From: Eledone cirrhosa
Lineage: Eukaryota
DNA: 64,000 nt
Assembly (NCBI GenBank): GCA_964016885.1
Contig: OZ024744.1
Location: forward strand, 88,412,001 to 88,476,000
Direction of reading: 5' to 3'
Below the pieces are notes generated by a model. It worked only from the letters and a program-made list of their open reading frames with translations. It did no database searches and had not been told where the DNA came from. The stretch's first letter is position 1. Each line of letters begins with the position of its first letter. The position numbers and the translations under genes were made by a program. Below, one piece after another: positions 1 to 64,000 of the stretch.

Positions 1-78
1 TGTTTGTGTCTGTATGTGTGCTTGTGTCTGTGCCTCTGTGTGAGAGAGAGAAAGAGTCTATGTGTGCCTGTGTGTGTG

Positions 79-137
<59 letters not shown>

Positions 138-510
138 CTGTCTCTTTCTTTCTCTTTCTCCAAGAATTCACCACACTCTTCAGGGTAGTATAATTATTTA
201 AGTCTAAGAGAAATGGAAAAATATATAATACATACTGGTTCCTAGAGGGGGTTATTTTTTGATTTTTTAGAGAGTGTGTGTGTGGGGGGGGGGGGGGGGG
301 GGGGGGGGGGGGTGTCTGATTTAATGTAAATATCAAATATAAAAATTAACATTTGAAATATAGGATTAAAGTTGAGGTTTATCCTTTTAAGATTTACGCT
401 GATATAAAACCTTGACAGGTAATTGTAAAGAGTTTATATTAATGAAATATTAGGACTGAACAAATCTTTGAAGTAGTTGCCATAACGCAGTGTTTGATAT
501 TCTTTTAATA

Positions 511-671
511 ATAATTGTTTCTACTTTTGGCACAAGGCCAGGAATTACCCCAGTGCATTACTGGTACTTTATTTTATCGGCCTCCGTAACGATGAAACGC
601 AAAGTTAACCTCGGCGGGATTTTAACTCAGACCGTAAAGGGCCGTACTTCCATGCTGCAAAGCATGGCGCC
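511..671 (-). mobile_element. tRNA-derived SINE family A copy
   Basis: Shares the CCGAGGTTAACTTTGC..GATAAAATAAAGTACCAG core and an (ATT)n tail. Confidence 0.8.
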
Positions 672-1152
672 CTATTCTCTTAATAATAATAAAGCATTTG
701 TAATGGCTATTTTTAATAATTTATAAGTTTTTTAACCATCATTTGCCATATAAGCGCATATAGCATTTCATACAAAACATACTGCACATAATTTAGACTT
801 AAAAGAATGCAAAATCAGCGTTACTGATGTCCTTGGCTCTAGGACCACCTCCATGCTAACCATCATGGGCACAGAGTGGCTACCCCCACAAGGTGTGAGC
901 CTCGCGAGCTGGAATGGCTCTTCAGTGCGTCTCCCTCAGCATCCACCGGAGCCCACTTATAATAGTGAGAGATATGGGAAAGCGGACGAGCGGGAGAGTG
1001 GGAGAGACGGAAAGCAACTACCACAAGAGAAGTCGACTGAACGTTAAAGTAAATCACTGCTACTTGTATACAATTGACCCCCCAGAACGAGGACGGTCAG
1101 ATTCGAAGATGGTGGAATTTCACATCAAAACTTAAGAGCCGTAACTAATAAT

Positions 1153-1326
1153 TGTTTCTACGTTTGGGCCAGCAATTACCCAGTGCATTACTGGTACTTT
1201 ATTTTATCGACCTCGTAAGGATGAAAGGCAAAGTTAACCTCGGTGGGATTTGAACTCAGAATGGCAAGGGCCGTAACTCTATGCGTCAAAGCATGGCGTG
1301 CGACCCTCTACCGATACTGCCAATCC
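1153..1326 (-). mobile_element. SINE family A copy with TSD
   Basis: AGAGCCGTAACTAATAAT duplicated at 1135-1152 and 1327-1344. B-box-like GAGTTCAAATCC on the minus strand. Confidence 0.88.
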
Positions 1327-1467
1327 AGAGCCGTAACTAATAATGTATTTATTATAAATGAATGTATGAATACTGACTCAATGTTCTTCTTGCTACTGTT
1401 TACTGTGAACAATCTCAAGACGAAACTTGAGTGAGTAATCAACATATTTAACGATTGTATTATGTGT

Positions 1468-1511
<44 letters not shown>

Positions 1512-1512
1512 C

Positions 1513-1577
<65 letters not shown>

Positions 1578-1746
1578 ATTTCCATGTATGTTAGTGGATG
1601 TATATATGCATAAGTATACATATTTATTATATGAATGTATATGAGACTATGTATATATGAGACTATGTATATATATAATATATATATATAATATTATAAT
1701 GAAATGACAGGAGGCTGGACTTGTGTAAATCCTTGAAAGGTTTATT

Positions 1747-1804
1747 ATACTATGATCATTTCAATGACCGGGTTCCATATGAATCCGGTGATATCATCAG
1801 GTAT
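1747..1804 (-). ncRNA. type I hammerhead ribozyme motif
   Basis: Minus strand: ATAC-CTGATGA-tatcACCGG..CCGGTcatt-GAAA-TGATCA-TA-GTAT. Stem I ATAC/GTAT, palindromic stem III, AUA site. Confidence 0.75.
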
Positions 1805-2008
1805 TCGAAATATAATACGTGAATGTAATAGATAAAATCCATGGGGCTGAAAAGCAAAGACCCGAGGGCGACCGCCATCCAGCATCTTCCACCTTCGCCA
1901 CTTGAGGGCGACCGGCAAAGGTAGAAGATGGTGGATGGCGGTCGCCCTCGGGTCTTTGACTTTCAGCTCCATCGATTTTATCTATTACATTCAATTATTA
2001 TATTTCGA

Positions 2009-2066
2009 ATACCTGATGATATCACCGGATTCATACGGAACCCGGTCATTGAAAGGATCATAGTAT
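2009..2066 (+). ncRNA. type I hammerhead motif, stem III point-mutated (GGATCA)
   Basis: ATAC-CTGATGA(2013-2019)..GAAA(2051-2054)-GGATCA-TA-GTAT. Confidence 0.65.
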
Positions 2067-2247
2067 AATAAACCTTTCAAATCCAGCCGCCTGTCATTTC
2101 ATTATAATATTTAACTCCGTACTAGCACCACCAACTACAAAAACAAAGACGGTTGAACTGCTTTACGTTGAGTACTCTCCATATTATTATATTAAGATTG
2201 ACCATACGGAATTGACCAGCTCTATTCAGTGGTGAACCTCAAACCTG

Positions 2248-2282
<35 letters not shown>

Positions 2283-2288
2283 GTGTGT

Positions 2289-2322
<34 letters not shown>

Positions 2323-2349
2323 ATATATATGTGTGTATACACATATATA

Positions 2350-2443
<94 letters not shown>

Positions 2444-2528
2444 GAAGTTCTATTTAAATTGTTGGGATACAACAAGCAAATATTTTTATAACTGATATAA
2501 AGCACTCAACAAATTATTGGAGTAAAAA

Positions 2529-2854
2529 TACGATATATTAACAAAGGGAAACTATATTTATAAAACCATATTTATTTCATTATACATATCTCAAAGACAC
2601 CAAGTTAAATTATGGTGTGCTTTCATCAGATAAAATATAATATAGATCAGTTTTATGAATAAATATTGACATACCCTTAAAGAATGCGACCATTTCTGTT
2701 GGAAGCTCCAGGATAGTCATTTATTTATAAAACTGATCTATATTATATTTTATCTGATGAAAGCACACCATAATTTAACTTGGTGTCCTTGAAATATGTA
2801 TAATGAAATAAATATGGTTTTATAAATATAGTTTCCATTTGTTAATATATCGTA
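2529..2854. mobile_element. HHR-bearing fold-back element, ~135-bp arms, between (TA)n tracts
   Basis: 2529-2664 and 2719-2854 are near reverse complements. The minus-arm HHR copy (2575-2635) has GAAA changed to GAGA. Confidence 0.8.
2748..2808 (+). ncRNA. type I hammerhead ribozyme motif
   Basis: TTTTAT-CTGATGA-AAGcACACCA..TGGTGTcCTT-GAAA-TATGTA-TA-ATGAAA. Confidence 0.75.
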
Positions 2855-3038
2855 TATATATATATATATATATATGTCTGTCAGTGTGTTTGTATTTACA
2901 TACATATATAATAAATATGTATATTTAAGTGTATATATATATACGTAAACACATACACATAAACACATATATTTTTAAAACTCACCTCTAACGCTTATAC
3001 ACACACATGTGTATGTGCATATGTTGTTAGAGGCAACT

Positions 3039-3094
<56 letters not shown>

Positions 3095-3241
3095 AATGTG
3101 CGTGTATAAATATATATGTATATATATATATGTGTGTGTGTGTGTGAGTGTGTGTGTGTATACATATATATGTGTGTGTGTGTGTGTAGTGTGTGTGTGT
3201 ATATATATTCACACACGTGTGTGTGTGTATATATACACACA

Positions 3242-3275
<34 letters not shown>

Positions 3276-3745
3276 CACACACGTGTGTGTGTGTATACAC
3301 ACATGTGTGTGTGTGTGTTTGAGGCGAAATTTTCAACACCCCGCTCTATCCGTACCCACCTCCGAATAAGCCAGGCGCACTGTCGTACTTATATCTATTT
3401 CAGACTAGATGATGCCGCTACAGGCGTCAAAAAGTCGCCAGCACATAGAAAATAACACTGCATTAAAATGGCGCCGTCATAATGGGACACGACAGCAGAA
3501 GTAGATCAAAGCGTTAACGAAACCTCAGAATAATTCCAACTTAAAACTATTGGCAGTGTTAATTGTTATAGGGTGGGCACGCACGGAAGAAGATGAGGGA
3601 AAGAGAGGCAAGCGAAGGAGGAGGAGGAGGAGGTGAAAATAACAACTGTAAAAATTAGCAAACTAAATATATGTATATATATATATATATATATAAAATA
3701 AATTATGAAAATAAATAAAGAAAGAAAATTAAAATAACAGCAAAA

Positions 3746-3783
<38 letters not shown>

Positions 3784-3874
3784 ATAAGAAAACATTAGAA
3801 TAAGATACTCTCGGGGGACTAAGTTGCGTAAAAAGAGGAAGAGAGAGGGGGGAGAGTGAGAGGGAGCTTATATA

Positions 3875-3914
<40 letters not shown>

Positions 3915-4191
3915 CCACCTCAGACGTACACACATTTACCTATGTATACCTATATGTATGTAAGTATGTATGTATATGTATGTATGAATGTGTGTGTGTG
4001 TGTGTGTATATGCGTATGTATATATGCATGTACGTATGCATGTACGTATGTATGTGTGAGTGTGTATGTATGTATGAATGCGTGTGAGTATACTCTCACA
4101 TACTCAAATATAAATACACACATAGTAGGTAAAAGGTCTTACTTATCGGACGCGGCTAAATAGGGAAGTAGTATATATATATATGTATGCC

Positions 4192-4223
<32 letters not shown>

Positions 4224-4357
4224 CACTTGGGGAGGGTCATATTTGTGTAATAATATTGCCAGAATTAATAACAGAACACACTCACTGTTTGGTTTCGACA
4301 CACCATTTCATATAAAAAACCTTGCAAAACTAACTCATCAGCGTTATATATAAATAT

Positions 4358-4447
<90 letters not shown>

Positions 4448-4582
4448 GTATATATACATGTACACTTATATATATATATATATATATATACGTTATTCCG
4501 GGTTGAATCGGAGGTAACCACAGTAAGTAAGGTACTCAATACATTGCAGAGTATAAAAGTTTTAATATAAATGAGATTCTAC

Positions 4583-4782
4583 NNNNNNNNNNNNNNNNNN
4601 NNNNNNNNNNNNNNNNNNNNNNNNNNNNNNNNNNNNNNNNNNNNNNNNNNNNNNNNNNNNNNNNNNNNNNNNNNNNNNNNNNNNNNNNNNNNNNNNNNNN
4701 NNNNNNNNNNNNNNNNNNNNNNNNNNNNNNNNNNNNNNNNNNNNNNNNNNNNNNNNNNNNNNNNNNNNNNNNNNNNNNNNNN
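4583..4782. other. assembly gap (200 N)
   Basis: Run of N. Confidence 1.
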
Positions 4783-4814
4783 TCACCCGGTTCGAGAATT
4801 GAACTCACAACCTT

Positions 4815-4877
<63 letters not shown>

Positions 4878-4878
<1 letters not shown>

Positions 4879-5850
4879 CTAGCAATAGATTGACACATAT
4901 ATATATATAAATATATATAAAATAAACACATGAAACAATCTCAGGGAATAATTTGTAAAGTGTGTAAGCACATATAGCTAGGTAGGTAACTAATTAAAAT
5001 TAAACTAGTACTTCGAATATAGGTACCTTTTAAAATGATTAATCTACTTTGTATATATTTCTTTAAATAAAAAAATATTTCACCAATTAACCAGTAAATC
5101 ACAGCAGTCAAATCCTGGATGGTCACCAAAGGAGAAGATCCAACCATCTGTGTTTACACAGCAAATGCAAATATGTGAATGACACGAACCACGTGTTGCA
5201 TTTTATAAAAAATACAGACATCGCACCGCGTCATCCCAGTGGCGTGAATAGGATTATCGACAGCTAGAAATAGCAGCCGAGTCCATTCAACTTAATTAGC
5301 TCTACAATCAAGAGGCCGTATATATATCCAAAATTAAATTAAGGTAAGGTTGTCATGTCTGAGCGACATGCGCCATATTCACTGCTGAAAAGGCTCAAAG
5401 ATTCCAATGAATAGTTCCGAGCATTTTATATCAACTAGAAATAGATTGACACATATATATATATCAAATAAACACATGAAACAATCTCAGGGAATAATTT
5501 GTAAAGTGTGTAAGCACACATAGCTAGGTAGGTAACTAATTAAAGTTTAACTAGAACTTCAAAAATAGATACCTTTTAAAATGTTTAACCTCCTTTTAAA
5601 ATGATTAATCTCCTTTGCAAAGGAGATTAATCATTTTAAATATTTGAAGTTCTATTTAAACTTTAATTAGTTATCTACCTAGCTATGTGTGCTTACACAG
5701 TTTACAAATTATTCCCTGAGATTGTTTCATGTGTTTATTTGATATATATATATGTGTCAATCTATTTCTAGTTGGAATCTTTGAGCTTATTCTGCAGTGA
5801 ATATGGCGCATGTCTCTCAGACATGACAACCTTACCTTAATTTAATTTTG
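4878..5850. repeat. direct plus inverted repeat element between (TA)n tracts; no HHR recognised
   Basis: ~4878-5050 is repeated at ~5433-5615. 5329-5617 and 5618-5850 form an imperfect palindrome centred on TTTG|CAAA. Confidence 0.8.
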
Positions 5851-5939
5851 TATATATATATATAAATATATGGTAAAATGTTGAGAATGTGCAAGGTATA
5901 TATATATATATATATATATTGCACTTTGTCAGTATTTTA

Positions 5940-6024
<85 letters not shown>

Positions 6025-6373
6025 TGTAGTGTGTGTGTGTGTCCTCATTTTTGCAAAATCTATACAAATCCACATTTCTACTCCGATTGACTTCAAACTT
6101 GCATTTATATATTCCTTGCGGTCTAAAGATATTAACTGCAGCTATTATTTTTCAATGTTCTGTTGTTAAAGGGGTGTTAGGCACCGGTTATCGAACTCCG
6201 TCGCGTTCTTATAATAGCTGTCTGTGTGCCTGCCTGTCTGCATAACGACATTATGACCAACACGTCATTGCTGACGTATTATCTTCGCCACATTCTCTTT
6301 CACACACACACACACACATACATATAAACATATATATACAGATATATACATATACACACACATATATACAGAT

Positions 6374-6406
<33 letters not shown>

Positions 6407-6846
6407 CATACATATACAAACACATATACACATATATATATATATATATATACACATATATATATATAAATATACACATAAAAATATATGTATCTAGGGT
6501 GGGTAAAATTCCAGCGATCCAGGGACGAGTTCTCTCTAGCGTGTAAAAAAGGTTATAACAAGAAGATAGAAATATCAAAACTTCAAACAACAAAGATTCC
6601 CCAATAGGGTGGGGGGGGAGGACTTCCGAGGGTCACTCGTGGCGAAAACCACATAAAAGACCACTACCACGCTGACCACAAGGGCAAGCGCCATCTCTCA
6701 GTTTTCCACTCCTCAGTCTACAGGCGCATACTCAAAGCGGGCCCGCTCTCAAGGAATATGAAGCAGTGACAGGAGCAAAGTTAAACCAGAAAAAGTCGGT
6801 GGGCTTGCAGCTCGGCACCTGGAGAAGCAAGTGTATGTATATTTAG

Positions 6847-6944
<98 letters not shown>

Positions 6945-6996
6945 ATAAATATACATACCATAAATATACATACACTCAAGTGTATGTATATTTAGG

Positions 6997-7027
<31 letters not shown>

Positions 7028-7092
7028 TGATATGTTGATTTAAAACTGTACTATCCACAAGTGTTTTTTAACCTTCATATCATGTCTTCCTG

Positions 7093-7159
7093 TTTTATCT
7101 GATGAAAACACAAATATTATTGCATGATGATATTTGTTTTTGAAATGCGCATAATAAAA
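7093..7159 (+). ncRNA. type I hammerhead ribozyme motif
   Basis: TTTTAT-CTGATGA-AAAcACAAATATT..GATATTTGTtTTT-GAAA-TGCGCA-TA-ATAAAA. Perfect 6-bp stem I. Lies in a ~170-bp island between (TA)n tracts. Confidence 0.85.
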
Positions 7160-7363
7160 TACATGGAACTCTTCTAACCATCTTTTGTTCTTATATATAT
7201 ATATATATATATATATATTTTAGTATATGTTGTTTTTTTACCGACACCTCAGTATGCAGATTGGAGCACTCGACGAAGTAAGCAAGTTGGTTTGTTGACT
7301 TCGGATTAATGTAAAATAAGTAAATCAAACATGTAAAATTTGGCTTCGTTTATTATAAATTCT

Positions 7364-7416
7364 CTGCTATATATATTTCGGTGACAACTGCTATTCGCTG
7401 TGGCATCATCAGGCAG
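7364..7416 (-). ncRNA. type I hammerhead motif (diverged copy of the 10.3/10.6-kb family)
   Basis: Minus strand: CTGC-CTGATGA-tgccACAGC..GTTGTcacc-GAAA-TATATA-TA-GCAG. Confidence 0.75.
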
Positions 7417-7548
7417 TACGAATTAACGTGGAAAAGACAGTTAAACATGTTGTTGAAATGTGTTCCACTCTGTCAATTCATCGATATGTCCAGCTCCTGG
7501 GTGTGTTGTTAGTCCTCCGAGAAACTGGAATCATATGTATATATATAC

Positions 7549-7629
<81 letters not shown>

Positions 7630-7637
<8 letters not shown>

Positions 7638-8772
7638 TAACAGATTAAAGTTTAAGCAAAGAATCGCTGCTTTCACCCTTAACGGGATCTTCTGAAACTA
7701 ACAAAGTCAATCTGTAAACGCAGAAGTGGATATTTCAAAAAACGTTGCAACTGGAGGAAGACAGGAAGACGATACTTTGGTTCGTGGAAACGTTCGCTGG
7801 CAAAGAACGGGAAAAAACGAATATAATACGTCATTAATAGGAGCGGTGTATTGTATTTATTTACTTTGTTCCTAACTCTGTAACGAAGATTCATTCGGTC
7901 TCCTAGTTAGAATTTTAGTCTACGACTTCTGCTATACCATTTACATGGTTTTGTCTTTGCGTGCTATTGTTCTCCACGCTCCACATATGACGTATTTTCT
8001 TCGTTTTTTTCGTTCATTGCCAGAGAACGTCTCTAAGAACCACCTAAGAGAACATTAGTCTACGACCTCTTTTATACCACAAACGTGGTTCTGTCTTTGC
8101 GCGTAATTGTTTTTCACCGCTCCTATTAATGACGTATTATATTCGTTTTTTCCCGTTCTTTGCCAGCGAACGTTTCCACGAACCAAAGTATCGTCTTCCT
8201 GTCTTCCTCCGGTTGCAACGTTTTTTGAAATATCCACTTCTGCGTTTACAGATTGACTTTGTTAGATTCAGAAGATCCCGTTAAGGGTGAAAGCAGCGAT
8301 TCTTTGCTTAAACTTTAATCTGTTATTTTAATAAATATTTGCTCTACGGTTCTTATATATTTGATATATATTTATCCTTATCGAGCCCTCTTTGGATTTT
8401 AGTCTTCAAATTTATTATTATTACTATATATACTAGATGTTTGTCGCATTTAATCAGATTCTCTCGCTGATGATGCCCAGGATTATCTGTTACAAACACA
8501 CTCAGGGCGAAACAGATTATCCCTAATCTGTCCGAGAGATATAATTGTTATTGAGGCGGTTTGTATAATATAATTTTATTTTATTTTATCATTCTGTCTG
8601 CTTCATGGTTAAATATTTCAAACAAATGTGGTCTTTCAACCCTCGTAATATTAGACACACGATTTACTGTGTTTCTTACTACATATATATTATTATTATT
8701 ATAATGCTCAGTATTTATACTTGGAGCTTATTGATTACAGGGTTTCAGTAAGAGTTATTAACTCTAACTTTC

Positions 8773-8775
<3 letters not shown>
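7630..8775 (+). mobile_element. HHR-bearing element with an inverted 5' duplication, (TA)n on both sides
   Basis: 7630-7848 and 8115-8333 are inverted repeats. Internal diverged tandem duplication ~7915-8025/8056-8165. HHR at 8460. A fragment recurs at ~61853-61967. Confidence 0.8.
8460..8539 (+). ncRNA. canonical type I hammerhead ribozyme
   Basis: TCTCTCG-CTGATGA-tGCCC..GGGC-GAAA-CAGATTA(tccc)TAATCTG-TC-CGAGAGA. 7-bp stem I, 7-bp stem III, GUC site after 8532. Confidence 0.92.
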
Positions 8776-8812
<37 letters not shown>

Positions 8813-8957
8813 TAAATTTCTTTAAGTCGTTTGGAAGCCTATATATATATACATATACATACCATAAATATAGATACACTTACACTACACATCTATACAC
8901 TATATACATATATACATACCATAAATATAGATACACTTAGATTACACATCTATACAC

Positions 8958-9006
<49 letters not shown>

Positions 9007-9044
9007 CAAACACAAGCAATCATCGAATGTCCTATACGTAAATA

Positions 9045-9229
9045 ATTGTTTCTACTTTTGGCAAAAGGCCAGCAATTACCCAGTACATTTCTGGTACTTT
9101 ATTTTATCGAACCCGTAAGGGTGAAAGGCAAAGTTAACATTGGCGGGACTTGAACTCAGACTGTAAAGGGACGTAACTAGGCTAGAAAGCATGGTGTCCA
9201 ACCCTCTACCGATACTGCCAATTCACCGC
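9045..9229 (-). mobile_element. SINE family A full-length copy with TSD
   Basis: CCTATACGTAAATA duplicated at 9031 and 9230. Confidence 0.88.
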
Positions 9230-10049
9230 CCTATACGTAAATAGTACACTCAGAAAACAAATCCAACAATAAACAAAACATCTAGTAAACAAGCCCATTG
9301 GGTTCCAAACTTGTAAAAAATTACATTCATAAAAGCCAAACCAATCATGAACAATGTATATCGTCCGGTCATGACGCAAGACGAAGGCGACATTGTCAGG
9401 TGTGGATTGTATAATTAGTTAATCAATAAAAGAAACTATGGTAAACACAAACAGACAATATACTTTATCCAGAGATGGTCCGCGAAACTCGTATTATGAG
9501 ATTCGCATTGTGAAATAAGCATGGTGTGTGTGGTAGGTGTGACTATGGAGGGCGGGGTTGTTTGGTTGCGACGACAGAAATTATGTTGCTTAACCATTGA
9601 AATATGCATGGTGTTTTATTTTTTTGTTTTGTTTTTTTTAGCAACATTAAGACTATCAAAGGATATTTCTAGTCTGATATTTTGTTGTTTTAAATAAATA
9701 TTTAATTCCATGGGATTCAACTTCTACGATGGATGAGTTGCATAACGTAGTGCTTTTCTTAGTATTACATCATGCAGTAGTAACCGGAATGAACAGTTCT
9801 ATCCATTGGAAACATACACAACATAAATGATATATAGTCAGTCGATCGACTTTCGTCAAATCGGACCGAGGAAACAATGTTTCCATGGGTATTTCCAATT
9901 GCTAATACTATCTGTCAGTCGCAACTCCAGATAGAAGGAGCAACGTGAAATAAAGTGTCTTGCTCAAGGACATAACGCATCGCACGGTCTGAGAATCGAA
10001 ATCACAACCTCACGATTGCAAATCCAATTCTCTTACCTCTCAGTTTATG

Positions 10050-10143
<94 letters not shown>

Positions 10144-10289
10144 TTTTGAGTTTATGTTGGTTGTATACCAACCCCTCAATATGCAGGCTGGAGCACTCGA
10201 CGGGGTGCGCAGGTTGGTTTGGTTACTCCGGAGTAGTGTAAAATAAAGTTAAATAAAAGTCAAATGATTAAAATTTAGCTTCGTTTATT

Positions 10290-10344
10290 ACTGCTATATA
10301 TATTTCAGTGACAGCCATCTTTAGCTGTGACCTCTTCAGGCAGT
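10290..10344 (-). ncRNA. type I hammerhead ribozyme motif
   Basis: Minus strand: ACTGC-CTGAAGA-GGtcACAGC..GCTGTcaCT-GAAA-TATATA-TA-GCAGT. Confidence 0.8.
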
Positions 10345-10570
10345 TTGAATTAGCATGGTAAAGACAAGTACATATGTTGTTTAGGTGTATAATATTGTCA
10401 ACACTCTGATATGCCCAGTTCCTTGTTGGGTTGTTAATTCACTGAGGAACTGGATATGACTCCAGTTCCTCAGTGAATTAACAACCCAACAAGGAATTGG
10501 GCATATCAGAGTATTGACAATATTATACACCTAAACAACATATGTACTTCTCTATACCATACTAATTCAA

Positions 10571-10625
10571 ACTGCCTGAAGAGGTCACAGCCAAAGATGG
10601 CTGTCACTGAAATATATATAGCAGT
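10571..10625 (+). ncRNA. type I hammerhead ribozyme motif
   Basis: ACTGC-CTGAAGA-GGtcACAGCC..GGCTGTcaCT-GAAA-TATATA-TA-GCAGT. Confidence 0.8.
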
Positions 10626-10692
10626 AATAAACGAAGCTAAATTTTAATGATTTGACTTTTATTTAACTTTATTTTATATATATATATATATA

Positions 10693-10950
10693 TTATTATT
10701 ATTATGTAATAAACAACATAAGGCAATTATTCCATTTACCAGTGGTTTCTTAAAAGCAAAAGGTTTTGTTTCAATCCTCAGAATGAAAAAATCATGGTTT
10801 GTTTATTGAATTTGGATTTTTAAAATCCAAATTCAATAAACAAACCATGATTTTTTCATTCTGAGGATTGAAAGCAAAACCTTTTGCTTTTAAGAAACCA
10901 CTGGTAAATGGAATAATTGCCTTATGTTGTTTATTACATAATAATAATAA
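10693..10950. mobile_element. near-perfect ~260-bp palindrome with one HHR per arm
   Basis: Centred near 10821 (GGATTTT-T-AAAATCC). HHRs at 10731-10787 (-) and 10855-10912 (+). Confidence 0.88.
10855..10912 (+). ncRNA. type I hammerhead ribozyme motif
   Basis: TTCATT-CTGAGGA-TTGAAAGCAAAA(cc)TTTTGCTTTTAA-GAAA-CCACTGG-TA-AATGGA. GUA site. Confidence 0.8.
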
Positions 10951-11012
10951 TTAAGCTCTGTTACCTACATAGAGCACTCTTTTTTCCTGGACTTTTCCGA
11001 TGGAATTACTTC

Positions 11013-11093
<81 letters not shown>

Positions 11094-11428
11094 CATATAT
11101 ATATATACATATATATATACATATATATATACATATATATGTGTGTGTGTGTTTGTGTGTGTGCCTGTGTGTATGTATAGTGGGCTGTGTAGTTTTCTTA
11201 TAGTGCGTAAGAAGTGTAAGATTCAGGGAGCTTAGAGGGAGAAGCTCCAATATATTAAAATGTCATAAACGAGATAAAACTTGTTTAAAAACGGTATATG
11301 TTTTGTGTTGTATTATACAACAACGCATTACGTATGTGTACATATATATATTCGGATCTACCTATCGAAACGGCCGGATCTCAACCGTTGGGGTCCTGAA
11401 TCATTTCGCGAAGTTTACAATTTATATA

Positions 11429-11459
<31 letters not shown>

Positions 11460-11461
11460 TA

Positions 11462-11513
<52 letters not shown>

Positions 11514-11622
11514 CACTATATATAAATTGTAAACTTCCTGAAACGAAATGTTATATTGGCCACGTCTCTTTCTCTATACGGAAATACTAACATTGAACAT
11601 TGGTACATCACCATATCACCAA

Positions 11623-11709
11623 TTGCTGTCTGAAGAAGTCTTGTCTTAATTACGTAATAGTTTCATTGCATAATAACAGCCGGCATCATGGAAATGCGTA
11701 TAACAGCAA
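11623..11709 (+). ncRNA. type I hammerhead motif with long, imperfect stem II
   Basis: TTGCTGT-CTGAAGA-(54 nt)-GAAA-TGCGTA-TA-ACAGCAA. Perfect 7-bp stem I. Confidence 0.72.
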
Positions 11710-12169
11710 ATTACCTAATAATCATGGGAATCTTGTCTTCATATTAATTATCATTATACCCATATCCATCGTGTACTATCCAAGATGCATACAAACTGGG
11801 GTGCTTTAAGCTGCTTGCACGATTATTTATGGATTGACGTGTTGCATACACAACACAAATAATAAATTAATTATAAATTTGAAAAAAACTGAAAGCATAC
11901 ACACATACGCACAAGAACACGGACAGACAAACACACATACTCGTATGTTTAGATGTGTTTTTATGTGTATGTTTGTGTGTGAATATATTTTATATGTGTG
12001 TATTTGTGTGCGTTTTTGTGTGGATGTTTTTTTGTATGTGTGTACATGTGTATATGTGTATATGTGCGTGTGTAAGGTTTTTTATGTGTGTTTCCATATT
12101 CGCATAGATCATCTCAATCTGATTATCCATAATTACAGTCACCCTCACTGAAGTATATCTATCTCCCCT

Positions 12170-12988
12170 CCTCTACCAACCCCAGTCTCTCTCTCTCCTT
12201 TTTCTTCTCTCTTTCTATCTCCTACATCTCTCACCCTCCCGTGTCACTCTCTCACCCGCTCTGTCTTTCTCTCCCCTGTCTCTCTTTCACCTTCTCATCT
12301 TCCCGTATCTCTCTCTCACCCTTTCTGTCTTTTACTCCCCTGTCTCTCTCTCTCTCTCACATTTTCTCCTGCGTCTCTTTATCAACCACTCTCTCTCTCC
12401 CACTCTCTCTCTCTCTCCCGCGTCTCTCTCTCACCCTCTATCTCTTCCCCGTCTTTCTCCCCCTCTCTCCTCTGTCTCTCTTTCACCCTCTCACCTTCCC
12501 GTGTCTCTCTCTCACCCTTTCTGTCTTTCACTCCCCTGTCTCTCTCTCACATTTTCTCCTGCGTCTTTTTCTCACCCACTCTCTCTATCCACTGTCTCTC
12601 GTTCACCCACTCTCTCCCCTCTTTCTCACTCAGCTTCTCTCTCCTCCGTCTCTCTCTCTCTCTCCCGTCTCTTTCCATCACCCCTCTCTCTGTCTCCGTC
12701 TCTATCTCTCACCCTATTTCTCTCCAACGTCTCTCTCCCGCACTCTCACTCTCTCCCGTCACTCTCTCTCTCTCTCTCACCCTCTCTTTTCTCCGTCTCT
12801 CTCTCTCATCCTTTCTTCCTGCCCCCGTCTCTCTCTCCCTCACTCTCACTCTCTCTCGTCGCTCTCTCTCTCTCTCTTTCATCCTCTATCTCTACCCCAT
12901 CTTTCTCTAACCCTCTCTCTTTTCTCTGTCTCTCTCTCACCCTCTCTTTTCTCCGTCTCTCTCTCTCACCCTTTCTTCCTGCCCCCGT

Positions 12989-13019
<31 letters not shown>

Positions 13020-13160
13020 ACTTTCTCCCCGTCTCTCGCTCACCCTCCCATCGTCTCCATTCTCCACTCCCTCTCTCACCCTTTCTCCCTGCCCTCCCTC
13101 TCTCTCTAACTCTCTTTCTCTCTCACCCTCTGTGTATCTCTCTTTCTTTCTCTCTCTCAT
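12170..13160. repeat. degenerate (CT)n low-complexity tract
   Basis: Pyrimidine-rich strand. Confidence 0.95.
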
Positions 13161-13727
13161 TGATACTTCACATGCAATACATTCAATATTATTTTTATTT
13201 TTATTTATTATTATTATTTTCCTCAGTTAAAAAAAAAACTGACACAACAGATGCTACATCATACATACATCTGCCTACAATAGTGTGTGGCGGGGGGGAC
13301 ATTTCAAGGAAAAGGTCCATGTACCCTTGTGAGTGCCCGGCATATAGCTAAGCCAATCAGGTTAAGAAGGTGACAGCAGATATACTCTGACCGGTTGTTT
13401 GATGTCAGACGCTATATAGTCGATGTCGTGTGAATACAACATCAGGTTGATAAAGCAAGTGGCGCCTATTTATCCAGATTTCAATACCTACGACAAAGCA
13501 CGCCGTTATTTCCTCAGATTTACGTGTATTATCTATTGATTCCTCCTGTCGGTGAAACATATACGCACAAAAATATATACATATATATATATGCATACAT
13601 GTACAAACACGCAAACACACACACACACACACACACACGTGTTTACGTACATTTTTATGTATATATATGTACACATACAAATATGATTTCCTTCGAATGA
13701 AACAGTTCTAGTCCTGTAGAAGCCATT

Positions 13728-13807
<80 letters not shown>

Positions 13808-14044
13808 TTGTGTGTGTGTCTGTGTGTGCGTGTGTATATGTATATATATATACAGGACGTTTCCAAAAAATATATACACACTTCTTCAACAGCATTCCTA
13901 TAAATATTGGTTGTACAGATAATCAAAGTATGTATACATATTTTGAGATATCCTGTATATATATATATATATGTGTGTGTTAGGTAATTCCCCCCCCCCC
14001 CCAAAAAAAAAGCAAAGGAAAAAAAGGTGCTCTATGTATATGAT

Positions 14045-14082
<38 letters not shown>

Positions 14083-14084
<2 letters not shown>

Positions 14085-14564
14085 CGAGTAAAAATAACGG
14101 AGCAAAGGACTCGCGTATAATCCTGTAATTGAATGAGCTCAAAGGAAATAGTTTTCCTGGGCACATTAAAATACAATATATAGAGGGGAAAGACACAGAA
14201 GAGTGTGTTTTTCATTACAGGAATTTCGAACCACCAGCGTGAGAAGAATATAAGCTACTAGAGGTATTGGTAAAACATTAAAATTGAAAGTATAAATTGA
14301 AATGAAAAACCATCTTCACCTAAATCACACATGTACACACTCACCAGGAGCATGTTTCGCTATTTTAGTGGGTTCCAATACGGCCCGGTGGGTCATCAGC
14401 ATGTGGAAGGCCAATATTGTCCGCACTACTAGAGACAGAACTATACTTTTAATTTTAATGTTTTACCAATGCCTCTAGTACCTTATAATCTTCTCACGCT
14501 GGTGGTTCGAAATTCCTGTAATAAAAAGCACACTCTCCTGTGTCTTTCCCTTCTATATATTGTA
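14083..14564 (-). mobile_element. HHR-bearing element with inverted partial copy, between (TA)n tracts
   Basis: 14172-14294 and 14442-14564 are inverted repeats, with the HHR in the spacer. Confidence 0.8.
14328..14405 (-). ncRNA. type I hammerhead ribozyme motif
   Basis: Minus strand: CACATG-CTGATGA-..-GAAA-CATGCTC(ctggt)GAGTGTG-TA-CATGTG. Stems I and III are well paired, stem II is imperfect. Confidence 0.78.
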
Positions 14565-14637
14565 TATATATATTTTATATATATATATATGGGTGTATGT
14601 GTGTGTGTGTGTGTGTGTGCGTGTGCGTGTGTGTGTG

Positions 14638-15295
14638 TAATTGTTTCTACTTTTGGCACAAGGCCAGCAATTATTCCAGTGTATTACTGGTACTTTATTT
14701 TATCGACCCCGTAAGAATGAAATGCAAAGTTAACCTCGGCGGAATTTGAACTCAGACCATAAAGGGCCGTAACTCTTTGCTGCAAACATGGCCTCCGACC
14801 CTCTACCGATACTGCTAATCCAATAATCATTTACTTTACGTTACTATTGGTTCACCAGCTTCAGCACTCGCTGCATAATGGGCTTCGGTTTAGTATGTGG
14901 TATTGCACATTTGGTGTTACAAGATGTTACAAGATGGTCGGTCTCCTACATAAACAAGGTTTTTATAATGGTTTCTTATATAGGCACAAGGCCAGCAATT
15001 TTGGGGGAGGGGAAAGTCGATTAAATCGACTCCAGTGTGTGACAGGTACTTTATTTTATCGACCCCGTAAGGATGAAAGGCAAAGCTAACCTTGACGGGA
15101 TTTGAACTCAGAACGTAACTCTATGCCATAAAACAAGGTGTCTGACGCTCTACCGATAGTGCCAATGATAATAAAAATAATAATTGTTTCTATTTTAGGC
15201 ACAAGGCCAGCAATTTGAAGGGGAGGGGAAAGTCAATTAAAACAACCCAGTGCATTACTGGTACTTTATTTTACCGAACCCCGTAAGAATGAAAG
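14638..15295 (-). mobile_element. cluster of three SINE family A copies
   Basis: Copies at ~14638-14822, ~14965-15165 and ~15178-15295. Confidence 0.82.
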
Positions 15296-15658
15296 AATAA
15301 TATTGATAATGAATAGGAACCTGATGCCACAGTATCATTACATTTATTTACGTGCAACGCACCTTTCGTGATTTATCAGCTCAAGATACGATCTGTATCG
15401 ATCTCAACCGACTCTCGAACCAATAATTCATCAGAATTATGGTTTCCTTAATTACGGGAGTTTTCTACGTACAACTTGAAATTACCATTTCTCTTTCATT
15501 TCATATATATATGTGTATATATATATATATAAGTTTATCCCGGATTCAATCAGGGGTAACCACAATAAGTAAGGTACTCAGTACATAGCAGAGTTTAAAT
15601 ATTTAATATAGAAATGGCTTTTACAGGACTAGAACTGTTTCATTCGGGAGAAATCATT

Positions 15659-15689
<31 letters not shown>

Positions 15690-15691
<2 letters not shown>

Positions 15692-16298
15692 CGATAAATT
15701 AACGGAGCCATAGACTCTCGTTATTCCCTGTCAATAATGTGCACAAAGGAAAAGGAATCCTGAGCTCTTTGAAATACAATATGTTGAAAAGGTAACACAC
15801 TAGAGAGAGATAGTGCACCATCAATAAAATAGGGAAAACCACCAGTGTATGGAATGCTCCTTATAACAGTATTTCCTCTCTCTCTCTGTTTGGTTGAGCA
15901 CACTTCTTTGAGTGGTTTTTGGGCTGCCCTTTCTAGCAGCTCGTCCCTCAGATACCACTGGTTCACTTCCCTAAACACGCTGTGACATCTCTCTGCCGCG
16001 TGTAGCTGGATGGTCGCTTTAGATTTTCTTAGAGTTGTCTGGAATGTATAGTCTTACAGACGCTGATGAACCATAGGCTATTCCATTTCAGTCAACAACT
16101 TCCTGGCGAAACAGATCTCTTTGGATTTGTACGCGTGTGATATATAGTTATAGAGGTGCGTATATACATTTTAATTCTTATTTTTAATTATTGTGTGTCT
16201 ACCATGCCTTCCATAGGTTATAGATTCCAGACACTGGGGGTTTTCCCTGTTTTATTGATGGCGCACTATCTCTCTCTAGTGTGTTACCTTTTCAACAT

Positions 16299-16303
<5 letters not shown>
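15690..16303. mobile_element. HHR-bearing element with ~80-bp inverted repeats, between (TA)n tracts
   Basis: ~15775-15855 versus ~16223-16303. The left terminus resembles 14083-14180. Confidence 0.78.
16054..16140 (+). ncRNA. type I hammerhead motif
   Basis: CTGATGA(16063-16069)-aCCA..TGGc-GAAA-CAGATC..GATTTG-TA. Stem I has two mismatches. Confidence 0.68.
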
Positions 16304-16336
<33 letters not shown>

Positions 16337-16571
16337 ATATATATATATGAGGGTTAACAAAATATCATTATAGGTAATCTAGTTAGAGATAGTGAATACT
16401 TATTATTATGGATAGTTTTAGCGTATGGCGTTGTTTGACTCAACAAGAGGTTTACGTAGATGACGAGTTTATGATTTCACTTGTATTCCTATGTAAGTTT
16501 ATCTTGGAGTAATAAAATTGAAAAAAGTGAAGAATAACATAGTCAATAGTACAAAAAAAGTGGATATATTT

Positions 16572-16669
16572 ACAGTCTAACAATTGTTTCTCTGATTAAG
16601 TTGAACACCAGAAGCAGCACCACTCAATTTCAAATTCGATATTAGCTCAATCAGCTCATCAGAAACTGT
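16572..16669 (-). ncRNA. type I hammerhead motif with long stem II
   Basis: Minus strand: ACAGTTT-CTGATGA-gCTGATTGAG..CTTAATCAGa-GAAA-CAATTG-TT-AGACTGT. 5'-truncated relative at ~47570-47690 (+). Confidence 0.8.
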
Positions 16670-16723
16670 TACAAAAAAATATATATAACCGGCAAATCTA
16701 CAAATTCAAATTACATCATCAAT

Positions 16724-16910
16724 AATAATTGTTTCTACTTTTAGGCACAAGGCCAGCAATTACCCAGTGTATTACTGGTACTTTATTTTATCGACCCTGT
16801 AAGGATGAAAGGCAAAGTCAACCTCGGCGGGATTTGAACTCAGATCGTAAAGGGACGTAACTATGCTGGAAAGCATGGCGTCCGACTCTCTACCGATACT
16901 GCCAATCCAC
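16724..16910 (-). mobile_element. SINE family A copy
   Basis: Same core and tail. Confidence 0.85.
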
Positions 16911-17231
16911 GATGTTAATAATAAAGATAGAGAGAGAAAAAAAGAAAGAAAGGGAGATATATAAAGAAAAGGAAAAAAGAAAAAGAAAAAGAAAAAGAAA
17001 AAGAAAAAGAAAAAGAAAGAAAAAGAATATAGAGAAAATATAGAGAGAAGAGAATATATGGATAAATGATGATATAAAGAGGAGGGACATGCATAAGGAG
17101 AAATAACGTAGGAGAGAAAGAACAATAGAGGGGAAAATGATATCAACAATAAATGAATAAACGTTAATACATGAATAAATGTAAATAAAAATAAAAATGC
17201 GTTTTAATAAATGTAATTAAAAATAAAAAAT

Positions 17232-18045
17232 GCGTGAGGTATTCACGGGGACAAGGCACGACAGTCAAACGGTAGTAGATGACGGACGCTATGAAAGTGT
17301 TCGCCACCTCCGCTCGACCTTTCAAAGACAGTTTGCACTCTGCCCACTTCTGGGTGAGCGTAAATACCTTGGCCATGACCTCGTTCAAGTTTTTCTCCAC
17401 CTGGAGGTCTGGACCGAACCAGACCCCGAGCAATTTCACCAGTCCTTCCGTCCAGCGTCCGACGACGCTATCGGACGGCATCGGTTTGCCTCTTTACGTT
17501 CCGAGTTGTAAACCGACAGACTTGTCCGGGTTCAGTTTTGCTCCTGTGAACATTTCGTATTCCTGTAGTAGGTTGCCGATTACCTCGATTTCCGAGGTTT
17601 TCGACACCATTACCGTCACGTCGTCGGCATAAGCCGACACCGCTTTCCGCAGTCCCGGTTCCAACGGGATGCCCAGCTTCCGCAGTAGTGGCTCTAGAGT
17701 CAATACGTACATAATGGAGGAGAGAAGGCATCCCTGTCGAATGGAACGCGTGATTGCGAACGGCTCCGATAGGTAGCCGTTCAGCTTGAAACTTCGAGCA
17801 TATGCTGGCGTGCATCGCCTTGATCCAGCCTCTGAAAACGGGACCTAAACCGGCCGCCTTGAGAACCGCTTCTAAGTATCGATGGTCGACCCTATTGAAT
17901 GCCTTAGACTGATCTAAATTGATCAGAGCCCCACCGAAGCCGGGTTTACACCCCACCCTCTCTATGATGTATCGCATGAGGTGGAGGTTGTCGTGTATGC
18001 ACCTGGTCGGGATTGCACACGATTGCACACGTTTGGTCGGGATTG
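17232..18045 (-). pseudogene. non-LTR retrotransposon reverse transcriptase fragment (Tx1/L1-like), frameshifted
   Basis: IHDNLHLMR, GALINLDQSKAFNRVDH, AYADDVTV, KLLGVWFG and LSLKGRAEVAN spread over several frames. Confidence 0.85.
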
Positions 18046-18710
18046 CATACGTTATTTCTCCTTGTTGTTGTGGTGGTGATTGTTTTGGTGTTGGTGTTGG
18101 TAAAAGTACTTTTTTTAAATTTGTTTGTAAAGGGCAGGAGACTTTTAGGTGTGATGTGCTTGCACATCGAAAACAGTGTGGCTCTCTTCCCTCAGTTACA
18201 ATGTTAATGTAGTTTTGTTTGTAGACCAGCACTCTTTCGGGGATTTTTGAAATTCTTTCTGGTTTTATTTGTATCAGAATTTCCAAATTTGTCCCTGCCC
18301 ACCTTTGTCTGGTCGACTTCCTGACCGAAAGAATTGTGTCACAGTCTGGCTCTATGAACCCTGCTGAGATCCACTAAATGTTGATGTTTGGTTGTATGTT
18401 ATTTATTTTAATTTTTTGTGTTCTTTTTCCCATGTAAGTAAGGAAAAAAGTGTGTGTTTTTGTGATGACTGGTGTAACAGAATGCTTTTGTGCAAGGGCC
18501 TTGCTTTTAAATAGTACCGAAATACTTCCATATAGTCTGGCCCTCTGCATAAAATCAATTTCCGGCAGAGCCTCTTTCAAGGTGGTTTCAATTTCCCCTT
18601 GACTGAGGAATACCGGCTTATTTATTTGATATGAGACAGTTCTGAAGGTTACCGTTCTTCGAAATCTTTCCTGTTTAATTTGCAAGGGTGAGTTTATTTG
18701 AAACCAACCT
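18046..18710 (-). pseudogene. ORF1/gag-like fragment with CCHC zinc knuckle
   Basis: CFRCASTSHLKVSCP (C-X2-C-X4-H-X4-C), upstream of and in frame with the RT fragment. Confidence 0.6.
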
Positions 18711-18714
18711 TTAG

Positions 18715-18749
<35 letters not shown>

Positions 18750-19123
18750 TGCATATATGCACTTACGTATATATGTATGTATCCAATTGTATGTTGTAAC
18801 TTATATATGTTTGCATGTCTGTTTGAAAATATCTCTTTATATTATAAGCTAAACTTCTGTATTACATTACATAGGTTTTACAGTTCCAATAATGTCTTAC
18901 GACTTCAACATTTTTATTAACCCTATCCTTCTTGATTTTTGGAAGCCTAAATTTTGAATGTTCATACTGACTTCGTAAGTTACATGACGAAGCACCACAA
19001 TAATTACAAGCATAACGCTAAAGTTATACTTCAAGTGGAATATCTGCTTATTAGTTCAATATAGAGATTTTCTTTTCCACTAATCTTTAACATTATATTA
19101 ACATTTATATTGACATCTGCTGA

Positions 19124-19320
19124 GGGCGGTGGTCGGACACCATGCTTTGAAGCATAGAGTTTCGGTCCTTTGCAGTCTAAGTTCATATCCCGACGAAGTT
19201 AACTTTGCCTTTCATCCTTACGGGGTCGATAAAATAAAGTACCAGTAACGTACTGGAGTCGATTAAATCGACTCCCCCCACCAAATTACTGGCCTTGTGC
19301 TTATACTAGAAATCGTTATA
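19124..19320 (+). mobile_element. SINE family A copy
   Basis: Same core. Another plus-strand copy lies at ~21462-21682. Confidence 0.82.
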
Positions 19321-19686
19321 TTAATATCTGCTGAACAAATTGATTTCCACTATTATGGACACATTTTTTTTTTTTTTTTTTGTCTGTACCAAACATTTAC
19401 TTTTATGATCTTTTATTTTTATATTCTATTAATGTTTTACCAGAAACACCCCACCAACATTCATTTGAATTATGTGGGTGTATGCCTCCACGCCACACAA
19501 TGACCACTTATATTTTCATCTTCAGAAGTATCTTCTGTATGAATCGCATTGTATGTTTTAGCCACATCATCATGTTTTATAGGTAGATAGATAACATTGT
19601 GATGAGATATTCAGACAACAGCTTATGATGTAGGTAAAGTCTTCAGTGTTAAATTTCGCAGTCTACATCAGTTGTATCTTCTAAGT

Positions 19687-20022
19687 CAGAGATTCGCAAA
19701 GTGGGCGCTACCAAACCCCGGAGGGGCATTGATAAGGTCAAGGGGGCACACTACGGCTTAAGGGGGTGGCAGTGATGATATAATAGTATATTAAATATCA
19801 AATGATACATATTATATATAAATATAGTAAAATAGAAAATATATATATTCATTTATACATAGTGTATATAATATTTATTATATATAAATTAGCGATTTTA
19901 TTTGTTATATATTATTTACAATTTGCGTGTAGGCAGGTCTCTCTGGAAATAGGGTTGAGTGGCGCGGAGGGTATTACGTGGCCGTGAAGGAGGCAGTGAC
20001 CGAAAAAGTTTGAGAACCTCTG
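19687..20022. mobile_element. hAT (Charlie-type) MITE
   Basis: Ends CAGAGATTCGCAAAGT..AGTTTGAGAACCTCTG. Imperfect 8-bp flanks TTCTAAGT/GTCTAGGT. Confidence 0.6.
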
Positions 20023-20199
20023 GTCTAGGTGTTTAATCGGCATCTCTATCTCTTTTGTCGACCAAGTATTGTGTTCGTTATTGTTCTCGGATTACAAAAA
20101 CTTTCGCTTTAAAGAGAGAGCTAATTTTCCATTTTTTTGTCTCCGATAGACTGTCATGTTTATCTATGTTACTGACAACATAGCCAAGCATGAACGTCT

Positions 20200-20880
20200 G
20201 ATGATAAGAATACATCCCTTCATTTGATTACCCGTTGCGGTAGAGCTATGCAACTTCCCTCAGTTATCAGTTAAGAATACTTTCTGATGAACTCTTGTCA
20301 ACTTTTATGATGATATCTGTTACATGCATTTAGACTTGGTCCATGGATTCACTTCAATATATGTTGGTTAGCAGATATGTCGAAGGGCCGTGATACAGTA
20401 TTCAAAGACTTTTTTTTTTTTCATTTTAGCTAGAGGACGTCTATGACATTATTTGTGTGGAAAACTCTGGTGGTGGTTAATAGTTGCAATGTTCTAATAT
20501 CGAATCTGTTTTAGCATCCACTCGAGTGTATCACATTTTGTTACGAGTACGGTACAGCAAACTCATTGTAGCCTACTAATTTATTGTATGAAGAGTATTC
20601 CGATTATCATATTTTTATATTTCCTGATTGTGCATTTCTAGTTACAAGTTCTATTATGGGATATATTTTTTTATTCACACCTAAGTATCTAATGCATTCC
20701 TCCTCAGATACTGAAGAAACAGTCAGAGAGCTAAGTATGTTACAAGATTAGCCTGAATTTTCCACCCATTTTTCAATCATGTAAGAATATACATGGTGAC
20801 CCCACCAAAGATACACTTCATCAGCATTCAAATAAATATTGCCTATACAGGTAATCGAAGTGTGAAAACATTTTCGAGGA
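20200..20880 (-). pseudogene. highly decayed LINE RT remnant (CR1/L2-like?)
   Basis: Minus-strand peptide traces YLNADEV, ECIRYLGVN and EFAVPY in the expected order. Confidence 0.35.
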
Positions 20881-20938
20881 CACTTTATATATCCTGGTCA
20901 AACTCACTCCTTGTATCATTTAAGGATATGTTTTAGAA

Positions 20939-21242
20939 CAGAGGCGTGCAACATATTCCATTGGCGGGCCCATTTTGAACATTGAAACAACTATTAGGAC
21001 CATTAATATTTATTAAGCACTATTCCAAAGATTAACCACAACTTCTTTCCATAACATGGAACTGGGAAATTATAACACACATAACCCTATCAGTGAAGCC
21101 CTTTAGTATAGGTCAACTAACAGTTACGAAAAAAATTCTAAATAAGCCTACAAAGTGAAAATTACATATGGTCATCGCGGGCCATTCTGAATGATCTGGC
21201 GGGCCGGATTGTGGCCCGCAAGCCACCTGTTGTACGCCCCAG
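20939..21242. mobile_element. hAT MITE
   Basis: CAGAGGCGTGCAACA..TGTTGTACGCCCCAG, GCGGGCC subterminal motifs, TSD TTTTAGAA/CTTTAGAA. Confidence 0.7.
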
Positions 21243-22791
21243 CTTTAGAAATCATGTTTCTGCCTTCATAAGAACTAATCATGTACCAATCAAAACCAGC
21301 AAGCGTGCTATATTTATATCTGAGCTGAAAGCTTCGTATCAATGGTTTTCTGTTGAATCCTTGTCTTACCATATATGTGTTAATAGTTTTCTTACCTTTT
21401 CCACAAAATAAACATTTATCTTGTTAGTTATCATATCGTGTTTTGTTGTTTAACTAGAAGAGGACGGTGGATTGGCAGTATGGGTAGAGGGTCGGAGGTC
21501 ATGCTTTGAAGCATAGAGTTACGGCTCTTTATGATCTGAGTTCAAATCCTGCCGAAGTTAACTTTGCCTTCCATCCTTATGGGGTCGATAAAATACAGTA
21601 CCAGTCACGCACTGGGGTAGATTTAGTTGACTTCTCCCTTCCCCCAAAATATGCTGGCCTTGTGCATATATAAGACACTATTATTTAACTGGAAAATAAG
21701 TAGTATACACGTAAGTACGTACGTATGTAAGTATGGATGTATGGATGTTGTTGATTTAGTTTCCAGTTTAAAATTTTAATTTTCTCTTCTTTCAATTTTT
21801 CTTTCGTCTATATTTTGTAAGAGGTGGGTTGTGGAGGTTTGGTTTCGATGTTGGGATTTTTTTTTTTAAGTTGAGTTTTTTTCCATACGCTGACGCGTAT
21901 CTGCATATGTGTGTGTGTATGCACATACGCATACATTTATATGTATGAGTATATAAATATAAACATGCAAACACAGACACGCTTACAAAAATACACACTC
22001 ACAGACATACATTCTCACAAACACACACATACATTCACAAAAACACACACACATACGTTCACACTAACATACACATATACATTTACACAAACACACACAC
22101 TCACATACAGCATAGTTTTTCACCATCACCTTACACATACATACATTCCCGCAGGCAGCAGACGTAACGAAAGAGGAGTAGCATGAGGTAGTCAAACTAC
22201 TCCTCTGTCTTTTTACGTGTTGTGACAGAATCACAGACATTTATATAGAGATTACAAATTTTACCTGCACCATGTTTCTTTCTTGTATGGATGGCAATCG
22301 AAGAAGTATGCTAGAAGGCATACAGAAATAAAAGATTTATAATGATACTAACAATAATGTTTACGAATAATGGAACAAACAATGGTTCGAATTAAAATTT
22401 TATGAAAGAAAAGCGTTTTGGAAAGTATAAAAGAAATGTCACAGCAAATCTTGTCCTTTCTTTACTATCTTTCAAAACAATTTTTGCCAATTCCTTGCAT
22501 TTCTGACAGAAATACATAATAACCAAAACGAACTATTATTTTTACATTTTGAGAATTTCCCCACCCGCACCCCCACCCCCAAGCATTCTTCCGTGACCTA
22601 ATAAGTCCTTGTTCTTCCCCTCCTTTTCTTCTCATTTATCTCATTTATAGTCTTTTCCTTTACTTTCCTATACAACCAGATCTGCACTTCTTTACCACAA
22701 CCCCTTCCCTTTTTTTTTCATTATTTATATAATTAGTATTGTAACATTGAAAACTTGATATATAATTCAGTTACCAAGTGTTGTTGAAAAA

Positions 22792-22824
<33 letters not shown>

Positions 22825-23112
22825 TTCATCGCCGCTATATATATATATATATATAGCGGCGATGAATTAGTTTTGCGAGGTTTTTCATATGAAATCGTGT
22901 GTCGAAACAAATATTGTTATAGTTGGGGGGCGGGGGGTCATTTTGTTATAATATTGCCAGAAATAATAACAGAACACACTCACTCTTTGGTTTGGATTGG
23001 TTTTCGCTTCTGTATCTCCATACTTAATTTATCTAGCAATCAATGTTTTTCATTAATTGACCAATGGTTAAAAATACAGATATAAATATATATATATATA
23101 TTTTTTTAGGAA

Positions 23113-23324
23113 CGATCGACTTTCGTCAAATCGGACCGCAGAAACAATGTTTCCGTTGGTCTTTCCAATTGCTAATACTATCTATCGGTCGCAACTCCAG
23201 GTAGAAGGAGCAACGTGAAATAAAGTGTCTTGCTCAAGGACATAACGCATCGCCTGGTCCAGGAATCGAACTCACAACCTTGCGATTGCGAATCCAATTC
23301 TCTAACCACTCAGCCACACGCCTT
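23113..23324 (-). mobile_element. tRNA-derived SINE family B (CORE-like GTCCTTGAGCAAGACACTT)
   Basis: A box TGGCTGAGTGG and B box GAGTTCGATTCC on the minus strand. Copies at ~9844-10043 and ~41824-41993, relative at ~45860-46110 (+). Confidence 0.82.
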
Positions 23325-23635
23325 CATATACATATATATATATACGCATATATAGTCTATCAAAGTTCTTTCGTCACACATCTGCGACAACATCAGTGGT
23401 TCTATTATGTTTTCCACCGATGTATTGTAAAAATGGCGTAGACTTTACAATACAACTGGAGGAAACATCATAGATGATATCGCAGATGTTGTGGTTGTGG
23501 TGACGGATGAGGGTGGGTGGGTTGCGGTGGTAGTGGTTGTAGTGGTGGTAGTAGTGCTGGTTACTACGGTGAACGCGGATATGTAATGAACTCTCAGGGA
23601 TTCAGCTCTCTGTACCAGAATTGAATGCCTTACAT

Positions 23636-23731
23636 CAGGCATGTCAAACATGGGGTCTAGGTCCGCTTGCGGCCCTCAGACAACACATATGAGCCATGTG
23701 GCCCTTGGGGGACCCTCAGTTTACATACCTG
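23636..23731. mobile_element. short hAT MITE
   Basis: CAGGCATGTCAAAC..GTTTACATACCTG, TSD CCTTACAT/CTTTACAT. Confidence 0.7.
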
Positions 23732-23832
23732 CTTTACATAATTGTATTTTAGGCAGAACTGTTGCTCATTTTTATCGCGCATTTACAACAAAATGATAAT
23801 CAATTGTATAAGTGTGCTTATATTATCTATAT

Positions 23833-24398
23833 TGGACGCCATGCTTTCTAGCATAGTTACGTCCCTTTACAGTCTGAGTTCAAATCCCGCTGAGGTTAAC
23901 TTTGCCTTTCATCCTTACGGGGTCGATAAAATAAAGTACCAGTAATGTACTGGGTAGTTGCTGGCCTTGTGCCTAAAGTAGAAACAATTATCTATAACTT
24001 ATTTTTTAGGGCGTCAGATACCATGCTTTGCAGCATAGAGTATCGGCCCTTTATGTTCTAAGTTCAAATAAAATCGAAGTTAGTTTTACCTTTCACCCTT
24101 ACGGGATGGATAAAGTGAAATTCCAGTAATATACTGGGATCAATTTAATCAACATTTACCTCACCCCGAAATTGTTGGCTTTGTGCCTATATCAGAAAGG
24201 ATTATTCGGTGGTTTGGCAGTATCGGTAGAGGGTCGGACGCCATGCTTTGCAGGATAGGAGTTATTGCCCTTTACATTCTGAGTGCAAATCCGCCCGAGG
24301 TCAACTTTGCCTTTCATCCTTACGGGGTCGAAAGAATAAAGCACCAGTCATACACTGGAGTAATTGTTGGCCTTGTTCCAAAAGTAGAAACAATTATT
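23833..24398 (+). mobile_element. three head-to-tail SINE family A copies
   Basis: ~23833-23990, ~24008-24205 and ~24208-24398. Confidence 0.82.
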
Positions 24399-24679
24399 TA
24401 TAACTTATCTAATTATGGAATATATTCAAATAAACTTATGTAGAAAGACAAAATTATTTGTATGGAGGATTATCGTACTCAGTTAAGAGAAAAAGCTGAA
24501 AAACTTTTTTCTAGGTTATATATATTTCTTTTTAAAATATGAAAAAGAAGAACATGTTTCCTATATGAAAAACCAAATTTCTTTTCGCTCGAACATGATG
24601 GATACGTAAATGTATTCTTGAGTGAATATAGAATACTATGCACTGAGGATGAAGAACTCAGAGCTGTACGGGAGCCTCC

Positions 24680-24910
24680 CAAAATTCAGCTCGAAAGTTA
24701 CACAGCTGGAGATGCTTACCGACATTCAGATTTGACACTGCACTCAGTGTTCCTGTGGGAGCCCCGACTCGGACACACTGGAAGAGGAAGACCTCGATTG
24801 ACATATATTGATGCCCTCATGGACAGACACTAGACTCTGGGATATGCTGAAGGACTGAGACTTCTGGAGAGAATTCGTCCATAGATCTCAGAATTTTTAC
24901 CCGCTCTAGA
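24680..24910 (+). pseudogene. 3' fragment of the RTE LINE seen at 60268-61310
   Basis: LTLHSVFLWEPRLGHTGRGRPRLTY. Ends TTTTACCCGCTCTAG followed by (ATAG)n. Confidence 0.8.
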
Positions 24911-25348
24911 TAGATAGATAGAAGTATTCTCAACAGTCCCAGCGTGTAGCAACGACAAGAATACACAGTCTCGATAAGGAGCAACAACTCCGAAACAATT
25001 ATCGACGGTTTTCACTCAGTTACCGCTAGAACAAAAAGGTGGCGCGTCATCTAGAAAACACACATGGCGTCTGTAGGCGGGTAAATTTGAGGAGGAGAGG
25101 GGTGCCCTTCCAGGGTGCTCTCGAAGCGTCGGGTTGTTCAGGATTGGTGGGGTACCTGAGCGAACTCTGGGTGGTCATCCCCTCTATTGTGGAATTTTTC
25201 TTGTATTTGTCTTGTTACGTTGTTATTGTTATTCATATTGTTTACTCGATTTTTCTGTAAAACCCCACTGTCCCAGTCTTTTGTATTGTCCCCCTATATG
25301 TCGGCCCTTGTGGCCAATAAATGAAATCATTATTATTATTATTATTAT

Positions 25349-28300
25349 AGTTGCATTTAACTTGCTTTATGTTCATACGAGTTATCACCTAGTCACAACC
25401 AGTGACCTCAAGAGACAACAAGGTCCGCCATGTTCAAGAAAGAACATCCATACACACACATGCATCTTTAGGTGTTTAGACTTGTGATGTACTTATATTA
25501 ACAGAATCTTCCTTAGTATATGGGCAGTTCCCATTAGTACTATCTTTTGTATTTCTGCTATACGCGGGTTTCCTGGGATTTGCGATAAGTAATCATTAGA
25601 CCCCTTAGGTATCATTCCTAGAGCGCCTACAACCACTGGTATTGTTTTAGTTCTCAATTTCCACATTTTTCCAATTTCTATCTCCAGGTCCTTATACTTG
25701 TTCAATTTTTCAAATGTTTTTAAAGATACATTCTTGTCTATTGGAACGGACATATCAATTAGCAGGCATACCCTCTTTTTAAAGTCCTTCAGTATTATAT
25801 CAGGTCTATTTGCATCTATTTTTCGGTCTGTTTGGATGCTAAAGTTCCACAAGATTGAGATGTGATCTTTTTCAAGTATAGGAGGTGGTTGATGCTCCCA
25901 CCAATTCTTTTGATGGGGCAGGTCAAAATGCTTACACATTATCCAATGTATGTATTGTGCAGCTCTGTCATGCCTGTTTAGGTATTCGGTTGGAGCTATA
26001 GGACTGCACATTGAAATTATATGATCAATGGTCTCTAGTTGTTTTTTACATACACGGCATAATGGGCTGCATCCATTTTTTATTATGTTGGCTTAGTAAT
26101 TTTTTGTTGGCAGATACTGATCTTGTGCTGATATAATCAGTTCTTCAGTCTCCGATTTCAGTCCAGAGGATGCCAACCACTGATGGGTTAAAGTTTTGTC
26201 AACATCAGGATTGTTACCTCTGCTCTTTCTGGGTATTTTCCATACAGAGGCTTTTCTTGCCATTTCTTAGCCAGTTTCTGTAGCAGTTCTTTCTTTGCAG
26301 CTACTTTTACCTGCTTTGCTTTTTCTGTGTTTTCCATTTCAGCAGTAAATGGGACTTTTGAAATTTGTAGTCCATTACTGTATCTTTGTGCATCTTTTGT
26401 AATGGAATATGATCTTTAGATGCTTTCGTGTTTCAAAACGAGTTTGAACATCCAATCATGTGATTCCCTTAGATATGTACATAATCCAATTGTTGCAGTT
26501 TTCAACGCAATATATAACTGGATTAACCCACGTCCTCCTTCTTTCCTAGGGAGATATATTCTATCTGTATCTACCTTAGGGTGATGCTTGGTTAAGTATT
26601 TTCTAATTTTTGTATCGAGCCTACAGATCTCTGTGCTTGAGCAGTTGATGACATTGTAACTGTAGCTTACTACTGGTATGGCAAGCGTGTTTATGGCATC
26701 GATCCTATTCCTTCATTCAATTCCGTTCTTAAGATTGCTCTTACTCTGTGGTAACATTCCTTCCTTATCCTTTCCCTCATTGTCGAGTGCTTGATTCTGT
26801 CTCCTTTACAAACACCTAGATATTTGTAAGTTTCCTCTTGATCAAGTTCTCTTATCATATTCCCCGATCAAGATTAATGTCTGAACTTTTCAGCAGCCTT
26901 CTTCTGGTGAACGTTGCTTTGGCGCATTTATCTAGTCCAAACTCCATTTTAATGTCATCACTGAACTACTCCACAGTGGACAATAGCCCTTGCAATTGTT
27001 CATCATTTTTTGCAAATAGTTTCAGGTTATCCATGTAGAACAAGTGATTAATGGTTTTGTCATAGACTTTATATCCATGTTTTGTTTCATTGAACATTTT
27101 ACTTAATGGTATAAGTGCGATGCAGAATAAAAGCGGTGATAAAGAGTCATTCTGAAAAATTTCACAATTAATATTAACTTCTCCAGCTTTCAATGATTTT
27201 GTTTCACTATTCAAAAGGAGTGTCGTTTTCCATGTCTTCATACTGAATGACAAGAACCTCCTGACAACGGGAGATATTTTGAAAATCTCTAAACATTTTT
27301 CACTCCAACTGTGTGGCAAACTATCGAATGGTTTTTTATAATCTATCCAAGCAATTGATATATTTTTGTGTCTATTATGACAATCTTCCAGTATCATTTT
27401 GTTAACCAAAAGCAGATCCTTACAGCCATATGAGCCTCGTTTACACCCTTTCTGCTCATTGGGAAATAGGTCATTTGTTATCAGGTGGTCATATGCATAT
27501 TCAGTTAGGACTGATGTTAAAATGTTATACATTGTGGTCAAGCAAGTTATCGGTCTGTAATTTGGGGGATTGTTTGTCTCATCATTCTTCGGAAGCAGGA
27601 ATGTAATGCCGTTAACTAGCTATGATGGTATCTTTTCTGGCTCCTTAACTATTTCATTGTAAAGTTGGGCTAACATCTCATGAGACTCTGTGAAGGCATT
27701 TATCCAAAAATTTTGTATTTTGTCTTTTCCTGGAGATTTCCATTTGCTGGTTTTTCTTAGAGCCAAACGCAACTGTTCAACTGTTATATTTTCCCATATT
27801 TGTTCCTCAAGGTGAGCTGTATCTTTCATTTGTCTGTCTATCCATGGGGCATGTATATCATGAACTTTTTCTTCGGCCCAGATCTTTTCCCAGAATTCTT
27901 GCACTTCCTCCTTGGGTGGTATTGATTTAACAGTTATTGTTGACTTGCCAATTTTTCTGTAAATGTTTCTTTGGTTGTTTTTTAACATATTATTGTCCTT
28001 ATAGAATCTAGATCGTTTTTCAAAGCTCCTTATACGAGTAGCTTTGGCCGACAATTTTTGCTTGATTATTTCTATCGGCATGTCTATGTCACTTGTTGAT
28101 TTTATACTGTATTTTCTTTTCAATTTTCTAAGTTTAGTTTGTTTAACATGTTCACCTGCTTTGTAGTTTGTTAAAATTTCTATGTCAGATCGAAGAAGGT
28201 TTATTTGGCGATTGATGTTCTCTTGCAAAGTAGATTTCTTGTGGGAATTCCTTTGTATTTTCATTTTCACTCCACATAAGTGAGTGGTGACTTTAGCCGA

Positions 28301-29373
28301 TGCATAATAGAGATGATTTAAATCAGTAATGTTTAGTTTGTTTGTGATGATAATGTTTTTGAGAATTATGTTAGTCTTGTGTATTATCTTTTGGTTCTGA
28401 TTGGAGTTCTGCATCTTAGGTAGGGTGTCTCGTTCCCCCATGTCAGATTCTTTCATTTTCATCCATTCGATCATAATTTCATCCTTCAAGTTGGCAAGTT
28501 CATTCTCATTCATTTCTTTACCATTTACGATCTCATTGTTTTCATTTGGAGTTTCATCTTGAGCATGCACTCCCTCCACTTTTTGGATCTCTTCTTTAAT
28601 TTGTTCTGTTGTCAGTGATTCCGCCCCAACCCTGGGATTCGAAGTGTTACAATTTACCTCGTTTTCACTGACACATGTTTCATTTTCCCTTCGCTGACTT
28701 TGTGCTAATAGCTTCATCTAATCAATTTCTATATCAGTTAGTAACTTTTTTTTAACAATATTTCTTCGTATATTGGCTAGTTTGTTACTGTCCATATAGC
28801 CTCTGTTTTCGGGATGTTTCTTTTTCCAGTTGATATATGTCTGTTCTGTATTCGATGTATTTGCTGGGTAGTACATGGCAGTGTAGAAAGCCTCAATGAC
28901 TTCTTTATTATCTTCCCGTGACCATTTTTCTCTCTCTTTTTTTGGATTTCTTGGTGGTGAGCATGGAGGGCCAACAGTAGGAGTATTCTGTTTATGGGAG
29001 GTCTCCAGCTCGGAAGTGATGCGAAGGTTTGAACCATTAGCTGATTTTTCGACCCCAGTCTGGTTCCTCACTGAGGGACGCGGCCCTTTTTGACCCGGGT
29101 GACAGCTGATCCGGTATGAGATTTTATCATTTGACATTTACTTTATTTTGTCGCGTTTTATCCTTATCCGCCAAGGGGTAATCATTTCGTGTTACCACTT
29201 CTAGAACGAGTGTCAACCAAGACTAGAGGGGTCGTCCTCCCATAGAGACAGGGCTATCCCCGCCGGCTGCCATCCCGGTATTTCTTGGTCACGGGGTTTT
29301 CTTTTTTGTTGTTTTTTAAATTGTTAATATGAGTGAGTATTATAATGTGAGTATTGCGTGGCTTAGGAATGAA
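25349..29373 (-). mobile_element. near full-length decayed R4/Dong-clade non-LTR retrotransposon (RT, CCHC, restriction-like endonuclease)
   Basis: ORF pieces 29137-28718, 28717-27620 (WKSPGKDKI), 27541-26966 (EQKGC, WIDYKKPFDS, HLFYMDNLKL) and 26011-25493 (RHD, RPDI, IDMSVP, KYKDL). Flanked by (TAA)n at 25329-25348 and 29374-29480. Confidence 0.92.
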
Positions 29374-29483
<110 letters not shown>

Positions 29484-29500
29484 CTTGTGAAATTATATAT

Positions 29501-29945
29501 GAAATTTCGTTTCATTTTTTCCATTTATCGTTTTCGGGGCGCCCGGCCGATTAACTCACTCGTTATGCAAATTAGGCTGCTCAGCCGTTAATATGCATAA
29601 GGAAAGTATATACTTTCAGACATTCAATCATCTGGCAGGAAGGTATACGGTGCTGACGATAGCTAATAAGCTTGAAACTAGTACATCGTTCCTTTGCCAG
29701 TGTTGAACAACGATGGTTGCTAAACACTGTACGGCTTAATTCGAGATGTTTGTTTAAAAACAAACCGAACATTATAATAAATGTTCGGTAAATCCATACG
29801 TACATATATATATATATGCATGTATGTATATATATACATACTACTGTACGTCTGTATACATATATGTATGTGCGTATACATACTTATATGTAAGTAACAG
29901 CCGTACTAAGAGTGAGAAAGGAAATTTCGTTTCATTTTTTCCATT
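29501..29945 (+). mobile_element. 420-nt HHR-bearing unit with 25-bp terminal direct repeat (retrozyme/pLTR-like)
   Basis: GAAATTTCGTTTCATTTTTTCCATT at 29501 and 29921. HHR at 29647. Sister locus at 52488-53240. Confidence 0.82.
29647..29689 (+). ncRNA. minimal type I hammerhead ribozyme motif
   Basis: ACGGTG-CTGACGA-tAGCT(aata)AGCTt-GAAA-CTAG-TA-CATCGT. Confidence 0.82.
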
Positions 29946-30001
29946 CATATATTATATATTTATTCATACATTTATCTCTCTCTCTATATATATATATATA
30001 C

Positions 30002-30087
<86 letters not shown>

Positions 30088-30780
30088 CGCTCTCTCTCTC
30101 TCTGTATATATATATATATATACATATATATTACAATTTTTCTATGCAACCGCGCGTTCACTTGAACTCACACCCATACACACACCACACACACACATAC
30201 GCACAAAAGCACGAACACATACGGACTTACACACACTCACACACTCACACACTCACACACACATACACATACATAGTTAGATTGGCATGTTGGTTTTACT
30301 GACTGACAGACATAACTACATAACCTATACTCATGCATTTACTTTGGTGCGCCAGTAACGTCATATTGCCGAGGAACGTGGATGTGGGCGTGGGCGTGGG
30401 GGTGTGGTGGGGGTGTCATTAGGGGGGATAAACAGGTGATATAGCAACCCCTCCCCTCACCCCTTTTTAAATACTGCTCTTTCTCTCTCTCTCCCTTTCA
30501 CCCAATCCATATAACCACCCCAAACTCCGATGATATCTAATCTGTTCTGACGTTAACAACTAGGAATTACCAGTGAGGACGGGATGCTGGACGACGTTGG
30601 TGGGGTGGTGGTGTGTTATAAGAGAAATAGGTAGGGGTGCACAAGGGTCTTTTCACTTTAGGGGATCCACCCTCATTTTATGTTAAGGGACGCCTAGAGT
30701 TGGCGCTTCTCACACACCTCATGCACAAACCTATATATATATATATATATATATATAGTAGTAGTATATATATAGTAGTA

Positions 30781-30865
<85 letters not shown>

Positions 30866-30896
30866 TACATATATATATATACATATGCACACATAC

Positions 30897-30935
<39 letters not shown>

Positions 30936-30948
30936 CATATATATTATG

Positions 30949-31050
<102 letters not shown>

Positions 31051-31053
31051 TAC

Positions 31054-31124
<71 letters not shown>

Positions 31125-31395
31125 CTTACTACATATATATATATAGTAATAAAAAATGGGGAGCAAGAGGGGTGAGAGTAAATGAGATGTGTGGGAAATT
31201 AAAGAGAGAGGGAAGTGTCTATTTGTGTGACTATGTGTGTGTATATGTGTGTGAAAGGGAGACATAAGCACACACATACACACAGAGACAAACAGAGGCA
31301 CAAACACATACATAAACATAAATATGTAGAGTAGTAAACTGGCATACATCACTTTATTACTATTCATAGTTAGTACTGTTAGTAGCAATAACACA

Positions 31396-32029
31396 ATAAA
31401 GTACCAGTAATGAACTGGGTAAATGCTGGCCTTGTGCCTAAAGTAGAAACAAATATCCTATACACATAAAATAGCAACAACAGTAGTAGCATCTATAACA
31501 GCAGTGAATAAAGAATAACTGTAATAATTGTTTCTACTTTTTGGCACAAGGCCAGCAATTACTCCAGTGTATTACTGGTACTTTATTTTATCGATCCTAA
31601 TAAGGATGAAAGTCAAAGTTAACCTCGGCGGGATTTGAACTCAGAACTTAAGGGGCCGTAACTCTATGCTGCAAAGCATGGCGTCTAACCCTCTACCGAT
31701 ATTGCCAATCCACCACCCTATAAAAATAATTGTTTCTACTTTTGGCACAAGGCCAGCAATTTTTCCCAGTGTATTACTGGTACTTTATTTTAAGGAAGAA
31801 AGGCAAAGTTAACCTCGGTGGGATTTGAACTCAGAACGTAAAGGGCCGTAACACACAGACACACAAAACACACGAACGCACACACAGCCACACATATTTT
31901 TATATGAGGTGACACAGAAATTTAATTAAAACTCTTTCAAGCGAACTACGATTGGTCAAAATGAAGAAGAAGAAGAAGAAGAAGAAGAAGAAGAAGAAGA
32001 AGAAGAAGAAGAAGAAGAAGAAGAAGAAG

Positions 32030-32066
<37 letters not shown>

Positions 32067-32428
32067 TCAAAACAACAACAACAACAACAGGTAACAGTAA
32101 CAGTAAGAAGAACAACGATAACAACAACAACAACTACAACAACAGCAACAACAACAGCAACAACAGTACCAGCATCACCAGTAGCAACAGCAGCTGTAGT
32201 AACAGTACTAGTCAAATCACTCCTGTTTCAGAAATGAAGAACACATCTAGTAACTGTTTCTACTTTAGGCACAAGGCCAGCAATTACCCAGTGCATTACT
32301 GGTACTTTATTTTATCGACCCCGTAAGGATGAAAGGCAAAGTCAACCTCGGCAGGATTTGAACTCAGATCGTAAAGGGACGTAACTATGCTGGAAAGCAT
32401 GGCGTCCGACCCTCTACCGATACTGCCT
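31396..32428. mobile_element. cluster of SINE family A copies
   Basis: ~31396-31452 (+), ~31522-31716 (-), ~31725-31852 (-) and ~32250-32428 (-), around (GAA)n/(CAA)n tracts. Confidence 0.8.
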
Positions 32429-32916
32429 AATAACATAGTCTTAGGTGCACTGTGCTTGGGAGAAAGACAGTGTTTGCCATAAGTAGGTTGTTAAGCGTAG
32501 ATCGAGGTGTTCGTTTCGCAGTTACGTAATTTCAGATTTGTTACCAGCGTATTGTACCTTGGTCAAATGATTTCTACTATAACCTAGGATTATCCAACGT
32601 CTTATGCGTGGAACTTTGTTGACGAAAACTGTAATGATGCTGATCGTTGAGATCATTCTTGTTCTTGCGTGATAGATATTATATGTGGTTTATTTTCATG
32701 ACATAAAATATCTATATTTGGCTCAAGACCAGCAACTTGAAGGGAGGAGGAAAGTCGATTAAATTGACCCCACTGTGTGACTGATACTTTATTTATCGAC
32801 CTCGTAATGATGAAAGGCAAATCTAACCACCAATACTATTCGAATGTCATTGACTCTAGTTCGATTCTATAAGAATTGGCGCGGGTCTAATCTGCAACAA
32901 TAACTTACGTTACATC

Positions 32917-33659
32917 TACGAGGGTCGACAGAGGTGTTCATAGGTCGAAAGGTTCTTGATTTTATCTACCAGGAAGAAAGAAGCGGGTTTTTTTTTTTTG
33001 CACAGATCATGAATACAAACCACATTAACCGACTATTTAACCCTTGAAACACTCTTTGACGAGTATTTTATTTATTTACCTCGAAAAGAAGAAAGGCAAA
33101 GTTTGCCTCGGTGAATTTGAACCAAGTGCACTTTTGACGAGATTTGAAAGCAGAGCAGTTCGAGCCGGTACAAGATACTCTCATAAAATTATCAAATAAA
33201 GTTTATTTTTCAACATAGTCCCTTGAAAGAAACAATGGAATTTTTAATAAGAAGAGTTGAAATTTATGGATGCAACATTTCACAGCTCTAACATCACACC
33301 TTTATAGGTCGAAAGGTTCATAGGCTGGCCAAGATACTCTCATAAAATGATCAAATAAGGTTTATTTTTCAATATAGTCCCTAAGAAGAAACAATGTAGT
33401 TATTAATAGGAAAAGTTGAAATTCATGCATGCAACATTTCACAGCCCTAGCATCACCCCTACATAGGTTGAAAAGGTTCATAGCGCTGACCAAGATACTC
33501 TCATGGATTTATCAAATGAGGGTTATTTTTCAACACTGATCCTAGAAAGAAACATTGTACTTATTAATAGGAAGCGTTGAAATTTGTGCATGCAACATTT
33601 CACAACTCTAGCATTACTCTTTTATAGTCAGCCTTTGAACTTTTCAGTCCACCCTCGTA
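32917..33659. mobile_element. mariner-like non-autonomous element with internal ~160-bp tandem triplication
   Basis: Ends TACGAGGGT.. and ..GAACTTTTCAGTCCACCCTCGTA. CAAGATACTCTCAT units at ~33170, 33330 and 33491. Confidence 0.6.
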
Positions 33660-34039
33660 AGATATTATTGAACTGTGAATTACAATCAGGCGGTAAATTA
33701 GCAAAGTCATTGGAGTTTATGATTAAATACTTCGGTATTTGAACCGATCCAAACTGCTCTGAGTTCAAATTTTGTCAAAAGTACAGTGAGTTCAAATTCG
33801 CCGAGGCAAAGTTTGCCTTTAATCCTTTCGAGGTAGATAAATAAAGTACTCATCTATGTGTGGTTCAATGGTTAAAGAAACGGTTAATGTGGTATCTGAT
33901 CCGGCTCTATGCATTCTGAGTTCAAAACCTGCTTCTTTCTGTCTGGGATTGTGACTGATAGATAATATCAAGAAAGCACGCGCAGTGCACTCTGCATGTT
34001 AGTGGACTGACGTTAAAAGTGATAGAGAAGCTCGTCTGT

Positions 34040-34600
34040 TTTGGGGTTGTTTTCATGGGTGATAGAAGGCAAGACGCTGAATTAAATGCAAACATTGGTG
34101 GAGCCTTTATCATAATATACTAGCTTCAACATTTGGTTATCAGAAAAAGGGAGCTAAGTGTAAAACCAAACTTGTTATATTCAAATCAGGGTTCGCGCCT
34201 ATCCTTAACTATGATCATAACTCTTAGATAATGACCGAATGACTATAAACACGAATACAAGCAGCCGAAATAGGGTCTTTCGAGTAATGTTACTCGATAG
34301 AGTGCGTAGCTCAGAGATCAAAGACTCCGCACCAAGTGGAGCCGCGACTTCTCTGAATTGAGATATCACAGCTCCGATACTAATGATAAATGTCTCAGAA
34401 AACAATTGCAGGACACATTTTTACGAGCCATCAGGAGACTTTAGGGTAAACCTCGAGCAAGATTGTTGAATAACACCTATGAGCTCGGCTGGTCGTTCTG
34501 GAGCATCAAGCTGGATCAACTGGAGACTGTTGCTTCTGATATGACCCTCTGCAAGGAGAGTATGAGAAGTCTCCCTCATACGACCCTCCCAGGTACAGCT
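34040..34600 (+). pseudogene. RTE-clade LINE 3' fragment with (GAA)n tail
   Basis: Decayed frames giving RIQAAEI, LLDRVRSSEI and GKPRAR. Runs directly into (AGA/GGA)n at 34601-35281. Confidence 0.7.
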
Positions 34601-35122
34601 AGAAGAAGAAGAAGAAGAAGAAGAAGAAGAAGAAGAAGAAGAAGAAGAAGAAGAAGAAGAAGAAGAAGAAGAAGAAGAAGAAGAAGAAGAAGAAGAAGAA
34701 GAGGAGGATGCGGGGAGGAGGAGGAGGGGGAGGAGGAGGGGGGGAGGTGGAGGGGAGGATGAGGATGAGGAGGAGAAGGATGGGGAGGAGGAGGGAGGAG
34801 GAGGGGTAGGAGGAGGAGGAGAAGGAGAAGGAGAAGGAGAAGAAGAAGAAGAAGAAGAAGAAGAAGAAGAAGAAGAAGAAGGAGAAGGAGAAGAAGAAGA
34901 AGAAGAAGAAGAAGAAGAAGAAGAAGAAGAAGAGGAGGAGGAGGAGGAGGAGGAGGAGGTGGAGGGGAGGATGAGGATGAGGAGGAGAAGGAGAAGGAAA
35001 AGAAGAAGAAGAAGAAGAAGAAGAAGAAGAAGGAGAAGGAGAAGAAGAAGAAGAAGAAGAAGAAGAAGAAGGAGGAGGAGCAGGAGGAGGAGGAGGAGGA
35101 TAAGGAGAAGAAGAAGAAGAAG

Positions 35123-35154
<32 letters not shown>

Positions 35155-36257
35155 GATGAAGAAGAAGAAGAAGAAGAAGAAGAAGAAGAAGAAGAAGAAG
35201 AAGAAGAAGAAGAAGGAGGAGGAGGAGGATAAGGAGAAGAAGAAGAAGAAGAAGAAGAAGAAGAAGAAGAAGAAGAAGAAGAGCTTCTCTATCACTTTTA
35301 ACGTCAGTCCACTCACACGCAGAGTGCACTGCCCGTGCTTTCTTGATATTATCTATCAGTCACAATCTCGGGCAGAAAGAAGTAGGTTTTGAACTCAGAA
35401 TGTATAGCGCCGGATCAGATACCACATTAACCGTTTCTTTAAACATTCTTACACTCGGTTACACTCTCTATATTTGTATATATAGAGAGTGTAACCGAGA
35501 CTGCTGCAACGTTTATAAATATGGGTGGGTGATGTGTTACGTTTTTATGGTGGAGTGGTAGTGATATGTATGATGGTGTGGAGTGGTAAGGTGTGTTATG
35601 TGTTATTCATCATTCATTATTTTCTGGGTTTGGAGAAAGGGCCTGTGCCCATGTTCTTTGCAGTTCTTTTAAGACCGATGAGATTGAAGTTTTTGATGTC
35701 CAGTTTAAATGGTTGCCAGTTGACACCTGCATGAACGACGTGCACGGAAAGAATTCCAGAATAATAATATTTTGTAGAGACAGGACTATGTGTTGTGGTT
35801 ATTGCAGAACCTGGAAGAGTTGGACACAATATGGATGATGAGAGAAGAGATGAGTAGAAGAAGTAGATGATATTGCAGTAGCGGTAGAAATGTGACCTAG
35901 TGGCTTGACCGTCATTAAACTTATGCCGATCAGGCAAGTTATATTTGTATATATACACAGTGTAATCGAGACTGCACCAACGTGTATAAATATATACACC
36001 TATCTAATATCTAGGCATGTAACCAATTAGATCCAAAAATTAATTTAAGGTATTTATCATTGTTTCAATTAATAGAGAAATTCGTATTTTCTGACATGTT
36101 TACATACCTACATATTAGATATTTGTATATTTATACAGTTTGATTCAGTCTCGGTTACACACTCTGTATTTATATATATATATGATTTATAGAACTAGAT
36201 GTTGAAACGGCATGAGCTCAGCCGTCGGGTACCGACTCTTTATAATGTAACTTCATC

Positions 36258-36313
<56 letters not shown>

Positions 36314-37000
36314 TGCTTTTTGGGGGCTGTGGCCTACAATATATGTCTGACAGCAGCAACGCTCCAGATGTGGGAGCCATAATCCATTGTGAGTTTTTCC
36401 TAAACACTGTCGACGGACAGACGTTGTTGGTGGTAGTGTTGGTAGTGGTGTTAGTGGTGGTGGTGGTGGAGGTGGTGGAATTATTTTCTGGCTCTGAAGA
36501 GAAGGCCAGTCAGTTTGATACATTTTTTTCTAGTGATGTTTAGCATGTGTGTTCACCATAAGAGATCCTGGGTGAGAGTAAAACCTTGCATTTAGAGCAT
36601 TCATGAGGTCTTTATAATTGCGTGCCCTTCATGTTTAGGCAGTGTGGGATGTATTGATGTTTTAGTTCCGTATACATACAATCAAGAAAATAAAAGAAAA
36701 CAATATAACTAAATCAGATCTTTTGGCTTCCGTCATTCAATTGGTCTACGATAAAGGGGCAACATTGTTTCGGTGAATATAACTTGTTATCGATCTCTAT
36801 TTAGTTAACTAATTCGTTACAGAAGAAATGCAAGAACACGCACACGCATGAGCACTGAATATAACCGTGTGTCAAATAATGCATTTATGCAGAGTTGTAA
36901 TTGTTTTTTTTTTCTAATAGAAATTGTGTATTAATAGGACCATCTCTTTCCCAAATAAAGTCGTGTACTACCGCTTGCATATATATATATAAACATAGTT

Positions 37001-37038
<38 letters not shown>

Positions 37039-37165
37039 GATAACAAAATACTTCACTTTTTCAATATATATATGTATATATATATATATCTGTGTGTGTG
37101 TGTGTGTATTCATGATGTTATGACTACAGGCATCAGGCATTTCTGCACATATATATATATATATA

Positions 37166-37196
<31 letters not shown>

Positions 37197-37207
37197 GTGT
37201 GTGTATA

Positions 37208-37273
<66 letters not shown>

Positions 37274-37530
37274 TATTCATGATGTTTTATTTACAGACAT
37301 CGGGCATTTCTGCAGACAAAATAACTCTGTTTATGAGTATATATATTTATTTATCTATGGATATATATAAATTATATATAAACATATATATATATATAAA
37401 AACCTATACATCCATATATATATGAGTATATATATATACATTACATATATATATTATCTGGCAATATTATTACACAAATATGACCCTCCCCAATTATAAC
37501 AATATATATATATATATATATATAAACGTT

Positions 37531-37618
<88 letters not shown>

Positions 37619-38200
37619 ATTATATATATATATTATATATATATGTGTGTGTGTGTACCTATAGAGAGAGAGAGAGAGAGTGAGAGCGTGTGTCTGAGAG
37701 ACTGGGGTAGGAGTGAAAGCGGCAGAAAAAAGGGTGAGAGCAATCATCGTAAATACCCATATATAAAAAAAAAAACACCACACACCATACATGCACACAC
37801 AAACACACATGTACGCACACGTACCGTTGTCCAGCTCACTGTCATTAGTCGAGCAGTATTGTGGTAGATAGACAGTCAGATAAACATGGAGAATATTATA
37901 AATGGCGGGCGGGTTTTACGAGGCGGGAGTAAGAGATTCCTAATTCAGATAGGTATGCAATTACTGGACACAACACCCATCTCAACACAAGAGACAGCGC
38001 CATCTGCTCTAGATTGTTTATAACCCTTGGCGCACGGTGTGTTGTGTAAACGACGCCAAAACCGAAAGCGACCTGGGAAGATATATCTCAACGTTTTACG
38101 CATGCGTTGTCGCATGTTTAGAAATGCAATGTTTTTCTCTTTGTAAAGGTTTGCACTGGAAAATCACATTAGTGATCTTGTTCTAATTCAGACATGTGTA

Positions 38201-38327
<127 letters not shown>

Positions 38328-38607
38328 GAGCGTGTGTGTTTGTGTATGTATGTGTCCGTGTTTGAATATGCGTGTCCGTCCGTATGTCTGCGTGTCGATG
38401 TGCGCGTGTATCTGTGCGTTTGCGTGAATGTGTGTCTGTGTACATGTGTGCGTGCGTGAATGTGTGTCTGTGCACATGAGTGTGTGCGTGTGTGTGTATG
38501 TATGTGTATCCTCACGTGTGTTTGTCCCATTTAATCCTTTCTAAACCATAACGTATTTAAGCCTTTGATGAATTTTTTAATTTAATTTATCCAAACATTA
38601 CTCTGTA

Positions 38608-38800
38608 AGGCGGTAGATTGCCAGTATCGGTAGAGGGTCGGATGCCATGCTTTACAGCATAGAGTTACGGCCCTTTACGGTCTGAGTTCAAATCCCACCG
38701 AGGTTAACTTTGCCTTTCATCTTTACCGGGTCGATAAAATAAAGTACCGGTAATACACTGGGATAATTGCTGGCCTTGTGCCAAAAGTAGAAATAATTAT
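38608..38800 (+). mobile_element. SINE family A full-length copy
   Basis: Head GGCGGTAGATTGCCAGTATCGGTAGAG..GAGTTCAAATCCC. Further copies at ~39200-39333 (+) and ~39710-39850 (-, TSD GTCATAAAGTAATAGT). Confidence 0.88.
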
Positions 38801-40033
38801 AGTTACTAGCACAAAAATCACCGTTCGGTTAGTGTTCTGCTAGCATGTGTAGTGTGTATATTGATATTATACGCAAGTATATATATACATGTAGATATGA
38901 TACATCAAATAAAATCGTAATTGACAATATATAATACATAGAAATTGAACGAAGACTGTGTTACACTCTCTTATGTAATCAGTAACGTAATCCATGATAC
39001 ATTAAAAAAGATGATATCATATATAAACTACATTTGAAGAAAATTAGTGACGGAAATATATGAATGTTTATTTAAGCGACCGCTAACCGGAAGTGTTGAC
39101 ATTTGAAAATTTTAAAGAAAGGAATCTTAAAATAAACGACAAAATGATTTATATTTAATCAAGAATAACGAAATCTAGTAGATAAATTATGTAATTTGAT
39201 GCATAGAGTTATGGCCTTGCCATTCTGAGTTTAAATCCCGCCGAGGTTAACTTTCATCCTTACAGGGTCGATAAAATAAAGTACCAGTAATGCACTGGGT
39301 AATTGCTGCCCTTGTGCCAATAGTAGAAACAATTTTTTATTCAAAGTAATCCAACTTATTTTACAAACGGGATAAAAAAAAGTCCCGCGCTTCTTACTTT
39401 ATTATAGTTTAGAATACTCTGTTTCTTAACACACGTACATGTCCACCTTTCTCGCAGTCTTCTTTCTCTTTTGCGGTTTGTTGTCTAACTGGCGGCATCC
39501 CGAACAAGGCTTATATCTCGTCTACAGATATATCCTGACCAACCAACTCCATCGTCATAATCTTTATCAATTAGCCATACATCTATCCCAGTCTTTTATT
39601 GGTCACATTGTTTTTCCATCAGATCTCTAATATTTGGTGCAAGTTTTCGTGTTCAAAAACCTGAAATTTAACAGTTCTACGCCAAGATCTATAGTCATAA
39701 AGTAATAGTCTCTACTTTTGTCAGAACGCCAGCGATTATCCCAGTGCATCACTGGTACTTTATTTTATCGACCCCGTAAGGATGAAAGGGCCATAACTCT
39801 ATGTTGCAAAGCATGGTGTCTGACGCTCTACTGATACTGCCAAACCACCGTCATAAAGTAATAGTGATCTTATCACGGACAATTTTTGTTTTGGTGTATT
39901 TCAAACGATAATTAAACTTCAAAATGAATTGTAATTATTTTCTTAAACTGCACATTTATTGAGACATTATTTACAACCATTGTGTCCAAGTTCTTTAACA
40001 GACTAATAGATTTTATTGGCAGAATCTTTAGAG

Positions 40034-40375
40034 TGGGGGTCCCACCTTTTTTGCGCCATCGTCCACTTTCACGTAGAAAACCTTTCCACCGCTCTCCTGT
40101 ATAGTAAATATTTAGAAGCACACCAACAATGTTTGGTAAACGTTTGTTACTGATTCATTATTTTCATTTAGCCACACGTTTTTGCTGTAACTTTTTAAAA
40201 CAGGTTTTTTGCATATCCCCTTTTAATATTTTTTCTGGTAGCATATGCCTTCTTATACTCAAAATCCTATGTCGTCCACCAATGATCAACCATTTTCTCT
40301 TCAGATGCTCATCGCCCACTCATTAGTTGAAATTCCCCCATCGATGGGCGATATCGCCCAGGTTAGAAAACCCTT
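40034..40375. mobile_element. decayed hAT MITE
   Basis: Degenerate GGGGTCCCACC..GGTTAGAAAACCC ends. Flanks CTTTAGAG/CTTCAGAG. Confidence 0.45.
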
Positions 40376-40938
40376 CTTCAGAGCATCAGGAGAAATGCTT
40401 TAAATTATTTTTCCAGCCCTTTAGGTTCTGAGTTCAAATTCAAAATAGACCATTTTTACATTTCATTCCCCGGGAGTAGATAAAATAAGATTCAAGTCAA
40501 GTACTTGATCGATTTAATCGATTTCTTCAAACACCCCCGCCTCGTATCAAATTGCTCCAATTGCATAAATTGGAAATATATATAAATGTATTCATAAATT
40601 CAGTATTTGAATATTCAATAACCAGACCAACCTTGCCTCCAACTCCTATTATCCAATAGTAGTTGCATTTAATCTGGTTTTATATTTTTTTTGTAATAAC
40701 CACCAGGCTGCGTGTATATAATATATATTTGAGTTTGTGGATTTCAGCATGTCTCAATAGGGGCAAAAATGCGTGCGCTTGTGCTGTGTTGTGCAGTGTG
40801 CACTTGTGTTGCTCAGGTGTGGGTGGGTGTATGTACACCTGCTTGCATGTGTATGTATTCTGTATTTGTATTATATATCCGTTATTGTGTATATACATAT
40901 ACAGGGTGAGTCATAAGTAAACGTGGAGTCAATACATT

Positions 40939-41157
40939 TTAACCTTTAAGCATTTAAACCGGCCGTATCCGGCCAGAGTTCTCTCACCAGCCACTCATAC
41001 TGATGTTAAAGTATTGTTCTCAAAATAAATGATATAAACATCTCGTAGATTCGATATTATGTGGGATAATTAAAGAGATAATTATGTGAGATAATTAAAG
41101 CCTTTACCATGAAAATATAATAGTAAATACAGAGTAATGTAAATGCTAAAGGGTTAA
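40939..41157. mobile_element. piggyBac-type MITE
   Basis: TTAA-CCTTTAAGCATTTA..TAAATGCTAAAGGG-TTAA. Confidence 0.7.
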
Positions 41158-42225
41158 TACAGGTTTTGGGCATCTGCTTCAAAATATATTGAAGGAACGT
41201 GGTCAGCTTTTCAAACACTTACTTTAATTATATATTTTTTTACTATTTTTGTTTGATGTATTTATAATTTCCTAATATATAACCAGAATTTTAGTAAATA
41301 TTATCATTTGGAATTATCAATGTAGGATTGTCCGGTTACTTTTAACTCAACCTGTATATTATTTTACCCGTTTACTGATTTCAATCATTGGACACGGGCC
41401 ATGATAGGAAACTTTCTAGATGTGTTCTTGCTTGATCATATAGAACCCAATGGATTACTATTTGTATTTATTTTTGTATTTTTCACTATGGTAATTTTTT
41501 TTACTGATTGTACAATTTACCATTTCACAACAACACATACGCACATGAATAGAGAGTATATATGTCTCTCTCTCTCTCCACCTTTATCCCCTTCTCTTCT
41601 TCTCTCTCTTTATATATATATTGTCTCTCTCTGTCCACCACTGGCCGCTGGTCTTTATCGATGTCTGCCATTGCCCATCGATGTCTGCCATTGACAGCAT
41701 TTAGTTGTTTTAACGGCTCTTCTAGCGATGAGTTTTCTAATTTTTTATATGTATTCAAATACACACACGCTTTATCTCGATCAGAGACAGCATTGTTTAA
41801 TTTATATATATATAAAAAGGATCGATCGACCTTCGTCAAATCGGACCGAGGAAACAATATTTCCGTTGGTTTTTGCAGTTGCTAATACTATCTATCGGTC
41901 ACAACTGCAGGTAGAAAGAGCAACGTGAAATAAAGTGTCTTGCTCAAGGACATAACGCATCGCCCGGTCCAGAAATCGAACTCACAACCTCAAGATATAT
42001 ATATATATATATTTATATATAAGTTTATCCCGGGTTCAATCGGGGGTATCAACATGATGATTTCTCCCGAATAAAACAGTTCTAGTCCTGTAGAAGCCAT
42101 TTCTATGGTATTAATGTGAAAATCATACTTCTTTCAGCAAAAAACCATATTTATTCCCTTATATATGTTTCGAATGAGATAGGAAATCCAATCTCTGAAA
42201 ATGTTGGTATAAGTGATTCTTATAG

Positions 42226-42260
<35 letters not shown>

Positions 42261-42464
42261 AAAATGTTTAACCCCGACGGCAGAGCTCAAGCCGTTTCGA
42301 TGGCTATTTCTGAGTCCAGAAATAGCCGTCGAAACGGGGTTAAACATTTTCCTATTCGTCGAAACGTCGGGGTTAAACATTTTCCTATTGCCCACTCTAC
42401 TACCCTAAGTATTCAGTACTCTGGTGCGTTATGGTCCATCTGGTTCCTTACCACACTTTCTTCG

Positions 42465-42515
<51 letters not shown>

Positions 42516-42760
42516 AAAATGGAACGGGAACAAAACAGAGAGGCAGTATATATATATATAATGTCTAAATGGTCAGTCTTGTTACTCTGGGGTTTTATCC
42601 GTGTAATCACAAGATCATCAGAGTATGCAACGGTCTTCCACGCTATTTCAGCCTACCAAATTTCACACAGAAGTCATTAGTTATACAGTACTGAAGCATA
42701 AGAAATTGCATAACTCGCTCGACATACAAAAGTACTAAACCCAATACTTATATATATGTG

Positions 42761-42806
<46 letters not shown>

Positions 42807-44016
42807 TGTGTGTCTGTGTGTGTCTGTGTGTGTGTGTATTTGGTCGTCAAGTATGAAATTTATAAAAATTTATTGAAAAAAAACAAATTTCTACAAATTT
42901 CATACTTGATGACCCAATATATAAGTGTGGTGTGTATATATGTGTGTTTGTGTGTGTGAGTATTTGTGTCTATCTGTGAGCACGCGCGCGTGTGCATGCG
43001 TGTATGCGCGTTCGCGTGTGTGTGTGTGCATGTATATGTTTATATATATATATATTCATCTGATAGTATATTTTTCATACTGTTCTGTGTTTGTGTATGC
43101 GTGCTTACACGTATGCCTGTCTAATTCTATGCATGAAATACGTGATCGGCATGTTGCCTGTCTGTGTATTGTGACACGTGTGCATATGTGTGTGTGTTTT
43201 GCACGCGCGCGTGTGCGTGCGCGCGTTAGTATGTGCCCGTGTGGGTGTCCACCCGAGTGTGTGTGCGCCCGCGTGTTGGGTGCGCGCGCTTGTATGTGTC
43301 ATACATTTATGCGTCTTTGCGTGTTATTTCATGTCTTATCTTTGCGGAGCTCACACATCGCCGTCCAGCCACCCATCCCACCCAATTAGCAGCATGCCAG
43401 CCAGCTAACTAGCCATCCCACAAACTCTTCTGTCAGCCAGGCCAAGCCAGCCAGTCATCCAGCCATCTGGCCAATCAGCCCAAGAGCGATCCAGCCCACC
43501 AGACAGGCAGAGGGCAAACCAGCCTACCAGCCTAAACATGCTGCCAACCAGAACCCAGCCAGCTAACCAGACATCCATTAAATCAACCAGACACCTATCC
43601 AGTCAAACAGACAGCCCAGCCAGTGAACCAGACAACCAGACAACCAGCCAGTCAGCCAGTTAGCCAGTCAGCCAAGCAAGGTATAAAACAAGCTGAAAAA
43701 CCAAGGCGAGGAGAAGTGAGCCAAGGGTTAGTGAGCATCAACTCTTTTTCTTAACGTTTTCTGTTATTGAATATCCAAAATAAACAACGGGCATTAGAAA
43801 CAAGAGTGGAATTATCGCAGGGGCTGGAACGAAGGCGGTGCAAAGATACACCCTTTCTTGCTAACTCCTCCACCCATCTACAGAAATACACTGCCAACAG
43901 ACACCAGTCTGGCGACAACGCTGTTCTACACCTGGCTTCGACGCCGCCTTTCAAACGAAAGAAGAGCTAGAAATGGTACTTAGTAAGGCTCCGTATTGAG
44001 AGCGGTGTCAGGAACA

Positions 44017-44138
<122 letters not shown>

Positions 44139-44268
44139 ATATATATATACGTGTGTGTGTATGTATATACATACATACATACAAACATATTTATATATAT
44201 ATATATGTATGTATATATGTATGTGTCTATGTATATATATGTGTGTGTGTATTTGTGTATATGTAAAT

Positions 44269-44301
<33 letters not shown>

Positions 44302-44338
44302 GAAAGATTTGAATGGATACAGTTTAGTTGAAAGGAAT

Positions 44339-44455
44339 TTATTGACACGTGTTTCTATAACAGTTACATAACCTAAAACAGCTATCTACAAACTTTTAGT
44401 TATGCAGACATTCAATATTTCAATGTTATTGTTTACTGTCATTTCATCAGAATAA
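44339..44455 (-). ncRNA. type I hammerhead motif with ~88-nt stem II domain
   Basis: Minus strand: TTATT-CTGATGA-aATGACAGT..ACTGTTATa-GAAA-CACGTG-TC-AATAA. Confidence 0.72.
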
Positions 44456-45047
44456 TATTACTGAGGACCTATTTAGTTTTTATAGAGAATATTAGGAGGA
44501 AGGGGTGAAGTTGTTAGAAGAATAGTTGAAGGAGTGGTTTTTCGATAGCAGTGAGAATTCTTGGTGGCAGTGATTAATTAGATTCCCATCTATTGTTTTG
44601 ACATTTTTTATAGAATATATTATTGGTTATTTTTCTAAATCTATAGAAGGATTAGAGATAGTAAAGATATGCGTGGTTGGTTTTGTGTTTGCACTTAACA
44701 TTCAGACTTAAATTTTTCTTTCAAGTGTACGTATTCTTTCACCCACGCATTCACACACAAATATATTTGCACACCTCTACAAAATACATATACTCACAAT
44801 TCACATATTCATACTTACATATATATACACATGCATACACATATATATACACACATGTATTCATGTACATACATACGCGCTCATGTGTATACATTTTCAT
44901 ACTCAACTTATCTTTATATATACACACGTATAGACACACACATATATACATACATACTCTAGTCCATGTGTACACACATACACATACATACACATCCATA
45001 TACACATACATACTTACACATATATATATATACATATATACATATAC

Positions 45048-45078
<31 letters not shown>

Positions 45079-45101
45079 CACATACATATATACACACATA
45101 T

Positions 45102-45134
<33 letters not shown>

Positions 45135-45434
45135 AGCACTTTAATACATGAATACACTTACATCTAACTATACACATCAAACATATATATATATTTACTT
45201 ATTTATATACATTTTCACATATATATACATACTTATGGACGTTTTTAGACACATTCATTATCGCATATTTGTACCTATTCTCATCAGCATATCTTTTCAT
45301 TATTAGTATGGTAATTTAAGGTTATTAATATATGTTGAGAAGAGATTGTTTTTATATTTTTCTAACTAGATTAAGGTTTATATAGTTGGGGGATGTCCCT
45401 CTTTTATGTAATATTCTGCTTGTAGTGGTCAAAT

Positions 45435-45514
45435 GCTTTGTATAGTCTTAAAGACTATTTCACGAAAACTTTCAGTGGAGATGGTCACGGTTGGAATTCG
45501 ATCCTCAGCAGAGC
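45435..45514 (-). ncRNA. type I hammerhead ribozyme motif
   Basis: Minus strand: GCTCTG-CTGAGGA-tCGAA..TTCGt-GAAA-TAGTCT(tta)AGACTA-TA-CAAAGC. Confidence 0.75.
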
Positions 45515-45538
45515 TCAACTCGATAACCAAATGGGAAA

Positions 45539-45581
<43 letters not shown>

Positions 45582-46174
45582 CGTATATATATATATATAT
45601 ACACCTAAATAAATGTGTACGCGTGTGTGTGTGTTCGTGTGCGTGCACCACCACCCCACCACACACACACACACACACACATCTACACACGTATATGGTA
45701 TATATATTGTATATGATACGATGTCATAGACTAACACTAATGAAAATCACATCTATACCCAGCCTTTCTACGTAAACAAAAACACAACACGCACACATGC
45801 GGGCACGCGCACACTCACAGAAGCCATATATATATGTGTGTATATGCGGATATACGGTGGAGGCACGAAGCCTAGTGGTAAGGCTGTTGGACTTACTATC
45901 ATAACGTCGTGGGTTCGATTCCTGGTTTGCGCGTTGTGTTCTTGAGCAAAACAATTCATTTCACTCTGCTCCAGTATGAGCAAAATGGGTAACAGCAATA
46001 GCAGAGGGTTTAACTTGGCGTCCTGTCCATGAGGGAGTTTTGTACTCTCAGTCGCTTCACGCCATGAAACTGGGATAAGAACCGGCCAAATGAGCCTTCT
46101 GGCTTAAAACAGACTTTAGTATATGTATATATATATATTTCTTTATACATATATATGTTTGAGTATGTGTACAC

Positions 46175-46249
<75 letters not shown>

Positions 46250-46254
<5 letters not shown>

Positions 46255-46928
46255 GAAAGGTATAGAAAACGTTGTAGCAAAAGGCCAACAGTATTCCATA
46301 GTATATAAGTGACTATAGCGTCAAAATGGGAAAAATAGTTGACGTAAGATGTGGGAAAAATAATTCAAACTCATCTCAAAAAGAATCAGGACATAGATTC
46401 ATCCAACAGAATTTAGTGAAATCCAGGGAAAAATCAATAGAGCCTTAACTCATGATAAAATAAAGTTTAAAATACTCATCCTTCAATTTGGAAAAACTTC
46501 AAATGCTTTGTATAGTCTTAAAGACTATTTCACGAAAACTTTCAGTGGAGATGGTCACGGTTGGAATTCGATCCTCAGCAGAGCTCAACTCGATAACCAA
46601 AATTCTCACAGATTAATATGCCAAAAAGGGAATTTAAAATAGTCTAGTTCACCATCATGCGTGATTATGAAAAATAAAACGCAGATGAGGAAAGACAGGC
46701 TGGTGACGTCAGAATGAGACGAATGTTTGTTTACAAGAAACAACAGTAAAAAAACATTCCGAAAAAAAAACTTTACAATAAAGAGTTCAGCAAAAAGCAA
46801 TATTATCGCGGTTTTTTATTAAAAAAATACCGGGATTAGTCACAAATAATTTAAGCACTCTAGGAAAGAAATCCGAGTATAAATATATAAATGAAAGGTA
46901 TAGAAAACCATTGTAGCAAAAGGCCAAT
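46250..46928 (-). mobile_element. ~638-nt HHR-bearing unit with terminal direct repeat, between (TA)n tracts
   Basis: AAATGAAAGGTATAGAAAAC..GCAAAAGGCCAA at 46251 and 46889. Terminal fragment reverse-complemented at ~62410-62500. Confidence 0.75.
46505..46584 (-). ncRNA. type I hammerhead ribozyme motif (identical to 45435-45514)
   Basis: Same ~100-bp block as 45430-45530. Confidence 0.75.
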
Positions 46929-46939
46929 ATATATATATA

Positions 46940-47280
46940 CAGTGAACCACCGGCATTTCCTTGGAACCTAATTAATAGCTGTTCGTGGAAAATACGGCAT
47001 ATTCGCGGAATCGTGAATATCTTCCGCAATTTTTGTTATGGATTTTTTCGTGGCAATATATATATATTTTAACGCTAAATGATTCATAACAATATACCGT
47101 ATTTGCCGGCCTATTGGACTCCCCTTCCACATAAGACGCTGCCTCTTTTTTTTAAAATTATATTTTACGTTATATTTGACGTTTATATGGATTTGTATGG
47201 ACCTCGTCCAATATTCACGGTTTTTCACTCTTTGCGTGTGCTCTAGTTACGTAACCCCTGCGAATACAGGGGCACAGCTG
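46940..47280. mobile_element. Tigger/pogo-like MITE
   Basis: TA|CAGTG..CAGCTG|TA with ATTCGCGG and GCGAATA subterminal motifs. Confidence 0.5.
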
Positions 47281-47693
47281 TATATATATTTATTCATGTC
47301 AATATACATATATAATCTACATATGTGTATGCATGTAAATATGTGTGTGTGCGTCTATGTGTGCTTATGTTTATGCCTGTGCCTTTGTCCATGTCCGTGA
47401 CTAACAGAGTTCGGTAAAATATGAAGCATATTGTGTTGATGTTAAAATAATGTACTAAATGATGACGCGTCCCAACAATCGCTGCAGTCTATTGATTGAA
47501 ACCAGTAAAAGAAAAAACAGAAGAAGTATTAATATATATATATTATATATATATAATAGCATCGTATTTAAAATTGAGTGACACTGCTTCTAATGTTCAG
47601 CAATTTTTAGACAACTTAATCAGAGAAACAATTGTTAGACTGTAAATAAATTGCCCTTTTTTGTACTGTTGACCATGTTATTCTTCACGTTTC

Positions 47694-47754
<61 letters not shown>

Positions 47755-47978
47755 AATAAAGATTCAGCGAGAATCGCATTTCGGCGGACAGGAAAGGCGA
47801 AACGAAACGCAAAAATCAGAAATGACACTGGCAAAGTGCTCAATAGTTAAAAACCAGAGCTAAACAATGTGTTAAGAAGCCATACAAAACTGAAAAGGTG
47901 GTCAAGAAGGCATTAACCACCCAAGCCAAAAAACCCAAATCAAGCTAAACAGGTCAAAACAAAATAAATGATAAAAAA

Positions 47979-48040
<62 letters not shown>

Positions 48041-48044
<4 letters not shown>

Positions 48045-48192
48045 CGAGTAAAATTCCCGAGTTCCAGCGGTCTCTGTCCTCATTATCGCTGCCATGTCCC
48101 TGCGTCTCCAAGAGACCAGTGTCTGTCCTTAGGGCATCAACATATGTTAACCTCTGGATGTCGGGTGAGCATGTCCAGCTAACCTCAGTCTC
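48041..48192 (-). pseudogene. internally deleted 3' fragment of the RTE LINE at 60268-61310
   Basis: [13 protein letters not shown]. The 3' end abuts (TA)n. Confidence 0.8.
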
Positions 48193-48224
48193 GGGATATT
48201 TTTTCTGTTTATGTATATAGATAG

Positions 48225-48354
<130 letters not shown>

Positions 48355-48893
48355 CTCTGTGTGTGTATATATAAATGCATATTTTATCTATATATATATG
48401 TGTTCAATCATTGGGGATAAAAAAAACTACCAGAGTGACGGACATATTACCTTCGGAATGAATGGGGCATTAATGTGAGTTTTTTAACTCCGTTAATATA
48501 TATATATGTGTGTGGGGTGTGTGTGTGTGGGGGGGGGGGGTGTGATTATAACACTAGTCGATCACAATAAACTATAGTTTAGAATATCGCGTAAAATGCT
48601 GGACAAATTTTCACAGTGCTTCCTAAGTCATGTTAATATATATATTTGGCTGACTAGTGTCTTTTTCTCTAGAATTTTTACTCATTTTCCCCCGTTCCTT
48701 TCTCTCCTTACTCTTTTCTTGCTATTTATCTTCTATTTCTAACTCTATCCTCGGATGAAGGATTAGTGTCCGAAACGCTAAGACTTTTTTTCCCTCTTAT
48801 TTCTTATTTCAAGCATTAAACTAATATATTTCTGCAATCTACTGTGTCGTTTGCTTTGTTATTTATGTTTATCTTATACACACACATACACAC

Positions 48894-49067
<174 letters not shown>

Positions 49068-49329
49068 AGAGATAGAGAGAGAGATTTATATATATAGATG
49101 GATATAGCTATTTGTGTGTGTCACAAGTGTTTGTTCTTATTTTTGTGCTGTAACGTACCAGTTCGGCAAATAGAGGTTGGGTAATAGCAAATAGAAAGAA
49201 ATAATTGTTGGGATTGGTATGATCACTGAAACCCTTCGACGCCTTGCCTCAAATATCGTCATTGAGATGTTCATAGTATAATAAATCTTTAAGTGTTTAC
49301 ACCAGTCCAGCCTCCTGTCATTTTATATA

Positions 49330-49411
<82 letters not shown>

Positions 49412-49650
49412 GAAAGTTCTGGAAAGTTAACCAGGAATCTTTAAAAATGTTCCCACTGAAGTTAACAAATAACTTACTAGATCTACAAAATCAAATTTAT
49501 AAAATTAAATTAAATTGTTTAGTGAAGTCATTATTTTCTTTTTTTTTTTTGCAAGAGATGTCAACATAAATGGACCTATTATTTTTATCGAAGACATTTT
49601 TTACAATTCCATCCCTCCCGTCCCCTCAATCTATTTTATTTCTCATTCTT

Positions 49651-49686
49651 TCTTCTCATGTAGGACTAGCGTCCGAAACGTTAAGA
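49651..49686 (+). ncRNA. degenerate minimal hammerhead motif (second copy at 48748-48783)
   Basis: TCTT-ctcatgt-aGGAC(tagc)GTCC-GAAA-CG-TT-AAGA. The 48748 copy has CGGATGA-aGGA..TCC-GAAACG. Downstream flanks are homologous. Confidence 0.55.
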
Positions 49687-49975
49687 CCCTCTTCCTGCTA
49701 TATCAAGCGTTAACCTAATATATCCCTTCCATATACTGTACTGATTGTCTTGTTATTTCTGTTTATCTTTTACACACACACACATATATATATATCCAGG
49801 GAGTGTAACTTGGAGTTACTGTAGGTTCACCCGGTGAGCACTCGATGTTTATGTTCACTTCAGTGTCGAGGTGTAAAGCTCCACAGAGTGTATTATAGTA
49901 AAATAAAATAATTACGTTTATTGATTGGTGACGCGCGTTTCGCCATTGATCAGCTCATTCCATTACCATTACAAG

Positions 49976-50062
49976 GGGCCTGACGAGCCGCGGATTACAG
50001 AGTCGGGTCAGATCGATACAGATCGAACCTTGAGCTGATCAGTGGCGAAATGCGCATCACCA
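49976..50062 (+). ncRNA. type I hammerhead motif with long stem II and an inverted copy of its 3' half upstream
   Basis: CTGACGA-GCCGCgGATT..GATCaGTGGC-GAAA-TGCGCA-TC. Stem I is weak. The inverted half at ~49913-49957 reads GAAA-CGCGCG-TC. Decayed relative at ~15350-15440 (-). Confidence 0.68.
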
Positions 50063-50159
50063 ACTAATAAACGTAATGAAGGAGTAACCATTCGTCCTTG
50101 TTATTTTATTTCGGCCGGCCGACTGAGGTAGAGGCTGCTAAATAGTCGGTCGTCCTCTT

Positions 50160-50458
50160 GTCTCTGATTTTCAGCCCCATGGATTTTATGTGTTATAATC
50201 CTTTGTTATATTTTGAATACCTGATGATGTCACCGGATTACTATTGAACCCGGTCATTGAAATGATCAAATTATAATAAACCTTTCAAGGATTTACACCA
50301 GTCCAGCCTCCTGTTATTTTATAATAATTAACTCCGAACTCGCACCACCAACTACACAAAGACGGGTGGGGTGCATTACGTTGAGTGCTCTCCATAATAT
50401 TACATCGCGATTGACCATGCCGAATGACCAGTTCTATCCAGTGGTGAACCAACAAACC

Positions 50459-50461
<3 letters not shown>
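50160..50461 (+). mobile_element. second copy of the 1.7-2.2-kb HHR family (cleavage site mutated)
   Basis: ATAC-CTGATGA(50221)..GAAA-TGATCA-AA. Same 3' end abutting (TA)n. Confidence 0.78.
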
Positions 50462-50530
<69 letters not shown>

Positions 50531-51170
50531 TAAACGGAATAGAAAATGCTGACAAATTGTTCACAGTTGAAAAATGGTTTAATTAGGAATAAAAGAGTAT
50601 TAGTGATTGTATGAGTTAGTATTCAGTTGTGGTTTTAAGTTTTTAAGTTTTTTACCGGTTGCGCATTTGTAAATGCTTTCAAAAATAATTTTGAGATAGA
50701 GTGTCCGTGTTGTTTGCTCTGATCTGTATATATATATATATATATATATACGTGTATTGGACTGGTATTGTTTTTGTGTCTTGTTCTTGTTCTTGTCCAA
50801 GAGAGTTATTTAAATAGATAGCTATAAACACTAATCTATCAATCTGTCCGAGTGATAGATTGGTAGAGCGAGAGAGATATGTTATTTTTATTGTCAGAAC
50901 TTCTATGTACCCGTATCTATATTAATGTATATGTCTGTCTTTCTATATCTCCTCTCTTTCTATCTACTAGCCGCTAAAATCTACCTGCTTCCTTCTTCTA
51001 CATGCTTCCATACCACCCTTAATCTATTCTGAACACACGAACACACCCTGTTTATATAAGTTGTAGGTAAAAATCAACGTTTGGTGTTTTTTACCCTGAC
51101 ATTCTTCCCTGCTCACACATGCGCTCTCACGAGTTTCTGCTGCACAAGTGGTTTTGAGGTGGCAGTTGGC

Positions 51171-51256
<86 letters not shown>

Positions 51257-51257
51257 G

Positions 51258-51347
<90 letters not shown>

Positions 51348-51571
51348 CAAAAGAGGGGGTTCACAAGACAAAGACAATAGAGTAAAACAACGGAACAGAA
51401 AACAGTCCCTACTCGTCAGTTAGCTTCTGGAAATCACTATAGTTTCTTTGAATTAAAGTTGATACTAATCATTCCAGTACACATGCACTGTCGTTAGTTT
51501 CCCACATTTATATATACGATATTATAGAGATAAACTATCAGCACTATATAGATTTATTAAATACACTATAC

Positions 51572-51938
51572 CAGTGCTACTTAAAGTGGTGGTCCGCGGA
51601 CCGGTGCCGGTACGCGAGCCACCAGCTACCGGTAAGCGGCCAGTGTCCAGGGCATGCTAAGGAATCATTTGAGGAATTTGTTTAATTACTTTTTTATATG
51701 TTTTGATATTGTATTATTTGTTTACAAAATAAATAAAAGATAAAAAAATGATCAACTATTATTATATTCATTATATATATCATTTCCGGTATAAATTAAT
51801 ATTTGTTTCTACTTTAGGCACAAGGCCAGCAATTACCCAGTTCATTACTGGTAATATTACTACGAAATATTAGGCGGTACGTGGCACATTGAAAAAAAAA
51901 ATGCCAGTCCGCCACATCAGATAGTTTGAGGAGCCCTG
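51572..51938. mobile_element. hAT (Charlie/MER5-like) MITE containing a SINE tail fragment
   Basis: CAGTGCTACTTAAAGTG..AGTTTGAGGAGCCCTG with perfect 8-bp TSD CACTATAC. Confidence 0.85.
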
Positions 51939-52338
51939 CACTATACTATCTTATCCTATCTTACTCAAATTAGGTTTAAAAATTAATTACTTATATTTCA
52001 CTATTTCAATATAATTTATTAATTATTAATTTTCTTAAATATCTCACACACCTCATTGCCATATATATCAGATAAATATTCTTTAGATAAGTATATATAA
52101 TATACACATATTGAATCAAATATATTTACTTAGCAATAATATTTAGATAACACTAACACCGGTATTATCCCTTGAATTACCTCCTTGACACTAATATTCT
52201 GAAATACGTAAATTGTACAATATTTAATTATATTAATATATTGTTTTTATATCTAGTTAAATATTATTGATTATTTGATAATTATTATAATCTTTATAAC
52301 ATCTCTGTAAGAACTTAAACATTAATATATATATGTAC

Positions 52339-52466
<128 letters not shown>

Positions 52467-52487
52467 TATATATATATATATATATAT

Positions 52488-53240
52488 TGGAAAAAATGAA
52501 ACGAAATTTCATTTCTCACTCTTAGTACGGCTGTTACTTAAATATAAGTATGTATACGTACATACATATATGTATACAGACGTACAGTAGTATGGATATA
52601 TATATACATACATGCACACACATATACATGTACGTATGGATTTACCGAACATTTATTATAATGCTCGGTGTGTTTGTAAACAAACATCCCGAATTAAGCC
52701 GTACAGTGATTAGCAACCATCGTTGCTCTTTTGTTCAACACTGACAAAGGAACGATGTACTAGTTTCAAGCTTATTAGCTATCGTCAGCAACGTATACCT
52801 TCCTGCCAGATGATTGAATGTCTGAAAGTATATACTTTCTTATGCATATTAACGGCTGAGCAGCTAATTTGCATATCGAGTGAGTTAATCGGCCGGGCGC
52901 ACCGAAAACGATAAACGGAAAAAGTGAAACGAAATTTCATTTCTCACTCTTAGTACGGCTGTTACTTAAATATAAGTATGTATACGTACATACATATATG
53001 TTTACAGACGTACAGTAGTATGTATATACATACATGCACACATATATATATATATGTGTACGTGTAGATTTACCGAACGTTTATTATAATGCTCGGTGTG
53101 TTTGTAAACAAACATCCCAAATTAAGCCGTACAGTGTTTAGCAACCATCGTGGCTCTTTTTTTCGGTAAATCCATACGTACATATATATATGTGTGCATG
53201 TATGTATATATATACATACTACTGGACGTGTATATATATA
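52488..53240 (-). mobile_element. ~1.5 tandem units (428-nt period) plus inverted segment of the 29.5-kb HHR family
   Basis: 52488-~52731 is repeated at 52916-~53160. ~53162-53230 is inverted. HHR at 52752-52794 (-). Confidence 0.85.
52752..52794 (-). ncRNA. minimal type I hammerhead ribozyme motif
   Basis: Minus strand: ACGTTG-CTGACGA-tAGCT..AGCTt-GAAA-CTAG-TA-CATCGT. Confidence 0.78.
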
Positions 53241-53293
53241 CATACTACTGGACGTTACATATATGTGATAAAATTTGCTCCGGACGTAACACC

Positions 53294-53384
53294 CGTGTCT
53301 GAAAGAACCCGCAGAAGTAGAATCAGCCAGATCCATACAAGGACCATGACTCGAGCTACATGCCGGCGAAACATTTGTAACACG
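53294..53384 (+). ncRNA. type I hammerhead motif, core with an extra A
   Basis: CGTGT-CTGAAAGA-aCCcGCA..TGCcGGc-GAAA-CATTTG-TA-ACACG. Confidence 0.62.
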
Positions 53385-53515
53385 AAATAAACTAAATCCA
53401 GATGCATCACTGATTTTTCGTTTTCTTTATAATATCTACACTCTACTCTGATGAATATGGAGTGCTAATTTTGGCATACCGCCTACGTAAGGACCATAGC
53501 TACCACTATACACAA

Positions 53516-53565
<50 letters not shown>

Positions 53566-53684
53566 CTGCGTGTATGTGTGTGTGTGTGTGTCTGTCTGTC
53601 TGTGTGTGTGTCTGTATGTCTGTGTGTGAGTGAAGCAGAAAGAGAGAGACAGCGAGATAGATAGATAGAAGGAGAGAGAGAGAG

Positions 53685-53846
<162 letters not shown>

Positions 53847-53939
53847 CGTGGTTATTTGAGATTGATTAGCTAAATCAATAACAGAGCAAGACTAGCAACT
53901 CTATATTGACAATGTCACGTGACATCACCGTCACCACCA

Positions 53940-54056
53940 CCACCACCGCAATTACTACTACTACTACTTCTACTACCTCTACTACTACAACTACTACTAC
54001 TACTACTACTACTTCTTCTACTACTACTACTACTACTACTACTGCTACTGCTGCTG

Positions 54057-54135
<79 letters not shown>

Positions 54136-54167
54136 TACTACTTCTACTACTACTACTACTTCTTCTT

Positions 54168-54237
<70 letters not shown>

Positions 54238-55116
54238 CGTCGTCTTCATCTTCATCGTAAGTGTCAACACCACCACCATCACCACTAATCCATGACCCCA
54301 CCACCATCAGCGGCAGCAAGAACAGCAACAGTAACAATAGCAGTAGTATAATAGCAACAACAACAGGAACAACAACAGTAACGTCAGCAGCACCAAGAGC
54401 AGCAACAGCACAGCAACAACAACAACAGCACAACACGCATACACACTCACGCACTCAGACACACACACACACGCACGCACACACTCACACATACATACAC
54501 ACACACGCATACACACAAATACATACACACACACACGTGCACACGCGCACACATACATACACACATACACACATACACACACATACATACAGACACACAA
54601 ACACACACGTACACACGCGCACGTAGATACACACACACACGCACACACACACACGCAGACACACATACACACACTCACACATACATCTACACACACACAC
54701 ATACAGACGCGCACATACACGCACATACATGCACACTCACATACATACACACATACACATGCACACAACACTCACTCACATACACACACACATACATGCA
54801 CATGCGCACACACACCCACACATACTCACACATACATACACACAGACATACACACACAAATACACACACACATACATACATACACATACACGCATACATA
54901 CACACATACATACACATCCACACACACACATACATACATACACATACACATACATACACACATACACACACACATACATACACACGCACACACACACGCG
55001 CATACACTCACACACACATGCATACACACACATGCATGCACATAAACACGCATACACGCACTCACACTCGCGCACACACACACATACACACACACGCACA
55101 CACATACACACACACG

Positions 55117-55148
<32 letters not shown>

Positions 55149-55277
55149 TTGTCTCTCCATCAAATATCTCAGTCCTAATAATTTCTGACACTGACACGAA
55201 ATTTCAGATTTCATTCTTTATTTAACAAAAAAATAATAAAAATTATAAAAATCCCCTTCGTTGATTTATTTATTTAC

Positions 55278-55328
<51 letters not shown>

Positions 55329-55345
55329 CTTATTTATTTATTTAC

Positions 55346-55376
<31 letters not shown>

Positions 55377-55514
55377 CTTATTTATTTATTTACATATTTA
55401 TTTATTTGTTTGTTTTATTTATTTATTTAACAGTTGTGTCGCGAAATAATGGTGACGTGTTCGTACCAATTCCGCATGATTGTTTAAGTGTTACGTAAGA
55501 GATGGGGAGTGGGG

Positions 55515-55554
<40 letters not shown>

Positions 55555-55624
55555 AGAGAAAGGGAGGGGAGAGAGAGGGGTGAAAGAGAGAGGGTGAGAG
55601 AAAGAGGGTGAGATAGATAGATAG

Positions 55625-55676
<52 letters not shown>

Positions 55677-56132
55677 AAAGAAAGTGGGTGAGAGAGAGAG
55701 AGGAGGAGGAGAGGGGGGAGGGGGTGAAAGAAAGAGGGTGAGAGTGAGTGAGAGAGAGAGAGAGAGAGGGTGAGAGCGAGGTGGATGAGAGAGAGAAATG
55801 GTGAGTGAGTGAGTGTGAAAATGGGAGAGAGGAAAAAAGAGAGAAAGGGAGGGAGAGAAGGGTGGAGATGGAGAGAGCGAGTGAGTATGTGTGAGAGAGA
55901 GGGAGGTAGGGAGAGAGAAGGAGGTAGGGAGGTAGGGAGGCAGAGAAGCATTTAATGTATTAGTACAATTAAAAGCAATTTAATAATCGCCTACCTTCTC
56001 CCATTCCTTCTAATCCTGGTCAGCAGCAGCAAGGGCATCACCAGCAGCAGAAGTAGTAGCAGCGTTATCATCGACAACTCCATCAGCAGCAGCAACATCA
56101 TCATCATCATCATCATCAACATGATTATCAGT

Positions 56133-56218
<86 letters not shown>

Positions 56219-56320
56219 TATCATCATCATTATCAGTATCATTATCATCATCATCGTCATCATCATGATTATCATCATCATCATCATCACCATCATCGTC
56301 ATCATCATGATTATCATCAA

Positions 56321-56389
<69 letters not shown>

Positions 56390-56648
56390 TATTATCATCA
56401 TCATCGTCGTCGTCATCATCATCATCATCACCATCGTCGTCATCATCATCATCACTATCATCATAATCATCATCATCATCATCATCGTCACCATCATCAT
56501 CATCATCATCATCATCGCAGTCATCATCATCATCATCATCATCGTCGTCATCATCGTCGTCATCATCATCATCATCTTCTACTATCGTCGCCGGTATCAT
56601 CACCATCATCATCATGATCAACATCTAATATCTTCGTCGTTATCATCG

Positions 56649-56696
<48 letters not shown>

Positions 56697-56700
56697 ACAA
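53940..56700. repeat. microsatellite block: (TAC)n, (CA)n, (TTTA)n, (GA)n, (CAT)n
   Basis: Direct inspection. Confidence 0.95.
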
Positions 56701-56902
56701 CAACAGCAACAACAATTACAAGAACTACAAGTTACTCTGACTTTCTGGTCAAAGTAAACAGCTACAAAAGCAATTATCTAACTGTTAAGGTATTCACCCC
56801 ATCCCCCCCCCCCCACACCACCACCACCACCATACACACACACCGCGCTCAAATCCGATACACACATACCGTGCATACACGCACACACGCACACATATGT
56901 CA

Positions 56903-56935
<33 letters not shown>

Positions 56936-56936
<1 letters not shown>

Positions 56937-58038
56937 GTAAGTCCAAAGAATTATTAGATAAAATATATACAGTATTTCCTCTCCCAATCACTATAAATCA
57001 ACCACATAAAAAATCATTTAAAAGAGGCTGTAAGTTTAAAATGTACTTATGAAGAAATAATAGACAAATGATATAGCTTCTTATCCATGACGTACAGCAT
57101 ATGATATTTACCTAATATTTCTCCTAGCCTGTAGAAATTTACAGGACTTATAGTTAACTACACGGAATTAGGTACAAAATCGAAGTTAGAAGAAAAAAAG
57201 AACATAAACTTTACCAGATTCACAACCACCCGGCGGTTTCGTTCCGCTTTTTGGATATATTCGGTCTTGAATAAATCCGCGAGGCTCAGAACTCCTCGGG
57301 AGATACCCCAGGCTGGACTAAGATTTTTCTACCATGATCCCCGCCAGAAATGAATTCAAAATGGCCAAGAACCATCACGTGGCCAGTGGTCAAGGCAGAA
57401 AGTTTGTGATTGGTGCCTGTCCGAGAGTAGGCTGGTTGCTAGAAAGTGCAGCCGAATACTGCCTAAAGTTTTACTCAACCTTACGGGAGTTTATATTAAA
57501 TTTAAAGGGTATATATATATAAATTAGACAAAGTCATAGGTACATCTATATGTTTTTGGCAACCATTTACGGTGTGGCTCAATGAAGAATTAATTAAATA
57601 ATTAATAATCAGAGCAATATATAAAAATGTAAGTCCAAATAATCATTAGATAAAATATATACAGTATTTCCTCTCCCAATAAGTATAAATTAACCACACA
57701 AAAAAATCAATTAAACGAGGCTATAAGTTTAAATTGTACTTATGAAGAAATAATAGACAAATGATATAGCTTCTTATCCGCGACGTACAGTCACATGATA
57801 TTTACCTAATATTCCTTCTAGCCTGTAGAAATTGACTAGATATATAGTTAACTCCACGGAAGTAATTAGGTACAAAATCGAAGTTAGAAGAAAAAATGTA
57901 CATAAACTTTACCAGATTCTTCATAATCTCTACCATCCAGCGGTTTCATTCCACCTTTTGGACATATCCGCTCCTGGATAAATCCACGAGGCTCGGAACT
58001 CATCAGGAGATACCTCAGACTGGACTAAGATTTTTCTA
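56936..58038 (-). mobile_element. two ~400-bp direct repeats (~700-bp period), each with an HHR
   Basis: 56936-57331 versus 57628-58038. The HHR is intact in the second repeat and decayed (57222-57305) in the first. Confidence 0.85.
57926..58011 (-). ncRNA. type I hammerhead ribozyme motif
   Basis: Minus strand: ATCTC-CTGATGA-GTTCC..GGAAT-GAAA-CCG(ctgga)TGG-TA-GAGAT. Confidence 0.85.
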
Positions 58039-58604
58039 AAAGTAGAAACAATTATTAAAATTCGTACCCAGCTGGCCAGATTGCACACTTTCATTAATCA
58101 GTGAGAAAGACGACTTCGTGTGGGTAAGAATGTTGAGATACTCGGGCTGCTGCAACAGTTTCTGCAGTTCCGGTTTGTTGGCAGTATTTCGAAACGAGCT
58201 GTCATGTGAAGAATATTAGGTAATGACAGTACGTATTACGTAATTTGGCGTAGAACCGGTTCGTCAGCGGGATTTCATCTCCCTGTGATGGAAATACCGA
58301 AATGGCGCGCCGCCAAATTCATTTGCTGTTAGCAAGTGACCGTAGTAGTTTACACCCTCTAGTGACGCCTGACGTCACATTAAAGAAAGCTTAGCCAGGG
58401 TTGACCATTTCCAGGTTCAGACGTTGGCAATAAATCCAATTGGAGAAAAATACTCGGGTGCTTTCAAATAGAAAACAAATAGAGTACAGCAAACAATGAA
58501 AAATAAATCGAACTTTGAAACAGTGACCCTAACCCCAGTTTTGAGCAACAACCAAACATTGCTTTATAACATTTACGCGGATGCTTCACCGGCTAGAAAT
58601 AAGC

Positions 58605-59162
58605 TGATGATGATTGTGATGATAGCTGTAGTGTTGTTGGTGTTGGTGTTGGTGGTGTTGTTGTTGTTGTGGTGTTAGTAGTAGTGATGCTAGCAATGGT
58701 GGTGGTGGTGGTGGTGGTGGTGTTGCTGGTGGTGGTGGTGTTGCTGGTGTTGGTGGTAATGGTAGTGGTAGTGGTGGTGGTGGTGGTAGTGATGGTGTAA
58801 GTGGTAGTGGTAGTGGTGGTAGTGGTGGTAGTGGTGGTAGTGGTAGTGGTGGTAGTGGTGGTAGTGGTGGTAGTGGTGGTAGTGGTGGTAGTGGTGGTAA
58901 TGGTGGCGGCTGTGCTGGTGGTGGTAGTGGTCGTAGTGGTGGTGGTGCTGGTAGTGGTGATGGTGGTGGCGGTGGTGGTAGTGGTGGTAATGGTGGTAGT
59001 GGTGGTGATGGTGTTAGTGATGGTAGTGGTGGCGGCGGTGGTAGTGCTGGTGGTAGTAGTGGTGGCAGTGTTGATGGTGGTAGTAGTAGTAGTGGTGGAA
59101 TTTGTGGTTGTGGTGCCAGTAGTGGTGCCAATCGTGGTATTGACAATGGTTGTAGCGATGGT
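58605..59162. repeat. degenerate (GGT/AGT)n tract
   Basis: Direct inspection. Confidence 0.95.
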
Positions 59163-59334
59163 AAATTAAGAAAGAGAGACAACCTTAATCTTTGTTAACG
59201 ATATATCTTTAAGGACAGGCTTTGAATCAGATGTATAATAACTGACAGACTGTAATTATTTATTCTATGCGCTCATAAATCATACACATGTACGCACCCA
59301 CACACACGCACACAACACACACTAACACATGGAG

Positions 59335-59388
<54 letters not shown>

Positions 59389-59469
59389 TAAGATGAGCAG
59401 AACAAACAAATATTAAACAATTACTTTAAAAAAATTAAAAAATGATTTAAATATTTACCTGTTCATAAT

Positions 59470-59548
59470 GCTATTACCGACGGTTTCGCTTTACAAAAGA
59501 TTAGAAATTCAGAGAATTTCTAACGGAAAATAAAGTTCATCAGATAGC
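59470..59548 (-). ncRNA. type I hammerhead ribozyme motif
   Basis: Minus strand: GCTAT-CTGATGA-aCTTTA..TTAGAAATTC(tct)GAATTTCTAA..TAAAGc-GAAA-CCGTCGG-TA-ATAGC. Lies in a ~790-bp island (59385-60174) between (TA)n tracts. Confidence 0.82.
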
Positions 59549-60169
59549 TATTTCCACTCTATAGGATCAAGTCCCACAGCCTGCAAATATATTGCCAACT
59601 ACCAGCTCGTATGAGTTATGGCTGTTAAAGTGACCCACACGTGAACTGGCCGCTAATAAAAGCGGGAATATTAAAGACTCGCTGCTGGTTTTGGTAAGCA
59701 GTAAGCAACAACGTAAATGAACTCCAACCAAAATTAAATAGAAAACATGAATGGAATAGCAACATCACAACTTACAATTAAGAACAAAATGAAAACACAC
59801 ACACACATAGAACAAACAACTAACTAGTAACATGTAAATAAACACATAAATAAAGAAATAAAAACACACACAGACACCCTGATGTAACACATGCGCAAAC
59901 TAAGCACACAACACACACAAAAAAAGATGGCGTAGGACAGAACAAAGGAGAGGCACAAAACTAAGAAAAGGATCCCCAGTCACTGAACAGGTCACAGAAT
60001 GTGCGACGAAAGAACTTTGACAATATATGAACAACTGTCCGGTTATGGAACCAACCAACCAACCGGAAATTTATAAATTCTTAAATTTATAAATTTAATT
60101 TATAATAAATTGAAGTGAAAGCATCTGGTGCGTGTGTTTCTTATTGGCAACCTGACCCTCCCAAAGCAT

Positions 60170-60267
<98 letters not shown>

Positions 60268-61310
60268 CTAGGGCGGGTAAAATTCCCGAGATCCATGGAC
60301 GAGTTCGCTCCAGCGGTCTCTGTCCCTCATTATCGCTGCCATATTCTCCGTCACCAACAGACCAGTGTCTGTCCTTAGGGCTTCAACATATGTTGACCTT
60401 GGTCTTCCTCTACCAGTGTGTCCATGTAGGGGCTCCCACAGGACCACTGATTGCAATGTCAACTCTGGATGTCGATGAGCATGTCCAGCTAACCTCAGTC
60501 TCCTCTGTGTCACTTTTGAGCTGACTTTTGGGAGGCTGCCATACAGCTCTGAGTTTTTCATCCTCAGTGTATACTGATTAATGTTCAGAGCCATCCTTAG
60601 CATTCTCGTGTAGCACCCATCCACCATCTGAGTGAGTTTCTTGGTCAGTGTCCAAGTCTCAGACCCGTACAGCAGCACAGACTCCACTACAGCAATGAAG
60701 AGGCGGATTTTCAGGTCTTTACGAAGGTACAACTTCCACACCTATCTCAAGCTGTGGCACGCCGCCCAGGCCTTGCTCTTCCTCTCAACCACATCATCTT
60801 CCGTATTCCCAATATTTGTTCCCAAATACAGGAAGTCTTCCTCCAATTCTAGCGGCTTCCCGCCTACATTAGTGATCTCCTCTGGCTTCTCAACATTCTC
60901 TACCAGATATTTTGTTTTAGTCTCATTCATTCTCAGCCCCACACTCATCGACACAGTCTCAACCACCTGCATCAAATCCTCTGCCTCATTCACTGTATTT
61001 GTCACCAACATTATGTCGTCGGCAAATTCGGCATCCGATATCTTTTTCACCTTAACTCTCCTGCTCTGAGACGGTGCTACAGTAAAGCCAGAGTCCTGGT
61101 TTTTCTCCAGTGCAAGGCGCATACAATAGTCCACTACGATGATAAACAGGTAGCGAGCCAATGCATCTCCCTGGAGCACTCCAGCCAGTATCTCAAATAA
61201 CTCTGTCATCCCATCAGGTGTAATGACTTGGGCTTTGGTGTTGGTGTAGAGCAGTGATATCAGGTCCACTATCTTCTTGGGGATTCCATAAGCCTGTAAA
61301 ATCTTCATCA
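60268..61310 (-). pseudogene. 5'-truncated RTE-clade LINE (RT C-terminal half, one in-frame stop)
   Basis: GVLQGD, EFADDI, FLYLG, LLYGSETWTLT, RLAGH and GRPRSTY. The stop codon runs directly into (TA)n. Confidence 0.92.
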
Positions 61311-61327
61311 GGCAGTGCCGGTCAACA

Positions 61328-61409
<82 letters not shown>

Positions 61410-61494
61410 ATGTATGTATGTATATGTATGTATATATGTAAAAGAAACCGAAGAACGCTTACATACTCAAACCGTTTTTACACATTTCTGTATA

Positions 61495-61812
61495 TCTAAA
61501 ACAGAGAATGTGTGCTGTCTGTCTGACTCCCTAAAACTCGAGAACCACCCAACCGATTGTTTTCAAACTTTACACATGTAATACTTATGGTCCTGTGAGT
61601 GTTTTGAGCAAAACATATTTCAAATTTCCAATGTCCTAGGGACCGCATTAGGCGATTTGGCGATCTCTCTCTATAATTCTTTCTTTCTTTCTAGATACAT
61701 AGATATAACGTCGCGCCCTTATAATATCTGTCTATATATCTGGCTGACTGAAATCTGACATTATGACGTCGCTCTATGTGTGTGTGTGTTTGTATATGTA
61801 TATATATATATA

Positions 61813-61845
<33 letters not shown>

Positions 61846-61958
61846 GTATGTAACGTTTTTCGAAATATTTACTTCTGCGTTCACAGATTGACTTTTTTTA
61901 GTTTCAGAATATCCCGTTAAGTGTGAAAGCAGCGATTCTTTACTTAAACTTTAATCTG

Positions 61959-61997
<39 letters not shown>

Positions 61998-62143
61998 TAT
62001 ATTCGTGTACAGATATTTTTGGATACACAATAACAAAATATAAACAAACGTATTTATTTCACGAGGTTCGAAAAGCATAAATATATATCAAATATATAAG
62101 AACCCTAGAGCAAATCCCGAGCAACGCCGGGCCATTCTGCTAG
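61495..62143 (+). mobile_element. non-autonomous Helitron-like element with nested insertions
   Basis: 5' A|TC start, TGTCTGTCT and ACCGATT..TTCAAACTT motifs, 3' hairpin CCCG-AGCAACGC-CGGG then CTAG. Related fragment at ~6070-6270. Confidence 0.55.
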
Positions 62144-62144
62144 A

Positions 62145-62244
<100 letters not shown>

Positions 62245-62324
62245 CATCATATATATATATATATATATAGTGGTGGAACACTGGAAAGTAATATCCGTAG
62301 TGGTAGCGCACTCAGTCCATGGGA

Positions 62325-62361
62325 CGAGTGAGGATCCGCTAAGGTGAAACAATTGTTCTCG
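62325..62361 (+). ncRNA. degenerate minimal hammerhead motif (core C missing)
   Basis: CGAG-TGAGGA-tCC..GGt-GAAA-CAATTG-TT-CTCG. Confidence 0.5.
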
Positions 62362-62843
62362 GTATGGTGAACTAACTGTTGCGTAACCACTTATATATAC
62401 ACTTTTGAAGCTATTTTACCATTTTGACGCTATAGTCACTTATATATTATGGAATACTGTTGGTTTCTTGCTACAATGATTTCTATACTTTTCATTTATA
62501 TATATATAATACATATGTATACTAGATATATATGTGCACGTGTGTGTCGTATAAAGATTGTGATGAAACTGTTAAATGTATATGTGATACATACATACGC
62601 AAATACATACATGTATGCATACATACGTACATACATACGTACATTCATACATACATACATACATTCATACATGCATGCATACGTACGTACATACATAGAC
62701 GCATAGATACATACATACATACATACATACATACATACATACATACATACATACATACATACATACATACATACATACGTACGTACGTACGTACGTACAT
62801 ACATACATACATACATACATACATACATACATACATACATACA

Positions 62844-62873
<30 letters not shown>

Positions 62874-62874
<1 letters not shown>

Positions 62875-63238
62875 GGAGATCAGCTGCCCACTTGATGTAA
62901 ATGTTGTCAGAAAAATACAAAAGGAGGACATCTACGGACCATTGATGAGGAGTTTACAAACCCAGTATCCAAGATACACCTTTAGCTTCATACCCATCAT
63001 TATTGGAGCTACAGGTTATATACCAGCCCGCTTGGACCAAAGTATGACTGAACTTGGATTTGCGGACAAAAAGCGCAGCTCCCTAATTCATAGTCTACAA
63101 ATGGCTGCGATAGCTGGCACCTTCAAAATTTACAAAACATTCTTGCGATTCCAGGGATGACAATTTCTTTTCTTTTACAACCTTGCCACCAGGAAGGTGG
63201 CCGGTCAAAAAAAATATACTCGAAATTAAGAGAAAGAG
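62874..63238 (+). pseudogene. 3' end of an RLE-type non-LTR retrotransposon inside (TACA)n
   Basis: EISCPLDVN..K.EDIYGPL..FIPIIIGATG..GTFKIYKTF, resembling the C-terminal part of a restriction-like endonuclease domain. Confidence 0.72.
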
Positions 63239-63530
63239 ATATATACATACATACATACATAGGTACGTACTTACATACGTACATACATTCATATATAAAT
63301 GATGGCTGCATCTCAATTTCTAGAATTGCCATCACTTGATCATTTTCTAACACATTGATGACATTATCTCTCGTGAGAACTTTTACATAAGCTGCAGCGA
63401 AAGGACAGAAAAAATACATTTTCGCCTACGGCCAGCCATGCACATGCATCACACGTAAAATCCATTTCGATCAAGTGATGCCTGTGCCTGAAGATTTTTT
63501 TTCTAAGTTAAGAAAGGCCTTGCTCTAGAC

Positions 63531-63816
63531 CAGTGATTGGCAACTTGTGGCCCGCGAAGGTTTCTGAATGGCTCGCCTAAGTCACCTAAGTGAAATCTTT
63601 CTGATTTTTTTTTACCTCAAATTTTCAGTCGTAATTTATCTTTACATCATTTTTACGATTGAGGAAAGTAACGTATACGAATTCTGAAGAAACAAATCAG
63701 AGCAACCTGAGTTACCGCAATTCTTTTTTTTTCTAATGTGGACACGAATGTAAATTAGCCTGATGATGAGAAATATCTCATGCGGCCCACTTCCCGAAAA
63801 AGTTTGCCGATGTCTG
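63531..63816. mobile_element. hAT (Charlie-type) MITE
   Basis: CAGTGATTGGCAAC..GTTTGCCGATGTCTG, GGCCCGCG motif, perfect TSD CTCTAGAC. Confidence 0.85.
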
Positions 63817-63928
63817 CTCTAGACTAATCTTAGTCTCTGAACAACTGTGACTGATATCCAAAAAGGAAAGCAGGTCAATATCATTGGCTGTCACCATACA
63901 TACATACATACATACATACATACATACA

Positions 63929-63964
<36 letters not shown>

Positions 63965-64000
63965 TACTTATGTATCACATACATACAACACGCACACATT

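Follow-up and report, generated by a model that had tools for sequence, protein, structure and literature searches.

Introduction

Animal non-LTR retrozymes are described as non-coding, low-GC units that carry a single type I hammerhead and occur, next to autonomous Penelope-like elements (PLEs), either singly or in short tandem arrays (Cervera and de la Pena 2020, PMC7229834; Li, Clavereau and Pollet 2026), and they are now argued to derive from PLEs (bioRxiv 10.64898/2026.07.22.740005). Invertebrate retrozymes are given as 170-400 nt (PMC7229834); the 2026 preprint has a range of 51-972 bp, and of nine Xenopus dimers predicted there only one showed cleavage in vitro (bioRxiv 10.64898/2026.07.22.740005). 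One member of the class, from a mussel, lacks the usual contacts between loop 1 and loop 2 (PMC7229834 / Li et al. 2026).

Among PLEs, the Hydra clade is portrayed as having a C-terminal endonuclease, characteristic motifs, insertion into (TA)n, a partial tandem with an inverted copy, a tail and a length generally <3 kb; canonical hammerheads, with the core CUGA(A/C)GA, are called universal in it (Craig et al. 2021, PMC8557442). In that account PLEs typically have a 5'-truncated copy in inverted orientation and a tail at just one of their ends; it states the role of the hammerhead in PLEs as unclear and suggests that hammerheads may be passengers (PMC8557442). Here we compare with these systems a locus of Eledone cirrhosa lying in a 64,000-nt stretch of contig OZ024744.1; this whole stretch is called the window below, and coordinates refer to it.

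Results

Two element ends in one (TA)n site

The 3.0-Gb genome around the window is rich in microsatellites. We hold with good confidence that region 7630-8775 consists of two retroelement ends, one of a family A and one of a family B, which abut in a TA microsatellite. The features are:

7533-7632, no strand: (TA)n target microsatellite, left flank
7632-7848, minus strand: 5' arm of family A, inverted and without tail, duplicating 8115-8331 (repeat and contig data)
7640-7715, minus strand: mirror copy of the family A U4A hammerhead motif, core CAGAAGA, stem I intact, putative cut after 7654
7847-8424, plus strand: 5'-truncated 3' end (pLTR, and tail at 8339-8424) of family A, a putative autonomous Hydra-clade PLE
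7909-8042 and 8049-8185, plus strand: internal duplication in family A, 79%
8248-8323, plus strand: Hydra-type hammerhead motif of family A, U4A core, putative cut after 8309
8425-8432, no strand: (TA)4 junction from the family A end to the family B truncation point
8431-8776, plus strand: 5'-truncated monomer of family B, unit positions 134-476, a non-LTR retrozyme or non-autonomous PLE
8460-8539, plus strand: type I hammerhead motif of family B, extra U8474, GUC site, predicted cut after 8532
8776-8810, no strand: (TA)n right flank

The original prediction had placed the hammerhead downstream of a 219-bp inverted repeat with near-identical arms. The arms are real: 7625-7848 and 8115-8338 are 224 nt each, lie 266 nt apart and differ at three positions, one in the TA flank and two in 217 nt of element sequence. 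They belong, however, to family A, whose whole part at the locus is 7632-8424, and not to the element that carries the hammerhead. This assignment follows from where genome matches start, what flanks other copies, and contig depth. A genome search with 8334-8776 gave 1,883 candidates, and among the best 40, which were scored, the other family B loci all start matching at or after 8430; the search with 7632-8432 (2,145 candidates, best 40 scored) returned a separate family, A. Nineteen other A copies are followed by TA repeats (17), the next A unit (1) or other DNA (1) and never by family B, and none of 29 other B copies has a family A end directly 5' of it. Summed contig depth on A is ∼100-fold that on B in the contigs of a public run. 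Loose contig ends run into TA repeats at 8338, the family A mirror point, and at 8432, and no contig among those listed bridges the A-B junction, which for a listing of this scope is uninformative. It should be noted that the kind of these contigs is unrecorded, hence they are uninformative on RNA ends or expression. Part of family A is also present, at low depth, in two further organisms. The two families, their boundaries and copy counts, the tandem and inverted anatomy and the ORF of family A are established here.

Family B and its hammerhead

The natural full unit of family B is 476 nt and non-coding. Besides partial tandems, head-to-tail arrays exist at L108 (468-nt period, three intact cores) and L109 (472 nt), and inverted copies end short of the tail, at about unit position 395-409. 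Neither an ORF belonging to B nor an autonomous element with its 3' end was seen in the fetched loci; the latter result counts against our main explanation, given below. As a short, low-GC, non-coding type I hammerhead unit found as monomers and in tandem next to autonomous PLEs, family B is, judged by its sequence, a non-LTR retrozyme or non-autonomous PLE, a previously published class, while literature searches returned no published description of family B itself. Compared with retrozymes as the cited reports portray them, it differs in its 476-nt unit (longer than the invertebrate examples but inside the range of the preprint), long 7-bp stem III, 26-nt loop II, possible loop II pseudoknot, extra U after A9, and targeting of (TA)n, where its inverted copies have no tail. 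Two or more hammerhead units in a row, the sign of an 'active' retrozyme in Li et al., occur at L108, whereas the window locus holds a truncated monomer. With one hammerhead this copy cannot yield RNA of unit length; the sole substrate for its cut after 8532 would be a plus-strand transcript that reads through the locus. The copy is probably passive.

The motif was originally called a textbook intact hammerhead, and most of that description stands. Stem I has 7 bp (8460-66/8533-39), the core CUGAUGA lies at 8467-73 and GAAA at 8509-12, stem II is a G-C closed helix of 4 bp (8475-78/8505-08), stem III has 7 bp plus A15.1-U16.1, and the site is GUC; the type I pattern (CUGANGA / GAAA / UH, three helices, helix I open) is present. 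What departs from the textbook is the unpaired U8474 between A9 and G10.1, an extra U reported as a conserved PLE-hammerhead trait (PMC4209133). In comparison with the minimal metazoan PLE hammerheads of that report (Cervera and de la Pena 2014), the B motif has a stable 7-bp helix III and a 7-bp helix I and could fold as a monomer, which brings it closer to the fungal and protist PLE variants. A distal helix, 8450-54/8550-54, is compatible with the alignment and is a candidate only. Rating this motif the best candidate in the window was fair; it has the sole 7-bp stem III among the 10 canonical-core motifs found by scan. Rfam hammerhead models do not match it at the gathering score nor at E ≤ 10. 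The motif is no chance occurrence: the pattern of its core and stem II has 212 exact matches in the genome versus none for the reversed control, and an equally good fold is reached by 6 among 200 shuffles (z = –2.27).

Predicted folding is less clear-cut. The hammerhead fold (–21.6 kcal/mol) is practically isoenergetic with a rod-like alternative (–21.5) and takes ∼43% of the predicted ensemble, which we count against the main explanation, and a construct covering 8430-8570 is predicted to misfold, with a stem I probability of about 0.04. Cleavage by the B hammerhead is plausible, and we would expect, if only just, that a short hammerhead construct cleaves measurably.

Nineteen of the 29 nearest B siblings, chosen by whole-unit similarity, have an intact motif. 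Deviations from the majority letter in these copies number 3/348 in the core, 16/1032 in the stems, 44/754 in loop II and 187/5675 in the rest, and sites with at least 15% of a minor letter 0/12, 0/36, 3/26 and 11/200, respectively; the contrast between core and rest has a Fisher P-value of 0.026, although the copies are related and hence not independent. A wider alignment of 48 B hammerheads consists of the window copy and 47 of 60 stretches (second copies of a locus, L026 and L071 being left out), with 21 rows coming from pattern-selected loci. In it 98.5% of helix cells are paired, there is no compensatory double change, and the covariation score does not exceed that of shuffles; two changes recur in paired columns (10 and 15 of 48 rows), both keeping a U-G pair. 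A candidate 5-bp pseudoknot from loop II (8482-86) to 8541-45, a possible tertiary contact of helices I and II, is 97.9% paired, with one-sided changes only. In some siblings the stem III loop is inverted or deleted (subfamilies L052, L068, L073, L074, L078, L080 and L108; L021, L024 and L029), which is consistent with hairpin-mediated template switching. Among the 92 matches from the genome search, no partial one starts at the predicted cut site.

In our main explanation, the B hammerhead would likely cut tandem transcripts into unit-length RNAs, to be copied afterwards into fresh TA sites by an enzyme of Hydra type. The family would be mobilised in trans, its source elements being tandem arrays such as L108, and selection on the hammerhead would act in those arrays. 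The lack of any double change, the relatedness of the copies, the fact that the A-B chimera described below is a single case, the cleavage of only one in nine Xenopus dimers and a unit longer than those of invertebrate retrozymes all count against this explanation. A passenger role is a less likely alternative, under which B spreads by its PLE-like ends and the motif, as a monomer, is for the most part misfolded and does not cut. Such a role would agree with the isoenergetic rod fold, with the lack of a covariation signal, with a stem III that varies among siblings up to inversion or deletion of its loop, with the success of family A despite its variant core, and with the failure of eight of nine retrozymes in vitro in the published Xenopus set (bioRxiv 10.64898/2026.07.22.740005). 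It is harder to reconcile with the distribution of polymorphic sites, which occur in loop II and the flank and not in the core and stems, or with the retention of a U-G pair by both recurrent changes in paired columns.

Age of the insertions and relation between the families

Both copies at the locus look young. The A arms have 1 private letter in 217 each, and rare letters number 5 in 582 for A (against 41 copies) and 1 in 343 for B (against 33 copies); the B copy is 93-98% identical to its dispersed siblings. Arm identity of A is 99.1%, versus 92.3-99.4% in 13 other A inversions (four mismatched rows dropped). The original prediction had read a young insertion from the near-identity of the arms; few private letters are indeed present, but the arms date family A and not the hammerhead-bearing B.

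The families appear to be linked. A GGCTC-hairpin-GAGC motif opens both A and B, whose first bases agree in 13 of 14 letters. The score of this match equals the best of 100 shuffles, so that position, not score, carries the point, and the motif is also visible by eye in several published Hydra sequences. At another locus (L136, G000:C4:38177500-38186000) the ORF and 3' UTR of A are joined to a B tandem at a shared word. Recurrent A-B chimeras were considered and rejected: of three pattern matches one is real and two are point variants of A. We infer that family B derives from Hydra elements, is non-autonomous and is mobilised in trans.

The chimera bears on a rather unlikely alternative, a single composite insertion, in which one event of reverse transcription began with B RNA as template, switched to A RNA at its 3' end and finally inverted. 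The arms would in that case date the hammerhead copy as well. Only (TA)4 separates the complete A end from B, private divergence is similar in the two parts (5/582 and 1/343), and L136 demonstrates that an A-B template-switch chimera is known. However, (TA)n is the target of both families and TA flanks remain around either, which means that two successive insertions would produce an identical junction; PLEs tend to insert beside existing PLE copies (PMC6765202); and the junction of the window is repeated at none of the 19 A and 29 B loci. That the host has recruited this one ribozyme for a regulatory function here is hardly credible, since the intact motif is one of 212 pattern matches and lies in a young insertion closely resembling dispersed siblings and nothing locus-specific speaks in its favour. 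On the evidence above we remain fairly sure of the account as a whole, namely a Hydra PLE end and a truncated retrozyme-like B monomer side by side.

Family A and its variant hammerhead motif

In longer A copies the same sequence flanks an ORF, and the repeat period is 3.26 kb, somewhat above the length typical of the Hydra clade. The ORF of L096 runs for 645 residues stop to stop and continues as a frameshifted piece of 121 residues. Read by eye, these pieces contain RWR (RWK-like), DKT, CxCX5C, CxxC and CxH and no CCHH, and motif reading points to an endonuclease of GIY-YIG type at the C-terminus; a Pfam search of the pieces returned nothing relevant. (TA)n targeting, a pLTR partial tandem, an inverted 5' copy and a tail are present as in the published clade. 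Family A can accordingly be classed as an autonomous Hydra-clade PLE, a placement made from motifs read by eye, while the canonical hammerhead expected in the pLTR is replaced by a U4A form. A second, older family A stub lies at 61849-61974; it is ∼90% identical, its motif has decayed further and it ends in TA repeats.

Each arm of the inverted repeat holds a Hydra-type hammerhead motif with the core CAGAAGA, which the original prediction missed. It has a 5-bp stem I with a 9-bp distal helix, U-U followed by a 3-bp stem II, GAAA, a 4-bp stem III and a CUU site. In the plus-strand copy C3 is 8269, A4 8270 and GAAA 8289-92, the distal helix is 8248-56/8315-23, and a private mismatch at 8266 affects stem I. 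The layout equals that of the published Hydra-1_aJap, Hydra-2_aJap and Hydra-1_cRog (PMC8557442), in which a U before GAAA stands opposite a U after the core; U17 is present in two of the three. The core itself departs from the CUGA(A/C)GA of the clade.

A 30-mer of the A motif matches the genome 18,902 times with A at position 4, versus 684 times with another letter. A CUGA subfamily of A was rejected, as 13 of 13 fetched T-type loci are fold-back junctions, sitting at a 7-nt near-palindrome that overlaps the core. When stem I is required, 66 copies with a non-A letter at position 4 split into T 25, C 21 and G 20, as under neutral mutation; with no CUGA subfamily, this indicates that U4A is ancestral to extant family A. 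Loci L081-L095 reveal a fold-back inversion hot spot exactly at the variant core, implying several hundred insertions, and the fold-back junction can recreate a CUGA core yet loses stem I.

The hammerhead fold of the A motif is predicted to lie 2.1 kcal/mol above the minimum, with a stem I probability <0.1. Non-CpG variability in 27 copies is 31/1971 in the motif, 261/9094 in the upstream flank and 22/2064 in the downstream tail, i.e. the motif is less variable than the former and no less variable than the latter. In published work, single changes in the CUGA turn gave low activity in a deep mutational scan (PMC9901934), a viroid variant with U4C can still sustain infection although its activity in vitro is weak, and U10.1-U11.1 can be accommodated (both PMC3088659). 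Given the published mutagenesis, the unfavourable predicted fold and conservation no better than that of the tail, the A hammerhead is most likely weak or dead. That it still cleaves, and would be a new natural core variant breaking the CUGA uridine-turn rule, we consider improbable. A natural U4A PLE hammerhead was not found in the literature searches or in the Craig et al. supplement; one may already be in print.

Other hammerhead motifs

Several further motifs lie in the window. Those at 2754 (+) and 7099 (+) are minimal hammerheads with a palindromic stem III, of a type that in L112 adjoins the ORF of a different Hydra element, which has ∼47% identity to family A. Two inverted pairs of minimal hammerheads, at 10239-10676 (motifs 10576 + and 10339 –) and at 10861 (+) / 10781 (–), are typical fold-back PLE stubs. 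Canonical cores also occur at 29653 (+), 58006 (–) and 44450 (–); the first represents a family, found in L100 and L114 too, whose stem II has U-U at its base, and the last may be due to chance. Loci L116-L135 represent a second Hydra family, a large one in which open frames of about 830 residues are numerous. In a scan of 20 loci, several of them truncated, no canonical hammerhead was found on the strand of the element upstream of the ORF.

Discussion

Apart from the features noted above, the hammerhead of family B is an ordinary member of a published class, and the only surprising element of the locus is the U4A motif in the inverted arms. It bears on whether PLEs need ribozymes. Here such states can be compared as they occur in nature and inside a single clade: family A has U4A, the second Hydra family yielded no canonical motif upstream of the ORF, a third family has a minimal canonical motif close by, and the non-coding family B has a canonical core. 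If the A motif is dead, it would show that an endonuclease-bearing PLE can dominate a genome although its own ribozyme no longer works, and can at the same time mobilise a retrozyme whose ribozyme does.
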